Notes under the pieces: generated by a model
The model's database searches: none
What the model saw: the letters and a program-made list of their open reading frames with translations, nothing else
Told to the model about the DNA's origin: nothing
Position numbers and translations under genes: made by a program
Shown: positions 1 through 64,000 of the stretch, piece by piece
Numbering within the stretch: position 1 is the first letter of the stretch
How the letters are laid out: every line of letters starts with the position of its first letter
Source: Naegleria gruberi
Lineage: Eukaryota
Length of the DNA stretch: 64,000 nt
Strand: one strand, 5' to 3'
Assembly (NCBI GenBank): GCA_000004985.1
Contig: GG738879.1

Positions 1-277
1 AATTTAGCATTCGAACTGGCCGATAATTCCGAAGATGAAAAGGAAATTGCACAACAAGAAGCAAGTGTTGACCATGAAACTTTTAAACAACTTCATCCTG
101 TACAGATTAGCCCAAAGGATGTTGATATGATCGTGAGTGCTGTGGTTAAAAAGGCTGATTGGAGAGTTAAATTGGGAGAATTAGAGCTCAAGTGGAGGCA
201 GGAATGCTCAAGGCAGAATATTTCAGTAGCTAGTGCGAATGTTGCTTTTGAAATTCTACGTGACATTAATTTTCAAG
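1..277 (+). CDS. partial coding exon (5'-truncated by window edge) of an unknown protein; ends at a GTTAGT donor
   Basis: Frame 1 is open from nt 1 (…SPKDVDMIVSAVVKKADWRVKLGELELKWRQECSRQN…INFQ). Canonical donor GTTAGT at 278 and acceptor …tatttAG at 351-352. Splicing to the downstream ORF could not be made in-frame, so the relationship to the 396..1754 gene is unresolved. Confidence 0.35.
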
Positions 278-395
278 GTTAGTTGTTGATTGGATTTTCA
301 ATTAATTTATTTGATAATTTTTTACATGTTTTAATGTCATCAAATTATTTAGGAAGTGGATCCAAACAATGTTGTGGTAAGTGTTGAAATAATTC

Positions 396-1754
396 TTGAT
401 AAGTTGTGACACATTGAAAAAAGGATGTTGTGGAGCTAATCCTCAATCAGAAAGAGAGGAAAGAGCATCAATCAGGAAGAATGACAAACCATACGTCCCA
501 AGAGGTGTAGAAGATCACATCTCAGACGAAGAAGAAGAAGAAGATGAATACTTTGATTTCGAAAGGTACTCTAGAAGTACAAGATTTTGTGAGTGTCCTT
601 GTGTACATTGCTCAACTAAACTTCCAAAATATAATGGGGCTATTGTTGCTGATAATTTAATTCCCAGCGATTTGAAACAGAGATTGAAAGATGAAATTGC
701 AAAATTGGAGAATGTTCCAGAAGATAAGAAAGATTGGCATCCAGGAGCAAATAAGCAAGTATTGGACTTGATTCATCCTTCATTGTATTGTTATGTTGAT
801 AAGGTTAGTGTTTCTGAAAAGGAAATGGAACCTGAAGTTGAAAAAGAAAGACATTGGTATCAACCAAAACCAAGTTATGAAAAACCAAAATCCAATAGAT
901 GTCAATGGTTACCTGCTGAATTTGAAGTAACATATGATAGCAATGTTGGATTAGATGCTAAAGATGCTGAACCTACTGTGAAAATCAATAGCTATATCAA
1001 TAATATCGATCAAATCAAACAACCAGAACTTTATGATGTTATTGGTAAAATATTTGGTAAATTCCACAAACAAATGAAACAGAGTCATCATTCTATTGGA
1101 AGGGCAGACACATTACAAGTCATTGTAAAAGCTGCCAATATTATTGTAACCCCAGATAAGCCATTTTACTCTGGAGGAACTTTCCATATGGAAGGAATGC
1201 CCTATGAACACATTGCTACAACTGGTATTTATTATTATCATTCAGAAAATGTAAAGAATAGTTATTTGGAGTTTAGATCTGGTATTTCAGAGCCATACGG
1301 ATACCAACAAGACGATGTTAAAGGATGTTTCGAGCAATATGGACTTCATGATGGTGATTTACAATTCAGAAGTGAAGGAGCAATTCACACCAAGGAAGAT
1401 AGATGTATCATTTTCAATAATACCGACCAACATAGAGTAAGACACTTTTTCCCTATTGATCCTTCGAAACCAGCCATTAGAAAGATACTCGTCTTTTTTA
1501 TTGTGAATCCAAGGAATAGAATCATCTCTACACAAGATGTTGACGTGCAAAGATTTGATTTCCTTATTAATAGATGCTTTATTTTGAACAAATTACTCCC
1601 ATTCCCAATCGTTCACACAATTGTACAATTTATGCCACACTTTACTCATGAGGAAGCTTTGAAAAATAGAGAAGAACTTATGAACCAGAGAAAGTACTAT
1701 GTCGATGAGCAAAACTTGGAAATAGAAAGAGAATTTTCACTTTGTGAACATTAG
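396..1754 (+). CDS. DUF4246-like protein (WHPG…DLIHPSLY motif); 5' exon structure unresolved
   Basis: 452-aa ORF ending TAG. Motifs DWHPGANKQVLDLIHPSLYCYV and …IVTPDKPFYSGGTFHMEG recall the fungal/protist DUF4246 family from memory. ORF begins with a non-ATG codon, so upstream exon(s) are likely. Confidence 0.55.
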   Translation: MISCDTLKKGCCGANPQSEREERASIRKNDKPYVPRGVEDHISDEEEEEDEYFDFERYSRSTRFCECPCVHCSTKLPKYNGAIVADNLIPSDLKQRLKDEIAKLENVPEDKKDWHPGANKQVLDLIHPSLYCYVDKVSVSEKEMEPEVEKERHWYQPKPSYEKPKSNRCQWLPAEFEVTYDSNVGLDAKDAEPTVKINSYINNIDQIKQPELYDVIGKIFGKFHKQMKQSHHSIGRADTLQVIVKAANIIVTPDKPFYSGGTFHMEGMPYEHIATTGIYYYHSENVKNSYLEFRSGISEPYGYQQDDVKGCFEQYGLHDGDLQFRSEGAIHTKEDRCIIFNNTDQHRVRHFFPIDPSKPAIRKILVFFIVNPRNRIISTQDVDVQRFDFLINRCFILNKLLPFPIVHTIVQFMPHFTHEEALKNREELMNQRKYYVDEQNLEIEREFSLCEH

Positions 1755-2146
1755 ATTTATTATAAAATCAATTGTTATATGCTAAAGTTAATAAAAGAAC
1801 ATTTAATTTTTGATGTTCCAAACTTTACTAAATATTAAGAAATGAGGTATTGAACAAGTTGTTCCACTCCTATCTGAAATCAATTGGAAGATGTGAAAGA
1901 AACAAGTAAAGTATAAACATGTTGACCATTTTTCATTTGAAAAAGTATTAAAATAATCTGAATTTTTTTGCAAGCCGTAGCAAGTGCCAATAAAAATGTG
2001 TACTAATCAGAGGCTTCTAAAAATGGAAATATACAATAGTTTAGAAAAATAAAAACACGATTATCAAGATAGAGATCCATACCACCAAAGAATAAAGAAT
2101 AGTCGCCCAAAAATTAAAGGTATTCAATAAAATAGTAAAAGTATGA

Positions 2147-2217
2147 CTCGAGTGCCGGGAATTGAACCCGGGTCGCCAGAGTGACAGTCTGGAATGCTAC
2201 CACTATACCACACCCGA
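2147..2217 (-). tRNA. tRNA-Asp (anticodon GTC)
   Basis: Reverse complement folds as cloverleaf. Acceptor TCGGGTG/CACTCGA, D-arm GTGGTATAGTGGTAGCAT, anticodon stem CCAGA/TCTGG with loop CTGTCAC (GUC), T-arm CCCGGGTTCAATTCCCGG. Confidence 0.85.
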
Positions 2218-2565
2218 TTTCACATATCGTTCACTAAAATATTTCTTTAAAATAAATAACAAAATAAATTTAATATTTACAATTTTTTAAAAAATTAAAT
2301 ATTGTTTCCGACATCAAGCTTACAAGTTGAGGACATGATTCTCTTCCAATTGCTTAATTTTAACCAATACAATCATTTTCAAAGAAACACTATCACTTCA
2401 ATTAAAGATGTCTATTTACTGAGTAGTGCTGCTAAACACTTTTGTAAACAAACAAAACACCGAACAAAAAAAATTCCCTACAACGTCGAAATTTTTGTTG
2501 TCCATTTTTCTATCATCAAGAACAACACTCTTGTCGGCACCATCATATAAAAATTCATCATCATC

Positions 2566-3591
2566 ATGTACGCTGCAGCACGTAGATTTACCTCTTCTTC
2601 AACTTTGGCATCAGTCTACAAGGCCCAATCTGCCAAGACTCTCTTTGCCAAGAATGCTAAATTTTCTCAACATAGCAACGCCAACAAGCAACTCATGTCT
2701 CAAGTTGGTATGGTCCAAAAGGCCTTCTCTCACGACGTAGAAATTAGCGTTAAATTTGTTTATGATGATCAAAACGTTGTTTTGGAATTGTTGAAGGAAC
2801 ACGGAGGAAAGGTTGAACAAACATCAAACATTAACGTTACATACTTTGATAATGTTCCACAAGATGAAGTCCTTCCAGAAGCTGCTGAAGTTGCCAAGGA
2901 TAGACCACAAACACAAGAAAGATACACCATGACTGCCAAGGATTCTTGGTTGTTGAAGGAAAGTACACAAGATTCTATTGAATGGAAGTGTTCTTATCCA
3001 AATGTCGAAGAAGGAAAGACTCACTTGGATCAACCACTCACTGCAAGAGTTCCAATGTATCAAGAAGCTATTGGAGAAAGAGAAATTCGTAGATTTTTAA
3101 ATTTACAACAAGATATGACTGCTGAAGCTAGAACTGGTACAAAGTTGCCATCTTTGGATGAAGATTTGCGAAAGAGATTAAGTATTGTCCCATTCGCCAA
3201 GATTGACTATACTGAAACTACTGTATCTGTATCACCATCTATTAATTATGCTAATATTAATGTCACTTTGAGAGATGCTTCTTTCGGATACAAATTGGGT
3301 ACTCTTAAATGTAGTGTTCAAAATATTAGCAGAGAAATGGCTGATGATTTGGGTGTACATTTGTTGCGTTTGTTCGAATCCACTAAATTGAACAAGTTAA
3401 TACAACCACACGCTAGATCTATTGTTGAAGAATACTTGTATAGAACTCGTCAAGGAACCCACTACAAGACTCTTTTGGAAGCTGGTATTCGTGATGATAA
3501 GCTTATGGATCCTGAAACTGCCAGAAATGAAATTAATGCCATGTTGGAAAAGCAAGGAAAGTCACCACTCGCTGAACCAGAAGAAAACTAA
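2566..3591 (+). CDS. hypothetical protein with N-terminal mitochondrial-type presequence (possible CYTH-like fold)
   Basis: 341-aa single ORF, TAA stop. N-term MYAAARRFTSSSTLASVY… is Arg/Ser-rich and amphipathic. VEISVKFVYDD weakly resembles the CYTH ExExK start; no firm family call. Confidence 0.55.
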   Translation: MYAAARRFTSSSTLASVYKAQSAKTLFAKNAKFSQHSNANKQLMSQVGMVQKAFSHDVEISVKFVYDDQNVVLELLKEHGGKVEQTSNINVTYFDNVPQDEVLPEAAEVAKDRPQTQERYTMTAKDSWLLKESTQDSIEWKCSYPNVEEGKTHLDQPLTARVPMYQEAIGEREIRRFLNLQQDMTAEARTGTKLPSLDEDLRKRLSIVPFAKIDYTETTVSVSPSINYANINVTLRDASFGYKLGTLKCSVQNISREMADDLGVHLLRLFESTKLNKLIQPHARSIVEEYLYRTRQGTHYKTLLEAGIRDDKLMDPETARNEINAMLEKQGKSPLAEPEEN

Positions 3592-3899
3592 ATTTCTCTC
3601 TCAGCAATAATTTTCACTGTGTAATTAAACCTAAAATATTTTATAAAAAAATGGGGCTGATACCTAATGTTAAATAGTCAATTTGTTGTTTGACAGGAAG
3701 TTAATTTGATTCATGACATTTCATCATTATGAAAATTAATTTCTATCATCATGTTATTCCAATCCGAGAATTATTTAATATTAGAATTTAACAATAAGAA
3801 GAAAAATGCCACTCCTTCAAATTAGTGAAGATGAAATGGATGAAATCAGAGCCTTCTATGAGCTCTTACTAACAGGGAGATGATGATGAAAAAACCGAG

Positions 3900-4631
3900 T
3901 TGGCAGTTAGTATTAAAATTCCAGGAGGTAAATCATTGTCAACCTCCAATCTAATAACCAATAGGAGAATGACTTCAACAGATATTCAAAGTCTCTTCCA
4001 TAGAATTGGATTAAAAGTAACCTCCGATCAAATCAGAGAAATTATTAAGGGAGCACACGAATCCTACTATAGAAAGTCTGACAATTCACTCCCTAATGAT
4101 TCAATCAATTTTAATGAATTTGTTCATCTCATCAATGATAAACCACCAGCCAATGTTTCTCGAGAGCAATTAATCACAGCCTTTAAAATCCTCTCAGAGA
4201 ATGAGGAGGGAGAAACAGAGGGCTACATGTCCGTTGATGAATTGGAGAGGTACCTCACTCATTTTCACTACTGTACCGAGAAGCACTTTGAAGAGGAACA
4301 GGAAATGAATGATGAAGATGCCGAGTATTTGGAAAATAGTAATGTTAATACTTCCCTCAATTTGAAGCAAGTTAAAAAGGCTCGGAATTTCCTCACCGAT
4401 CCTCAATATGATATGAGACCTTTCACTAAGAAGGACTTTCACAAATTGGTTGATATTTTAGATCCCTATTGTAGTGGACATATTAATTATTTGAAATATG
4501 TTAGCATGATGTATGATGGATTAATACAAGGTGAAGAAATTTCCGAGAGTAATAATAATAACACTAATAACAACACTAATAACACTAACAACACCAATAT
4601 TCATCACCACCATAACCATAATGGAAAGTAA
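3900..4631 (+). CDS. EF-hand-like protein with Asn/Thr/His-rich C-terminal tail; start uncertain
   Basis: 243-aa ORF. Paired helix-loop-helix segments (TSDQIREIIKG…INFNEFVHLI; MSVDELERYLTHF) look EF-hand-like. C-term NNNNTNNNTNNTNNTNIHHHHNHN. ORF opens with non-ATG; an ATG at 3806 lies upstream in another frame (possible short intron). Confidence 0.5.
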   Translation: MAVSIKIPGGKSLSTSNLITNRRMTSTDIQSLFHRIGLKVTSDQIREIIKGAHESYYRKSDNSLPNDSINFNEFVHLINDKPPANVSREQLITAFKILSENEEGETEGYMSVDELERYLTHFHYCTEKHFEEEQEMNDEDAEYLENSNVNTSLNLKQVKKARNFLTDPQYDMRPFTKKDFHKLVDILDPYCSGHINYLKYVSMMYDGLIQGEEISESNNNNTNNNTNNTNNTNIHHHHNHNGK

Positions 4632-5049
4632 TTATATCACCTCCATCTCTTTCATTACTGAACAGCAACCTGTTGTCCTAACGGGCTTATTGAATATATT
4701 GTGAGATACGAATTCAGCAAGAAATCAAAGAAGAATAACCCTGAACTGGATTGCATCACAATGATGAAAATACGTTAACTGATAATAATTGTCCGTTTAA
4801 CAACATAAGAAGCAAGAAGAATCTGCTTTAAGGTCACCTTAGTCTTTATTAAGAAGATAACAAGTAAAAAAACAAACATCATCACCATTGCGTCGTTCAT
4901 CATCATTGCTTGGAAAAATTGCTCTCAAGTCCTCTCTCACTGATAGAATAGATATGGAAATATAAGGACAATTCACCACATCAAATAGATCAAATTTTTA
5001 TTATAATATATAATATTATTGAATACATAGAGAAAGTAGAGAAAATAGA

Positions 5050-7521
5050 ATGAATAACTTTGTAACAGCTTTTCACTTAACTTCTATAGAGGATTTTAGT
5101 CCTATACAACGAGCTTACTTTCAAAACAATGGCGACCCGCAGCAACATCCACCTAATACACCTGACAATTCAACTACCACCTCTCACACCCCAATATCTG
5201 TACTCTCCTCAATTCCCTTCTATTCTTCGAAGGCCATTTCCAAGAATAATAGTGTTGCTCCTCTTCATGTATCAAATTATAGACCAACCACACCAAAGAT
5301 TAGAAAACAAACTTCTCTAAGCTTTATAAGAAGTTCCAAGACCTTTGATGTTTCACATTTACAGCGAGTAAGAATCTCAACCAGCTCATCAACGAGTCCT
5401 CTCATTGAGGAACATGTAGAAAAACCGAAAATCACAACATCACTACAAAAGTCTATTGCAGCATCTTCGACTGTTCCCTATGCTGTGGTTACATCATGTG
5501 ATACGAAGAGGATTAATCTTTCAAAATTAGTGGCAATGATTCCACTGCGAATCAAATTGTTCTTTATTGTCATTGTATCGATAGTTTCACTAGTGGCATT
5601 TGGTGCTATTCTTATTAATGATGCAGCAAAGGTATGTTTTTAAGCAATATATTAATTTGACAAGTTAATTATTTAACATTAATTGAACCTTTTTCAGAGA
5701 GTGGTGGAAACACAAAGTGTAAAACAATTAACGTTATTTTCAACAAATATGGCACAAATGATTCATGAATTACAAAAGGAGAGGGGTGCATCCTCTCTCT
5801 ATCTAGGAGCTAGAGGGACTAAATTTGGTTTAGAGCTTGGAAAACAAAGAAATGTAACAAACTCAGCTATTGAAAATTGGCCATCAACAAAAAAGTCTAT
5901 CGATGAGTTTTTCAATTTACTGACAGATAAGGATGATGTAGCTAGAAATCAAACTTATTCCATGGTGTCAAAAATTGATGAATATCTGGGTCAGCTGCCA
6001 AATCAGAGAGAAATGATTCAAAATTTACAATACAACTCATCCAAGCCAGTTATTGATTACTTTTCAGATTGTATTAGGGATATGATTGATGTAGTTTCAG
6101 TGGCTGCATCTTTGGCAGACGATAGAAAATTCCTAGTCATATCAAATATTTACACACTAGTCATGGCTTTAAAAGAAACATTGGGACAAAGAAGGGCCAT
6201 TGGAAGTAATGCTATGGCCGCAAGCGCTTTCTCTAATGATTTTTTCTTTTCATTTCTTGATCTCAAATCTAAATATGTGGCCCTCTATCAGGTTATAGAC
6301 ACCAAGTCAAGAAATAAGGATTGTATTGAATTATTTACCGATTTGGCAAATTATGTACAAAATTCATCATTGATAGATATGATGGAAAGAAACATGTTAT
6401 CCTCCCCTTTTAATTTATCACAGGCTGAACAATCATTTTCTGCTGAAATGTGGTTTTGGACCATTACTGAGAAAATTAACCAACTCAAAATGGTCGAGGA
6501 CAAGATTAGAGATTCAATATTTTCAAATGGTGAGGACATGAAAAAAAGTTCCATGGATGCTTTGATTGGATATAGTGTTGGAGGTTTTTGTGTGGTTCTT
6601 TCCTCCATTATTTTAGCTTTAATCTTTTCAAGAACGATTCAAGACCTGATGAATCTGTACGATGAGACAGTTCACAAATTCGTTCCAAAGGAATTCATGT
6701 CGATTGTACATAAGGATAATGTTGTAGATTTAAAGCACGGAGATTACTTTGAAATGGAATTGGATGTCATGTTTGCTGATATTCGTGGTTATACAAGTAT
6801 TTGTGAAAATATGACACCAGATGAGACGTTTGAGTTTTTGAATAATTATCTGTCATTGGTTGGACCAGTTGTGAGAGAACATGGTGGATATATTGACAAG
6901 TATTTGGGTGATGGTATTTTGGCATTATTTTTAACACCAGGTCAATCTGTTTTAGCTGCAATGGAATTACAAAGAAGGTTAATTTCTCTGAACCAATCTA
7001 AGAGGTATCCAACAGTAAAAGTTGGTATCGGTATTGCAAGAGGTAAATGTGCAGTTGGATTGATTGGAGAATCTCAGAGAGTTGATCCAACCATTATTGG
7101 AGATACTGTCAATTTGGCATCACGTCTTGAATCCCTTACAAAATATTACCAGGTGGATATTGTGGTAACAAGGGAAGTTATTGAAGCATCTCCACTGTTG
7201 GATCCATCAAGATTTAGAAATATTGGAAAAGTTGCAGTTGTTGGAAGACAACAGGCATGTTCAATTTATGAAATTATTACTCAATCTCCAAACAATGATA
7301 AGGAATTGAAGAAGGCTGTCACAAAAGAAAAGTTTGAGGCAGCTATTGAAATGATGTATGATAGGGATAATTTTTATCCAGATGAAGCTCTTGAATATCT
7401 CAAACAAGTTGTTGAAGAGGATGAAAATGACTATGTAGCTCAATTGAGAATGTACAAGCTGGAAGAAATTCTAAGTTCAGAATGCACTTGGCAGTATGAA
7501 GATCGATTAGATTTTAAATAA
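5050..7521 (+). CDS. membrane class III nucleotidyl (adenylyl-type) cyclase with extracellular NIT-like sensor; exons 5050..5631 and 5698..7521
   Basis: Two ORFs joined by GTATGT donor at 5632 and tttttcAG acceptor at 5696-5697, in frame (phase 0). Exon 1 is an S/T-rich N-terminus plus TM helix (LFFIVIVSIVSLVAFGAILI). About 290 aa follow, opening with MAQMIHELQKERGASSLYLGARG (NIT-domain signature). Second TM is FCVVLSSIILALIFS. Cyclase catalytic core: FADIRGYTSICE, KYLGDGILALF, GDTVNLASRLES. Helical C-terminal tail. Confidence 0.8.
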
Positions 7522-7806
7522 AAGTTAGTATTATTCCATTTTGTTTGTCAGAAACAAAAGCGAACCTTGTGGTTTTAGGTTCCCCTGCGCGTCAGCTGTT
7601 GGTGGTTACAACAGCTTTTGTCACCTGGCAGAACATTTGGATATAACCACAATACCAATTGTAGAACCTAGGAGGCGCATATACTACCTATTAATTTACT
7701 TCTTACCAATGCGAGCATAATTTGATGATTACAACATTTTGGTTTGCAAATAAAAAAATGGAAAATACTGACTATTATTTCAAGAGATAACTTTATGTAA
7801 ATATTA

Positions 7807-9175
7807 TTAATTGTTATTTCTAAAATTGTTGATATTTTGAGTTACAGATTCAATTTGATTGGCAAAGAAGAAATGTCCACAATCTCCATAAGCTACCAAT
7901 TTAGAATTTGGAATGTTTTTGAAAGCATAAAACGCATTTTCATCAAAATCAACATTCTTATCATAGATAGAAGCAAGTATTTGAGTTGGAACTTTGATGG
8001 ACGAAAGGTACTTCTTTCTGTCAGATGCCATGTTCAGAAATAGATACATATCGAAAAGGTATCCAATGGTTTTTCTTTGAGTGAAGGCAAAGTTCAAAAG
8101 GAAAACGTTATAAATATTGCGGTTTGTAAAGTTTTCGTCCATTTTTGGGAAACATTGGGATTGTAACTTGGTGGAATCAGAACTTACTCCAAAAACGAAT
8201 AAAGTTAAAGAAGGTTTCATGGACAATATTCTATACAGAGCATAACTTCCCCATCTTAATAAATTTGGATACTTTTGGAAGGAGAAGAAAGGATCCCAAG
8301 AATATATACGAAAGCTTTCTTCAGACGAATCTCTATAACTTTCTTGATACCTCAATAATAAATCAGTAGCATTTTTCTTATCATAGATAAGATAAGGGTC
8401 ATTGCCTTTTTCCAATTTAATTTCCAAATCTTTGAAACTTCTCGTAGTTTCTCCTCTAATAATAATCATGTTTCGAACAATTCCAACAATTAGATGGAGA
8501 CTTGAAATTCGTGAAGGATTCATCTTGGCAATATGTAGAGCATAAGGTCCTCCTCCAGAAACTCCAATCACTGAAAAGTTTGCATTCTCACCCACCAAAT
8601 GATTCATCAACGAAACCATCAATAAATTAGACGAATCCAAAATAAAGTCCAATGAAGGAATTTCACTCCCAGATTTCCCCTCCAATTCTAATATTTGTTG
8701 CAAATGGGAAATATTGGTAAAATCAAAGGTGTGATTGTTGAAAGTTTCTCCTCCCATATAGAAATTAATAATCTTTCGTTCAGTTTCTGAAAACTTTTCA
8801 AACATGGTTTTACAATATCCAATTCTAACAGGGCTAATCAGAACCCAATCAGATGGAATAGTAGTTGCAAATATTTTACCTTCTTCATATCCACTTGGAG
8901 ATCCATGGCTATTGAGGAAGTTTCCCCAAGTTAGAATAATGTTTAGTAAATAATAAATCAACTTACAGATGAAGAAATACCTTCTTTGTAACATTCTTGT
9001 TCAATAAATGGCCATTAAGAATGTGATACTGAATAGTTCCATAATCTGATTGATAAACTATTGTTTCTGATTCTTCCATTTTTGGAATGTCAACATTCAT
9101 TGTCTTGTTGTAATCATAAACCACAACAGAAACCAACAAGATAACCAAAAACCATATGAATTGACTTGTTTTCAT
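7807..9175 (-). CDS. secreted alpha/beta-hydrolase (proline-iminopeptidase/epoxide-hydrolase-like); exons 9175..8967 and 8908..7807
   Basis: Exon 1 encodes signal peptide MKTSQFIWFLVILLVSVVVY. GTAAGT donor (8966..8961) and caatAG acceptor give a 58-nt intron (8909..8966) and in-frame junction …FLHL/HGSPSG. HGSP oxyanion motif, GVSGGGPYAL nucleophile elbow, C-terminal GDCGHFF His. Confidence 0.75.
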
Positions 9176-10634
9176 TTTTTATTATTGTATTTAAAAACAG
9201 TTTTGACACATTTTGGGTTTTTAATTGGAGAAATCTTTCGAATAGTTTCAACGCGCAATACGCAAGAGTGCTTTTTTGTAAATTTTTCAACTAGACCCAT
9301 TTTGAACACACACTGAAACCTTAAAGATTATTCACACACTTATCAAATAACACGATACTTTTCTAATAAGCTGCCAATTAAAACAATGAATAGAGACATT
9401 CTCACCATATTATTATTACCATTTCACTCTAACCATCACAAACTTCTTTCTATTGAGAATTGCTCACAAACGTGTCTGATATCTTTCTTGTCATCATCTC
9501 ATCTGTATCGAATGAATTGAAAGAGAGTGCGCCTAATATGATGTTGTGTAACAACTCTTTTGTGTTGCACAACATTATTTGATGATCAGAAAATGGTTTA
9601 TTTGTGACAACTTAAGAGAAATTCAATCGAATCAAAGAGCATTCAATAGATTTAGAGCATTCAATACTATTGAAAAGGAAGGCTTGCTCTGACAATGAAC
9701 TTTCTGATAATAATTTTGTATATAATAGCTAGTAACTTATTAGAAACTGTGCTTAAAATTTTAATTTACCATTTTACGTGCATAGCTCACGGTAGGTATT
9801 GTAATATTCTTAATCGGCAGTATCTGAGGTTTTTGAAATCTAAATCCTGTTTCCAATAAAGATTTCGTTCATTTTAGGAACTTATTTAGAAAAGTGGATT
9901 CCAAGAAAATGAAGTTCTTCCATTATCGATTACCAATCATATCGAATAATGTAAAATGCAATTTTTTTATTAAGAAAACAGTCGTTTTATTACATATTAT
10001 CAAACTATTCGAAAGGAATCATGTCATGATGATTTCTGTCGATTTTCGAATAATATTGATTCAGATAGAAACATGGAGGATTGTATGCTGAGAAGATGTC
10101 TTTCATCGCTGTCAATCCAAAGTGAAATCAGTCTAACTTTCATAGGAGATTCCGTTACTAAATCAAGGTTTCTGATAATCCAAACTATTCTCCAACTCTT
10201 CCAGTTCAAAGAAGAAGAAGGAGCTGAATACAAGACAAAGGAAATAGGAGCAATAAAATCGAATAAGAGTTATCATGTCGATGCTTTTTTTTAAAGAAGA
10301 ACTATTCAATCTGAAAGTTGCCATTCTTGTTGTTGTGTTTTGAATATCTAACCAACAAATTAACATATTTAGAAAGATACCAAACATAACATGTAGATAA
10401 AAAACGGTCGAGCAATAACAATAATTCAATTTCTGTTAGACTCTACACCATGCAAATGAAGAAGATTGTGTTAAACCAAGAGTTCAAACTCTCAAAAGAC
10501 GAGTTGGAGGAAATATTATAAAGGATATACGAACAATGAGATTAAGGCACAAAATTTGAATGATTTGCAATGGGAAGTTAATTGGACAACGACCACTGCA
10601 TGTCATATTAAGGAGAATTTCATTATGAATGTAA

Positions 10635-10708
10635 GCAGCGATAGATCAGTTGGTTAGATCGTAAGCCTAACACGCTTAAGGTCGCGGGTTCAAGCCCCGC
10701 TCGCTGTA
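10635..10708 (+). tRNA. tRNA-Val (anticodon AAC), copy 1
   Basis: GCAGCGA TA GATC AGTTGGTTA GATC G TAAGC CTAACAC GCTTA AGGTC GCGGG TTCAAGC CCCGC TCGCTGT A. Loop CTAACAC gives AAC. Identical gene at 22936. Confidence 0.9.
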
Positions 10709-10728
10709 TCCATTTAGTCTTTTTTCAT

Positions 10729-10772
10729 TTATTGAGATTGACATTTAGCATCGATCTAAGGTTGAGCTTAAA
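10729..10772 (+). promoter_or_regulatory. conserved 44-bp element about 20 bp downstream of tRNA-Val (ex-B-box-like); identical copy at 23049..23092
   Basis: TTATTGAGATTGACATTTAGCATCGATCTAAGGTTGAGCTTAAA is 44/44 identical after both tRNA-Val genes. Contains a B-box-like GGTTGAGCTT. A degenerate third copy (cttattgaaattgacatg) sits at about 23148. Confidence 0.35.
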
Positions 10773-11705
10773 AACTCAATATTTCCTCAAAATATTGTGA
10801 GAATTGTTTGGATTGAAGTGTGAAAAAGTTCTTTTTGCATCTTTGCTTAGCATGGAATGATCTATAATTCAACATTGAGTTACAGGTGTGAGAATAGGAG
10901 TTTTGAGAATGTGAAAGAATCCCAGTTTGTGATTTCTTTTTGTATTTAATGAACGGCATGGTGTATACTAATTCGAATGTGGGTTTGTTTTTGGGTTAAG
11001 TATCAAAATGAAATTATTCGACACCATTGATTCGAATCATTTGAAACGGAAAGAAGCTGTGCTCGGCAAGAACTTAAACAGAGATGTGAACAAAGTAAAC
11101 ATTTATTTCAGTTTCTAATAGTGTGGAGTATACATGAGAAGACACTTCCACTCAGGAAGTTAAATTAGTAAGGATTGAAATCAATCCATTCTTCATTGTA
11201 TTTTTCTAGATTCAAAGATATTTCAAGCGTAAAATTGTAAATACAGTGAGTGCACTCACTCATAAAGTAATATATATTCGAAAGTGGTTTCTTGTTACAA
11301 CCATTCAAGATCCATCCAACTCTCTTTTATCACTCCATCCAACACGCAATCAAATTCATCAAAATCAAAGAACGAAAACGAACTGAAAAGCAAGTGGAGC
11401 AGAAAGAGACAACTCTCTATTAAGAAGTCTATCATTTTGTTTTGTTTTGAATAAATTGAATGCGTGCTAGCCAGCTTTTCATATTTTGATGTTGTAGTAT
11501 TTGGAAATTTCCTTTTTCATTTCATGAGTATTTCGCAATCTCAATTGTTGAGTTCGTTTGCGAATTGAGAAAGAGGATAATATGTGCGTTTATAACCAAA
11601 TGCGTATGTGTATTAGACTTATCTCAAAACTCAAACCAGCAATTCAGTTTATAGATTTTCTTTCAACTGCAAAAGTGATGAGGCAAAAGTGATGAGGCAA
11701 AAGGT

Positions 11706-11777
11706 GTAGGAAGACAGGGAATCGAACCCTGATCTTAGGAACCACAATCCCATGTTCTACCACTGAACTATCTCCCT
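11706..11777 (-). tRNA. tRNA-His (anticodon GTG)
   Basis: Reverse complement AGGGAGA T A GTTC AGTGGTA GAAC A TGGGA TTGTGGT TCCTA AGATC CAGGG TTCGATT CCCTG TCTTCCT A. Anticodon loop UUGUGGU (GUG, G37), discriminator A73, no encoded G-1 (eukaryotic type). Confidence 0.8.
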
Positions 11778-11942
11778 TCTTGCCATTATCTTTCAATATT
11801 CACTAACAGCACATACTTCAATAAAGTCAATCAAAAATTTATCCTATCAAAATCCTTAATTTAAACCTTCTTATTCCTCGTATAAGAAGGAACCTACAGA
11901 GAATCATCAGTGCACTCCACAAACTGCAACACATCAAAAAAA

Positions 11943-12747
11943 ATGTCCAGCTCACCATCCAATATCAACAATACCACAACTCTCTCAACATCAGCACCAC
12001 CAGCCACTACCACCACAACAGAAGTCGCTGCTGAGAGCATGGAACAATCCTCCCTTCGTTACTTGGGTTATTTGGGTCGTTTGAAGACTGCCATTGTTGC
12101 TGGAGCTCGTTATTTGGCCTACACTTCCGATGTTGGTATGTAACAAGTGATGATGTGTTATCTTTACTCATGAAACTCTATGATGATGATATATTTACCA
12201 TTCATATTTGGATATGATACTAAATGCTACTATTTTCCCGACCTATTTTATTACTGTTTATTATTATACTTGGAATAATTTCATTATTTGATGATGAATA
12301 TGAACAAATATTAAAATGATTATATTTATTAAAATAGGTGAGGCATTTAGACCAATTGTCCATCCATTGATTGTGAGAGCTGGTTATGGTATTTCATGGG
12401 CTTACGTTCTTGGTGATGTTGGTATTCAAACTTATAGAGAAAAGGAAAAGGGATCATCAACTAATACAGTTCTCAGAACTGCAACAAAGACGGCAATTTT
12501 CCAATCGACAGCTTCAATGATTTTGCCAATGATTACCATTCACCAAACTGTTCACGTTGTTTCTGCAATTTTGAAGAAGGTTGGATACAAATCAAAGGTT
12601 ATTCCAACAATTTCAGGTTTGGCTGTTATTCCTGCATTGCCATTCATGTTCGATCACCCAGTTGAACATTTTGTTGATACTGTTTATGATAAGTATTGGC
12701 CTGTTGATGAAAAGGATTCACATGCTGAAAAGGAAAAGCAACATTAA
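11943..12747 (+). CDS. MTFP1: mitochondrial fission process protein 1 (MTFP1/MTP18) homologue; exons 11943..12135 and 12338..12747
   Basis: ATG at 11943 after an A-run. GTATGT donor at 12136 and aaaatAG acceptor at 12337 (202-nt intron) give the junction …RYLAYTSDVG/EAFRPIVHP, recreating the conserved MTFP1 motif RYxAYxS(D/E)VGEAFRP. Confidence 0.8.
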
Positions 12748-12774
12748 TGAAATTATTTATTGAACTCTTTAATT

Positions 12775-15700
12775 CTATTCGTCTAGTTCACTAATTGGCC
12801 AATCTTTTGGAGATCCTGTAATAAAAGGAGATGTAGAGGAGGCCGTATCATCAACAATTGCATGGAAATCATTCAAATTTAGACCAACCATATTTCTATT
12901 GGGTGTGACTGGATAATTTACATTCTTTGGAGGAGAAATAATTTGTGGAATTTCATCACTATTGGTCTTGACAAAGTCTAAATCTGATACTGAAATCATG
13001 ACATCATCGGTGGTGAGAGTTGGTTGGAAACATTCAGCAAGTTTTGGAGCTTGAATTTGGGCTATGGTAGCTCCATTCTGTCTTTCATTCAGATATTGCA
13101 GAATTATATTCGTCTCTTGACTATCTTCATTCTTTAATCCATTTGGTGTCGAAACTCGATTTCTCTTCAAAAAACCGTGAGAAAGGAGTTTCTCTGCTGT
13201 TGGACGATTCTTTGATTTCAAACACTTTCTCAAAAATTCCTTCAAACTACTGTCACACCAACTAGGAATGACATCTTTGAGTCGTTCCCAATTTTCAGTC
13301 ACTACCAAGATCATGGTATTAGCCTTGTATGTGGACGAGTCCATTCTCTGTTTCACACCTGAAATTAAATTGTAGGGATTTTCTCCTCCCAATAACAGTT
13401 GGAATACTGTCACACCAACACTCCAAATATCAATCGAGTAGTCAATAGTGATTGGCTTCACCTTGAAAATATCACCTGGCAAGTAGCATGTCGTTCCAAA
13501 TGCTGCGCTAGTGACTGTTCCTTCATTCGATTCTCCAAAATCTGATAATTTAATACAATCCTGATTCTCAATTAAAATATTGTGAGCTATTATCAATATA
13601 ACAATGAATTAAGAAAGTGGTAAATGAAAAATAACCTACGTTTGATATCGCAATGATAAATTCCACGATCATGTAAATGCTGTACAGCGAGAAGTAATTG
13701 ACGTGTATAGAGGGCAATTCTTGATATTGACAGAGATCCCTTCTTTGTCTTCAAATGCTCAACTCTATTTCAATGTACATATTAATAACAATTTCTGATA
13801 GTTAATAAACTTACAAATCAAACAAGTTTCCTCCAGGCATGTATTGCAATTTCACAAAATACTTTCCATTTCCCTCCTTATATCCAAAATATTGAATGAT
13901 ATTCTGATGCATGATGGTATCTTTTTTGTAAGCTTCCAATTCTCTCTTAATCTTTTCAGTGTTGATTTCTTTCAGGGCAAAGAGTGATTTATCATTGTGA
14001 TCGAGGCACAAATAGACAACACCGTATTGCCCCTTTCCCAATTCACCCAATCGAGTCCAATCCTCCATAACATATTCCATTGTAACAATGAATGGATCTT
14101 CATTGCTCTCATATGCATCATTGATCATTTGTTTGAATAAATCAGTGGTGGTTGCATAGAGCTCCTTTCCATTGAGAATGTACTTGAAACGGAGCTCTCT
14201 CATAGTGAGAATTCTGCCCTTAATAATATTATTATTGATGAAATTTCTCAAATCAAACTCTGTTGTTGAAGATGTGAACATGAATTTGTAACTCTTTTCC
14301 TTATTTTGATTGTCCTTGTATGAAATCAGCATGGTTTTTTCTCTCCTCTGAAGGAAACAATATCTAGCATGATCTATAATGTCGTTCTTTCTAATTCTTC
14401 GTTTGGTCAATTGGTTTATATCTACATCGTACCTCTTAATGATCACCTGCATTGCATCTTTGTTTTCACATTGAGCTGCAATTACTAAATATTCCAAAAA
14501 GAATGCCTTAAGTTCTGACTCTAAACTTTCCACTTGGTTGGATTGTAAATTTGAAAGCTGTTTCTCAATTTGGTCAATTTTGAATGCCTTCATATATTCG
14601 AGTGAAATGATGAATGATTCTCTTTCATACTCTGTTTGAATAAATCCTTTTTGAAGAATTTCATCTATTCTTCGTATCATTTCTTGTCGTTTGACATTTT
14701 CCGAAATGGTATCAAATCTGGAGAATTGTTCAATTTCTTTTGCTATGGATTGAGAACTCGAGTATGAATTTGGCAGTTTTCCATCACAATCCAAAGCATA
14801 TTTGTTTGCTCCATTCATGAGTAAGAAATGAACAACTTGCTCGTTATTATGATGGCACGCCCAGTGGAGAGGAGTCTTTTTATAAATATGATGTGAGCTA
14901 TTCATATCCGCTTTCATAAATAGAGAAACAATTTCCTTATCAGCATTCAATTCTGTTAATATTAAGAGTGGAGTTCTGTTTGCTTTTTTATCATTGGCTA
15001 AACGAGCTCTCTCACTCTCTCCAGTTCCTTTCGCCCTCACTGTTCTACAATCAATATAATCATTATAATTTACATCGTGATATCTCAATAGGAGAGATAT
15101 TATCTTCTTGAAGGCATTAATATCCTTCTCATTTCTATTCTTTTCACATATTAATTCACAGCATACATGTATACACCTCTGTGTTGATATTGTTCCATAA
15201 ACAAATTTTCACATTTCAATTTTGGAAAAAAACATACCATCTATATTTGAAATTATATTCGAAACAAAATTTCCAAAGAATATCAACTTACTCCTTGCTA
15301 TTTATCAAAATTTCATTCTACTCCAATAATTTTCAATTACTTACATCATTATAATCCAAATCTCTTACTCCCAATTCCAATAATTTCTCCACCACTTCCC
15401 AATGTTTCGACTTGACAGCAAAAAACATTGGAGTTCTCCTTATCAAAATCATTTTTCACAAACAATCTCGTGTTGTACTTTTCCAATAATTGTAATACTG
15501 AAACATGTCCAAATTTACAAGCAATATGAATTGGATAAATAACATCAATCTTTTGACGAATGCTCTTATTAGTATCAGCTCCTTTTTGTATTAGAAACTC
15601 GACAATATCCAAAGCACCAACTGAACAAGCATAAGCCAATGGTGTATATTGCTACAATAAATTTTACAATAAATTTTCCATTCAAATCATAAATTCCAAT

Positions 15701-15992
15701 AATTAAACAATTTTCAATCAAGAAATTACGATTTGATTTTCCAATGCAAATTTTATGAATCATCAAAATATTCCGAATTTCGTTTGATGATCAAATTTCA
15801 TAAGAAACAAACCTCGTAAACTCCAATATCACTCGGGTGAGTATCTTCTAGTTTCGTCTTTCCACTTTGAATAAACTTTTTAACTGAATTCAAGTCCTTC
15901 TTTTCGATCGCATCAAAAATGTCATAATCCCGTGATGTGAGTTCGGTGCTTCGTGTGGGAGAACGAGCAATAGAATCAAAGATTGATGACAT
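12775..15992 (-). CDS. ankyrin-repeat serine/threonine protein kinase; exons 15992..15813, 15651..15369, 15039..13815, 13764..13640, 13586..12775
   Basis: Four ORFs joined through GT-AG introns of 160, 329, 50 and 53 nt. Phases check out. Junctions restore kinase subdomains (…HCDIK/P/HNILIENQDCIKLSDFGES). N-terminal ankyrin repeats (TPLHWACHHNNEQVVHFLLMNGAN). Kinase motifs LGKGQYGVVY, ALKEI, HCDIKPHN, DFG, SVGVTVFQLL. Stop TAG. The exon 2/3 junction (acceptor …aacAG at 15040) is the least certain. Confidence 0.7.
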
Positions 15993-16408
15993 TTTTTTAT
16001 AATATATTAAATATATTAAACATTAAATATAACATGTTTAATATTCATTCAATAATAATACTAATTCTTCAAACTTGTTCTGTTCCGATGATGATGATAA
16101 AAAGTTTAATCATCTAACAAGTTATTAAAAAATCTTATTTCATCAAAAGTTGTCAATCATCATATATTAAAAAAATAGTTTTTTCATCACCCGAAGATTT
16201 TGATCAAAAAACTCTCTTCGGATCAATCCAAATAATTATAATTTTATAATAATAACATCATGTTTCTCACCGAGTGGTATTATACACTAAAGTATGATAA
16301 CGCTCTGAGGATTAAAACATCTGTCGTGTAGGTTTTTTAGAGTTTCAAAATTTGTGTGTTTAAAACCAACAACAATAATAATTTAGAGCGTTTTGTTTAT
16401 TAGCCTTT

Positions 16409-17226
16409 TTGGATGCTGTAACTTCATTACCAATAGGATTGTATGGAATTATTGTTGGAGCCATTAATACACCGAATGAGGATGAAGAAATTGATAATTG
16501 TAATCATGGATTGTTGTTGAATATTTTGATTGCTTTGGGATTTATGGATTTGGTTAGTTTAACATTATATTTAATAATATTTACAATAATAATAATAATT
16601 AATTGATTGAATATATTAAATAGATTGGATCAGTACTTTCTCTGATATTTGGATCGATAATGGCAATTTTGACTTTTAATATTTTCACTGATGACAAGTA
16701 TGATGAAAATTCGGAAAGTGTTAGATATTATGGAGAATTTGATCAAGCTCATGCTGAAAATACTGAAGAAATCGACGATCATGCCAGAACCACTTTGGAA
16801 ATATTCAAAAATGATGACAAGACAGTTGCCAAATTCCATAACGCAACAATCTATGTTACTCTCACAAGAATTCTCTTTGGAACAGTCTTCTTTTTCCTCT
16901 CAATTGTTGGCTCCAATATGATTTTCGGTATGAACTCTTCCTGTAAAAACGATAATCCATTCCTCTATGAAATGTCTGCCACCTACATGATTGTTCGATG
17001 GGTAGTATTCATCTTCTCCTTCCTCTTATTTATTCCACTCTCTGTTCTTTTCTGTAGGCACATTCTCTCTTCCTCCTCATCAAAGTTAGTTAAATTTGTA
17101 AAGAACGCAACGAGTGATTGTTTCTCCATGATGATTAGTTCCATTTCGAACTTGATAGCAAAGTTGAAAGGTAATAATTCAGCACATCAACAAGCAGTTG
17201 ATCAACACTACGACGATAATTTATAA
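16409..17226 (+). CDS. multi-pass membrane protein of unknown function; exons about 16409..16552 and 16624..17226 (5' end unresolved)
   Basis: GTTAGT donor at 16553 and aaatAG acceptor at 16622-16623 (71-nt intron) join two ORFs in phase 0 (…GFMDL/IGSVLSLIFGSIMAILTF…). Several hydrophobic helices. First ORF lacks an in-frame ATG, so an upstream exon is likely. Confidence 0.45.
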
Positions 17227-17624
17227 ATCCCACTAGTAGTAGAAAAGCGATGATCTGTTTATTAACCAACTTTTCATAACAAACCATCATGAAAAACCGT
17301 TTGAAAATGTCAAATAAGGGAAGCCTTTTGTTGACAGAATATTGGCTTGATATGAGGCAACCAATAAAATTGCCAATCAGCAAGCATAAGGTGACTCATG
17401 CCTTGTTCTTTGTCAATCAACGACTTGAACAAATTTCATAAAAAAAAATCCATTGACGGTTGACGTTGCATCACTTGTTGACTCTTCACACATAATCCCC
17501 TGCCCCAAAAACTGTTGTGTTCTCTCTACTACCACATCATTCCATTCGAAACAACAACAAATTATTGTACTCTACCAATATAACAAACGAATATATATTT
17601 AAAAAATAGGAATATATTACAAAA

Positions 17625-19985
17625 ATGTCTTCCAGCAATGATGAAGAACCAACAATAACAACAACCCATGTCGAAGAGCAACAATCGTCATCTAGTGATA
17701 ATTCGGATGGAAGTTCTGTTGCTGCTATTGTTGCCACTACTTCTGTTGATGCAACAATAACAACTTCTCCCGCCAATTCTATCGTAGTCGTGGAGGCCAA
17801 ACAAAAAGCCACAACACCAACTCCTTCCACACCTCAACATCCACCTCCACAACATCACTCTACACCGTCCGATTCAACATCGAGTATTGGTACACCAGTT
17901 ATTACATCGGCTGTGATTGAATCTGATGATGGCTTGTGGGTAACTGTCTATGATCCAACAACAAAGAGAAATTACTATCATAACAAGACTACCAATGAAA
18001 CAACATGGAGTTTACCTATGAATCTTTCGTCACCTAATTTGGGTGCACATTTACGTAGTCAGAGTAGTATTGGTGAAGAAATTCAAAGAGTTGTTAGTAC
18101 TAGTACACCAAGTGCTACTCCTAAAACTCCTGGAGGAAATCATGAGGCTTTGGTTCCTCAATCTGAAAAGGTTGACCGTACACGTCATTCAGGTGGACAT
18201 CAACGTAGTTTATCTCAAGATGGCACTGTATCTAATTTAAAGAGCCGAGTTTCACATTTACACTCTATTCCTATCAATGTTAAAAAGGAACTTGATAATA
18301 ATGATCCACCAATTATTGCCATGTCAATGGATGACCGTTCAGGATTATTTACCAGATCTCAGGCTAATAGTGATGATGAGGAAACACCAATTACTATTGA
18401 AGAAAATCCAACACCAAGACAATTGGATCATGGTCAAATTGTTTTTGCAACCACTCCAAATGTTGTTGCTGAACCACCTAAAACAACTCCAGTAACTACA
18501 CCTTCTGCTTCTAACGAAGGAGAATTAGAGGATGGATGGGAAGCTACAATTGACCCATCTACTGGACGTACTTACTATTTCCATAGACAAACTCAAAAAT
18601 CTTCTTGGGATAGACCTGTCAAAAAATCAGGAGCTTCTGTAGCTACAGTCTCTACTGCAACAGTTTCTACCCCTGTTGCTGCAGCTTCTACAACAATTTC
18701 CACACCAAGTGAATCACACGAACCAGAATCTGATTTGCTTCCTAGAATTGCACCAGGAGATCATACCTTGCTCAAATACGGAAAGGCCAATTTCCAAAAA
18801 ATCAAGAAGGGTTTCTTCAAAACCTCAGTTAAGGTTGAAAAGTTGATTGAATTTTCAAAGGATAGATTAAATCAAACATTGCATCCAATCAAATTGGAGC
18901 AACATCAAGAAAAGGCTCTCAGATGTTTCGAACTTATTCAATTATTTATGGGAGATAGAAATTTGGAAAAGTGTTCTCCAACAGTCAAACAAATTGTCAA
19001 GTCTGGTACCAATGTTCATGATTTCTTCCTCTCTAAGGAAATTCTCCAAATTGCCCTTCTCAACGTTCCAATCAGAAATGAAATTGTAATCTACTTGTGC
19101 AAACAAACCAATAATCATGCCAAGATTGAAAATGCTCTTAAAGGTGTACAATTACTTGGTTTGATGCTCTCTGCATTCCCTCCAACTACATATGATTTGC
19201 AAGAGGCTGTATTATATTATTTACAAAAAACACTCGTTACCCACCCAAAAATTGGTCGTGATGATCGTATCAGACAATTCTCACTCCTCTGTGAAAAACA
19301 CTTAAGAAGATCTTGTGTAACAGGTCCAAGAAAAACTCTTCCATCAGATAATGAAATCAAGAACATGTCTAATCCAAATCCACCAGAACCAATTTTCGGT
19401 GTTTCAATTTCAGAATATTGGAGATGGCAAAAGGACAAGTTCCCTAATGGGGACCAAGCCAAACCATTTATTCTTAACTTGTTGAGTGAAGCCCTTAAAA
19501 AGACTAATTTATATACTGTAGAAGGTATTTTCAGATTGCCTGGTGATGTTTCTCGTGTTGAAGGTCTTAAAGAAAAGCTCTGTAAATCCAACTTTGAAAT
19601 TAACGAGAAGGATCCTCATGTATGTGCCTCCTTGTTCAAATTATGGTTGCGTGAATTGGCAGACCCTCTCATTCCTCATCGCCTCTATGAACATTGTGTC
19701 TCTGTTGCCAATGATGAAAAGCAATCAGCAGCTGTTTTAGATCAGTTACCAGCTGGTAATAGAGCTATCTTGGTATTTGTTTTGGACTTTTTATCTGACA
19801 TGCTTCCTCATTCAAAGAAGACTATGATGACAAGCGAAAACTTGGCTGTTGTTTTCTGTCCAAACATTTTAAGATCACAATCATCAGATCCAATGGCTAT
19901 CATGAGAAATGCTGCCTCAGAAAAACAATTCGTTCGTAATCTCATTCTCCACTGTGCTCACCAAAAGGGTATTGCAGAGAAATAA
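17625..19985 (+). CDS. RhoGAP with two WW domains and a MyTH4 domain (ARHGAP39/Vilse-like architecture)
   Basis: 786-aa single exon. WW1 GLWVTVYDPTTKRNYYHNKTTNETTWSLP; WW2 GWEATIDPSTGRTYYFHRQTQKSSWDRP. MyTH4-like block (…LRCFELIQLFMGDR…ILQIALLNVPIRNEIVIYLCKQ…). RhoGAP with arginine finger GIFRLPGD, …LFKLWLRELADPLIP. Confidence 0.85.
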   Translation: MSSSNDEEPTITTTHVEEQQSSSSDNSDGSSVAAIVATTSVDATITTSPANSIVVVEAKQKATTPTPSTPQHPPPQHHSTPSDSTSSIGTPVITSAVIESDDGLWVTVYDPTTKRNYYHNKTTNETTWSLPMNLSSPNLGAHLRSQSSIGEEIQRVVSTSTPSATPKTPGGNHEALVPQSEKVDRTRHSGGHQRSLSQDGTVSNLKSRVSHLHSIPINVKKELDNNDPPIIAMSMDDRSGLFTRSQANSDDEETPITIEENPTPRQLDHGQIVFATTPNVVAEPPKTTPVTTPSASNEGELEDGWEATIDPSTGRTYYFHRQTQKSSWDRPVKKSGASVATVSTATVSTPVAAASTTISTPSESHEPESDLLPRIAPGDHTLLKYGKANFQKIKKGFFKTSVKVEKLIEFSKDRLNQTLHPIKLEQHQEKALRCFELIQLFMGDRNLEKCSPTVKQIVKSGTNVHDFFLSKEILQIALLNVPIRNEIVIYLCKQTNNHAKIENALKGVQLLGLMLSAFPPTTYDLQEAVLYYLQKTLVTHPKIGRDDRIRQFSLLCEKHLRRSCVTGPRKTLPSDNEIKNMSNPNPPEPIFGVSISEYWRWQKDKFPNGDQAKPFILNLLSEALKKTNLYTVEGIFRLPGDVSRVEGLKEKLCKSNFEINEKDPHVCASLFKLWLRELADPLIPHRLYEHCVSVANDEKQSAAVLDQLPAGNRAILVFVLDFLSDMLPHSKKTMMTSENLAVVFCPNILRSQSSDPMAIMRNAASEKQFVRNLILHCAHQKGIAEK

Positions 19986-20179
19986 ACAATTAAATAATAT
20001 TATGATTTCTCATTTAATTACGAATGATTGGAAAAGATTTGGAAATGGGAACTTACAAATGTTAAATGAAGTCAGCGAAAGCAATGAAAAGAAAGAATTG
20101 TTTTCATTGCCTTCGCTGAATGGGCAATGAACTTAAATACTACTTTCGAACAAAGCAAACACAAACAACATTTAAAAAA

Positions 20180-20752
20180 ATGAATCATCCAATCATCCAC
20201 CTCACTATCAAGAAGCCAAATAACCAAAACTGGAACACTACAAAACTCTACGATCCACTCTTATTAAAATCTTTGGAATCTTTCAGGGAATTAACTGTTA
20301 GTGAATTTTATAGAGAACAGGTTGGTCAATCAAATGATTGTACTCTTGTGGTTAAGGTAAAGATGGAAGATGGTAATTATCAAACATTGAATGATGAATT
20401 GGATTGGGAGATAATTGTTAGAATTGTAAAGAATGGACAAACTTTACAATTTCAAGTGAAATTTAAACCCTCAAAGAAAGTTCACAAAAAGCAATTGAGG
20501 GAAATTCAACAACGTTTGAAAGAATTAGAGCAAGAAGTTCAACTCTTACACTTGAAAAAGAAGCTGATCGAGTTAAATTTTGCAAAATCTGAAGAGAAGC
20601 CTCAAGATCCAAGAGATAAACTATTGGAAAGCATCAGAATTGGAAAGGAACTCAAGGAAACTCCAACAACCACCAAAATTACAATATGTCCAAGAGAAAT
20701 TCTCTTAAATAGCATCAAGGATCATCATTTCAATAATTCAGAACAAAATTGA
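20180..20752 (+). CDS. hypothetical protein with coiled coil and C-terminal WH2-like motif
   Basis: ATG at 20180 after aaaaaaa. Coiled-coil segment QLREIQQRLKELEQEVQLLHLKKKLIELN. DKLLESIRIGKELKETP resembles a WH2 actin-binding motif. Confidence 0.5.
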   Translation: MNHPIIHLTIKKPNNQNWNTTKLYDPLLLKSLESFRELTVSEFYREQVGQSNDCTLVVKVKMEDGNYQTLNDELDWEIIVRIVKNGQTLQFQVKFKPSKKVHKKQLREIQQRLKELEQEVQLLHLKKKLIELNFAKSEEKPQDPRDKLLESIRIGKELKETPTTTKITICPREILLNSIKDHHFNNSEQN

Positions 20753-21172
20753 AATTCCAATTATTTCCATTTATATTTGTAAGAAACTCTTTATTTGAAA
20801 TTTATTTACATGAAAGTAACTTTTTATTTGATTGAAGTTTCAATTTCGAATTGATAAGAAAAAGAGAAACCAAAATTTGCATCAAGCTATTCAACATGTC
20901 AAATGTTCAATAAATATGAAGGTTCAACCTTATCATTATTTTCAACAAAACCTTACTGAACCAACAAGATTCTGTCTTCGTTGCCTTCACTGTTCATACA
21001 GTCAAAGACTGTAGCGGGATTGTCGCCATATTCCTGGCAGGCTTCCCGTCCAAATTTAATAATTGAATATGTTCATTAAACTAAACGAAATCAACTAATG
21101 TAATAATTGAATATTTCATAATTAAGATATCGAATTACTACTGTTGATTATACTATTTTTGAGGTTGTGGAT

Positions 21173-21276
21173 GGCTACGGCCATATCACGATGAATGCAC
21201 CTCATCCCGTCCGATTTGAGAAGTCCACATCAGTACTGTGGTTGGAGACAACTTGGGAACCTGTGGTGCTGTAGTC
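21173..21276 (+). rRNA. 5S rRNA gene, variant with 15-nt internal deletion (possible pseudogene)
   Basis: GGCTACGGCCATATCACGATGAATGCACCTCATCCCGTCCGATTTGAGAAGT^CCACATCAGTACTGTGGTTGGAGACAACTTGGGAACCTGTGGTGCTGTAGTC then TTTTT. Ends pair (GGCTAC/GTAGTC). Relative to the copies at 59357 and 62333 it lacks TAAGCATCGTCGAGC (loop B/helix III). Confidence 0.7.
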
Positions 21277-21363
21277 TTTTTATTTCTTTTCACTCATTAC
21301 CTGTTGTTTGTTCGTAAAGATAATTCTCGATAATCATTTAATTTACATTTCTTTTTAATTGAC

Positions 21364-22746
21364 TCAGAATCTTCTCAAATGATTCACAAAGTTTAGTGCT
21401 CTTTCATGGCCTTGATCAGCAGCTAAAAAGATATATTCGAATGCCTTATTGACATCTTTTTCAACTCCAAGACCTTGAAGTAACATTGTACCAACTGAAT
21501 ATTGAGCATCACTATATCCATGTTTTGCTGACATTTCAAGATATTTGAATGCCAATGGATAATCTTGATTACATCCATCTCCATAATAATACGAAGAGCC
21601 AACATAGTATTTGGCCATTTCGTGTCCATTTGTGGCAGCTTTCAAATACCAGTCGAATGCAATATTCTTATCCATTTTCACACCTACTCCAGTGTAGTAG
21701 GCATGTGCTAGATTGTACTGAGAGGCTGGTTCTTTGTTCTGAGCTTTCAAATACCATTTGACTCCTTCTTCTGGATTCTTCTCCACTCCAATGCCATTGC
21801 AATATGCGTATCCAACTTTGTGTTGTCCCATACCGTGTCCAAGATTGGCAGCTCTTAATTGACACTTGAAAGTTTCCTCAAGATTTTCACTCAATCCAAA
21901 ATTTCCCATATAAGCATATCCAAGATTAAAAATTGAGCTAGCATCTCCAAATTCTGCTCCCATTCTCAAATATTTAACCATTTCAGTATAATTTTTCTTC
22001 TTATCATTCTTTCCATACAAGTAGGAAATGCTTTTTATCATTCCAAGTTCAGCAGCTTTGTTGTAATAGTACAAACTCTTCTCTTTATCAACTTGCACTT
22101 CAATTCCCTCTCTGTAATAATATCCAAGAGCGAAGAGAGATTCTGGATCGTCAAATTCAGCAGCTTTTCTGAAATATTCTAAAGATTTCTTCTTGTCAAC
22201 CTCCAAAGATCCCTCTCCAAACGAATACATATCTCCAAGATTTCTCATTGCATAAATATTCCCCTTCTCAGCAGCAATTTCATAAGATCTGAAAGCTTGA
22301 TCAGGATTTTTCGTCAAAACTAAATCAGCCAGCAACACCAATGTATCCGAATGTGTTAAAAATTGTGAAAACCAGTCGAGTATTTGCTTTTTAGTTTGGA
22401 AAATAACAGAAACTGTTATTGAATCTCCACAAATCATTGAAGATGAAAATTCTGTATATTCACCCTCCTCACCCAAACTCTGCAATATGTGATAAACCTT
22501 TTCATAATTAGTTTTAATTCCACCAATTCCTCTCGAATAGCATAGAATGGCCAATGTTTTTCCAATGGGATTGGACATTAATTCATCATCTAAAAGATAG
22601 TCAACTAATTGGACTGATTGTTTGCCGTGAATGGAGGTTTGTTCGATTTGATGATACCACTCGATGCATTTACTTTCGATTTGATCATCAAAACCTGTGA
22701 AGAGGGAGGTGTGTGATGGACAGGTTGATTCTTCCAGTTCAGACAT
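21364..22746 (-). CDS. Sel1-repeat (TPR-like) protein
   Basis: Single exon. About 9 tandem Sel1 repeats (…GNIYAMRNLGDMYSFGEGSLEVDKKKSLEYFRKAAEFDDPESLFALGYYY…GHEMAKYYVGSSYYYGDGCNQDYPLAFKYLEMSAKHGYSDAQYSVGTML…). Start is ATG MSELEE at 22746; stop TGA. Confidence 0.8.
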   Translation of the reverse strand: MSELEESTCPSHTSLFTGFDDQIESKCIEWYHQIEQTSIHGKQSVQLVDYLLDDELMSNPIGKTLAILCYSRGIGGIKTNYEKVYHILQSLGEEGEYTEFSSSMICGDSITVSVIFQTKKQILDWFSQFLTHSDTLVLLADLVLTKNPDQAFRSYEIAAEKGNIYAMRNLGDMYSFGEGSLEVDKKKSLEYFRKAAEFDDPESLFALGYYYREGIEVQVDKEKSLYYYNKAAELGMIKSISYLYGKNDKKKNYTEMVKYLRMGAEFGDASSIFNLGYAYMGNFGLSENLEETFKCQLRAANLGHGMGQHKVGYAYCNGIGVEKNPEEGVKWYLKAQNKEPASQYNLAHAYYTGVGVKMDKNIAFDWYLKAATNGHEMAKYYVGSSYYYGDGCNQDYPLAFKYLEMSAKHGYSDAQYSVGTMLLQGLGVEKDVNKAFEYIFLAADQGHERALNFVNHLRRF

Positions 22747-22935
22747 TTTTTTTTGTGTAATTTCGAAATTGAAATTCGATGAAAATGTTGTTGTTGGCAA
22801 TCTACTCAGGTTGTGAGGAGGCCATTGGATTTTGTTTTGTAAAAGGACTCAACATGGCGAATGTTCAAACTTGAGACACGTATATTTTAATGAAATAGAA
22901 ATAAGATATTAAGGAGATTTTGACAATGAATGTAA

Positions 22936-23009
22936 GCAGCGATAGATCAGTTGGTTAGATCGTAAGCCTAACACGCTTAAGGTCGCGGGTTCAAGCCCCG
23001 CTCGCTGTA
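22936..23009 (+). tRNA. tRNA-Val (anticodon AAC), copy 2
   Basis: Sequence identical to the 10635 copy. Shares about 35 bp of 5' flank (atattaaggaga…atgaatgtaa) and the 44-bp 3' element. Confidence 0.9.
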
Positions 23010-23170
23010 TCCTTTTAGTGACATAAAACTCAACACACTCTTTTTTCTTTTATTGAGATTGACATTTAGCATCGATCTAAGGTTGAGCTTAAAGGTTGTA
23101 CCCTTTTTTATTTACTATCTTTATGAACTTACCACTTATTCTTTTGTCCTTATTGAAATTGACATGTTAT

Positions 23171-24157
23171 TTACATTAATGTACACTTTTTATGTTTATG
23201 ATACTCTTCATTGTCCTTAATGTACTTTTTCAAATCTTCAATACTTCTCTTTGGGGTGAAATGTAAATTTGCCGTGTCTCTGAAAAGTGTGTCAACATTA
23301 ATATTATTAATTGCACTTGTTTTTACAATATTGCCATAGCTGACCTGATACTTTTCAATCAATTCGTTCAATATTTTCAAAGCTTCATCTTCCTGATATT
23401 TGTCATTTAATTTGTCAATCTTATTGAGAGTGAATATTATTGGAAACATTTTCAAATCTACATTTCCTTCCATCAGATCCTTCAAATAATTTTCAATATT
23501 TCTAACAGATTCCAAATTATTGATATCACTCATTATTATGAAACATTGGGCTGATTTAAATGCCATTTGTCTAATAGCTTTATAATCATCACCTCCAGCT
23601 TTTCATCCACATTACATCAATCAACTTCCAATATACTTACCCATATAGAGAATATTCAATACAACATTAGCTCCATAGAGATTAATATCCTTTCTAAAAG
23701 AATCCTCAATCCTAGGATAATATTGAGGAAAATGACCATCCACAAATTGATAAATCAATGCTTTTCTTCCACTATCCCCATCACCACAAACAATAATTGT
23801 CATTTCATGATTTTCCTCTTTCTGGTGATGATGTTTATGATGATTATCATTATTAAGGCACATTTTCCTTCCAGAAGAATGAAACAACATCAATGCACAT
23901 CTCCGTAACATATTCTTTTCAATTAATTCTTGTTTAAAATCCAATAATTGCTCACTCTCATACAACATTCCCGAAATTCTCTTAATATTATTCCACCAAA
24001 ATGGTTCAAAATAATTGGAAATTTGATTGGATCGATATGTAGTAGCACATATTGTTTGTAAGGAAAGAACATCCCTCATTATTTGCTCATGTTCCTTCCC
24101 ATCCAACTTTACATATCGGAAAATGAGCAATAGAATTTCTGAAGGCAATTGATGCAT
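23171..24157 (-). CDS. F-box + Ras-like GTPase domain protein with C-terminal CAAX box; exons 24157..23640 and 23597..23171
   Basis: N-term F-box (LPSEILLLIFRYV…). GTAAGT donor at 23639 and gaaaAG acceptor at 23598 (42-nt intron) join …LNILYM/AGGDDYKAIRQ in frame. Ras motifs: effector YYPRIEDSFRKD, NKID (NKxD), SAI (SAK-like), C-term KKCTLM (CaaX). P-loop is divergent (GDGDSGRKA). The DTAGQ box is replaced by YMAGG (Asp57→Tyr, Gln61→Gly). Confidence 0.7.
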
Positions 24158-24477
24158 TTTTTTATGAAGGAATTATAAGTTTCATTGGATTTACAAATCA
24201 TCATCAAGCATTAAGGATGAACTAAATTTTGAATTGGTTTGATTACAAAATAATTATGATATTCTTTGATTTTCTTACAAGATCAAAGATTGTCTCATCT
24301 ATAAATAAAATAATCAATATCCTTCTTCTCCTACAAATTTGATTTTGAATTTCAAGGTCTGAATTTACCAACTATCACACAATACTAATCCATGCCACTT
24401 CAACTTTGTAAATCAATTTCCTTAAATGTATTTAGAGCCCGCCACGTAGTACATTCAATTCTCCATCCAGAAAAAAA

Positions 24478-26331
24478 ATGCTCAACTCATCTACAGCCAC
24501 TCGTTTTGTTGCCTCTTCCATTCAAAAGCTTAACAAAGCAGGCTATTCTGCTTCTGTTGCTTCACACCAAGCGCTCACCACCACCATCATGATACAACAA
24601 CAATCGGGAAGGGAATTGGGAAGAAATTTTACAACAACACTTTGTAATACAAATCCTAATACAACACCTGCTGCTAATACTACTACTGCTGCTAATACTA
24701 TTAATGGTGAACAAGGAAAGTGTCCTTATCATCACGATCAAAAGGTGAATCAGCCAGTAAAATCGTGGTCTGAAGTTCCTGGACCAAAGGGATATCCAAT
24801 TGTTGGTAATGCTATGGATTTTCAAAAGAATGCTTCAAATCTTTCAGATTTTCTCATGTCCTTGTGTAATGAATATGGAGACATGGTTAAATTGAATGTT
24901 TTCAAGTTTAAAATGCTGGTTCTTGCCAATCCATACCTTTTGGCTGATATGTTTAAAAGGGAGGAAAAAAGATCAAATCTTGACAGTTTCAGATATTACA
25001 AACTCCAGAGAAATCAAATTCTCACTCCTGTTGAAATGAAATTTGAAGAAGATTGGAATTCAATGCGTCAACTTTACAACATTGCCATGAAGCCAGAATT
25101 CCAAGAAACTGTTACCATTCCCCAATTATCTGAATTGAATGGAGAATTTATCAGAAGATTGATAAATAATTTGCAATCTGTTCCAGAAAGTGAAATGTAC
25201 AAATATGTAAATAGCTCTGACACAAATTCTAGATATGCCTTTGATGTTGTAATGAAAGTTTTCCTTGTAAGTTGTCAATTAGTTCACAAATTTCAAACAA
25301 TTTATTTAGGGTGTGAAAATTACAGATGAATTAGCAAGCTCTCTTCCATTTGACATTCGTGAATTTGTAAATTATTCAGTTAAAGCTACTGATGCTGCTG
25401 TTCGTTTAGATTCTAAATTTCCAATGTATAAATATTTCAAAACCAAAGAGTATGAAAGCTTTGAAAAATTGATGGATAAATCAACAGAATATGCAAAATA
25501 TTGCATTCAAAGATTCAAAACAAATCCATCACAAAATCCAAGATTATTAGAATTGATGCAAGAAAGAGCTAAAGAGCTTGATAGACCAGATGAGAGAATT
25601 GAAAGTGTATTGATACAATTTTTACAAGCTGGTGTTGATGTTACTGTCAAAATGTTGAACCATTGTTATCATAGATTAGCTCATCATCCTGAACTTCAAC
25701 AGAAGATTTATGAGGAATCAGTTGCAGTATTTGGAGAACCATCTATGGAAGAATTGACATCTGAAAATGGCCTTTCTCTTACTATGGAACAATACAAACA
25801 ACTCAAATATACCAGAATCTTTATTGAAGAGGTTTTGAGATTGGATTTATTCACTCACCTCGCCAGTGGAAGACAATTGACTCAGGATACTGAAATTGGA
25901 GGATACATGATTCCTAAGGATACATTAATTCTTGTACAACAAAAATGGGCCACCCTCAAAGACGAATACGTACCTCGTGGTGCAGAATTCATTCCAGAAC
26001 GTCATGAGAAAGGATCTCCTCTTGCTCCTGTTAATAATTATGTTTCAATGCCGTAAGTGTTTGAGTGTTACTAAAATATTCTTATTATTTGAATAGATTT
26101 GGAGTTGGAGCTCGTAGATGTCCTGGAGCTCGTATAGCAACTACTGAAATTCATTTGGGAATCATCAATGCTGTTAGACATTTCGTACTATCAAACAATA
26201 ATTTACCAAATTTCCCTCCATTCTCTCATGATGCTGCCTTACTTTTCATTGATTCTGACAAGTATCCACTTTATTTCACACCAAGAAGAGATCAAGTTAA
26301 GGACTTTGTTGAAAAGAAGGAAAAGAAATAA
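24478..26331 (+). CDS. cytochrome P450, mitochondrial clan; exons 24478..25266, 25310..26052, 26097..26331
   Basis: GTAAGT donors at 25267 and 26053; acceptors tttatttAG at 25309 and gaatAG at 26096 (43- and 44-nt introns). Junctions are in frame. Heme loop FGVGARRCPGARIA with Arg-rich flank (mitochondrial-type), PERF-like EFIPERH, ExxR in EEVLRLD. N-terminal presequence then …SWSEVPGPKGYPIVGN. Confidence 0.85.
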
Positions 26332-26380
26332 TTTGTTTCATTTCGTATTGAATCATTATTAAATATTGATTGTGAAAGGA

Positions 26381-27247
26381 CTACTCTTTTTGAACTTTTC
26401 TTAATCCCCCTAATCCTCCTTTAAGCATGGATGGACTGAGCATATTTCCCATTCTCATCGTTGATGGCTTGCTGTCAGTTGTTCCACTATTTGGTAGATT
26501 TGATTTTGAGATGTTTCTCTTTTCAATTTTTGAAATTACAATGCTGAGAATAATTAATTCCAAAAGTGAAAGTTTCTTATTCTCGAATACAGAATCATTA
26601 CTTGCATTCCTATAGTTCGATACTGGTTGACAGACATTTTCGAGTGCTGTATTCATCCAATCCTCCTTTAACATTAAATCTAATTGTATCAATGAAGACA
26701 TGTGATGATCTTCATTCTCATAGGATAATAGTACAATCTTATTATTTGGGAATGCCTTGATAAATTCCATAATTGGTCGAGGAACAGTCTTTTCTTCATA
26801 TCCATAGGCAAATATCATTGCAGTCGAGCAGGAATTTAAATCCATCATTGAAGGAACAATCAAGGCACTTATTAAAACACAAGGTCCATTCCATATCAAA
26901 TCCTTCATGAGTTTTCCAATGTACTTTCCTCCACGACTCGAACATAACAGAATATCTGGTTGATATTCTTTTATGGTCTTCTCAATCAGAGTAATACTAT
27001 TCATAAACGATTCATCCTCTTCATAATCATCATTCGATGAAGTTGGTTCCGAAACCGTAACAATTTTCATATCAAGTGCTGCGAATAATTCATCATTAAC
27101 TTCATTTGAATTATTTTCTAATAATATTGATCGGAATGAATTTAAATTTATTTCCTCCACCACCAATGATCGCCTATCCTTGTAGTATTTCAATAGGTGT
27201 TGTTTGAAAGAAAATCCAAGTCCCTTATCCAAGCATAATATTTTCAT
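26381..27247 (-). CDS. hypothetical protein (possible alpha/beta-hydrolase-like fold, FSH1/OVCA2-like N-terminus)
   Basis: Single ORF. ATG MKILCLDKGLGFSFKQHL at 27247 follows an 11-nt A-run (ORF track starts at an upstream Met, 27280). No clear GxSxG motif, so family uncertain. Confidence 0.45.
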   Translation of the reverse strand: MKILCLDKGLGFSFKQHLLKYYKDRRSLVVEEINLNSFRSILLENNSNEVNDELFAALDMKIVTVSEPTSSNDDYEEDESFMNSITLIEKTIKEYQPDILLCSSRGGKYIGKLMKDLIWNGPCVLISALIVPSMMDLNSCSTAMIFAYGYEEKTVPRPIMEFIKAFPNNKIVLLSYENEDHHMSSLIQLDLMLKEDWMNTALENVCQPVSNYRNASNDSVFENKKLSLLELIILSIVISKIEKRNISKSNLPNSGTTDSKPSTMRMGNMLSPSMLKGGLGGLRKVQKE

Positions 27248-27367
27248 TTTTTTTTTTGATCTTTGTGTTCTCAGTTCCATGACTTCTCATTTCCAATAGT
27301 TAAATGAACTTTGAGAATGAACATTATGAAGTTGTCTGTGTTAAGTTTTTACATAATTTTATTTCAA

Positions 27368-28665
27368 TTATAAACATGTGATTGTTATGTCAGAGTAAAT
27401 GTTATTAGAATTAAAAATTTGTGTGAATCGATTTGATAATTGACATAGTAATTGATTTTTCGTGGATAGAATCTTTGAAATCACAATGAATGCCATGTTT
27501 CCTCCAGAATATGGTTCTATATTAACAATGAAATCATTCCAATTTTGATCACTATTCTTACACAGCAGTGAAAGTTTGAAAGGCATTGAATTAACTTGAA
27601 CATTTGACTTGTAACTCAAAAAAAATATTGGCATTTCACCTTGGTGGTATGCTGTGAATGATTTGAATCTTGATTGACCATCTATTTCTTTTGTTATTAT
27701 TATTGTTTGATTATATCCTGAACTAATTGAAGATATTGGAGTATTGGGGAATTGAAAGTTTTCATCCTCTTTCACAGTGCACTTTTGATTTCTTTTAATT
27801 TCTTAATAATATATTCTAATCAACTCAAATGTTTAAACTGAGATAAACTTACTGAGCTTGTAAAAATTATTCGATTGTGTCATGACCATAAAGTAATCTT
27901 TTTTCAGTGCAATGTGTTTCACTCTATTTGCTCTCTTGTTAAAATAGGGAATCAATAATAATGAAGCAGAACTCAAAACTCCATCTTCAATTGGTACATA
28001 GTACAATCTATTATCACTTTCACCATTTGAGATTGTTTGAAAAAACACCATTGTTGCAGTGCAATAAATTGATTCAATATTTCCATAAATAGAAATATCA
28101 AAATCCAACTCTTTAATTTCAAAGTTAATTTGATTGTAAATATATATATTATTTTCGTTAGTTAAAATTAATAGGGGTAACAGTAAGAAGCTACCATTTT
28201 TGAAATATTTAAATTCTCTAATTTTTCAATTCTATTGAAATTGTCCTGTGGAAGTCTAGAATCATTTCCAATCCAATAAACATCTCTTCTACCAGTATTC
28301 GAAACTGTTAGAAAATATGAAGAATTTGTTGAAGGAATAATATCCAACACATCCAATCCATTTTCCCTTAAAAAAGAATCAACCCTTTCCAATTGACCTC
28401 GCTTTCTAAACATCTTGTGTGTTACGCAAAATCCCCAAATTTCAAATTTTGATTTTTCATTCATTGCATCCTTGATCATAAATAAAGTATAGTTACTTGT
28501 TGGTATAATTTTCCAAATTATTGGTTGAGTGTGCTCGGAGCAAGAAAACAATTCTTGTTTAATATTGGTGAAGAGATTTGTTGGAGAGTGGAATGGTTTC
28601 GGGTAGGATGTTGTTTTTGTCATGAATAATAAGTGAAATAATTGTGTGGATTCAATTCGTACCAT
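27368..28665 (-). CDS. hypothetical protein, 3 exons: 28665..28195, 28108..27853, 27801..27368
   Basis: Three consecutive minus-strand ORFs joined through an atg|GTAGCT…aaagAG intron (86 nt) and a ctca|GTAAGT…attattaAG intron (51 nt). Phases are consistent. No recognisable domain. Confidence 0.4.
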
Positions 28666-28766
28666 TTTTTTAAATCTATTAGTAAGTTCGTGGTCAACTG
28701 TGTGTGTAAATTGTAAACAAATTGCTTCAAAATCATCAACTCAGACAATAAATATGTGAAAATAAT

Positions 28767-31053
28767 TTACTGTCTTGGCTCCTGTTCAAGAGATAAATTA
28801 TACAAATCATCATCTGTATATCTTCCAGCCATGTAAATATTGCTCCATTTGGTTTTACAGTCGTGGAATGGATAATCGTATGGTTTCTTCTGATATTCTA
28901 CAATTCTCTTAATAATCGAAGCAAGTTGATAGCGTTTGTTAATGTTGATTTTCCCATCCCTTTCATCTGGATTACCGTCCTCAAAGAATGTCAAATCAGA
29001 CAATAAAATTCCCATAAATGGAAGACTTGGCAATTCGGCTTGTTTCATGGCATCTCTCAGTACCTTAGAGTTTGCACTTATGCTGACAAGTTTTTCCAAT
29101 TCCTTATACTGAACCATTCTTTTTTGAGAAACTAATTCCCAAGATTTCTTCAATCTGTAAATACTGTTCGAAAGGAGAGACATCATGATTGCTCTCATAC
29201 TGTGGAAATTGTTCAAATTTCTTAACACAAAGGCAATCTTGATAAACTTTTCAATTACTTTAGCTCTCTTCTTTGGTGTGTCAATGTTCAAAATTAAGAA
29301 TGCCACATAGATTGCCAAATGGTTACTTCTCTCAATAAAATTGAAAATATTTGGTGCGTTTTTTCTTCTATTGGCATCACTCCATGCTTGATTGAGACAT
29401 TCCTATAAATTTAACGAATCATTCATGTGTTAATTAAAAATCGATTAGTTTACAAACCTTTGGTTGGATTCTATTGAAAATTTCCATATCAATGACACAC
29501 ATTTGTCTTGCAATATTCATTGAACTGTCCATAAGTTGTTCCTCAGTATTGTCACTAATTGATAAGGAAGCGCTCGCAAATGACTCTGACTCTGATGTTG
29601 AATTGAAATTAAAGAGTTTCTTAAAGATAGATGTCTTGTTCTTACTCTTCTCCTCCTCCAATTGTCTCCTGAGAGCTTCGAGTTGTTGCTGCTGTCTCTG
29701 AAATTGTTGAGCTGAGAAGGTTTCTCTCTGTTTTCTCTTCATATTCCAACATTTTTGAATGATACTTGCTGCCTTTATCATTTTGCTGTTGGATATCACA
29801 TCATTGATAAAGTGATGAGTTTCATTCTGTAATTCCAAATCCTTTCTGAAATTGTAGAAGAAATTATGAATCCAAGCATAGAGAATTTCACAAATTCTCA
29901 ATCTAATTTCGAACAATTTCCTCTTCCACTCTTGGAAATCAACACAACCAACTGGAGGTGGTGTATTGAATCTACTCTTTAAAAATTTCAAAACCTCCAT
30001 CGATGTTGTAAATGATTTGTAAGTTAATAGGAATGTAAATAGGAAATCTCCATCATTTTCATGTGGATCAGTTAAAAGTTGGAAGACCTTCTCCAATGTT
30101 GCATATTGTACTCCCTGTGTAATGCCCTTTCTTTCAATAACTTGACAAGTTTCTCCCAAATCTTGATATTGTGGCAATTCAGATATTGGTTCTGTATAGT
30201 ATTCTTGCAATTCTTCCAAAGAATAGGTACTCTCCTCCAAATATTCTTGAATATTTTCTCGAATGGCTTGCATTTGCTTTTCTGTAAATGTTGGAATATC
30301 CAAAATTCTTCTCAACTGTTCCAACCAATACTTTTTCAAATTGGAATTCTCATTGGTTGTGAAAATTTCACTCTCACCTTCCAATTTCAAACAAAATGCA
30401 TTGATAAAACTCGAATCATCTGCCAATCCCTTGACAGTCCAATCATATTGATCAAATCTAATAATTCTAAACTCTCTTCCTCCCATTGATGGATCTGTTT
30501 GTGTTAATTTTCCGATAAATAAGAATTTACTAAAGAGAAATGCTTTCACCTGAACAAACTTTTCATCCCCCAAATATCTACTCAAATTCGAAGGTCCCAA
30601 TACGAAACGTAATTCATAATCTTTTTCCCATTCCATTTTTCCATCAATTTCTGCAGAGATAAATGATGGATATTCTTGCGAAATTAAACTAATCATTTCT
30701 TCTACTTTCGGATCCATCAATAAAGTGGACGATAATGTATCGTTTGGAGTTGTAGGAGAGGCAGGTGAGTTAATTTCTTCTAAAATGTCGTTTGACGATG
30801 TAGACATGAGGTTTCTGAAAGTATTTTGTTTTCTGTATTCCTTTCTTGTTGTATTCGAGTTTAAAAGATTAGTTCCCAACTTTATTTCACTTTCGGCTAA
30901 AGAGGCAGTCGAATGATGTGAAGGTTGATGACGTCCCCTCTGTGTTGTATCACTAGTGGTAGTGGTACAAGCAGTGTTACCATCACTTGGAGTGTTGTTG
31001 CTGCCCTTCAGTGAAGAAGTAGAACTTGTTCTTGGTAGTGTAATTTCTTGCAT
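28767..31053 (-). CDS. RasGEF (CDC25-homology) protein with PH-like and RasGEF-N (REM) domains; exons 31053..29458 and 29402..28767
   Basis: GTTTGT donor at 29457 and tttatAG acceptor at 29403 (55-nt intron) join …IFNRIQPK/ECLNQAW… REM: ATLEKVFQLLTDPHENDGDFLFTFLLTYKSF. CDC25 domain: …LNNFHSMRAIMMSLLSNSIYRLKKSW…LPSLPFMGILLSDLTFFEDGNPD. Confidence 0.85.
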
Positions 31054-31423
31054 TTTTTTATGTTTGTTGAATAATAAAGGACGGATGACATTTTCAAATT
31101 ACCTGAAGTTGCTATATTCGTCAGCTGTTTCACTCAAAATACTACAATCCCATTCAGAAGAGAATATAATTTCTGATATCTTGTTGGTAATATGTGACAT
31201 TTTTACAAGGTATGTGAATGGTTTGGTTTGAAAGTTCAACTATCTCACAAACACCAAAATTTACAATCTCATTTACAGTTTCTTTTTACGAGTTTACAGT
31301 TTACCAAAACCAACTCTAAATTGGCTTAATTCAGACTTTAAAAACCAAAATATTCTTCCTATTGCGAAAGCCACAACTCCAACCCCTCGTGCCTCCTAAC
31401 TACACATAATTCGCAACTACATA

Positions 31424-32511
31424 ATGTCCAATTCATTTCCATCTCCTACCTCGACGATTCTTTCTTCGGATTGCGCCAACACAAAGTTCTCTCCAGTACA
31501 AAACACATCAGCAAGCTTGCATGAATTGGTTCAACACACTAAAAAAATGTCAACAAGCTCTGCTCCTCCTCAACAACAACAACAACAACAACGAGAAAAA
31601 CAGCAAAAATTGGAATCTTCCTCCAAACCTGCTTCCACTGAACCTGCTTTACAATTAACCACTGGACCTGATTTAATAATTACAGAAAAGCAAATAGCTC
31701 AAGCATATCCATCACTTCCATTGTTGGAGAGACCTTTTGATATTGTGATTGTTTTGTTTTATTTAACATTTATATTGTCAACTGCATTCTTTGATTATCA
31801 CAATGTGTTGGCTCCTGCTTTGGGTGTGACAGTTAGGGATTTAATTGACAAGGATATTGATAGGCCATTTAATTGGCCTCCTGCACAATTTACCAAGACA
31901 GCTTTTAGAATTTGGGGAGAATATATTGATCCAGTCATGATCACTAATCCATTGTTTTGGGAAATTATGGAATGGATTAATAATATTTTCTTGACACCTG
32001 CCAATATTATAATGTCAATGTCATTTGCTTTTGGATGGAGATCATTTAGAAGTCTTGGAATTGTACATGCTAGTGCATTGATGTACAGTTTATTTATTTG
32101 TATTGGTGTCGGAATGTATGGTGGTGAAGGAATTGAATGTAAGTTACAACTAGTCAATTAGCTCATTTTATTCAAATTAATCAAATTTTCAATATTTGAA
32201 TTAATTTCTATATAGCCGTCAACAAATTCCATTTCTTGGTTGCCTATTCTCCATATATAACATTCCCAGTTATTGTCATTGCTAGATTGTGGCACAATTC
32301 TCCAAATGTCTTCTCACGGGAACACATTGCAAAGAAGAATTGGGTTGAAAAGGCACTTGCCATGATGTGGGCTTGTCATATTTTCTTCTTTGTTACATTC
32401 TGTTATCATTGGTTGTTGATTAACACACCATATGTTTTACCAAACTTTCCAAAATTCCCACTCGTTGGTGATTATCTTATGGAACTTGCCAAATTGGAAG
32501 GTCTTCATTAA
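31424..32511 (+). CDS. TMEM97/sigma-2-receptor-like (EXPERA-domain) membrane protein; exons 31424..32138 and 32216..32511
   Basis: GTAAGT donor at 32139 and tctatatAG acceptor at 32215 (77-nt intron), phase 1, joining …GGEGIE/SVNKFHFLVAYSPY… Four predicted TM helices. WxxEYIDPVMITNPLFW resembles the TMEM97 W..E..DPLL..P.WF region. Poly-Q in N-terminal extension. Confidence 0.6.
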
Positions 32512-32752
32512 TTTTCTTTTGATAATTCATTCAAAGTTTTATTATTATTATTTATTGTACCACTATAGCTGACAAGTGAGTCTACTAGAAATAAACATTT
32601 CTCCTATTCGTGTTTTAATTTCATGTGTTTGAACAGTTTCAACTACTAACTAATTACTTGTTTAGCATCAAAGCTAAAATAGATATATTTGGATGTGGTG
32701 CATGTTAGAAACATTATATTTTCTAAAGACTATCGAATAGAAATTAATTTCG

Positions 32753-35700
32753 ATGAAAGTTTCAGTGAAGATGGTTCATATGGAACATGACAATATGAGT
32801 TCAAAATCACTTGTCGAAACGATTGTTGGGAATCAAAATAATAGCAGACCTAGAAAAAAAATGCTATCCACTAATTGCCACTATTTCTCGCTGAAAGTGG
32901 TTTTGCTATCACTGTTCATTGTTGTTTTAACACTTTCGAATAACTTTGATTTCGTCTCTGGTGAAACTTTCAATGTTTATTCGTGGGGTTTAAATCTAGA
33001 CGGACAAACAGGATTAGATTATCCAACACCAAACGGATTTACCTTTTCCTATTACACTCCTGTGGTTAACAATTACATGACTTCTATTTTATTCCAAAAT
33101 TCGAATGCACTCTACGAAAGTATCTACAACATCCCAACAAAACCATCCGAAATACAAATTTCACTCAACTCTATTATTCCAGGTCTACAGTTCAACATGT
33201 ATTGGCTAACTTTTACCAATTCGTCATCAGGCGAATCTGTTGATCAATTATTTTCGTGTGGAGACAATTCGAATAGTTGTGCTGGACTAAGAGGACCAAA
33301 GTTTACAACAGAATTACAAGTTTTATATGAATATTCATACATTTCTTTTAGAAGAGTTACAGAAGGAACCATTCCAAACAAGAGACTTCATTCTGTTGAT
33401 TGTATGGGTTCATGTATTGCTTGTACGAAAGATGGCTTTGTTTATACGAAACCAGTGAATCAATATTTTTGGAATTCTGTTGAAATTCCATCTGGTTTGA
33501 TAGATTCTCTTGGATTTAATGTTTCTAACAAGTGTGAAAAGGTTTCCATTGGTGGCACAACTTCAGATACATTTTTTGTAATGACACAATCAGGACATGT
33601 ATTCTCGTGGGGTGATTACAATTATGGAATGAGAGGCTATGAAGATTTAGAAAATTCTGGAGCTTCCCCATATCTTGTTTCGTCTATTTTCGGTGCCTAT
33701 GAAATTGGAGCTCTTAAAAATTATGATAATCCAGTTCCTGCTGGATTGGGAGTTTTGGCATTTCTGAACGAAACTGGATTGTTCGTTATTGGAAAGAATA
33801 GGTATGTGAAATATTCAATGAATATTGTGTATAACATTACATTAACATAGTTATGGATTATTTGGAATTCCACCTGATGACCTAATCAAATTAGTTCCAT
33901 ACATGTCAATTGACAGAGTAGCCATTGGTTCAAGACTTTTGAAAATATTTTTTGGTTATGCCACAATTTTGGCAACAACTGATAATGGAAGTGTTTATGC
34001 ATTTGGAGGAAATAATTATGGACAAGTCAATGCAGATCTTACAGCATTTATTGATGATGTGAGGCAACTATATGGTGGACAAGCTACTGATTGTTCTTGT
34101 TCACGTCATGCTTGTGCTTGTAGAGTTGGTGTTAATATTGTGACCTGGGGAGATATGTCAGAAAGGGGAAGGATAGTAGGTAATGATTTTGATGTTCTTA
34201 GTTTTGGAGAAAGTATTTCTAAATTTGGTTTATTGGATAGAGGAGGTTTTGCTATTTCAGATAGTAATAAGTTCTATTCTTGGGGAAGCAATGATAATGG
34301 TTTCTTATGTTTGGGAGACAAGTTTATCCAAACAAAACCCAAGTTACTATTCACTGCCAATTACAATTTGAAGCAATTGGTGAGTGGAGACTCTTGTTCC
34401 TATTCTCTTGGAGAAAGTGGTGGAAATGCTGTTGTAAACATGTGGGGAAAGTGTACTAATGGTTTAGAATTTGGATTGACTCCTATTGGTTTAACATCTT
34501 TCTATAATTTGACATCTTTGGATAAGAGTGTCAATTTGCTAGATTTGAAATATTCTCAAATGTCCATGTATAGTTTGCATGCTGCTTTCCTTTCAGAAAC
34601 TCCAAGAAAAACTTACACAATTGGATCAGCAGCTGACCACAGATTGGGAACTGAAGATTTAATTGATAGAAATGCCCTTTTCAATGTTGACACCCAAACC
34701 TTCCTCAATGATGAGATTATCCAAGTTTCTGCTGGTTTCGACCATACTCTTTACTTTACAAAGAATGGTTATTTAATGGGTTCTGGTAGTAATGAGTTTA
34801 AACAATTGGACTCAAGCAGTATTACTAATTTCACTTTGGTGAATATTAGTACCTCTGTTATCGAACAAGCTGGTGAACGAATTGTTCAAGTGGCTGCTGG
34901 AAAAAAGACAACCTTTGTCTTGACAGATGCTGGTAATGTTTGGGGAAAGGGATTGAACGACCAACAGCAAATTTATAATATGGTGTTTAGTCCACTGACA
35001 GAATTTGAGAAACTTGTAAAACCTGGTTCCCTCAATTTTACCAGATTGGCTGTTGGTAATGCTGCAATTATGTGTGAAAATGGAGGAAATGCATTTCAAT
35101 TTATCAATGGTGGTATGACTGCTAGGTTACTCTATCCAGACAAGTGTCAGGATGTGTTTGCCAAAGATGACATTTATTACATTATTACAACAAATGGAAG
35201 GGTGTATTCTGTTGGATCTAATGAATATAATCAAATAGATACTGGATATGGATTGGATGCTACAACAACCATTCCAAACATGATCTTTTCTCCTTCAAAA
35301 ATTGGTGGAATACCCAAAATGATATCTATTGGAAATGGATTTACAAGCGTGGGAGTTTTAGTTCCATCATTCACTTGCAATGGAAAGAATTTCAGTAACT
35401 CAACAGTTTGTAATGGAAGAGGATTTTGCTATGCACAAGATCAGTGCAGTTGTGAAACCAGTGGTTGGACAGGGTCAGATTGTCAAATACCGATTTGCCC
35501 AAACACTGAAAGTGGTCTACCATGTGATGGAAAAGGAACATGCATTGGTCCAAACGAATGCAAATGCAATACAGGATATTATGGAAGTAGATGTGAAACC
35601 TATTATTGCTTTGGAATTCAGCAGTTTTCATTTGGAAACTCTGCATTAAAACCATGCAACAATAGAGGTACCTGCATTGCACCAGACACTTGTCAATGTA

Positions 35701-35879
35701 CTGATCCTAATTATTATGGAGATGCTTGTCAATTCAAAAAATGCTTTTCTGATAATGGAGCTAACTCAAAGAGGAATACATTTGCAGATCGATTGTGTAA
35801 TGATATTAATGTGCAAATGTTGGATATTCCAAAGCCAAAATCAACTGGAGATATGAGTGGTCAACCTATTATCACATAA
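32753..35879 (+). CDS. secreted/membrane-anchored protein with RCC1-like beta-propeller repeats followed by EGF-like (tenascin-type) repeats; exons 32753..33801 and 33851..35879
   Basis: GTATGT donor at 33802 and aacatAG acceptor at 33850 (49-nt intron), phase 2, joining …GKNR/SYGLFGIPPDD… Hydrophobic signal/anchor (alternative ATG 32861: MLSTNCHYFSLKVVLLSLFIVVLTLS). At least 10 RCC1-type repeats (YSWGLNLDGQTG, VFSWGDYNYGMRG, VYAFGGNNYGQVN, FYSWGSNDNGFLCLGD…). Five Cys-rich EGF-like modules (CNGRGFC…CSCETSGWTGSDC…). Confidence 0.8.
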
Positions 35880-36135
35880 TTTAATTTGAAATTCATTACA
35901 ATTTGGATAATTACTTTCAAAAATAATAAATTGTACTAGCTGGCAAGTATATCTACTGGAAATAAACACCTTGTTTGCACTTTTCTCATTAGCATTCCTT
36001 TCAAAATCCTCAAATCCTTACAACCATTCTACTCCTTCTCATTTCTCTCAATAAAAAAACAAATAAAAATTGCTTGCCCAAAGGAATAAGAGTTTTATTT
36101 TTAGATTCTTATTGAAATTTTAATACAACAAAAAA

Positions 36136-37131
36136 ATGACCAACGTACAACAAGTCTTGCCAGTTTATCAACAATTCAAGGATGCCTTTGATAGGAATGA
36201 ATTGGAAAAGGCCGTGCAATTAGTGGCCCAATTAAAGGTTAGTATTTATAATAGAATGGAAGGAATATTCATGATTTTATGTTATTCTTGTGCTGATCAA
36301 TGTGTTTGGAATGATATTTTGATCATTTGATGGATGTTTAATAATGATGATAATTGCTCACAACATACAACATTGACCAATATTTACAACAAAATGAATA
36401 TTATTAATTCCATATAATAGAAACTCCTTGTTCAATTACCATCATTCCTTTCTATAACAGCTGGTTTACTCAATGACATTGTTCTCAACGAAGAAACAAC
36501 ACAAGAATTCCTTGTCATTAGAGAAGTTCTCGAACACGCTGTTATTTTAAGTGCCAAGACAAAAGATTTGGAATCATTTGAAAGAAATGTTAAACAAGTT
36601 AAAGCTTACTATGCCAATCAATTACCAGGAGTTCCAAAGAGTGCTCGTGAAGAATTAATTCTCGGATTGAATTTGTTGAGATTATTGGCACAAAATAGTA
36701 TTGCCGAATTTCATACTGAATTGGAATTAATCCCTATCGATCTTCACAAGAAGAGCATGTACATTAAGCACGCCATCCAAATGGAATTATTCTTGATGGA
36801 AGGTTCATATACAAAATTGAGAAGCCTCCGAGACAAGGCTCCTGCACCAGAATATAGCTTATTTATGGACTTGATGATTGATACCATCAGAAAGGAAATT
36901 GCCGATTGTACAGAACTCTCCTATGAAAGAATTAGTTTGTCTGGCTTGCAAAAACTCTTGCTCTTCCAAAATGAACAAGAAGCTAGAAATTTCTCCTCTT
37001 CCAGAATGTCTTGGTCGATTGAAAATGACGAAGTTGTATTTGAAAAGACTGCTGAAACAAAGAAGGATACCAGTAGAGATATCATTACCAGAACCCTTTT
37101 CTATGCAAAGGACATGGAAAGAATTGTATAA
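36136..37131 (+). CDS. 26S proteasome regulatory subunit Rpn12/PSMD8 homologue; exons 36136..36237 and 36421..37131
   Basis: GTTAGT donor at 36238 and ataatAG acceptor at 36420 (183-nt intron), phase 0, joining …VAQLK/KLLVQLPSF… PCI/CSN8-PSMD8 region (…KDLESFERNVKQVKAYYANQLPG…). Confidence 0.7.
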
Positions 37132-37282
37132 AATATTATAAGAACTATCTCTTTAGTAAATTAATGTAATGTCTTTGTAAAACATTTCTCATTTTAATAA
37201 TAATAAAATAATAAAAAATTATAATTTAGAATTTTCAATTATTTTAATTAAGATCAAAATATGTTTATTTTAACTATGTTAA

Positions 37283-38683
37283 TTACTTTGAAAAATAAGC
37301 GGCATTGTACAATTGATCATACTCCAGAACACATCCAGATTTTCGTTTCTTGGTCCAAGTTGCAGTGTCAAAGAAAAAGTAGGTTCCCTTTTCAGCTTTG
37401 GCATTTTGTTGGAAATCATTTACACTTTGATCTCTAATGAGCCACAATTGAGTTGGTTTGTGATATTTCCATCCTCTCTTTGACAGCTCTCTTGCAGCTA
37501 CAATTTGTAGCACATCACGTGGCATTGTGTAAAAGATATACAGCAGTGTTTCTTCTGTGAATTTGTCAACATGGAAGTCTTGTAACTGCACAGTAACCTT
37601 ATAACATTCTGGTAATTTGTAATCAGGTATAACATTTGATGGAGGAACCTCAGCAAAGGGAGAAGCAAAATTCTGATACAAAAACTCCGAAGCATTCAAG
37701 TTTAATCCTAGAGAGGTAAGATCCAATCCAAGAGCAAGAGCAGTCAAATCCGAATCTTTAGAAGCAAATGTATTGCTCAAACCTAACAGACCAAACTTAT
37801 CATCAGCAGTAGCAGTACGTTGTTGAATTGGTTGTTGTTGTTGTAAAGCTTGTTGTTGTTGAATTTGATAATACCTTTGTTCATATAGTAAAAACTCTTG
37901 TAAATGTTGTTCTATAGCGGAATTATCATAACCATTTTGTTGAGCAATATTTCTAACTTGTATCAGAGCTGCTTGTCTTTGTTGAGGATTAGCATTCAAA
38001 ACATTTCTGAAAATGTTATGTTGAGGGAGTGGAGGAAGTTTTTGGTTCATTGATGGATATTGACCGAATTGTTGTTGTCCATTAATCATTGACAAGATGG
38101 ATTCCGAAGGTCTATAGGAATCTCCTGTTGATGATGAAAGCAAATTTGATCCATTAGCGTTTGGTGTTGTCGATCTGTGAATCAATTGTTGTGTTGGAGA
38201 TACACTTGTTGGTGGATATTTGTTTGTATTACCAACATTTGATGATACATTGTTTTGATTTCCTTGATTTTGGAAAATACCTTGGTTATTCATTTGGTTA
38301 TTCATACCCGTTGATCCTCTAATGATATTATTATTAACTCCTTGTTGTGTACCTGTCATTGTATTCATGTTCATTCCACGGAAGGCATTACCATTTTGTC
38401 CCAAACCAGATGAAGCCATAAAACCCATTGGTGCTTGTTGATTTAAATTTCTACCCATCATATTATTTGCTCCAATAGAATTCATACCAACACCATTATT
38501 ATTTAATGATGACCCAAATTGTTGTTGTTGTCCTAATCCATTTTGGGTCAGTGCATTCAAATAACCATTCACTTGCATTGATGATCCTCCTGATGATGGT
38601 ACATTCATTAAATTATTAGTATTACCCAGGTTTTGATTTAATCCTTGAGAGGCAGAACTAGCATACGACGATGTATTTTTCAT
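37283..38683 (-). CDS. CCR4-NOT complex subunit 2 (NOT2/NOT3/NOT5 family) homologue
   Basis: Single exon. Q/N/G-rich N-terminal half. C-terminal NOT box (…DFHVDKFTEETLLYIFYTMPRDVLQIVAARELSKRGWKYHKPTQLWL…TYFFFDTATWTKK…). ATG at 38683 (MKNTSSY) after aaaaaaaa. Confidence 0.8.
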   Translation of the reverse strand: MKNTSSYASSASQGLNQNLGNTNNLMNVPSSGGSSMQVNGYLNALTQNGLGQQQQFGSSLNNNGVGMNSIGANNMMGRNLNQQAPMGFMASSGLGQNGNAFRGMNMNTMTGTQQGVNNNIIRGSTGMNNQMNNQGIFQNQGNQNNVSSNVGNTNKYPPTSVSPTQQLIHRSTTPNANGSNLLSSSTGDSYRPSESILSMINGQQQFGQYPSMNQKLPPLPQHNIFRNVLNANPQQRQAALIQVRNIAQQNGYDNSAIEQHLQEFLLYEQRYYQIQQQQALQQQQPIQQRTATADDKFGLLGLSNTFASKDSDLTALALGLDLTSLGLNLNASEFLYQNFASPFAEVPPSNVIPDYKLPECYKVTVQLQDFHVDKFTEETLLYIFYTMPRDVLQIVAARELSKRGWKYHKPTQLWLIRDQSVNDFQQNAKAEKGTYFFFDTATWTKKRKSGCVLEYDQLYNAAYFSK

Positions 38684-38955
38684 TTTTTTTAAAATGTATT
38701 TTTTTAAAGTTATAAAAATGAAAAAAAGTAAAAATAGCAAGAAATATCGAGAAAATGATAAATTGTCAATTTACGAAAGAATTACTTGGTCGACTAACAA
38801 GAATTATTCACTAATGAGAGGGAAACATTGTCGAGTCTCTTTTTATTGCATTTAAATGGCACACTTCTCATTGAACTCACTTTCAAAATTTCAAATTATC
38901 AAAATTTGTGAATCTCACACATTGCTTTCAAAAAGGTGGAGCAAAATTTGGGTTT

Positions 38956-39483
38956 TTACCACTTCTTGTAGAGATCAACTCTTCTCTTGTGGTTTCTTCT
39001 CTTACCACCTCTTCTCTTATGATTCTTTCTGAACTTTTTACCATAGGTATCAATTCTCTTCTTGTGGAATCTTCTCTTACCATGTCTCTTACCGTGTCTC
39101 TTGTTCTTTCTGAACTTTTTACCATAGGTATCGATTCTCTTTCTCTTATAAATATCAATTCTCTTCTTGTTGTGTCTTCTCTTTCCGTATCTCTTACCAT
39201 GTCTTCTCTTATTAACTCTTTTACCATAAGTATCAAACTTCTTCTTGTAAATATCGACTCTTCTCTTCTTATGGTTACGTCTTCTCTTCTTTCCATAGGA
39301 ATCAATGTACTTGTGAGGTCTTCTCTTGTGGAGGTGTCTCTTCTTGTGCTTTCTTACTCTTGGAATATAGGTTGAGAGAGTGGAAACACTTTGAGTTTCT
39401 TCTTCACCACGAACATTTCTAATGGTGAGAGCGAGGATTGTCAATGTTAAGGCAATCAATAGAATGGAAACTATTCTTTTCAT
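38956..39483 (-). CDS. secreted, extremely basic tandem-repeat protein (Lys/Arg/His with recurring (I/V)DxYGKK units)
   Basis: 175-aa ORF with signal peptide MKRIVSILLIALTLTILALTIRNVRG. The rest is about 60% K/R/H in imperfect 25-30-aa repeats (…HKKRIDTYGKKFRKNKRHGKRHGKRRF…). The opposite-strand ORF (38908..39375, S/L-rich) is an artefact of the DNA tandem repeats and lacks a signal peptide or start context. Confidence 0.5.
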   Translation of the reverse strand: MKRIVSILLIALTLTILALTIRNVRGEEETQSVSTLSTYIPRVRKHKKRHLHKRRPHKYIDSYGKKRRRNHKKRRVDIYKKKFDTYGKRVNKRRHGKRYGKRRHNKKRIDIYKRKRIDTYGKKFRKNKRHGKRHGKRRFHKKRIDTYGKKFRKNHKRRGGKRRNHKRRVDLYKKW

Positions 39484-39773
39484 TCTTGTTTTTTTTTCTT
39501 GTTGAATGATTGGAAGGAAGAGAGGGAATGAGTGAGATTTATAGTTCTTTGGGTGGGTAATGTGAAATGGTTGATCGACTTTTATGGAAAGAATGAAACT
39601 TGTCTACTTTCCATAAATGAAACATTTTTGACTTTGGAAAACTAACAAGAGAAAGAACTGTGTGGGTAATGACCGAGTTTAATGATCATCACTTTTGGGA
39701 TTTTCAGTATAAATAGGGCATTCCTTATTCGAATCAATTGAGAAGATTCTTCAAAATATTCAAATGTTGTGTT

Positions 39774-42121
39774 CTATCCAAAAACAATGTACATGACGCA
39801 CAACAGACCAATCAAAATCACAGAAAGTGCAACATTCAATACGTGATCAAAGTGATTCTTAATAGTTTCCTTAAATGATGTTTGTTGATTGTAAAACTCT
39901 CTTGCTGATTTCCATAATTGAGAATAATTCAACGTCAAATTTTCAGTCTTTTCAGGAGTGGATGATCCAGTTATATAAGAAATCAAGAATAAACAAATAA
40001 TACTCAACAATGCCATACAAGCACTAAAATGCAAAAAGTTTGATCTGATAAATATTTGTACTAAAGTTCTAGACCAATCTGGAAGTTTGTAAATATCAAA
40101 TGCATTACTATTGAACATGGCTTCCAAGAATAATCTCGATAATCCAATAGTATTTCCCAAAATTAAAGTGAATAAACTTCCATAATGGTTTGGTGTCTTT
40201 GAGAGAATTCCCATCAAGAAAATGACAGCAATTGGAGCTGCCAAATAGCCCATAACTTTGTGAGTGTAAATGTAAAGTTGTTTGGAGAGGACTTGAACGA
40301 CTGGAATGAAACCAAGACCAACTACTGTAACAACAGCACCTGCAATCTTACCAACAATGACATATTCGGTATTTCTGTTTGGTAGTTCAGAAGTTGAATC
40401 TTCGGCAGCTTCTCTTGGAGTTGATGGAGAATCATTCATTGGATCCAATTCTCCCAAATCAGAAACTGAAGCAGATGGTTTAGTTTCATCCAATTGAATT
40501 TCAATTTCTTCTTCAATTCTTGGTTCATTCTTTTCTTCAATGACTTCGATATTAGATTCAGCATTCAATTTAACATTTTCAGCCAATTTCTTTCTATCAA
40601 AATACTCTCTCACTACTCTATACAAATCCATTGTAAACAAAGTACTCGATGAGTGGAAAATACTTGCTAAACTACTCATCAAGGCAGCCAAAATGGCAGC
40701 AATAATTAAACCCTTAACACCAACAGGAACCAACTTGTCAATTAAAAGAATGTAAGCCACATTAGGATCCTTTTCAACTTGAGGAATCAAAACTCTGGCA
40801 ATCATTCCAGGAATAACCATTAAAAAGAATGGTAAAAATTTGAGGAAAGCTGCCAAGATACATCCTCGAATGGCATTAGCAAGATCTTTGGCAGCAAGTG
40901 CTCTTTGTACAATGGATTGATCTGTACACCAATACCTATTATTATTATTAAAAAATAAGAATATTCAATTATTACAATAAAAATTGTAAAATTTCAATAA
41001 ATTCAAAACATACCACATTGAAGTCCAAGACATTCCCAAAAAGACTCCAGTCACTGGGAAATCATGATGCCAAGGGGGTTGAAACAAGTGTAACATACTG
41101 TCTGGGAGTTGTTCTTTCAGATGTGAATAGCCACCAACTTGAACCATTCCTTGTGCATAAACTAACAAGGCACCAATAACTAAAACACCAGTTTGCAAAA
41201 CTTCAGTATAAATAACTGCACTCAATCCTCCCAAAACTGTATAAATACCTGTTGCTACGACCACTGCTGCAGCAGAAACCCAAATATTCCATCCTAAAAG
41301 TCTATTCGAAACCATTTCCAATAATTCTCAATAAATTCCACAACAATTTCAATTACTTACACTTGGAAAACCACAACACCAGCATAAATAGAAACACTAA
41401 TCTTTGTCATGACATACATTACCAAAGATAACAAACTCAAATACATTCTGGAAGTTCTATCAAATCTCTTTTCAATAAATTCAGGTAATGTATAAACTTT
41501 AGTTTTCAAATAGAATGGAATAAACAACCATCCCAACACTAAAATCCAAACAGGTGAATACAATTCTGCCATGCCAACTGCCAATCCAATTGAAGCTCCA
41601 CTCGATGACAGTCCAATAATATGTTCTGCTCCAATATTTGAGGCAAATAATGAACAAGCAATAGCAATGGCTCCAATATTACCATTGGCAAGGAAAAAGT
41701 CTTTGGAACTCTTCTTTTCTTCCTCTTGTTTTGTGTTATCTTCCTTGTTTTCAACAGACACCACTACTCCTTCGGAATTGTTTTGATCCAAAGCAGTACT
41801 AGAGCCACTAATACTTGTGGCCACATCATAGAGAGAATCCTTGGAAGGAATTGGTTGCATGGCCACATCACCATACGGATCATGTTCCTTTAAATGTTGT
41901 GGTATTTGCTGCTGATTAGACTTGAATTTAGATTGCAACCACCGATAGACTCTTTTGATATATGACCACAATGAAGAGTGCAATCCAACAATAATAACCA
42001 ATATAAAGTAAATGACAATCACGGCAATATCCAATGGTTGAAGAGGTGAAGCACCCGATGATGTAGATGATGATGATGAACTTGTTGACATTCTTTTATT
42101 TAAATTGATGTATTTCAACAA
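39774..42121 (-). CDS. sodium:solute symporter (SSF/SLC5 family); exons 42121..41361, 41301..41014, 40935..39774
   Basis: GTAAGT donor at 41360 and cgaatAG acceptor at 41302 (59-nt intron, phase 2: …VVVFQ-V-LLGWNIW). GTATGT donor at 41013 and ataatAG acceptor at 40936 (78-nt intron, phase 2: …TSM-W-YWCTDQSIVQRALAAK). SSF motifs FFLANGNIGAIAIACSLFASNIGAEHIIGLSSSG, YTLPEFIEKRF, GGLSAVIYTEVLQT. Two long hydrophilic insert loops. Confidence 0.85.
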
Positions 42122-42437
42122 GATATTATTATTACACTACTACTTTCAATATATTGTGTAGTTTTGAAGAGAGAGAATGTGTGATGATGAAATGTTGCTT
42201 CCTCTCTCGGGGTTTTGAAGGAGTGAACAAGGAGGATCCAATAGGTGGTCTGATGTAGCTCCTTTCTTTTGTGTTAGTACTTCCGTTCCATCCATCAAAA
42301 TTGTTTGGATTTTCCAACTTCAAGTAATAATGGATTCTCACAGAGAAAACACTTCATCAAAATTATGAAAGAAGGTATTCCACATTTCGTCATCTTGTGT
42401 TGTTTCACCCTTTCTCTCTGATGTTGGATAACAGTTT

Positions 42438-43520
42438 TTACAATAAAGTTGTTTGTAAATAGTAGGAATCAATTTGTTGGAGAATGGAGAGGAAACTTGA
42501 TGAAAACAATTCAAATTCTCTATCTGTGATACATGTCTTTTCGGAGGAATAGGAGGCCTTTTCTAAGAATTTCAAATATCTTTCACAATCTTCCTGTGAA
42601 AAACCAACTCTATCTCGAATATATTCAATGATTTGACGAGTGGTAATTCCCAATTGATTACAAGGTAAATCACAACTTAAACCAGCTGCTTGTTCAATGA
42701 TTATGATTGAATGTTGAATGAATTGTTTGTAAGAAATTGGTTGAGTTTCTAATAGAGATTTACGTTCTTGAAGGAGAGCTTCATTGTCTCTTCTATTGTG
42801 AATGGTTGTGTATTCGTCGAGTCCATCATCATCAATGAATGACTGACTTGTTTTAAGGTGACTTTCCATAGCATCTGTTCTTCGTTTTGGTGTTAGAATT
42901 TGACTGGAAGAATTTGGTATCGCTTTGGGTTTTGGTGAATCTTGATTGCTTGTGGATTCTTCTGCTTTCCAATGCCATGAGTTTTTCAGATTGGCAGTGG
43001 TTGCTTGTTGGGTTGGTGTTCTAAAGTTGGGCATTGTGGCAGGAGAGCTAGGACTCGATAAGGCATATCTTGATTGAGTGTAAATTGAATCGAAACCATC
43101 AACTTGATGATGTTTCATATCTACTGCACTAAGTGTATTAATCACCTTTTCCTGAATGCCCCAAACGTACTTTGAAAACGATTGAGTCATTTCATATTCC
43201 TTCTTTGATCCGAAGGTTTTCCTTGGAGCATCCTTCTTTGAAGATGCTAGCTGCTTATTCATCATCATCTTTTGATTTTGAATCATCATTTGAATGTGAT
43301 TGGTTTTTCCGACCTTTGCAATCTTAATTCCTCTATGGAGTCTTCTCTTACACAGCACAATGATAATGAAGAATAGACCAATCAGTACAATGAAGGGAAC
43401 TACAATTAATACTACACCTGTTGTGTCGACCACCGAAATTGTTGTTTCTGTTGTTGCTGTTGTTTCTAGAGTAGTTTCATGTTGAAGAGTTTCATCATGT
43501 TCAAGTAAAATTGCTTCCAT
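42438..43520 (-). CDS. single-pass transmembrane protein, unknown function
   Basis: 360-aa ORF. Thr-rich ectodomain stub, TM helix VVLIVVPFIVLIGLFFIIIVL followed by KRRLHR stop-transfer, Ser/Thr/Pro-rich cytoplasmic region, conserved-looking C-terminal about 90 aa. Confidence 0.5.
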   Translation of the reverse strand: MEAILLEHDETLQHETTLETTATTETTISVVDTTGVVLIVVPFIVLIGLFFIIIVLCKRRLHRGIKIAKVGKTNHIQMMIQNQKMMMNKQLASSKKDAPRKTFGSKKEYEMTQSFSKYVWGIQEKVINTLSAVDMKHHQVDGFDSIYTQSRYALSSPSSPATMPNFRTPTQQATTANLKNSWHWKAEESTSNQDSPKPKAIPNSSSQILTPKRRTDAMESHLKTSQSFIDDDGLDEYTTIHNRRDNEALLQERKSLLETQPISYKQFIQHSIIIIEQAAGLSCDLPCNQLGITTRQIIEYIRDRVGFSQEDCERYLKFLEKASYSSEKTCITDREFELFSSSFLSILQQIDSYYLQTTLL

Positions 43521-43687
43521 CTTAATATTTGAAATTAATTGTGATGATATATAGTATTAAATTAATACATGATTAAGATGATGATGAGATCGAGAGAGGG
43601 GTGAGATGTGAGTAAATAGTTGTGAAATTATTTTTTATCTTTTAAAAGTAAGATGATCTATAGATTATTTCGATTTATGGAATTGAT

Positions 43688-45940
43688 TTAAAGGGAGGCC
43701 ATATCATTATAGAATGCTCTAGTGAGAGAAATGGCTGGATTAATTGAAGATGGGGATGATGCAAGTTGGACGGCGGAAGGATCTGTAACTCTGTAGAAAG
43801 TATAGTTTGAGGAGGTATTCTTATTGGAGGAGGCATCAACAATGAGTTTCAATTCGTGTAATTCTCTCTTGAAATTTTGATAATAGCCATTGAGTGAGGT
43901 AGCCAACATGAATAATTTCAATTTGGCATCGAATAACAAGTATTCCTTTGTGCATGAGAAATAGGTTTGTAAGTATTGGAGATAGGCAAAGGCCAAACCA
44001 CGTGACTTGTTTTCTTCAAAGACACGAGTGAGTTTGTCCTTATGAATGGCCTTAATAGCATATTGAGCGAAAATGATAAAGTAATTGACTGGAACACCTA
44101 AATCCATTTGAATACTTCTCAGTAAATCGTTACATTTCAACAAAAGCAAAACCTTACGATCGAGATCTCCCAAAACCTTAGCAATGTCCATAAAGTGCTT
44201 TTGACTGTATGCTAAGAGCTTATTCTTAGATTGTTTACGTTGATCTTCTTCTTGTTGATGTACAGTGTAGAGATTTTCATCAGCATCGTGAGCTCTGGCT
44301 GTCAGAATAACTTTGAGTAATTCAGAGAAGAGTGGACCATCTCCCTTTCTATCGGCAAGACCCAACTTTTTAGAGACAGTATTGAGCTCTTCTTCATTGT
44401 AGTCAACAATAGCTTTCCACAATCTACAGTACAAAATCTTGAAATCATTATCGAGTTGATGATAGAGGCCATGATCAATAATGACTAATTGTATAGCATT
44501 ATTCCACGAATCCTTCTTTCTACTAACAATAATATTACCAGGGTGAGGGTCAGCATGGACAAATCCCTTAGAGAAGATTTGTTCACTGAAGGCATGGGAG
44601 AGGAGATAGCTGATATAACCTACATCAATATCGAGCCCCTTCTCCTTCATGGAATGAATATCTGTAACCTTGAATCCTTCAACAAATTCAATGGTGAGAA
44701 CCTTATCAGTACAGTGAGTCCAATAAACAAATGGAGTTCTGACATGATCTTTGAGTCTTGGTACAGTTTCCAATTTTTTGCCTAACAAGTAGCAATTCTT
44801 TGCTTCATTTAAAAAGTTCAATTCAAATGGTAAATTCATCTCAAATTCATTACAAATCCATTGAAGTTTAGTGTCTTTGAATGCAAATTCAGCTGCAGCA
44901 ATAAGTCTTTTCAAAAGTTTGGAATCTGCAGATAAACTTCCTTCCAAATCTGGATATTGAACTTTGAGGGCAACCTTTTTACCAGAGCCTTTCAAATAGG
45001 CAACATGAACTTGAGCTAAAGAACCAGCAGCTATTGGCTTTGATTCAATTTTAGAAAAGTATTCTTCATAGAGTGGATCAATAGCACCCTTTTCTAAAGT
45101 CTTGACACCTGTCAATTGTTCTCTGATAAATGATTCAATTATAGACCATGGTCTTGTTGGTGCCTTGTCTTGGCATGGCTTGAATCCATCAGTAAATTCT
45201 GGTGGTAAAACTTGATTTAATGAGGCAATATGTTGGCCAGCCTTGATGAAAACACCACCATTGGCCAAACATAATTGAACAAGTCTTTGAGCACTTCTTT
45301 TGTGAACTTCACTCTTGTGTTCCATAACTTGGTCCTCTGTGACACCTTCAACATTATTCATTGTGTTAAAATTCATCTTATAGTCCACAACAACAATACC
45401 GAGGGCAACAAATGATCTGATAATTTTGATGACAGATTCGATTTGATGTGGCATTGTAAAATGATATTGATAGAATGGTTGAGTGTGAGGAATATTTGAT
45501 GATTCTCCTTCGTCAACATCACTCAACTCTTCATCAAGGAAAATAATATCCTTCACACTATAACCAATGAGAAGAATAGTAAAAGTAGAGAAGGCAATCC
45601 ATACATAACCAACACGACGCACAGTTGGACTGAGTAATTGCTTCTTTTCTGTATGAGATGAAGAGTGTTTTTGATCAAAATTTTGTTTTTGATTGAATTT
45701 CCTAGATGTTGTTGAGTAATTTCTTCTTATTTCTGATTGAACAGAGGAGAGGAAGGCTTGTTTGTTGGACAAGAAACCATGTTGATTCTTTCCTTCCATC
45801 ATTAATAATCGATTATCAACTCCAATCACATTACTATTAATATTCCGTGTTGAATTGGTGAGTGAACAAGCCGATTGCTTCACCCTCGTCAACAGGTGTT
45901 GTTTGTGTTGAGAGAAAAGCAGCGAAGAGGACTTGAACAT
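43688..45940 (-). CDS. ABC1/ADCK (UbiB-family) atypical protein kinase, mitochondrial-type (ADCK1/5-like)
   Basis: 750-aa single exon. N-terminal presequence, one TM, ABC1 domain (…AAGSLAQVHVAYLKGSGKKVALKVQYPDL…), kinase-like core FVHADPHPGNIIV, IDHGL. Confidence 0.85.
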   Translation of the reverse strand: MFKSSSLLFSQHKQHLLTRVKQSACSLTNSTRNINSNVIGVDNRLLMMEGKNQHGFLSNKQAFLSSVQSEIRRNYSTTSRKFNQKQNFDQKHSSSHTEKKQLLSPTVRRVGYVWIAFSTFTILLIGYSVKDIIFLDEELSDVDEGESSNIPHTQPFYQYHFTMPHQIESVIKIIRSFVALGIVVVDYKMNFNTMNNVEGVTEDQVMEHKSEVHKRSAQRLVQLCLANGGVFIKAGQHIASLNQVLPPEFTDGFKPCQDKAPTRPWSIIESFIREQLTGVKTLEKGAIDPLYEEYFSKIESKPIAAGSLAQVHVAYLKGSGKKVALKVQYPDLEGSLSADSKLLKRLIAAAEFAFKDTKLQWICNEFEMNLPFELNFLNEAKNCYLLGKKLETVPRLKDHVRTPFVYWTHCTDKVLTIEFVEGFKVTDIHSMKEKGLDIDVGYISYLLSHAFSEQIFSKGFVHADPHPGNIIVSRKKDSWNNAIQLVIIDHGLYHQLDNDFKILYCRLWKAIVDYNEEELNTVSKKLGLADRKGDGPLFSELLKVILTARAHDADENLYTVHQQEEDQRKQSKNKLLAYSQKHFMDIAKVLGDLDRKVLLLLKCNDLLRSIQMDLGVPVNYFIIFAQYAIKAIHKDKLTRVFEENKSRGLAFAYLQYLQTYFSCTKEYLLFDAKLKLFMLATSLNGYYQNFKRELHELKLIVDASSNKNTSSNYTFYRVTDPSAVQLASSPSSINPAISLTRAFYNDMASL

Positions 45941-46112
45941 TTTTTTAAGTGAATTTTATTGTGTTGCACATAGTGCGCTGCAGTAGGAACAAGTTCCCGA
46001 CAAGACCGAAACGCAGGGGTTTTTTCGCTTACTTTTATTGTAGACATTATTTGGAAGAGATTGAGCAACCACAAAGCTGTACAGGTGAGATTTTAGTTTT
46101 TATACAAGATGT

Positions 46113-49100
46113 TTAAGGCCTGATAGATTGTCTTGCCTTATCTAAAACATCCTTCTTAATCTTTGGATAATTTGGATGTTTCAATAGAACTTTGTGACAA
46201 ATATCAATGGCTTCAATGTTTCTCTTTGCTTTGAGAAGATTGAAAGCCAATTTGTATCCAACGTTTGGAGAAGATTCATTTGAAAGGAGCCATGCCTTGT
46301 CGTAGGAAGCAGCGGCTTCTTGGAATTGACCTTCCTTCTCGTAAATAAGACCGTTAAGTTCCCATGCCTTAGAGCAAGACTTATTAATTTCCAGAACCTT
46401 CTTTATAAGTTCCTGAGCTACATCGGTTTTGCTACTTGCAATATTAATCTCTGCAAGGAGAAGCCAACCTCTTTCAAAATCATCTTCCCATCCAGTTTTA
46501 ACTTCCATCTTGGAGATTCTCTTTAACATTTGTCTAGCCTTAGCTGTTTGCTTACTCCTTTCAAAAGCATAAGAAATAGCAACTAGAGCAGGAACATAAT
46601 CAGTCTCAACTGATAGAATGTCACCAAATGCAGGAATGGCCTTTTCAATTTCTTCCTTTGATTTACATTTAGCAATTTTAAGATAACCTTGGAGGGTCTT
46701 CTTCTTCATTGTTGATGTGTTCACAGTGGTGAGCTCTTCCAATAATCTCTCTGCAGCAGCGAGACTTTCTGAACGATTTTCGCTCGATAATCTCTTTGGC
46801 GCATTTTCATCGAGAGATTCTGTTGTGGTTTCTGGACTGAGGTAAGTTTCAATCATTAGAACTGTAGCACTTTCTCCCCATTCACCACTCTTACGAGCTC
46901 TGTTAAACCAAACAAGTGATTCTCTTGCATTGTTTCTGTACAAATGATAAATACCATTACAATAATTGTATCCAGGATCATATTCTTCCTTTGGTGAGAA
47001 GTTCTTGGCATTGATCAAGAATTGTTCAGCTTGTTCCAATCGACCAGCTCTTCTCAATAGAGTGATTAATTTCACCAAAGCTTTGTAGTTATTTGGCTTG
47101 TTTTGAAGGAATGCTTGGAAGTGTTCGATAGCATCTTCAAATTTGTTATTTCTGAACATGATATCAGCCATCATAATTGTAGCTTGTTCGTGAGCCTTAT
47201 TCAGTCTCAACAAACTAGTGCAATAGCTGTGACAGCTCTCGATATCATTATCCTTCAATGACAACTCAGCTAGGGCAAGCATACTCTTCTCGTGAGTTTC
47301 ATCGTATTGAAGACCTTCTCTGAAAAGAGCCATAGCTTTCTTGGTATCAGATCTCAAATGATATTCTCCCAATTCATAGCAAATCTTGGCAGTAATTTGT
47401 TTTTCTGAATAGAGAGTATCTTGTTGAGAGTTTTGTAATCTGGAAAGAATTTTAACTTGCATAGACTTTGCTTGCTCGAGATCTGTCATGGCAACTTTAA
47501 GATCACCCATCTTGCTGTGAACTTTGGACAACAACAAATAAATCTTAACATACATGGCCATACCACTAATGTGATTAAGTCTCTTATTATCAAGAACACC
47601 AATCGATTCCATTAGGACAGCTTCGGATTCTCTTGATTTTCTCAATTTCAAATATAATTGAGCAGTTTCATATCTTGCATCAGTGTTATTTGGATCCATC
47701 TCAATAGCATCCTTATAACAAGAGATGGCCTCATCGTAATTGTGCACAAGAACAAATGACTTTGCAATCTTATTTCTCAAAGCAAGATTCTTCTGATCAA
47801 GACTGAGAGCCTCTTGGTATGCTTCAATGGCTTTTTCTGGTTCTTGGATCTTCATGTAAGCATCACCAAGGCACAAATATCCAGATGCTGATTTGGTTGC
47901 CTTCTCAACTAGTTCTTCGTAACACTTGGCATAGGCTCTCTTATCGTTTCTGTTGAGGTAAATTCTAGCAATTTCAGATTTGGCCAACATGAAATAACCA
48001 GAATCTGCTGGAACAGATTGAAGGATTGAAATAGCGCTTTCAAAATCATTTCTGCTAATTGAAAGTCTTGCATTTGCAATAATGATACGACCTTCTTGTT
48101 CTGTTCTTTGGAACTTTTCGAGGGCCTGTTCAATGTACTTGGCAGCTTCAACATATTCGTTTCTTCTGGAGTGAATAGAGGAGAGTTCAAGGAAAATTGA
48201 AACCAATTCATCGTCACTGATCTTTCTTTGAGTGATTTCAGTTTTGAGAATTCTTTCAAGGTTTTGAATGGCATCTTTTGTTTCTCCCTTTGCTGCTAAA
48301 ACCTTGGCCTTCAAGAGGTTGTAGTCACATTGCTTGGTTACTGAGAAATCATAACTGATAGCTCTTTCAAGTTCTGTTGTGGCGAGAGCATAGTTTTCTT
48401 GGTGGTGGGCAATTTGGGCCAACAAGATGTGGGCTTGCGAACTCTTATTGTCAAATTGTAAAACTCTGGATAAAATTCTTTGGGATGATTCAAAATCTCT
48501 CATAACAAACTTGGTCTTGGCCAAGAGTAATTGAGGAAGGATGAGACCAGAAACTTCTGCAGTAAGGAATGTCAAAATTCTTGAAGCAAGAACCAATTCT
48601 TCAGTTGGAGGATCAGTTGGATTTAAAGGCTCACTTGGACTCAGTCTCATCAATTCATTTACAACTTCAAGAATGAATTGCGCATTGAGAGCAGCATAGT
48701 ATTCCAAGCCCTTCTTCTTGACTCTAATTTCCTTCTCGTGTAGTGAGAATACATCATTGAGAGATTTGGTAAAGTTTTCCGAATTCTTGTTACATCTTTG
48801 CTCGTATAAAGCTCCCAAGAATAAGAGTTCAGCTCTGCTTTCTGTTGTATCTTCTTGTACTTCATCTTCGTCGTCTTCCATCAATTCAATATCTCCAAGG
48901 AAATCCTTGTATTGAGTTGCGATTTCCTTCTTATTTTGAAGAATGAAACACTTATATAACCCCTTATTAGCTTCAATACTACTTTCATTGAGTTCCAATG
49001 CCTTTCTGAATGAGGTTTCCGAATTGATAAAATCTCTCATAGTCAATTGAATATAACCTTGAAGAATGAAATAGTCTGCCTCAATAGGATTTGCCTTCTT

Positions 49101-50165
49101 TGCCAAATTCAATAAATCGAGACATCTCTTCAGCAGTTCTTCCCTTCCTTCTGTCAGTGAGTAGAAGGTCTTAGCCAAAGTGAAGCATAATTTATCATTC
49201 TTGGATTCCTTCTTTGTAATTGATTTGAATAATTCGTTAAACTGGTTCACAAGATCCTCATATTGCGATCCTTTAACAAAATAGAATAATAAATTAATAT
49301 ACATGGCATCAACGTTGGAAGGATCTTGTTTTTGAATTCTCAGAGCTGTATCCCTGCATTGGTTCCAATCATCAATTTGCATTAATAATCCACATTTTTC
49401 AGTCAGAGCAGGAACGAAGTTTGGAAAACTTAAACTGACTTGACTGCAAATATCAATAGCCTGTTGAATCTTGTTTTGTTTTTCAGCATTGTAAACTTTT
49501 CCCATAAGAGCATCCACATTTTTAGGATCAAATTTAATACAAGCATCAAACAATTGTTCACAATCCACAAGTTCAATTTCCTCATCCATAACAGTCACCC
49601 AAGCTTTTACAGTATCCAAATTAGAGTAAGGGTCACGATATCTATCATCAATCTATTCATCATTTAACTTGGTTGGAATTAAAAATCAACTTACATCTTC
49701 CAATAAACTTCTTGCCTCATCAAATTCACTCATGTGCAAATACAACATGGCTGCTTGAAGTTTGGCAGAGTTTTGAGCTGATCCTTTTTCCATTTCAACA
49801 AAAGTCTTTAAATTTTCAATTTCTTGTTCATCTTGGTGAGCTGATTGTTCGTGAGCAAAAATCAAACCAATATACGCAGCTAATTGTACCTCCTTTCTTT
49901 CCTTAATCGTGTTGTATCCCTTTATTGCTTCAGTTAAATTTCCTTGCATACAATGACTATAAGAGTGCCACAATCTAATCACTGGATCTTCTCCTCTCGT
50001 GAGAAAAGTCTCACACATTTCCGTGATACTAGAGAAATACTTTTTCCTACAATTATAATTAATATATCCCTGAAGTTCTCCGACACTTGTGATTGTACTC
50101 CCCTTCAGAGCAGAGAGTGTTGTATTACCTTGCATGGCGCCCATACCAACAGATTGCCTCATCAT
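46113..50165 (-). CDS. TTC21B: intraflagellar transport protein IFT139 (TTC21B/THM1) homologue, all-TPR, about 1325 aa; exons 50165..49694 and 49652..46113
   Basis: GTAAGT donor at 49693 and gaatAG acceptor at 49653 (41-nt intron), phase 0, joining …SLLED/IDDRYRDPY… N-terminal block YINYNCRKKYF…GEDPVIRLWHSY…GNLTEAIKGY matches the conserved TTC21B N-terminus (INYYCQERYF…DPV.R…G.LTEA) as recalled from memory. More than 20 TPRs throughout. Confidence 0.75.
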
Positions 50166-50373
50166 TTTTTTTTAGCTTTAATTGTTCTGTCTTGGTTCAA
50201 AAATTGTACTTGGGTTTTGTATACTGATTTGGCGGGAAAATCTGCTATTGTTGAATACACTCATTTATTCAATTAACAACATTAGAGATTGGTCAAGAAA
50301 ATGCACCAATTCATATTATCATACACAATCTTAAAGTGGTCTAAGAATGTCTGAGAAAATCAATAAGTTTATT

Positions 50374-50616
50374 CTAAAAGTCACTTCTTTTGAGTGGTGT
50401 TGGATCCTTCTTATCTTTCATTTGGTCAAAGGAACCTCCACCGAATAAATCTTCCTTCTTTCCTCTTTCTCCCAAATCAGATTGATAAACATCACCAATG
50501 GATTTATCTTCTTGGCTGCCTAGATTTGAATTCGATTGCAATTGTTGTTGCTTATCCTTCTTGTTTTTCGAATAATCTTGAGTGTTTTCCTTAACCCTGA
50601 GTTCGGATGGATTCAT
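50374..50616 (-). CDS. possible small hydrophilic (Lys/Asp/Gln-rich) protein, 80 aa
   Basis: ORF MNPSELRVKENTQDYSKNKKDKQQQ… with no hydrophobic segment, lying in an otherwise gene-free 570-bp gap between two minus-strand genes. Could equally be non-coding. Confidence 0.25.
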   Translation of the reverse strand: MNPSELRVKENTQDYSKNKKDKQQQLQSNSNLGSQEDKSIGDVYQSDLGERGKKEDLFGGGSFDQMKDKKDPTPLKRSDF

Positions 50617-50742
50617 CTTTTTTGATTTGTTCTAAATCATTCGAAACTGGTTATCACATTATTAATAGATTATAAACAATTTGAGTATTCTTCCAAAAAC
50701 AAAGTCTATAATTGTCCATTTCCATTCCAAACAATACTTTAT

Positions 50743-52329
50743 TTAAAAAGTATAGGAATCAGATTGAGAAATTTCTGAAGCAAGATAGGATTGGCGATTG
50801 AAGGCTGAATCAGAAACAGAGAATTCTTTAGTTTCTGGATTGTAACCTGTGGCCAACACGTAATGTTCAGTCTTCTTTCCTTGTGGCTTTTTCAATTTCA
50901 AAATAACCAATCTTCCACTACAGACATTTTTGGCAGCAATACCAATGATATCGGTTGTTCTTCCAGAATATCTCACTCCAAATTTACCAATTGAGGACCA
51001 AACAAAGAGATTTCCACTTGCATATCCCTTATTATCCTTCAACCATTGATTTAAATCTCTTGGATTCATATTTGACTTTCCAATACCATTCAAACCAGCA
51101 GCAATGGCATTAAGCAAACAACCTGCTTGACAAATTGTCTTACTTGATGATCCGAGAGAAATACTTCCCCATTGAGAATCACATTGTTTAAAAACTGGGA
51201 ACTGGGATGGTGTATATCCTGGATTACAAGTACTGGTTTGAGAAGTTGGTGGATTCTCAGTTGGTGTGGTTGGTGTTTCAGGTTGAGTTGGTGTATTTGG
51301 TGTTTCTGGTGTAGTTGGAGTTTTTGGAGTTTCAATAGTGTTCTTAATTTTTTTGTAAGTATTCTTAACCTTCTTGACAGTATTCTTGACCTTATTAACA
51401 GTGTTAGTGACCTTAGTGACAGTATTCTTAACCTTCTTGAATGTATCCTTAACCTTTGAGAAGAAACTCTTCTTCTTTTTCTTCTTCTTTTCTTGAACTG
51501 GTGGTTGAGGAGTGACTGGTGTAACAGGAGGTGTACTTGGTGTTTCTGGAGTGACTGGAACAGTAGGAACAGTTGGTGTTTCAGGTTGAGTTGGTGTAAC
51601 AGGAGTAACAGGTGTAGTTGGTGGAGTTACTGGAACAGTTGGTGTTTCTGGTTGCTTTGGAGTTTCTGGAACAGTTGGTGGTGTAGTTGGAGTTTCAGGT
51701 TGAGTTGGAGTGGTTGGAGTTTCTGGTTGTTGAGATGGTTGTTGTGGACGAATTGGAGTTGGTGGTTGTCTATTGACAATAACTCTTCTTCTTCCTCTTC
51801 TTCTTTCCTCTGGCACTTCCAATTCGAAACTAATGTTCACATTTTGTGGTTGTTTGGAATTAGCAGCAGCAGCGGCACTTGAAGCAGCAGCACTAGCAGC
51901 AACAGGTTGTTGAACTACAATAGTTTGTGGTTGTTGAATGACAGGTTGTGGAACATTGACAACTATTTCTCTACCTGGAAAGGTGCATTTTGATGAGCAT
52001 GATGAAGAACATTTAGATTTCCTTGTTTCCTTCTTCTTTCCAACAATCTTGACAATGATTTTATCCTTTCTCTTGTTGTTTTTTCTTTTTGATTTTTTAC
52101 ATTTCTTCTTGTTTCCAATAGTTTTAATGACAATCTTTCTCTCAGAAGAATGACGTTTCTTTCTTGATGAAGTTGATGATGCAAACAAATCATCGGTTAA
52201 GTAAACTTGTTGAATAGAATCATCATCATCATTGGTAGAAATTCTGACTCTCCTTCCGGAAGAAGAAGCCAAAACAACACTCAACAATAAACAAATCAAC
52301 AATGTACCCAACAAGAGTGAAATCTTCAT
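50743..52329 (-). CDS. secreted protein: signal peptide, basic region, Pro/Thr-rich mucin-like repeats, KVKNTV repeats, C-terminal papain-fold (Peptidase_C39-like) domain
   Basis: 528-aa single exon. Signal MKISLLLGTLLICLLLSVVLASS. Repeats PETPTTP/PTQPETPTVP and KVKNTVTKVTNTVNKVKNTVKKVKNT. C-terminal domain with Q…CQAGCLLNAIAAGLNG (Cys), EHYVLATGYNPETKEF (His), SDSA (Asp), matching the C39-like catalytic-triad order. Confidence 0.7.
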   Translation of the reverse strand: MKISLLLGTLLICLLLSVVLASSSGRRVRISTNDDDDSIQQVYLTDDLFASSTSSRKKRHSSERKIVIKTIGNKKKCKKSKRKNNKRKDKIIVKIVGKKKETRKSKCSSSCSSKCTFPGREIVVNVPQPVIQQPQTIVVQQPVAASAAASSAAAAANSKQPQNVNISFELEVPEERRRGRRRVIVNRQPPTPIRPQQPSQQPETPTTPTQPETPTTPPTVPETPKQPETPTVPVTPPTTPVTPVTPTQPETPTVPTVPVTPETPSTPPVTPVTPQPPVQEKKKKKKKSFFSKVKDTFKKVKNTVTKVTNTVNKVKNTVKKVKNTYKKIKNTIETPKTPTTPETPNTPTQPETPTTPTENPPTSQTSTCNPGYTPSQFPVFKQCDSQWGSISLGSSSKTICQAGCLLNAIAAGLNGIGKSNMNPRDLNQWLKDNKGYASGNLFVWSSIGKFGVRYSGRTTDIIGIAAKNVCSGRLVILKLKKPQGKKTEHYVLATGYNPETKEFSVSDSAFNRQSYLASEISQSDSYTF

Positions 52330-52818
52330 GTTGTTTTAATTTTTTCAAGATGAGGGAGTGAAATATGAAGGATAGCATTGTGAACAGAGTGACTCGATCT
52401 GAAAGAATATCAGGAAGGTCATGTCGAATCGTTTAATTTTGGAATACAAAATTGGAAGGTTAAAAAGTCAATGAGTATTATCATCACCACAGAATTTCTC
52501 ATTTTCCTCCATAACTTTACTTTAAATATCAATATTGATATTTGCAAAATTGATTTATCATCACAATCATAGTGATGGTATTAATGTGCTATTATTATCT
52601 TCAACAGCGGGTTGAACATCACAATGATGATCGGTGCAAGTTCATATTGCAGAATAATCAAAACACAAAAAATTATCTAGAAAATTCTCTCTCGTGCAGG
52701 AACAATCGCAATAGCAGCACCCTGGTAGTGAATATTATAAATAATTAATTTGTTCTTGTTGTATTAATAATATAGTAAAATAGTAATATAAATATAATTG
52801 TAAAATTAGCTGATCATC

Positions 52819-54217
52819 ATGAGTGACTTGGATAATATGTTTGGAGACTTGGAAATTGATGACTCAAACATTCCTGAACCTCCTCAAGTTGTTGAAGGGG
52901 AAAAGAAGGAAAAGAAACTTGTCTATAAGGATATGAATGCTCAGGGTATGAAGCAAATATTCGACAGAGAGGAATATAGTGATTTTAGAGTAATTCTACA
53001 ACAAACAGGAAAGACTGTCTATGTATATAAGGGTATTTTAGCAGCTAGAAGTGAATTCTTCAAGGCGATCACTGAAGGAGGGTTCTCTGAAAAAACTGAC
53101 AATGAATTAGTGGTGGATGATGAAAGTGAGGAAAAGGCTCTCCTTCCACTTCTTGAATTTTGTTATACAGGTGAAATTTCCATCCCAGAACACGAAGTTC
53201 TTGCATACTACTTTATTTCTGACAAGTATCAAGTTTTGTCTTTGAAATCAAAATGTTCCGATTTCTTAGTTGGTAATTTGAAACCAGAAAATGCTGTAGA
53301 AAACTTTGTAGAATATTACACTGCAGCAGAGAGAACAGCTGGAATTGCAGATGAGTTGACAGAAAAAATCATCAAGAGAAGTGTTTTGTACATTCTTAAA
53401 AACTTTTCTGTAATTTGTAAAAGTCCAGAAAAGAGACAAATCATGTTAAATATGGATTTTGAAATGTTGAACAGATGGTTGTCACCTTCTATTGAAGCAA
53501 AGGAATTGAGAGGTATCAATAGTGATCCATCTACTTTTTTGAGATTCATGTTGGAATGGGTTTCTCAAGATATTTCCACCAGAGGATCACATCTTCCTGA
53601 ATTAGTTCAAATGGAAAAGAAGGTTGAATACGGAACTGTTTCAATCTTGAGAGATGATGGTGCTGAACTTCAATCCATTTATGGAGAACCAGAATTTATT
53701 TATGAAACATCTGCAACTGAGATTTCTGGAGCCAAAATTACCAAAAAGACAGCCAACTATTCAAGCATTTATGTCAATACAATGTTGGGCTATGGATCAT
53801 CAACAGCTGTTATTAGATGGAAGGTCAAGATTGTGACATTCAATTCTTGGATTGGTATTGGTGTTGCTATGAGAGATGGTAAGTGTCAATAATTATTTTT
53901 GATGATTTAACTTTATTCTAGTTGTTGAAAAGAAGAAGCTCACATTCTCACCATATGATAAGCATGGTACTTATATGCTTAGTCAAAATGGTTATATTTG
54001 GAATCAATTCATGAAGGGATCTACTAAATATGAATCAGTTGGTTGCAGCTTTACAGTTGGTGATGTTGTGATTCTTGAATTGGTTTGCGCAAAGAAGGAA
54101 TTGAACTTTTACAAGAATGATACAACAAACAAGCTTGCATCCTTTTCGAATATCAAACTCCCAGTTTATCCAAGCTTTATGCTTTGTGGTACAGAATGCA
54201 TTGAGTTCAGTACGTAG
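52819..54217 (+). CDS. BTB/POZ domain protein with C-terminal SPRY/B30.2-like domain; exons 52819..53878 and 53922..54217
   Basis: GTAAGT donor at 53879 and ttctAG acceptor at 53921 (43-nt intron), phase 1, joining …VAMRD-G/V-VEKKKLTFSPYD… BTB: SDFRVILQQTGKTVYVYKGILAARSEFFKAI…LLPLLEFCYTGEI. Confidence 0.75.
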
Positions 54218-54399
54218 TTTTTTTGTAATATTTTCAATTTTAACAATTCAATTTTAATTTTAAATATTTTCATACTATATTATATTAGATTGGGATCTCG
54301 AAGAGAGTGAATTTTAATTCATAAACAATTATTGCTGTTAAAAGAAAACTTCAATAAAATGTAATAATATTATTTATTTAAAAAATATTAAAATAAAAA

Positions 54400-54711
54400 A
54401 TGATAACATCAACAGTGAAGAATCCAAACCGTTCCCAAATCCTCATCCTCTACAGAAAATTGCTCCGAACTGGCTATCAATGGCCAAGATGGGAAACATC
54501 AGCCGATAATGCTTTCATGGGAGATTATATTTTGGATAAAACAAAAAGAGAATTTAGAAAAAACATCTCAGCAGTAGAAACTGGACCACTCATGGAAAAG
54601 GCTAGAAAGGAATTGAGATTTTTACACACTCTCCAAGCCGACTATTTCAAGAAACAATTTGTGTTGAAGAGAAATTATGCCGAAGCTGCTGAAGAAATCA
54701 AGCATGATTAA
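54400..54711 (+). CDS. LYR-motif (Complex1_LYR family) small protein, likely mitochondrial
   Basis: 103-aa ORF. ILILYRKLLRTG…F is the L-Y-R-K…F signature of LYRM proteins. ATG after an A-rich leader. Confidence 0.6.
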   Translation: MITSTVKNPNRSQILILYRKLLRTGYQWPRWETSADNAFMGDYILDKTKREFRKNISAVETGPLMEKARKELRFLHTLQADYFKKQFVLKRNYAEAAEEIKHD

Positions 54712-54906
54712 ATTATATTTTGAACATTTTTAGAGTTGTAGAATAGGAACACACAATATTGGATTTGTTCTATTAGTAATTATATAGTATTTGATGACAA
54801 AACAAATTTCGTTGAATATTTATATATTTCGGATTGGACTAACCAATTACATTGGAATTTTTGATTTGAATAAAATCATCATTTAGGAATTTAATAAGTT
54901 TGAAAA

Positions 54907-57088
54907 TTATTGATTGTCAACCTTGATGAATAATTCCTTCAATTGGTCTTCTTCAACTTCTCCTGGAGCTTGTGTCATGATTTCATTTCCAGAACTAGAT
55001 TTAGGGAAAGCAATAACATCTCTGAGAGTCTTGGCCTTATCTTCACCACACAACAAACAAATCAATCTATCAAAACCTAAAGCCAAACCACCATGAGGAG
55101 GAGCACCATAACTCAAAGCTTCAATAAGGTGACCAAATCTGACCATAGTTCTCTCTTCTCCGAGTTCCAAAACCTTTTCCAAAACATACTTTTGCATGTC
55201 AGCTTGATGGATACGAATAGAACCACCACCCAATTCAACACCATTCAAAACACAATCGTAGTGTTGACCACGAACCTTCAAAATGTCATTAACATCATCA
55301 CTGTACAAGAGCGGAATATCTTCAGCATGTGGAGCAGTGAATGGATGGTGCATTGCGGAGAGACCTCGTGATGTGTGTAAGTGAGCTTGACCATGTTGAT
55401 CTTTGGCTCTTTCGAAAAGTTGGAAATCAATAACCCACAAGAAACGATACTTTTCTTCAATGGTATTGAATTGATAGATACCTTGTTCGGTCATGTACTT
55501 GGCACATTGTTCTCTAACTCTACCCAATCCCTTAACAGTAGTTTCCCATTCCTTATCAACAGAGAGAATCAACATATCACCTTCCTTAAGATCCAATTGT
55601 TCTCTCAATTTAGCTTGTTGTTGTTCAGTGAGCTTTCCATTCAAGAATGGTTCTTCAGGCTTACCAATCTTGGTGGAAATGATGAGACGAGTCTTTTCAA
55701 CACTCTTGGCCTTTTCAGTGAATTGGTCAATGATCTTTCTAGTCATTGTAGCACCAATTTGTTTAGCCTTAAGGGCATAAACGAAACCAGCATCAGCAAC
55801 AGTTTGATTGACAATTTCAATTTGAGATTTTTCATTCTTGAAAATTTCAGTAACATTCTTAAACTTTAAATCTTCATATCTCAAATCTGGCTTGTCACTT
55901 CCGTACATCTAATTATAATGAATATTATAAGATGATGATTATTTGAAAAACTTACATCCATAGCATCTCTATATTTCATTTGTTGGAATGGAGTCTTGAT
56001 ATCAATTCCTAAAATATCCTTCCACAACATTTTGATGAAATTTTCAATGAGAGCATAAATATCCTTTTGAGTGAGGAAAGACATTTCAAGATCGATTTGG
56101 GTGAATTCTGGTTGTCTGTCCATTCTTCCTGATTCATCTCTGTAACATCTGGCAATTTGGAAATATCTATCCATACCACCAACCATGAGAAGTTGTTTGT
56201 ATTGTTGTGGACTTTGAGTGAGAGCATAGAATTTACCCTTTTGCCTTGTTGGAACCAAGAATTCCCTGGCACCTTCTGGTGTTGATTTAAAGAGAGTTGG
56301 TGTTTCAATTTCCAAAAATCTATTCATTTCACCAAAGTATTTTCTAGTGATGGCAAGGGCCTTTGATCTAATTGACAAATTTTCAACCAATTGTCTTCTT
56401 CTCAAATCCAAATATCTATACTTGAGTCTGATTTCTTCTTCAGCATTAACCAATTGCAATGGCAAGGTCTTGGCCTTATTGAGAAGTAACAATTCAGTAG
56501 CTTCAATTTCATAGGCGCCAGTCTTCATGTTTGGATTCATCATCTCCGATGGACGTTTAGAGACAACACCACTCACAAAAACTACACTTTCATTCTTGAT
56601 TTCATTATCCTTCAAATATTCAATCACTAATTTTCACATTTTCACACCAATGATGACACACAAATAAACAATTTACAACAGATTCTAAAAAACCTACATT
56701 CTTTCTTCTTCAACATGACTTGAACAACTCCACTCACGTCACGCACAGTAACAAAAACACATTCATTTTGATTGATAATACGAATATTTTCCACCCATCC
56801 ATTCAACTTGACTTGTTTTCCAACAAGTTCATCACCAACAACTTCTCCACAATATTGATTTCTTTGATATGATTCTCCAAATGCAATTGTTTGATTCTCC
56901 GAACGAGCCTTGATAGATGAAGAAAAATTCATCATACATTCCTTGTTATTATTAAATGATGATAATGATTGATTGTTCTTCAATGTAGAGAGATTTGTAA
57001 TTCCGGAAAAAACAGCCTTTGAATTTCTCTTTAAAAGATTCCTAGCTGAGGAGGCGGAGAGCAAAGCTTTGGTTTGGTTGCGAAGCAT
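54907..57088 (-). CDS. aspartyl-tRNA synthetase, bacterial/mitochondrial type (DARS2-like); exons 57088..56697, 56626..55956, 55908..54907
   Basis: GTAGGT donor at 56696 and aaattAG acceptor at 56627 (70-nt intron, phase 1). GTAAGT donor at 55955 and aattAG acceptor at 55909 (47-nt intron, phase 0: …YRDAMD/MYGSDKPDLRYED). N-terminal presequence plus OB anticodon-binding domain. Class II motifs: FQIARCYRDE, RQPEFTQIDLEMSF, GGSIRIH, GGLALGFDRL. Confidence 0.85.
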
Positions 57089-57283
57089 TTTTTTTCAATT
57101 TTGTTTTTTTAAATTCTCTCGCTAGGACCTTTTTTGGTTAATTCTACGATTTACTTTTATAATATTTATAATAATACAGTATTTAATATTTATAATTACA
57201 TTTAATATTTATATTTAATACATATAATAATATTTAATATTAATAATAATACAGTATTTAATATTTAAAAAATTGTAAAATAT

Positions 57284-58588
57284 TTAAAGAGTTAAAGGAT
57301 AATCAAATTCACCCTTCTTAATCATATCGTACACTTGTTCTACATCCTTATCACCACGTCCACTCAAATTGACCACAACAATATCATCATCCTTCAATTG
57401 ATTATTCTTGGCCATCTCAACCACATAGGCAAGAGCATGTGAACTTTCCAATGCAGGAATAATTCCCTCAGATTTTGACAATAACATGAATGCTTCCAAT
57501 ACTTGTTTCTTTGAAACTGTATAATATTCACATCTTCCAATTGATTTCAGATAGGAGTGAATTGAACCAACAGATGGATAGTCAAGACCAGCAGCAACTG
57601 AGTATGTTTTCTTTGGTTCTCCATTCTCATCGAGTAAACAGAGTGATTTAAAACCGTGGAGAATGTATGGAACACCTTCAGTGAGAGTTGGAGCTTCAAT
57701 TGGTTCAATGCCAAGTAATCTGACTTTTTCATCTTCACCCTTTCTGAGATAGTGAGAGAATGCACCAATGGCATTGGATCCACCACCAACACAAGCAATT
57801 ACCATGGTTGGGAGTTTGTTTTCTGCTTGGAGAATTTGTTGTCTTGATTCTTCTGAAATGACTGATTGGAAATGCTTGACCATATTTGGGAATGGACATG
57901 GTCCAACTGCAGAACCAAGTAAATAGAAAGTGTTTTCATAATTTTGAACCAAATCACCCAATGCTTCATCAACAGCATCTCTCAATCTTCCTTGTCCTTT
58001 TGTTACAGGAATAACCTTAGCTCCCAACATTTGCATTCTGAAAACATTCAAAGATTGTCTCCTACAATCCTCAGCTCCCATGTAAATGACACATTCTATA
58101 TTGCCGAATAAAGCACAGACCGCAGCCACAGCAGATCCATGTTGTCCTGCACCTGTCTCTGCAATAATTCTCTTTGCTCCCATACGTTTTGCTAGGAGAA
58201 TTTGTCCAATGCAATTATTAATTTTGTGAGAGCCCAAGTGAGCTGTATCTTCACGTTTGAGATAAATTTTGGCATTGGTTCCCAATTGCTTGGCAAAATT
58301 ACGAGCAGGAGAAAGTGGAGTTGGACGACCTACGAAATCACGAAGTAAATCTCTAAATTCCTTATTGAACTCTTCATCATCCTTATATTTCAAAAATTCA
58401 TCACGTAATCTCTCCAAAACCTTTTGCAATTGTGGAGGAACATGACAACCACCAAATTGGCATGATTCATCTTTAGTAATTCCATAAATTCCATTCATTT
58501 CATCATAATCATCAGCAATTATGCAATTTGGAACTGATCCATTCTTGGAAATTTGAACATCAACTTGTGAATTGGCAGTGGCAGACAT
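57284..58588 (-). CDS. trpB: tryptophan synthase beta chain (TrpB), stand-alone
   Basis: 434-aa single exon. HLGSHKINN (PLP-Lys), GAGQHGSAVAAVCALFG, VGGGSNAIG, GLDYPSVG. No fused TrpA domain in this ORF. Confidence 0.9.
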   Translation of the reverse strand: MSATANSQVDVQISKNGSVPNCIIADDYDEMNGIYGITKDESCQFGGCHVPPQLQKVLERLRDEFLKYKDDEEFNKEFRDLLRDFVGRPTPLSPARNFAKQLGTNAKIYLKREDTAHLGSHKINNCIGQILLAKRMGAKRIIAETGAGQHGSAVAAVCALFGNIECVIYMGAEDCRRQSLNVFRMQMLGAKVIPVTKGQGRLRDAVDEALGDLVQNYENTFYLLGSAVGPCPFPNMVKHFQSVISEESRQQILQAENKLPTMVIACVGGGSNAIGAFSHYLRKGEDEKVRLLGIEPIEAPTLTEGVPYILHGFKSLCLLDENGEPKKTYSVAAGLDYPSVGSIHSYLKSIGRCEYYTVSKKQVLEAFMLLSKSEGIIPALESSHALAYVVEMAKNNQLKDDDIVVVNLSGRGDKDVEQVYDMIKKGEFDYPLTL

Positions 58589-59356
58589 TTTATATAGTAG
58601 TAGTAGTAATGAGTTGTTTTTTTACAAATTGTTCTGATAAAAAGTGTATCTCTTAGTGGGAGAATTAAAATGCACGACAATAAGAAATTGAATCTTCTTT
58701 GAAAAAATCTAATATGGAAAGAATCATTATTTTGATGACCATACAAGATGATTGTGTGATGTGAAAATAGATGATTCTCTACTGTTGAATGCATGACAAC
58801 TTACTTTCGCTGTTTTTTTTAAATTGTGTTTTTATCCACAATGCTCTTTTACTGTTTCTTTAAATATTCACACACACGAACACGACAATAATTACGAGAG
58901 ATAAAATCAAATACCACTATTACAATGAGAAGAATAGCATCAGTGAGAAAATGATGATGCATTTCACACTAAACAATTCTCCGTGAAATTGCAGCATGTT
59001 ACTGATCAGGGGAAGAGTGTTTACAAAAAGATCTTCATTCTTAGAGGAATTTTTTAAACTCCTCAACTATTTGACTGTGTGGGAGTTTTTAGCTGATATT
59101 TTTCCTCTCGATAAAAATTGGAATGCTTTCCATAATTGGTTGAAATACTAGAATTGTGGCGTATGGTATTGAGGTAATTGTGGCGTTTTTAAACTCCTTT
59201 TGACCTCCTTACTTAGAGGAAATAAAGATTTTAATTTTTACAAATGGAGTTTGCTTATATATACAATAGTAAATTCATTTCTGCTGGTTATACAACTGGA
59301 GCAAGCAACTGGAGAAGAAAACGGTACTTTTCAAATCATGTTGAAAAGAATAAAAA

Positions 59357-59474
59357 GACTACAGCACCACAGGTTCCCAAGTTGTCTCCAACCTCAGTAC
59401 TGATGTGGCTCGACGATGCTTAACTTCTCAAATCGGACGGGATGAGGTGCATTCATCGTGATATGGCCGTAGCC
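59357..59474 (-). rRNA. 5S rRNA gene (full length, about 118 nt)
   Basis: Reverse complement GGCTACGGCCATATCACGATGAATGCACCTCATCCCGTCCGATTTGAGAAGTTAAGCATCGTCGAGCCACATCAGTACTGAGGTTGGAGACAACTTGGGAACCTGTGGTGCTGTAGTC followed by a T-run terminator. Confidence 0.8.
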
Positions 59475-59784
59475 ATCTACAACCTCAAAAATATTATGAT
59501 CAACAGTAGCCATTCGATATCTTACTTCATAAATTTATTGATTTCGTTCGTTTAATGGATGTGTGTCAACTGGTTCTTATTAGCAATTGAGATGGTATTA
59601 TTGCTAATAAGAATCATACATCTAATCATGGCAGAATACTTTTCAAGTTCAGTAGCTTTCCAATGATTGAATTTCTCAGTAAGAGCATTGAAATCACCAC
59701 AATTATCAAATGAAGGACAGTATAATAGAAAGCTAGGAATCAGAATAGAATTGAGCTAATGAGCTGTCAATCAAGTATAAAAAA

Positions 59785-60525
59785 ATGAATAATTTGGCAG
59801 GTGATGAGTTTTTTAACATCACAAACTTTCTTTTACTTCCTGAAATTCATAATTTGCAACTTTGTTGTAAATCTTTTTATGATTTGATTCAAAATTCCGA
59901 CTTCTTGTGGAAAGAACAATTGGAATACTATTTCCGATATTCTTTGATTAGAGGTTTAGTTTTCTCTAGCCGATTGTGGTTTGGGGAGGAAAGCAATCCG
60001 AAAATAATAATGAAGATTTTAATATCTAATATTCCAAAGTGTAATTACAATGAGAGTAATACTGCAGAGTTTTCATACTCCATGTCATTATTCGAAAGTG
60101 GAGGAAATTTACATAATTCAGCCGAATTAATAATTTTATGTACAGTGCTTCGAGTTTTGAATATCAAACAGTTGGATCATGTCGTTCTCTACAAACAGAC
60201 ACTTTCATTGGAAACTATTGAAACTATTTCCATTCCATTAACTCAGTTTAGTTTCTTTTTATTGAACTCATGGAATTATTTACCTTATTTATTTAATAAT
60301 TCGAATGATGAACAGAAAGTTGTTTATGGAATAGGTCATGAAGGAAAAGTTACCTGTTACTATTCGAAACTAATTCATCATTTACCTTGGATTGAAGATA
60401 ATAGAGTGGAATGGCATTCATCCAACACTGCTGAAATACTTCCTGATTTAAAAAATCAATTAACAATAATTTCAACAATGATTGACAAGGAAGAAAAAAC
60501 AGTATTTACAACGCTTTATAAATGA
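59785..60525 (+). CDS. F-box-like domain protein, unknown function
   Basis: 246-aa ORF. N-term LLLPEIHNLQLCCKSFYDLIQNSDFLWKEQL fits the F-box pattern. No further recognisable domain. Confidence 0.5.
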   Translation: MNNLAGDEFFNITNFLLLPEIHNLQLCCKSFYDLIQNSDFLWKEQLEYYFRYSLIRGLVFSSRLWFGEESNPKIIMKILISNIPKCNYNESNTAEFSYSMSLFESGGNLHNSAELIILCTVLRVLNIKQLDHVVLYKQTLSLETIETISIPLTQFSFFLLNSWNYLPYLFNNSNDEQKVVYGIGHEGKVTCYYSKLIHHLPWIEDNRVEWHSSNTAEILPDLKNQLTIISTMIDKEEKTVFTTLYK

Positions 60526-60770
60526 ATTATATTTAAATATGAAATATAATCAAGTGGCTTGAGGTGTTGTAATTCATTGGTTTTTTGATTATTTGAGAAA
60601 TACTTAAATTTTTGCTGACTTTACAACAGAGACTTTCTATTTCTTTAAATTTAGAATTTGAACCTTTTATTTGAATCTGCAAGTTTGCACATTTATCACG
60701 TTTCCAAAATTATTCAATTATCTTATTCAATCTAATCAACCAAAACTTAACAATACAAAAAAAAAATAGA

Positions 60771-61811
60771 ATGATATTAATTTTAGATTCTCATCTTAAT
60801 CTCGGTCCATTAAATACATTACTATCCAATACCTTCAAGGAAACTTCACAACAATCAATAATTGAGAGCAAGAGAATACAAGATAGATTCATCAAACAGT
60901 TTAGAAATTTTACTAAATATTTTAAACAATTCAACTCTATTGATTTATTATTCCAAGCAATAGTTGACAGGTCACTTGAAAAAAGATTTCCTTTCCCTCA
61001 CGATTTTTACCCAATCATTAATTCGATTCTTCCAATTCCAAACATGTTTTATTGTAATAATTATTATCAGGAATGTGTACGGATTGATTTTATGCAATTT
61101 TTCTATTATACGAAAACAACAAAATTTGTTGAATTCCTTCAGGTGAAGGAAAATAATTTGAAAGAAGCTTTTGAGATGGTGGTTGGGTTTAGATCAAAGG
61201 ATGTTATTGACTGTTGTAATCAAACAGAATTTCATGAGTTAGTAAAGATTGCATGTGAAATTTATCCGAATGTGCCAGAACTGCTTTCGAATAGAATTCT
61301 CAATGATGAAGCAATATTTTGGTTGTTGTGTTCAAACAGTGAGATTCTAATGGATGTTGGAGATGAACAATATTCAACAATAATGAATTTCCTTGAGGAA
61401 CATGTTTCAACTATTTGTAAATTTATTGGAGATTGTGACAGCTTATCATTTGATTATGCTTGGATTGATTATGAACCAGAATGTCATTATTATAGTGCCA
61501 AAAGAGTATTAGATATTTTCATTAAAATACTTATCAGATGTGAAGAAAGAAATCCAATACTCGAGCTTGAACAAATTCAAAGAGAATTCAATTCCAGATT
61601 TGACAGAATTATGGGTATTGATAAGGAAAAGAGAGATGATGAATACCATTATGTTTTTGGTATGGGTCCAAGACCAAAGTATGATAGTGATGATTATATG
61701 GATGAAAGTGAAGACGAAATTGAGGAAGAAACAGAAGATGAAATGGAAGATGAATACCAAGATGAGAGTGAAGACTATTTAGAGGATAAATACGATATTA
61801 AACTTGTGTAG
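60771..61811 (+). CDS. hypothetical protein with acidic (D/E-rich) C-terminus
   Basis: 346-aa ORF after aaaaaaaaa ATG. C-terminal DDYMDESEDEIEEETEDEMEDEYQDESEDYLEDKYD. No recognisable domain. Confidence 0.5.
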   Translation: MILILDSHLNLGPLNTLLSNTFKETSQQSIIESKRIQDRFIKQFRNFTKYFKQFNSIDLLFQAIVDRSLEKRFPFPHDFYPIINSILPIPNMFYCNNYYQECVRIDFMQFFYYTKTTKFVEFLQVKENNLKEAFEMVVGFRSKDVIDCCNQTEFHELVKIACEIYPNVPELLSNRILNDEAIFWLLCSNSEILMDVGDEQYSTIMNFLEEHVSTICKFIGDCDSLSFDYAWIDYEPECHYYSAKRVLDIFIKILIRCEERNPILELEQIQREFNSRFDRIMGIDKEKRDDEYHYVFGMGPRPKYDSDDYMDESEDEIEEETEDEMEDEYQDESEDYLEDKYDIKLV

Positions 61812-62332
61812 TAAATAGAATAAGAATAATTGTTCCTTAGTATCGTTCCTTAATTAAGTGAGGTGGCAAAAAATCCTCAACAATATCATAGTGATTCACA
61901 TTACTACATTATCACAAATGTTCGGAAAGAGGGAGGACCACAATATTAATCAGCTTCAACCTAACCATGAAGAGAGGAGCTACGATGCATCTGAAGTAAA
62001 AATTGGAGATAGTGGTGTTTTGCTAGTGATACGTTGAAACAAGACAAAGAAATTGCAAAAAAAGTAATTAAGCAAAATCATTGGGCAATTGACATGGTAG
62101 ATCAACGCACTCTAGCTGAGATAATTCATTAAGACAATTTCTTGGATGACTTGTCAAAACAAAACGGTATTGATTACTCCCATTTGAAACCAGAATATCC
62201 AAAAATTGATCACAGTGCCTACTCAAATTATCAATAAGTTTTCTGGGTTTCCAGTGAGATTCCGAGTAGGTAAGGAAGAAAGGAATGTTTTTTGGAGAAA
62301 TTTGAACTGTAAAATTATTGTAAAGATGAAAA

Positions 62333-62450
62333 GACTACAGCACCACAGGTTCCCAAGTTGTCTCCAACCTTAGCACTGATGTGGCTCGACGATGCTTAAC
62401 TTCTCAAATCGGACGGGATGAGGTGCATTCATCGTGATATGGCCGTAGTC
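62333..62450 (-). rRNA. 5S rRNA gene (full length)
   Basis: Same sequence as the 59357 copy apart from 3 substitutions (5' GACTAC end gives perfect terminal helix with GTAGTC). T-run terminator. Confidence 0.8.
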
Positions 62451-63135
62451 ATATATTTTCTTTAATTGTGAAATATAATTGTATCTGTAGTTTTTCGACA
62501 ACAGACACATGTCCTGTACAACAATGAAATTGAGCATTGCCTATGACAAGTAAATGCATGGATGTGAGCTTCAAAATATGAAAGTTACATTTTCCAAAAA
62601 TATAAATAGATAGCAAGTGGGTTGAACGATTGAAATTGTCTCTTGTTCAATTAAAAAAAAGAAACCTACTGCAATGAATACACTAGCTATTATGATTATA
62701 GATTTATTGAGCCCTCTTGTACTTTTACTAATCAATTAATAGTTGAGAATAGAGTTTAAGAGGGCTGACAATTATTTCTCTCACTCAGTATTTGCAGAAT
62801 TGTAAATCCACAGCACTCCTAATATCAAGAACAAAACCACAATTATATGATAGTAGATTGAATCAATTCAGTTTTAAATAAATCTCTGTTGTACAATTCA
62901 CTTAATATTAAACTATTCTCATAAATCAAAGTACTCTAAATACTGGAGCACGCTTCACTTCTTAAACAATCAACAATAATGAAAAGAGTTTCTATATAAT
63001 CAACTGAACTACTGCCTCAAACACATTCTGGACAATAGGCAACTTCAGTTCTGAACAATAATCAGATCTGTCTTCTGGATATTTAATTTTCTTCTTTTTT
63101 TATTTACAAATTTAGGATAATTTACAAGTATTAGT

Positions 63136-63432
63136 TTACATCTTTTTCGATTTGGTAATCTTCTTAGTTGTGGTGGTTGATTGTTTAGCTCTCTTTTCAA
63201 TTGAATTTTTCGAAGATCTTTTCACTGAAATTTGTTTACCATTTAAATTTGCATGATGATAATCAATATCATTACGATGTCTTGTTCCACTTATAATATT
63301 TGAAGTATCAATATCAAATAATGGTAATCTTTTAGATAAATCTACTGGTTTAGATCTTGACCATTCTGTTTTTGTTGGAATTCTATCTTCGGAAGATGAA
63401 GAAGTATTTGATGAAGTATTTCTAGCTGGCAT
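63136..63432 (-). CDS. possible small basic Ser/Thr-rich protein (98 aa)
   Basis: ORF MPARNTSSNTSSSSEDRIPTK…KSKKM with no homology evident. Weak coding evidence. Confidence 0.3.
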   Translation of the reverse strand: MPARNTSSNTSSSSEDRIPTKTEWSRSKPVDLSKRLPLFDIDTSNIISGTRHRNDIDYHHANLNGKQISVKRSSKNSIEKRAKQSTTTTKKITKSKKM

Positions 63433-63905
63433 TTTGCTGTTAGTTTTTGTTATTTAGTTATTTTGTTTTGTTGTGGAAATATCATTATCGATACCAGTTG
63501 ATCTATTTATTTCCATGATGATTTCCACTAATTTTGTGATTCCGATTTTTAGTGGATTTTCCACTCATCACAAGAAGTTGAATTTTTCTATTAATATTTT
63601 GATGAAAGGAAATTTCATGAAAATCAACAACAAAAGAAAATAACAAAACAACATGTTCTAGGCGATTTATTTCGCTTAAATTTTAGGCGAAATTTATCTA
63701 GGCGAATAAAATCTGCATGCTTGGGTCATGCGAAATTTATCCTTATGGTCATAACTTCCATAAATATTGAATATGTTGAGAAAAGGTGTTTATCATTCTA
63801 CTTTTCCAATGTTGGAGGTATGAACAACAAGGTCAAAACCATCGTCACAAGTCATATTTTATATGGTGTTAAAGATTGGACTCTTTCTACCTGATTCAAT
63901 AAGAT

Positions 63906-63956
63906 ANNNNNNNNNNNNNNNNNNNNNNNNNNNNNNNNNNNNNNNNNNNNNNNNNN
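63906..63956. other. assembly gap (51 N) flanked by a direct repeat
   Basis: Run of n characters. The 44 bp after the gap (63957..64000) repeat 63589..63633 with one mismatch. Confidence 0.95.
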
Positions 63957-64000
63957 ATTAATATTTTGATGAAAGGAAATTTAATGAAAATCAACAACAA

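What the first reader, a model, noticed from the sequence alone, without database searches (positions are those of the whole stretch)
5050..7521. Receptor-type class III cyclase with an extracellular NIT-like (nitrate/nitrite-sensing) domain
Domain order is cytosolic S/T-rich N-terminus, TM1, about 290 aa extracellular domain, TM2, cyclase. The extracellular region opens with MAQMIHELQKERGASSLYLGARG, which matches the hallmark start of the bacterial NIT sensor domain. This bacterial-style sensor-cyclase layout (like CHASE-ACG of Dictyostelium but with a different sensor) is rare in eukaryotes. It may let the amoeba couple an extracellular anion or small-ligand cue directly to cAMP/cGMP.
Basis: partly seen in the sequence, partly recalled or inferred. 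Interest (0 to 1): 0.6.

Follow-up and report, generated by a model that had tools for sequence, protein, structure and literature searches.

The report
Naegleria NIT-sensor adenylyl cyclase gene
This is a real two-exon gene of the amoeboflagellate Naegleria gruberi for a membrane receptor that joins a bacterial-type nitrate/nitrite-sensing (NIT) domain outside the membrane to a cAMP-making enzyme inside. That layout is already known in Naegleria relatives, many invertebrates and bacteria, so it is a sound but fairly ordinary find.

Summary
Window 5050-7521 (+) holds exon 1 (5050-5631), a 66-nt GT..AG intron and exon 2 (5698-7521), which give an 801-aa protein. The order is an S/T-rich N-terminus, TM1, a 293-aa ectodomain, TM2 and a cyclase.

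- **NIT domain:** Pfam NIT matches at E=2.5e-36 over the whole profile. A confident AlphaFold model has NasR (4AKK) as its only significant PDB match.
- **Cyclase:** it is class IIIb. Both metal aspartates, the Lys595/Thr659 pair and Asn666/Arg670 are present, so it should make cAMP, not cGMP.
- **Ligand site:** the two arginines essential for nitrate sensing in NasR are kept (R223, R360). The neighbouring glutamate, invariant in 38 bacterial NIT domains, is Arg/Lys in this clade, so the ligand is likely but unproven.
- **Source and relatives:** the window is Naegleria gruberi NEG-M. Full-length homologues exist in N. fowleri, N. lovaniensis, Willaertia magna and bacteria.
- **Novelty:** NIT-cyclases are published for animals, so "rare in eukaryotes" is overstated. 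An environmental allele shows purifying selection (dN/dS 0.06).

Verdict: new member of a known kind, modest interest.

The parts
5050..5631 (+). Exon 1, aa 1-194: start codon, S/T/P-rich non-conserved N-terminal region (aa 1 to about 160) and TM1
   Evidence: ORF from the first ATG after a stop. Composition is S 17.5%, T 11%, P 8%. No other Met lies upstream of TM1.
5551..5619 (+). TM1 (aa 168-190), a signal-anchor helix with the N-terminus predicted cytosolic
   Evidence: Hydropathy peak of 2.99. Flanking charges are 4 K/R and 0 D/E on the N side, 3 and 2 on the C side. P165, K169 and G185 are invariant in 9 homologues.
5632..5697 (+). 66-nt spliceosomal intron (GTATGT...TTTTCAG), phase 0
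   Evidence: In-frame joining, and a stop codon follows if it is retained. The alignment is gap-free across K194|R195 with the same TM1-to-HxLQ spacing as in Willaertia and Naegleria homologues. There is no cDNA evidence.
5698..7521 (+). Exon 2, aa 195-801 plus the TAA stop (7519-7521)
   Evidence: The sequence is 99% identical to the metagenome protein P0001.
5758..6519 (+). NIT sensor domain (aa 215-468), a double four-helix bundle, extracytosolic
   Evidence: Pfam PF08376 E=2.5e-36. NasR 4AKK matches by sequence at E=2.6e-6. AF2 pLDDT 92.8. By Foldseek, NasR E=5.6e-9 is the only significant hit. All 12 invariant NIT columns are kept.
6565..6633 (+). TM2 (aa 484-506), part of one continuous predicted helix aa 443-520 that runs from the last NIT helix into the cytosol
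   Evidence: Hydropathy. AF2 helix H249-326 in exon-2 numbering.
6634..6753 (+). Short cytosolic linker (aa 507-546) with the conserved (K/R)FVPxEF motif. There is no HAMP domain. It carries a 4-aa deletion relative to all 8 homologues just after TM2.
   Evidence: Alignments A2 and A4. No HAMP hit in Pfam. Calling it a cyclase-transducer element is from my own knowledge.
6763..7254 (+). Class III (IIIb-type) nucleotidyl cyclase catalytic domain (aa 550-713): D555 and D599 metal, K595 and T659 substrate, R655, N666 and R670
   Evidence: Pfam PF00211 E=2.1e-16. Best PDB matches are CyaB 3r5g at 2.8e-21, Cya2, and the photoactivated cyclases.
7297..7476 (+). C-terminal three-helix TPR-like tail (aa 728-787), conserved in relatives (F740, A758, D772, W792)
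   Evidence: AF2 helices H534-554, H561-574 and H579-593. Invariant columns. TPR hits occur in some relatives.

Best explanation
This is a functional Naegleria gruberi gene for a single-pass-in, single-pass-out receptor adenylyl cyclase.

- Shown: the protein has a disordered cytosolic N-terminus, TM1, a NIT domain, TM2 and a short helical linker without HAMP. These are followed by a class IIIb cyclase domain with every canonical catalytic residue, then a TPR-like tail.
- Inferred mechanism: the protein works as a homodimer with the NIT domains facing outside the cell. An anion binds at the arginine-lined site between the two four-helix bundles (R223, R360). Nitrate or nitrite is the most likely anion, by homology with NasR and the NIT chemoreceptors.
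- Binding shifts the last NIT helix, which is continuous with TM2 and the linker. That shift re-sets the two catalytic domains and changes the rate at which ATP is converted to cAMP.
- The fused sensor-cyclase unit probably came from bacteria. It arose independently of the animal NIT guanylyl cyclases.
For: - Gene model and domains.
- NIT fold: AF2 pLDDT 92.8, and NasR is the only significant PDB match.
- NIT conservation: all 12 columns invariant in 42 NIT domains are kept, including R223 and R360. These align with NasR R50 and R176, which are essential for the nitrate response (PMC9581486).
- Ligand precedent: isolated NIT domains of two chemoreceptors bind nitrate and nitrite (table in PMC12358799).
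- Helix continuity: one helix runs aa 443-520 through TM2.
- Cyclase: best solved relatives are the bacterial class IIIb cyclases CyaB, Cya2, bPAC/OaPAC and CyaC. The query has IDK(595)YLGD where the guanylyl cyclase Cya2 has E, and T659 where Cya2 has G. D555, D599, N666 and R670 are present.
- Selection: compared with a 99.3%-identical environmental allele there are 13 synonymous and 3 non-synonymous differences, dN/dS 0.063, Fisher p=6e-7.
- Host and relatives: neighbouring ORFs are exact N. gruberi NEG-M proteins. Full-length homologues exist in W. magna, N. fowleri and N. lovaniensis.
- Bacterial origin: NIT-cyclases occur in Ca. Halobeggiatoa and Marithrix. Short-N-terminus, probably bacterial proteins with the same HAMP-less order are P0175 and P0256.
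Against: - No ligand, activity, localisation or transcript was tested.
- The residue before the second key arginine is R359. All 38 bacterial NIT domains aligned have Glu there (NasR E175, placed in or near the nitrate pocket, PMC7496416). The other eukaryote-type NIT-cyclases have K, V, L, T or S. The pocket is therefore altered, and the ligand or its affinity may differ.
- The query lacks 4 residues right after TM2 that all 8 homologues have.
- Plasma-membrane location, as opposed to an internal membrane, is assumed.
- Topology rests on hydropathy, a modest positive-inside bias and the need for cytosolic ATP. No dedicated predictor was used.
- No annotated N. gruberi protein for this locus was retrieved, so there is no independent gene model.
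Confidence: 0.6

Rival explanations
1. The architecture and cAMP output are as above, but the NIT-fold ectodomain of this heterolobosean clade senses a different small ligand. That could be another anion, or it could be nitrate/nitrite with a very different affinity.
For: There is a charge reversal at aa 359 next to the key arginine. It is R here and K in three relatives, against E in 38 of 38 bacterial NIT domains. The wider eukaryote-type set has K, V, L, T or S. NasR E175 lies in or near the predicted pocket, and E175A inactivates NasR (PMC7496416). No eukaryotic NIT domain has a demonstrated ligand; animal ones are called 'putative' sensors (PMC7400543).
Against: Both arginines needed for the nitrate response in NasR, and all other invariant NIT positions, are kept. 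The only ligands ever shown for NIT domains are nitrate and nitrite (PMC12358799, PMC9581486).
Confidence: 0.3
2. It is a guanylyl cyclase, like the animal NIT-receptor cyclases, and so signals through cGMP.
For: Pfam PF00211 covers both activities. Databases name the N. fowleri and N. lovaniensis homologues 'Guanylate cyclase domain-containing protein'. Animal NIT-cyclases are of the ANPR guanylyl cyclase type (PMC7400543).
Against: The specificity pair is Lys595/Thr659, not Glu/Cys or Glu/Gly. In the HMMER alignment the guanylyl cyclase Cya2 has E and G at exactly these positions, and its engineered adenylyl version has K. The ANP receptor scores only 24 bits against 79 bits for the adenylyl cyclase CyaB.
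Confidence: 0.06
3. It is not a working Naegleria gene. It could be a pseudogene, a mis-joined pair of ORFs, or bacterial contamination of the assembly.
For: No annotated N. gruberi protein for it was retrieved in two searches. The closest cyclase-domain relatives are bacterial. There is no transcript evidence.
Against: - The 801-codon frame is intact and every catalytic and NIT-invariant residue is present.
- dN/dS is 0.063 against an independent allele.
- The intron has GT..AG ends, and the alignment is gap-free across the junction.
- The gene sits between exact N. gruberi genes and eukaryote-type genes such as IFT139 and MyTH4-RhoGAP.
- GC content and codon style match the window.
- Orthologue-like genes occur in three other heteroloboseans.
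Confidence: 0.03

Closest known systems
Heterolobosean NIT-cyclase homologues: Naegleria lovaniensis C9374_011351 (XP-type record, 714 aa), N. fowleri FDP41_005831 (XP_044559791.1, 691 aa) and Willaertia magna ABK040_006932 (KAL9647576.1, 694 aa)
   Same: They share the same order: variable N-terminus, TM1, NIT, TM2, HAMP-less linker with FVPKEF, cyclase, TPR-like tail ending in a conserved Trp. Identity over the full length is 36-41%. They have the same Lys or Arg in place of the bacterial Glu next to the second key arginine.
   Different: Identity is only about 40%, so they may be paralogues rather than orthologues. The query has a longer N-terminus (about 165 aa against about 110) and a 4-aa deletion after TM2. 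All are uncharacterised 'hypothetical' or 'guanylate cyclase domain' proteins.
Animal NIT-domain receptor guanylyl cyclases (insects, sea urchin, placozoans, molluscs and others; PMC1592074, PMC7400543)
   Same: A NIT domain flanked by two TM helices with a C-terminal class III cyclase. They are proposed extracellular nitrate/nitrite sensors, and no ligand has been shown.
   Different: Their catalytic domain is of the ANPR guanylyl cyclase type (PMC7400543). Here the domain is bacterial-like class IIIb with Lys/Thr, and the ANP receptor scores only 24 bits against 79 for CyaB. The fusion is therefore most likely independent, and the predicted output is cAMP rather than cGMP.
Bacterial NIT sensors: NasR (PDB 4AKK), the NIT chemoreceptor of Pectobacterium atrosepticum (printed PscN in the PMC12358799 table) and Dd15070 of Dickeya dadantii, and NIT-HAMP-cyclase-hemerythrin proteins of Ca. 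Halobeggiatoa/Marithrix
   Same: They share the same NIT fold and the same invariant residues, including the two arginines. The Beggiatoa-type proteins also couple NIT to a class III cyclase.
   Different: NasR is soluble with an RNA-binding output, and the chemoreceptors signal to CheA. The named bacterial NIT-cyclases carry a HAMP domain and a hemerythrin tail that this protein lacks. All the bacterial ones have Glu at the position that is R359 here.
   Same: It is a eukaryotic, bacterial-style receptor adenylyl cyclase with one catalytic domain acting as a homodimer and an extracellular sensor between TM helices.
   Different: It has a different sensor domain (CHASE rather than NIT) and comes from a different lineage (Amoebozoa rather than Heterolobosea). 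No sequence comparison was made here.
Pseudomonas aeruginosa CyaB and other class IIIb adenylyl cyclases (PDB 3r5g, 1wc0, 5mbh, 4yus)
   Same: They are the best solved-structure matches to the catalytic domain (E=2.8e-21). The metal, Lys/Thr, Asn and Arg residues are identically placed.
   Different: Their sensor modules differ (MASE2, BLUF and others). None has a NIT ectodomain.

Membership tests
NIT domain (Pfam PF08376) | Significant match to the family HMM above the curated cut-off, over the whole profile | tested here: met
   E=2.5e-36, 126.7 bits against a cut-off of 24.9, profile positions 2-238 of 239. Exon 2 alone gives the same result.
NIT domain (Pfam PF08376) | Two tandem four-helix bundles, as in the NasR NIT structure | tested here: met
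   The AF2 model has pLDDT 92.8 and pTM 0.88 and is all-helical. In Foldseek against the PDB, 4akk has E=5.6e-9 and TMq 0.76, and the next hit has E=0.066.
NIT domain (Pfam PF08376) | The two invariant arginines needed for the nitrate response (NasR R50 and R176) | tested here: met
   R223 (LQKERG) and R360 (GQRRAIG) align to them. Both columns are R in 42 of 42 sequences. Their functional role is from PMC9581486.
NIT domain (Pfam PF08376) | Glutamate preceding the second arginine (NasR E175), nearly invariant in bacterial NIT domains | tested here: not met
   aa 359 is Arg. The column holds E in 38 bacterial sequences and K or R in the 4 heterolobosean-type ones. This is a clade-specific deviation and is not enough to exclude membership.
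NIT domain (Pfam PF08376) | Binds nitrate and/or nitrite | not testable with these tools
   This needs thermal-shift or ITC assays on the purified ectodomain.
Class III nucleotidyl cyclase, subclass IIIb adenylyl cyclase | Match to PF00211, and closest solved relatives of class IIIb | tested here: met
   PF00211 E=2.1e-16. The top PDB hits are CyaB, Cya2, PACs, CyaC and sAC. The subclass labels are from my own knowledge.
Class III nucleotidyl cyclase, subclass IIIb adenylyl cyclase | Two metal-binding Asp, plus the transition-state Asn and Arg | tested here: met
   D555, D599, N666 and R670 are present. D555 and D599 are invariant in 65 sequences.
Class III nucleotidyl cyclase, subclass IIIb adenylyl cyclase | Adenine-specifying Lys, with Thr at the second specificity position | tested here: met
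   K595 and T659 are present, while the guanylyl cyclase Cya2 has E and G at these positions. The Thr is noted as the sAC-like marker in PMC3383692.
Class III nucleotidyl cyclase, subclass IIIb adenylyl cyclase | Converts ATP to cAMP as a homodimer | not testable with these tools
   An enzyme assay is needed.
Receptor-type (TM-sensor-TM) cyclase | Exactly two TM helices flanking the sensor, with the catalytic domain cytosolic | tested here: met
   Only two hydrophobic segments are found. TM2 is continuous with the last NIT helix. Orientation is inferred from the charge bias and the need for ATP, and was not measured.
Bacterial NIT-HAMP-cyclase proteins (Beggiatoa type) | A HAMP domain between TM2 and the cyclase, and a hemerythrin tail | tested here: not met
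   The query has no HAMP or hemerythrin hit. P0317-P0325 carry PF00672, and eight of the nine also carry PF01814.
Animal NIT receptor guanylyl cyclases | ANPR-type guanylyl cyclase catalytic domain | tested here: not met
   The specificity pair is K/T. The ANP receptor scores 24 bits against 79 bits for CyaB. Animal sequences themselves were not available for a tree.

The most novel reading that the evidence does not exclude
Heterolobosean NIT-cyclases would be a separate, bacterially derived receptor family. They lack HAMP, have a class IIIb adenylyl cyclase output, and carry a Glu-to-Lys/Arg charge reversal in the NIT pocket. In this reading they sense an extracellular anion other than, or with an affinity very different from, bacterial nitrate/nitrite sensors. 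They would feed that signal directly into cAMP control of Naegleria behaviour such as prey finding or the amoeba-to-flagellate switch. This particular member may also be missing from the NEG-M gene catalogue.
Probability: 0.2. Interest if true: 0.55.

Novelty: new member of a known kind. Interest (0 to 1): 0.3.

Why it matters
No eukaryotic NIT domain has a demonstrated ligand, and animal NIT-cyclases are still called putative or enigmatic sensors. Naegleria gruberi can be cultured, and this gene has only one short intron, so both the ectodomain and the catalytic half could be expressed directly. That would test whether eukaryotes sense nitrate or nitrite with this bacterial module. It would also test what the clade-specific Glu-to-Arg/Lys change in the pocket does. 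Otherwise this is one more entry in the large, bacterial-looking cyclase repertoire of Naegleria.

Tried and rejected
It was rerun with exon 2 only.
2. The first word-indexed homologue search with the full protein returned only 38 hits and no Naegleria relatives. The S/T-rich N-terminus probably filled the candidate list. Repeating with the cyclase half and with exon 2 worked better.
3. I tried to see the NCBI annotation of this locus through a neighbouring gene. Only a short metagenome contig came back, so whether NEG-M has a gene model here stays open.
4. Neither the N. gruberi genome paper and its review nor the 2023 paper on NIT domains in eukaryotes is held. My recollection that the genome paper mentions NIT-containing cyclases is therefore unverified.
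5. A Foldseek search of AFDB50 for annotated N. gruberi relatives could not be run because the library is unavailable.
6. No second copy or paralogue was found in the window (tblastn).
7. I looked for an RNA element in the conserved stretch downstream of the stop codon. The only hit was a sub-threshold SNORD18 match, E=0.45, and the sequence is unique in the window.
8. Rejected readings: a generic four-helix bundle, bacterial contamination and a pseudogene.
Full report
**Observation**

The region reads as the first stage said.
- An ATG at 5050 opens a 194-codon exon that ends at 5631.
- A 66-nt intron follows at 5632-5697, GTATGT...TTTTCAG. If it is retained, a TAA is reached after three further codons.
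- Exon 2 runs from 5698 to the TAA at 7519-7521.
- The spliced product is 801 aa. M1 is the only Met upstream of the first hydrophobic segment.
- Kyte-Doolittle windows above 1.6 occur in only two places, about aa 168-190 and 484-506. These enclose 293 residues.
- The quoted motif MAQMIHELQKERGASSLYLGARG is at aa 212-234.

**Domain tests**

*Family matches.* Pfam gives NIT (PF08376) at E=2.5e-36, 126.7 bits against a cut-off of 24.9. The match covers aa 215-468 and profile positions 2-238 of 239. Guanylate_cyc (PF00211) scores E=2.1e-16 over aa 550-713. NCBIfam adds nothing.

*Solved structures.* By sequence, the ectodomain matches only NasR (4AKK), at E=2.6e-6.

*Models.* An AlphaFold2 model of aa 195-510, built on 42 NIT sequences, has pLDDT 92.8 and pTM 0.88 and is entirely helical. 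Foldseek against the PDB returns NasR as the only significant match, with E=5.6e-9 and TM 0.76. The next hit has E=0.066. So this is not a generic helical bundle. A second model of all of exon 2 (pLDDT 92.9) shows four things:
- one unbroken helix from aa 443 to 520, comprising the last NIT helix, TM2 and the start of the linker
- the short FVPKEF helix
- a canonical cyclase fold
- a three-helix tail

**Is exon 1 part of the gene?**

The spliced protein aligns with eight full-length relatives without any gap across K194|R195. The TM1 residues P165, K169 and G185 are invariant. The spacing from TM1 to the HxLQxERG motif is identical to that in the Willaertia and Naegleria proteins. This is homology evidence; there is no cDNA evidence.

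**Organism and context**

Four neighbouring ORFs are exact matches to Naegleria gruberi NEG-M proteins on a 384-kb scaffold: EFC42423.1, EFC42427.1, EFC42505.1 and EFC42510.1. The window also holds clearly eukaryotic genes, namely IFT139/TTC21, a WW-MyTH4-RhoGAP protein, an ABC1 kinase and RCC1-EGF. It also carries dispersed 5S rRNA and tRNA genes.

Two word-indexed searches returned no N. gruberi-named protein for the cyclase itself. They found only a 99%-identical 587-aa prokaryote-style gene call from a metagenome. The locus may be missing from the annotated gene set, or from this collection. I could not decide which.

**Selection**

The metagenome contig L001 is 99.3% identical over 2533 nt. 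Within the coding sequence there are 13 synonymous and 3 non-synonymous differences (Q293E, N565K, V683M). This gives dN/dS = 0.063, Fisher p = 6e-7. The gene is under purifying selection.

**Output: cAMP or cGMP?**

- The best solved relatives of the catalytic domain are bacterial class IIIb enzymes: P. aeruginosa CyaB (2.8e-21), Synechocystis Cya2, BLUF-type photoactivated cyclases and Spirulina CyaC. Animal receptor guanylyl cyclases score far lower, with the ANP receptor at 24 bits.
- In those alignments the query has K595 in IDKYLGD where the guanylyl cyclase Cya2 has Glu. An engineered adenylyl version of Cya2 has Lys at that position.
- The query has T659 in DPTIIG where Cya2 has Gly and CyaB has Thr.
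- The metal aspartates D555 and D599, together with R655, N666 and R670, are all present.
- A Lys/Thr pair marks class IIIb adenylyl cyclases. The Thr is cited as the sAC-like, bicarbonate-associated residue in PMC3383692.
- I therefore predict a homodimeric adenylyl cyclase. This is an inference from sequence, not a measurement.

**Ligand**

Across 42 NIT domains, 12 columns are invariant, and the query keeps all of them: H217, Q220, E222, R223, G224, R298, K353, E354, R360, W446, T451 and I454. R223 and R360 align with NasR R50 and R176. Their alanine substitutions abolish the nitrate response (PMC9581486). Isolated NIT domains of two chemoreceptors bind nitrate and nitrite at micromolar affinity (table in PMC12358799).

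There is one clear deviation. The residue before R360 is Arg359, while all 38 bacterial sequences have Glu at that position. That Glu is NasR E175, which was predicted to belong to the pocket, and E175A is inactive (PMC7496416). The three other heterolobosean-type proteins in that alignment have Lys. The wider eukaryote-type set has K, V, L, T or S. Nitrate or nitrite remains the best guess, but the pocket is not identical.

**Relatives**

An exhaustive HMMER scan of 1.84 billion cluster representatives found 74,066 hits, nearly all to the cyclase half. About ten clusters match in one stretch from the NIT domain to the cyclase.
- Named ones are Willaertia magna KAL9647576.1 (41%), N. fowleri XP_044559791.1 (39%) and two adjacent N. 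lovaniensis genes.
- Several unnamed JGI/IMG proteins share the architecture, and two of them add a C-terminal RGS domain.
- Bacterial NIT-HAMP-cyclase-hemerythrin proteins occur in Ca. Halobeggiatoa and Marithrix.
- Two short-N-terminus, probably bacterial proteins (P0175, P0256) have the same HAMP-less order and keep the Glu.

The cyclase half on its own is 35-48% identical to cyanobacterial, Leptospira and other bacterial cyclases, including over the C-terminal tail. Together this suggests that the fused unit is of bacterial origin. That is an inference, and no tree was built.

**What is already known**

- NIT-TM-cyclase proteins were recognised in insects and sea urchins in 2006 (PMC1592074).
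- They were then found in placozoans and many bilaterian phyla, where the cyclase is of the ANPR guanylyl cyclase type (PMC7400543). They are also discussed for ctenophores (PMC10073611).
[quoted passage not shown] It is cited in PMC11804620 but is not held.
- The Euglena genome study lists NIT among the domain compositions in a cyclase-family tree that includes N. gruberi sequences.
- From memory only, the 2010 N. gruberi genome paper also mentions NIT-containing cyclases.

The layout is therefore not rare in eukaryotes. What is particular here is the class IIIb, cAMP-type catalytic domain and the altered pocket residue.

**Mechanism and confidence**

| Step | Status |
|---|---|
| Gene structure, domain order, NIT fold and invariant residues, complete catalytic residue set, purifying selection, host genome | Shown |
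| N-in topology with NIT outside | Inferred |
| Dimerisation | Inferred |
| Anion binding between the bundles | Inferred |
| Transmission along the continuous helix through TM2 to the catalytic dimer | Inferred |
| cAMP as product | Inferred |
| Plasma-membrane location | Inferred |

My confidence is about 0.95 for the architecture, about 0.8 for adenylyl rather than guanylyl specificity, and about 0.5-0.6 for nitrate or nitrite as the ligand.

**Verdict**

The finding is a new, possibly unannotated, member of a known kind of eukaryotic and bacterial receptor cyclase. Interest is modest at 0.3. Its value lies mainly in being an accessible test case for what eukaryotic NIT domains bind.

Noticed in passing
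window 5050-7521: Neither word-indexed protein search returned an annotated N. gruberi protein for this gene, although four neighbouring ORFs match NEG-M proteins exactly. The locus may lack a gene model in the public annotation.
   Followed up: partly
window 6634-6650 (aa 507-512): The query lacks 4 residues directly after TM2. All 8 full-length homologues have them, in a conserved xxPW motif. A 4-residue change in a signalling helix could alter register and the sign of the response.
   Followed up: no
L001 (ENA ERZ929261, k127_416206) and L003 (k127_386618): A public metagenome assembly (PRJEB11402) contains contigs 99.3% identical to this N. gruberi scaffold, including this gene and the upstream genes. 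A close N. gruberi relative was therefore present in that sample. Just after the stop codon the two alleles differ by indels and then become similar again.
   Followed up: partly
window 59356-59474 (-), 62332-62450 (-), 21173-21277 (+): Two full 5S rRNA genes lie 3 kb apart (105 and 101 bits). A third, weaker and shorter copy scores 48 bits and may be degenerate. All are dispersed among protein-coding genes.
   Followed up: no
window 10635-10708 (+) and 22936-23009 (+): Two tRNA-Val(AAC) genes with identical scores lie 12 kb apart. tRNA-His(GTG) is at 11706-11777 (-) and tRNA-Asp(GTC) at 2147-2217 (-).
   Followed up: no
window 46113-49619 (-): A long ORF matches all TTC21/IFT139 ARM/TPR domains, an intraflagellar-transport A subunit. 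This fits the flagellate stage of Naegleria. The ORF starts inside the N-terminal domain, so an upstream exon is likely.
   Followed up: no
window 396-1754 (+), 17625-19985 (+), 33903-35879 (+), 57284-58588 (-): Other neighbours are a DUF4246 protein, a WW-WW-MyTH4-RhoGAP protein (EFC42427.1), an RCC1-repeat protein with teneurin-like EGF repeats, and a stand-alone tryptophan synthase beta-type PALP enzyme (EFC42510.1).
   Followed up: no
P0169 and P0219 (JGI/IMG proteins, 849 and 829 aa): Two unnamed relatives have the same TM-NIT-TM-cyclase core plus a C-terminal RGS domain. This would link the sensor-cyclase to heterotrimeric G-protein signalling. Their source organism is unknown.
   Followed up: no
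PMC9581486, methods (primers for NasR mutants): The printed primers for 'R49A' and 'R176A' appear to change the preceding Glu codon rather than the Arg (read). The residue labels in that paper may therefore be off by one for two mutants. This does not affect R50, but it bears on which of E175 and R176 was tested.
   Followed up: no

What the first reader, a model, noticed from the sequence alone, without database searches (positions are those of the whole stretch)
38956..39483. Secreted, hyper-basic tandem-repeat protein (K/R/H about 60%, recurring DxYGKK units)
After a clean signal peptide the protein is essentially a cationic polymer built from about 6 imperfect repeats (…KKRIDTYGKKFRKN(K)RHGKRHGKRRF…). 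Lys plus Tyr/Gly repeats recall secreted adhesive or wall proteins. Such composition also fits a poly-cationic antimicrobial peptide precursor, possibly cleaved at KR/RR dibasic sites, which would be plausible for a bacterivorous amoeba. Because the DNA is repetitive, both strands are open. I chose the minus strand for its signal peptide and stop context.
Basis: partly seen in the sequence, partly recalled or inferred. Interest (0 to 1): 0.55.

Follow-up and report, generated by a model that had tools for sequence, protein, structure and literature searches.

The report
Naegleria secreted polycationic repeat protein
This is a real, separate gene of the amoeba Naegleria gruberi that encodes a signal-peptide-bearing, disordered, extremely positively charged repeat protein from a small Naegleria-only family. 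The public annotation has wrongly fused it to the neighbouring NOT2 gene, and its function is still untested.

Summary
Window 38956-39483 (-) is a 175-aa ORF with a hydrophobic leader, a short acidic/neutral spacer and a 134-aa domain that is 60% K/R/H. That domain carries seven [IVF]-D-x-Y-[GK]-[KR] motifs.

The window is Naegleria gruberi. The ORF is one of five N. gruberi paralogues on five scaffolds (NAEGRDRAFT_71365, 71069, 68008, 68479). A syntenic His-rich orthologue and one further relative occur in environmental Naegleria contigs. Nothing else among 1.84 billion representative proteins matches.

The minus-strand frame is coding:
- Leader codons have dN/dS about 0.09 at dS about 0.8.
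- A second strain has no differences in the ORF but 10 in the next 272 nt.
- Codon bias is the strongest of the ORFs compared in the window.

GenBank model NAEGRDRAFT_50395 splices residues 1-131 onto the downstream NOT2 gene. NOT2 orthologues lack that extension, and the paralogues end at the same C-terminal motif as the full ORF, so the fusion is almost certainly an artefact.

The predicted mature protein is about 19 kDa, net +58 (+70 at pH 5), disordered and not amphipathic. My best guess is a secreted or phagosomal protamine/histatin-like polycation that binds bacterial or other polyanions. This is inferred only. Adhesive or cyst-matrix and peptide-precursor readings remain open.

The parts
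38956..39483 (-). Complete coding sequence (175 codons plus TAA stop) of the polycationic repeat protein. I read it as a stand-alone, intronless gene.
   Evidence: The ORF is shown. Homologues share this frame. The identical protein is encoded on a second-strain contig, L001, with 0 differences in 528 nt. It is the only frame open in all homologous loci.
39406..39483 (-). Predicted signal peptide, residues 1-26 (MKRIVSILLIALTLTILALTIRNVRG). Predicted cleavage is after V-R-G.
   Evidence: The mean Kyte-Doolittle value of the best 15-mer is 2.84. The N-flank is +2 and the C-flank is net acidic. All paralogues have V at -3 and G/A/C at -1. Codons 1-20 have dN 0.07 and dS 0.81 against paralogue L007. 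This is the only segment AlphaFold2 models with confidence, as a helix. No dedicated signal-peptide predictor was available.
39361..39405 (-). Short acidic/neutral spacer, residues 27-41 (EEETQSVSTLSTYIP). It contains the motif STLSxY(I), conserved in every family member that has the leader.
   Evidence: In alignment A1, S34, T35, L36, S37, Y39 and I40 are invariant. The wider family is shown. Any role as a pro-piece or sorting signal is inference only.
38959..39360 (-). Polybasic repeat domain, residues 42-175: 60% K/R/H, 7 Asp and 0 Glu, 0 Cys. The predicted mature protein (residues 27-175) has net charge +58 at pH 7 and +70 at pH 5, and pI 11.8.
   Evidence: Composition and charge are. AlphaFold2 pLDDT is below 50 across most of the domain.
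39286..39306 (-). Motif copy 1, IDSYGKK (residues 60-66).
39217..39258 (-). Motif copies 2 and 3, VDIYKKK and FDTYGKR (residues 76-89, adjacent).
39115..39159 (-). Motif copies 4 and 5, IDIYKRK, one Arg, then IDTYGKK (residues 109-123).
39034..39054 (-). Motif copy 6, IDTYGKK (residues 144-150). It belongs to the youngest DNA duplication (39023-39060 versus 39104-39141, 97% identical).
38959..38979 (-). C-terminal motif copy 7, VDLYKKW, followed by the stop. This is the family's conserved C-terminus.
   Evidence: All paralogues end in [VF]D[ILF]YK[RK]K followed by a stop. L002 ends VDFYKKK followed by TAG.
39538..39543 (-). TATAAA box 60 nt upstream of the ATG, followed by an A-rich leader. 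This is the candidate promoter of the gene itself.
   Evidence: It aligns with CT[AT]TAAAT boxes 48-55 nt upstream of the ATG in paralogue L007 and relative L002. This is a consensus match only.
38842..38847 (-). AATAAA 108 nt after the stop codon. This is a candidate polyadenylation signal lying between this gene and NOT2.
   Evidence: AATAAA also follows the stop in L007 and L002. This is weak evidence in an AT-rich genome.
38590..39092 (-). The 503-nt 'intron' of GenBank model NAEGRDRAFT_50395. Its donor is CACG|GTAAGA inside a Gly-Lys codon pair, and its acceptor is CATCAG|. I judge it spurious. It would remove the last 44 codons of this ORF, the stop, the intergenic region, and the start codon and first 31 codons of NOT2.
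   Evidence: GGTAAG occurs 4 times in the ORF simply because Gly-Lys is encoded as GGT AAG.
37283..38683 (-). Neighbouring NOT2/NOT3/NOT5-C domain gene (CCR4-NOT subunit) read from its own ATG at 38683. It is not part of the feature, but it is wrongly joined to it in the annotation.
   Evidence: Pfam PF04153 matches at E = 3e-35. The ORF is 100% identical to N. gruberi P0005 over the shared part. Orthologues start at their own Met.

Best explanation
**Shown (about 0.85-0.9 confidence)**
- Window 38956-39483 (-) is an independent protein-coding gene of Naegleria gruberi.
- Its product has a conserved N-terminal signal-peptide-like leader, a short acidic/neutral spacer with an invariant STLSxYI motif, and a 134-residue disordered polybasic domain.
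- That domain is built from seven [IVF]-D-x-Y-[GK]-[KR] motifs separated by K/R/H/N/G spacers.
- The gene belongs to a Naegleria-restricted family with five paralogues in N. gruberi.
- It is the long, His-rich member, and it has a syntenic orthologue next to NOT2 in another Naegleria.

**Inferred mechanism (the confidence score applies to this)**
- The leader takes the protein into the secretory pathway and is cleaved after V-x-(G/A/C).
- The acidic start of the mature chain helps translocation, and the STLSxYI segment may act as a sorting determinant.
- The mature polycation (about 19 kDa, about +58) is delivered to phagosomes or released.
- There it binds polyanionic targets purely by charge, as protamine, polylysine or histatins do, and not by amphipathic membrane insertion. 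The most likely targets are bacterial envelopes (LPS, teichoic acids) or nucleic acids of prey.
- The 12 His residues add about +12 charge on acidification.
- The invariant D-x-Y motifs are most simply read as processing sites or self-association 'stickers' that cut or organise the chain into units of about 7-27 residues.
For: **Gene reality and frame**
- Homologues share this frame.
- Leader codons 1-20 have dN 0.07 against dS 0.81 versus paralogue L007, and dN 0.07 against saturated dS versus L002.
- A 99.2%-identical second strain has 0 of 528 differences in the ORF and 10 of 272 just downstream.
- This is the only frame open in all four loci.
- Codon bias is AAG 89%, AGA 94% and GGT 82%, against 54%, 73% and 40% in the 20 long ORFs of the window that were compared, and the AAG bias exceeds each of them. 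The next-highest AAG users include aspartyl-tRNA synthetase.

**Independence from NOT2**
- Four paralogues are stand-alone proteins of 110-133 aa on other scaffolds. They end in the same [VF]D[IL]YK[RK]K-stop as the full ORF.
- In L006 the orthologue has its own stop 250 nt before NOT2's ATG.
- NOT2 of N. fowleri, N. lovaniensis and L006 lacks the basic extension.
- A shared TATA-like box lies upstream.

**Secretion**
- The basic n-region, 18-residue hydrophobic core and conserved V(-3)/small(-1) pattern, followed by acidic residues, are present in every full-length member.
- The flank charge difference favours a luminal C-terminus.

**Polycation acting by charge**
- Net charge is +58 at pH 7 and +70 at pH 5, and pI is 11.8.
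- AlphaFold2 gives pLDDT below 50 outside the leader.
- Hydrophobic moment is no higher than in shuffles.

**Pattern resembling host-defence gene families (from general knowledge)**
- The leader is conserved while the cationic part varies in length and composition.
- There are several dispersed paralogues, and the family is lineage-restricted.
- His enrichment is shared by the two NOT2-linked orthologues only, at 7% and 11% against 0-3%.
Against: - No expression, localisation or activity data could be reached.
- No dedicated signal-peptide predictor was run. An 18-residue core could also act as an uncleaved anchor.
- A function based on charge alone does not explain the invariant Asp and Tyr in every repeat, nor why 9 of 10 Gly are followed by K-K/R.
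- +58 is far beyond known antimicrobial peptides.
- Family members were not found in the annotated N. fowleri or N. lovaniensis proteins, nor within 10 kb of their NOT2. These species also eat bacteria, so the function is not a general requirement of bacterivory in the genus.
Confidence: 0.35

Rival explanations
1. Structural or adhesive polycation. The secreted protein forms a complex (coacervate) with an acidic partner, such as acidic polysaccharide, polyphosphate or the mucoid material of cyst pores. It would then serve as matrix or glue in substrate adhesion or in the cyst wall. Tyr-Arg/Lys contacts, or Tyr cross-links at the D-x-Y motifs, would act as stickers.
For: - The protein is secreted-type, disordered, K/R/G/Y-containing and repeat-built.
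- Regularly spaced invariant Tyr in every unit fits a sticker-and-spacer design better than a pure charge function does.
- The protein is not amphipathic.
- The family was detected only in the N. gruberi clade and not in N. fowleri or N. lovaniensis annotations. These species are described as having only a thin ectocyst (PMC8469197). I recall that N. gruberi has a more developed outer wall, but I did not verify this.
Against: - Tyr is only 5.7%, against roughly 20-30 mol% in mussel or sandcastle-worm adhesives (from memory).
- No acidic partner has been identified.
- No lectin or carbohydrate-binding domain is present (Pfam finds nothing).
- There are no expression data for encystment.
Confidence: 0.22
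2. Uncleaved type II membrane protein. The conserved 18-residue hydrophobic segment is a signal anchor. The polybasic domain would then sit on the cell or phagosome surface as a charge-based capture surface for bacteria or other anionic particles.
For: - The hydrophobic core is long for a signal peptide, at 18 residues.
- It is unusually conserved: SILLIALTL is invariant among paralogues that are otherwise 40-55% identical, and dN/dS is about 0.09.
- AlphaFold2 models residues 2-28 as one helix.
Against: - All members keep V at -3 and a small residue at -1, with a helix-breaking G/N/T stretch before it. This is the pattern expected of a signal-peptidase site.
- The conserved-leader pattern is also known from cleaved antimicrobial-peptide precursors (from general knowledge).
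Confidence: 0.1
3. Multi-copy small-peptide precursor. Dibasic cleavage plus carboxypeptidase trimming would release seven [IVF]-D-x-Y tetrapeptides. Those followed by Gly-Lys-Lys/Arg would be C-terminally amidated, as in TRH- or FMRFamide-type precursors. The products would act as signalling peptides, and the basic spacers would be discarded.
For: - The architecture is a signal peptide followed by repeated short conserved units flanked by di- or polybasic sites.
- Four of the seven units are followed by G-K-[KR].
- 9 of 10 Gly in the mature chain are followed by K-[KR], a pattern reached by 0 of 100,000 shuffles.
- D and Y are invariant while the spacers vary in length and composition.
Against: - A review of the amidating enzyme PAM states that excavates (its example is Trypanosoma) completely lack PAM (PMC6529398). 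Naegleria itself was not checked here.
- Three of the seven units, always including the C-terminal one, lack the Gly.
- The spacers remain strongly basic in all members, which a discarded spacer need not do.
- Such highly basic spacers are atypical of prohormones.
Confidence: 0.05
4. The annotation is right. Residues 1-131 are the first exon of the NOT2 gene (NAEGRDRAFT_50395), and the rest of the ORF is intronic.
For: - The GenBank/JGI model exists.
- It uses a canonical GTAAG donor and a CAG acceptor that keep the reading frame.
Against: - NOT2 orthologues in three other Naegleria start at their own Met, with a similar Ser-rich N-terminus and no basic extension.
- The 'intronic' 44 codons carry two motif copies, the GGKR block and the family C-terminus, all conserved in stand-alone paralogues.
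- Between two strains that stretch has 0 differences in 135 nt, while the following 272 nt has 10. All ten falling outside it by chance is about 0.67^10 = 0.02, by my own arithmetic.
- A signal peptide on a cytosolic or nuclear CCR4-NOT subunit makes no biological sense (established knowledge).
- GGTAAG arises four times just from Gly-Lys codons.
Confidence: 0.04
5. The ORF is a chance open frame in a purine-rich repeat, or the plus-strand Leu/Ser ORF is the real gene.
For: AAG/AGA-rich repeats keep several frames open on both strands.
Against: - Leader-region dN/dS is far below 1 at high dS.
- The family is conserved across paralogues and species in this frame only.
- The antisense frame is broken in L002.
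Confidence: 0.01

Closest known systems
N. gruberi 'predicted proteins' NAEGRDRAFT_71365 (XP_002673524), 71069 (XP_002673814), 68008 (XP_002676724) and 68479 (XP_002676161)
   Same: These are true paralogues (profile E = 1e-16 to 1e-27, and 1e-33 to 1e-54). Three of the four share the same leader, MKR[IF]VSILLIALTL. All share the [IVLF]DxY[GKR][KR] repeats, the GGK[RK] block and the C-terminal [VF]D[IL]YKRK-stop. STLSL[YF] is present in the three that have the leader.
   Different: They are shorter (110-133 aa), have 4 motif copies instead of 7, and have almost no His (0-3% against 7%). All are uncharacterised. No paper in the searched library mentions the identifiers I searched for.
Histatins (vertebrate salivary His-rich cationic peptides)
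   Same: Both are secreted through a signal peptide, disordered and rich in K/R/H/Y/G. In both, charge rises at acidic pH, and both would act without a fixed fold. (From general knowledge; works-like only.)
   Different: There is no sequence relationship, since no hit outside Naegleria was found. Histatins are 24-38 residues, not repeat polymers, and have far lower charge. His is not conserved across this family.
Protamine, polylysine and molluscidin-type dibasic-repeat antimicrobial polycations
   Same: All are non-amphipathic with very high K/R density, and their antibacterial action comes from charge binding to envelopes or nucleic acids. (From general knowledge. Molluscidin is cited as a cationic antimicrobial peptide in bioRxiv 10.64898/2026.08.23.746575.)
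   Different: Protamines are nuclear and have no signal peptide. None of these has the D-x-Y motif or a conserved leader. Activity of this protein is untested.
Diatom silaffin precursors (Sil1p)
   Same: The precursor layout is the same: a signal peptide, an acidic N-terminal part, then tandem basic repeat units of about 20-35 residues in one polypeptide. (From memory.)
   Different: Silaffin units are Ser/Lys-rich, are cleaved at RXL, and are heavily modified for silica formation. Here Ser is absent from the repeats (5 Ser, all N-terminal), Arg equals Lys, and Naegleria makes no silica.
Mussel foot proteins and sandcastle-worm cement polybasic proteins
   Same: All are secreted Lys/Gly/Tyr(/His)-containing repeat proteins that act as polycations in complex coacervates. 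(From memory.)
   Different: Tyr is about 6% here, against about 20-30 mol% in those proteins. Arg is as abundant as Lys here. No DOPA chemistry or acidic partner is known in Naegleria.
Frog-skin preprodermaseptin-type antimicrobial-peptide gene families
   Same: The evolutionary pattern is the same: a strongly conserved signal peptide and acidic start, followed by a rapidly diverging cationic part, in a multigene family. (From general knowledge; for this family.)
   Different: Those precursors release one short amphipathic helix. Here there is no amphipathicity and the domain is a long repeat.
Naegleriapores (saposin-like pore-formers of Naegleria, made from multi-peptide precursors)
   Same: They come from the same genus and are secretory-pathway antibacterial or cytolytic effectors processed from repeat precursors. 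(From memory.)
   Different: They have a Cys-rich saposin fold. This protein has no Cys and no predicted fold and no sequence similarity.

Membership tests
Naegleria [IVLF]DxY polybasic family (NAEGRDRAFT_71365/71069/68008/68479) | Significant sequence similarity over most of the length | tested here: met
   phmmer gives E = 4.9e-9 to P0001. Profile searches give E = 1e-16 to 1e-50 and 1e-33 to 1e-54.
Naegleria [IVLF]DxY polybasic family (NAEGRDRAFT_71365/71069/68008/68479) | Leader MKR[IF][VI]SILLIALTL, then a V-x-small cleavage-type site, then STLSxY | tested here: met
   Alignments A1 and A3. The exception within the family is P0046, which has an aberrant N-terminus.
Naegleria [IVLF]DxY polybasic family (NAEGRDRAFT_71365/71069/68008/68479) | Repeated [IVLF]-D-x-Y-[GKR]-[KR] motifs, with the chain ending directly after a final [VF]D[ILF]YK[KR]x | tested here: met
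   The window protein has 7 copies. The N. gruberi paralogues have 4, and P0002/P0004 have 2. The stop follows directly after the last motif in the window, L007 and L002.
Eukaryotic secretory proteins with a cleaved signal peptide | Basic n-region, hydrophobic h-region, and small or neutral residues at -3 and -1 | tested here: inconclusive
   The features are present by inspection and conserved. The 18-residue core is long, and no SignalP or DeepTMHMM was available. Cleavage is not shown.
Linear amphipathic cationic antimicrobial peptides | Net positive charge | tested here: met
   +58 at pH 7.
Linear amphipathic cationic antimicrobial peptides | Amphipathic helix or strand (high hydrophobic moment, about 30-50% hydrophobic residues) | tested here: not met
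   The maximum 11-residue hydrophobic moment is 0.72 for both helix and strand. This is equalled or exceeded in 70% and 77% of shuffles respectively.
Linear amphipathic cationic antimicrobial peptides | Demonstrated antimicrobial activity | not testable with these tools
   Needs synthetic or recombinant protein and MIC assays.
Amidated multi-copy peptide precursors (TRH/FMRFamide type) | Signal peptide plus repeated short peptide flanked by dibasic sites | tested here: met
   Seven [IVF]DxY units lie between K/R runs.
Amidated multi-copy peptide precursors (TRH/FMRFamide type) | Gly immediately before the C-terminal dibasic site of each copy | tested here: inconclusive
   Four of seven copies have it (2 of 4 in three of the four short paralogues, 3 of 4 in P0044). 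The C-terminal copy never does.
Amidated multi-copy peptide precursors (TRH/FMRFamide type) | Peptidylglycine alpha-amidating enzyme present in the organism | not tested
   The literature states that excavates (example Trypanosoma) lack PAM (PMC6529398). The N. gruberi proteome was not searched here.
Silaffins | Ser/Lys-rich repeat units (phosphoserine and modified Lys) in a silica-forming organism | tested here: not met
   No Ser occurs in the repeat domain, and Arg is as abundant as Lys. That Naegleria is not silicifying is general knowledge.
Mussel or sandcastle-worm polybasic adhesive proteins | Very high Tyr (DOPA) content together with Lys and Gly | tested here: not met
   Tyr is 5.7% and Gly 6.3%. 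The threshold is recalled from memory.
NOT2 (CCR4-NOT subunit) N-terminal region, as annotated in NAEGRDRAFT_50395 | The N-terminal extension is shared by orthologous NOT2 proteins | tested here: not met
   N. fowleri P0007, N. lovaniensis P0008 and environmental P0006 begin at their own Met without it.
Saposin-like naegleriapores | Six-Cys saposin fold | tested here: not met
   The protein has 0 Cys and no confident fold. Pfam finds no family.

The most novel reading that the evidence does not exclude
The gene is a peptide-hormone-like polyprotein of a heterolobosean amoeboflagellate. Dibasic processing would release seven copies of a conserved tetrapeptide, [IVF]-D-x-Y, some of them amidated through the Gly-Lys-Lys/Arg signal. 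These would act as secreted cell-cell or differentiation signals. That would be peptidergic signalling of the animal or Chlamydomonas type in an excavate.
Probability: 0.05. Interest if true: 0.8.

Novelty: new variant of a known kind. Interest (0 to 1): 0.4.

Why it matters
- **Annotation.** It corrects a public gene model. NAEGRDRAFT_50395 is two genes, and N. gruberi NOT2 does not carry a signal peptide.
- **A new family.** It defines an uncharacterised, genus-restricted family of secretory polycations, among the most highly charged secretory-type proteins I know of (about +58 on 149 residues). The gene's codon bias suggests high expression.
- **If antibacterial.** It would add a second, non-saposin class of effector to the feeding and defence toolkit of Naegleria. 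It would also offer simple, non-amphipathic, pH-tunable peptide units to test.
- **If structural.** It would be a protist counterpart of polycationic bioadhesives.
- **Comparative angle.** The apparent absence from the pathogenic N. fowleri lineage gives a contrast to exploit.
- **Caveat.** Function is untested, and lineage-specific low-complexity secreted proteins are common, so the finding is of moderate interest and not striking.

Tried and rejected
- **Domain and structure libraries.** Pfam on the protein gave no family. A family-profile search of PDB sequences gave no hit at E <= 1. Rfam on 38000-40500 found nothing.
- **Structure prediction.** AlphaFold2 with the 3-sequence alignment was confident only for the leader helix (mean pLDDT 50), so no fold search was run.
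- **More relatives.**
  - Two JGI metagenome scans, one with the repeat motif and one with the leader, gave no confirmed relatives.
  - A second word-indexed search with the 9-sequence profile added nothing new.
  - tblastn against 21-kb NOT2 regions of N. fowleri (two assemblies) and N. lovaniensis found no member.
- **Paralogue in the window.** None was found.
- **Expression and proteomic evidence.**
  - No paper in the searched library contains the family identifiers I searched for.
  - The supplements of the N. gruberi copper-proteomics paper hold none of the accessions. The numeric hits were coincidental. Trypsin would in any case shred this protein.
  - A look-up of the stand-alone NOT2 protein in assemblies or transcripts found nothing on record.
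  - The genomic loci of P0001, P0044 and P0045 are not on record.
- **Amphipathicity.** The hydrophobic-moment scan was no better than shuffles, so I rejected the classical amphipathic antimicrobial-peptide mechanism.
- **Segmental duplication.** Both this gene and paralogue L007 have an RCC1-like gene nearby. These neighbours are not similar (E > 0.08), so I rejected a shared duplication.
- **Other literature.**
  - The Naegleria plus cationic-peptide search returned only work on exogenous peptides applied to N. gruberi.
  - The encystment RNA-seq search gave nothing for Naegleria.
Full report
**1. What is in the sequence**

Window 38956-39483 on the minus strand is an ATG-to-TAA ORF of 175 codons. 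The product is MKRIVSILLIALTLTILALTIRNVRG / EEETQSVSTLSTYIP / a 134-residue basic domain.

Over the whole precursor K is 21%, R 20% and H 7%. K+R+H is 59.7% of residues 42-175.

The basic domain contains seven copies of [IVF]-D-x-Y-[GK]-[KR]:
- IDSYGKK
- VDIYKKK
- FDTYGKR
- IDIYKRK
- IDTYGKK (twice)
- VDLYKKW, at the very C-terminus

In 100,000 composition-preserving shuffles the maximum was two copies.

At the DNA level the units start 69-105 nt apart. The youngest pair (39023-39060 and 39104-39141) is 97% identical. TRF sees periods of 39 and 12 nt.

**2. Organism and annotation**

The downstream ORF 37283-38683 (-) has a NOT2/NOT3/NOT5 C-terminal domain. It is 100% identical to a Naegleria gruberi protein (P0005, scaffold 384 kb). 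It is only 53% identical to the N. fowleri and N. lovaniensis orthologues. The window is therefore N. gruberi.

P0005 (NAEGRDRAFT_50395, XP_002675247, D2VKU9) starts with residues 1-131 of the basic ORF and then continues in NOT2. The model uses a donor CACG|GTAAGA (last exon base 39093) and an acceptor CATCAG| (38590). This is a 503-nt 'intron' that swallows the following:
- the last 44 codons of the ORF and its stop
- the intergenic region
- NOT2's own ATG and its first 31 codons

I consider this a fusion artefact for six reasons:
- **(i)** NOT2 of N. fowleri, N. lovaniensis and an environmental Naegleria (P0006) begins at its own Met. Each has a comparable Ser-rich N-terminus and no basic extension.
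- **(ii)** The discarded 44 codons carry two motif copies, the GGKR block and the C-terminal VDLYKK. Stand-alone paralogues conserve all of these.
- **(iii)** In contig L006 the orthologous basic gene sits directly upstream of NOT2. It has its own stop, and 250 nt separate it from NOT2's ATG.
- **(iv)** Between the window and a 99.2%-identical second strain (L001), the ORF has 0 differences in 528 nt. That includes the 135 nt that would be intronic. The next 272 nt has 10.
- **(v)** GGTAAG arises four times in the ORF simply from Gly-Lys codons.
- **(vi)** A signal peptide on a CCR4-NOT subunit is biologically implausible (established knowledge).

A TATAAA box lies 60 nt upstream of the ATG. 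It aligns with the equivalent box of two relatives. AATAAA lies 108 nt after the stop. Both fit an independent transcription unit, though only as consensus matches.

**3. The family**

A word-indexed search found one N. gruberi paralogue and one environmental protein. An exhaustive HMMER profile search of 1.84 billion representative proteins found only five hits. These resolve as follows:
- the fused model itself
- NAEGRDRAFT_71365, 71069, 68008 and 68479, which are four 'predicted proteins' of 110-133 aa on four other scaffolds
- the environmental P0002

A profile search of the 5.8-billion-cluster collection added nothing. Two JGI metagenome scans also found nothing.

All full-length members share these features:
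- the leader MKR[IF][VI]SILLIALTL
- a V-x-(G/A/C) site followed by Glu-rich residues
- STLSxY(I)
- the D-x-Y repeats
- a stop directly after a final [VF]D[ILF]YK[KR]x

The apparent C-terminal extension of P0002 and P0004 is read-through of a TAG stop by the metagenome gene caller.

The window copy is the longest (7 motifs against 4) and is His-rich (7%). Its syntenic orthologue in L006 is also His-rich (11%). The other members have 0-3% His.

No member lies within 10 kb of NOT2 in N. fowleri or N. lovaniensis, where a PhyH gene occupies the upstream position. None of their annotated proteins was hit either. Whole genomes of those species could not be scanned.

**4. It is a real, constrained, probably well-expressed coding gene**

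- Leader codons 1-20 differ from paralogue L007 at 8 synonymous and 3 non-synonymous sites (dS 0.81, dN 0.07). Against L002 the synonymous sites are saturated and dN is 0.07.
- Only this frame is open in all four loci. The antisense frame is broken in L002.
- Codon usage is the most biased of the 21 ORFs compared in the window: AAG 89%, AGA 94% and GGT 82%, against 54%, 73% and 40%. The next-highest AAG users include aspartyl-tRNA synthetase. This is consistent with translational selection, although repeat homogenisation could contribute.

**5. Anatomy and physical properties**

- The N-flank has charge +2. The 15 residues after the hydrophobic core are net acidic in every member. This predicts a luminal or extracellular C-terminus.
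- Cleavage after G26 would give a 149-residue, 19-kDa protein with net +58 at pH 7 and +70 at pH 5, pI 11.8 and no Cys.
- AlphaFold2 is confident only for the leader helix. The rest has pLDDT below 50.
- The hydrophobic moment for helix or strand is no higher than in shuffles.
- Nine of ten Gly residues are followed by K-[KR], a pattern reached by 0 of 100,000 shuffles.
- There are no Pfam, PDB-sequence or Rfam matches.

**6. Mechanism**

Shown:
- The gene is independent.
- The leader is secretory-type.
- The product is a disordered repeat polycation.
- The family is restricted to Naegleria.

Inferred (confidence about 0.35):
- The leader is cleaved and the protein is secreted or routed to phagosomes.
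- There it binds polyanionic targets, most plausibly bacterial prey, by charge, as protamine, polylysine or histatins do.
- His protonation boosts the charge in acidic compartments.
- The D-x-Y motifs act as processing sites or as stickers.

The conserved leader with a variable cationic part, the dispersed paralogues and the lineage restriction resemble host-defence gene families. That resemblance comes from general knowledge and was not tested here.

Rivals:
- **Adhesive or cyst-matrix polycation that coacervates with an acidic partner (0.22).** The invariant, regularly spaced Tyr fits this reading, but Tyr is only about 6%.
- **Uncleaved type II anchor displaying the polycation (0.10).** The core is long and unusually conserved, but the -3/-1 pattern is also conserved.
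- **Multi-copy tetrapeptide precursor with Gly-dibasic amidation signals (0.05).** The Gly-K-K/R regularity and the invariant D/Y fit. However, excavates are reported to lack the amidating enzyme (PMC6529398), and three of the seven copies lack Gly.
- **The annotated NOT2 fusion (0.04).**
- **A chance ORF (0.01).**

**7. Comparison with known systems**

The protein is a member only of its own uncharacterised Naegleria family. It may work like histatin, protamine or molluscidin-type polycations. In layout it resembles silaffin precursors or polybasic bioadhesives. It fails the defining features that could be tested for each of the following:
- amphipathic antimicrobial peptides
- silaffins
- mussel-type adhesives
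- saposin-like naegleriapores
- the NOT2 N-terminus

These tests are listed in the membership table.

**8. Verdict**

The functional ideas remain plausible but untested, and the dibasic-cleavage argument carries no information. The finding is a new, lineage-specific variant of the general class of secreted polycationic repeat proteins, and it comes with a clear annotation correction. Interest is moderate (0.4). The charge density and the strict D-x-Y / Gly-Lys-Lys regularities are unusual and unexplained. However, orphan low-complexity secreted proteins are common, and no functional evidence exists yet.

Noticed in passing
window 37283-39483 (-): GenBank/JGI model NAEGRDRAFT_50395 (XP_002675247, D2VKU9, 565 aa) is a chimera. 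It joins residues 1-131 of the basic secreted protein to the NOT2 gene through a 503-nt 'intron' (38590-39092). N. gruberi NOT2 should start at the ATG at 38683.
   Followed up: yes
L002 526-528 (ENA ERZ4903137 contig); proteins P0002/P0004: The database proteins run about 24 residues past a TAG stop (the gene caller read TAG as Gln). The real C-terminus is VDFYKKK (VDLYKKK in P0004), as in the rest of the family.
   Followed up: yes
window 39774-42121 (-) versus L004/L005: Local gene order differs between species. In N. gruberi the sodium:solute symporter, the basic gene and NOT2 are adjacent on one strand. In N. fowleri and N. lovaniensis a PhyH-domain gene lies upstream of NOT2, and the symporter lies four genes away on the opposite strand. 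The WW-MyTH4-RhoGAP gene (window 17625-19985) is nearby in all three.
   Followed up: partly
window 39774-40856 and 41357-42121 (-): The sodium:solute symporter (PF00474) is split into two ORFs about 500 nt apart (profile positions 1-113 and 237-332). This implies intron(s) or a small middle exon. The gene structure was not resolved.
   Followed up: no
protein P0046 (NAEGRDRAFT_68479), DNA not available: This paralogue has the family's basic domain, but an unrelated Thr/Gln-repeat N-terminus (MVMGFRHTQTQTQTHTQ...) replaces the signal peptide. It is either a mis-modelled start or a decaying copy.
   Followed up: no
window 10635-10708 and 22936-23009 (+); 2147-2217 and 11706-11777 (-): Four tRNA genes are present: tRNA-Val(AAC) twice, about 12 kb apart, plus tRNA-Asp(GTC) and tRNA-His(GTG).
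   Followed up: no
L001 and L007 (ENA ERZ929261, run ERR1078381, PRJEB11402): A sample labelled as a metagenome contains contigs 99.2% identical to N. gruberi. These carry both this gene and the 71365 paralogue (2 amino-acid differences). It therefore represents a second N. gruberi-like strain that is useful for polymorphism tests.
   Followed up: partly
window 38532 region (NOT2 coding, minus strand): The second strain has a 6-nt in-frame insertion in the low-complexity N-terminal half of NOT2, and a T22A change at 38620. This indicates indel-prone Gln/Asn-rich coding sequence.
   Followed up: no
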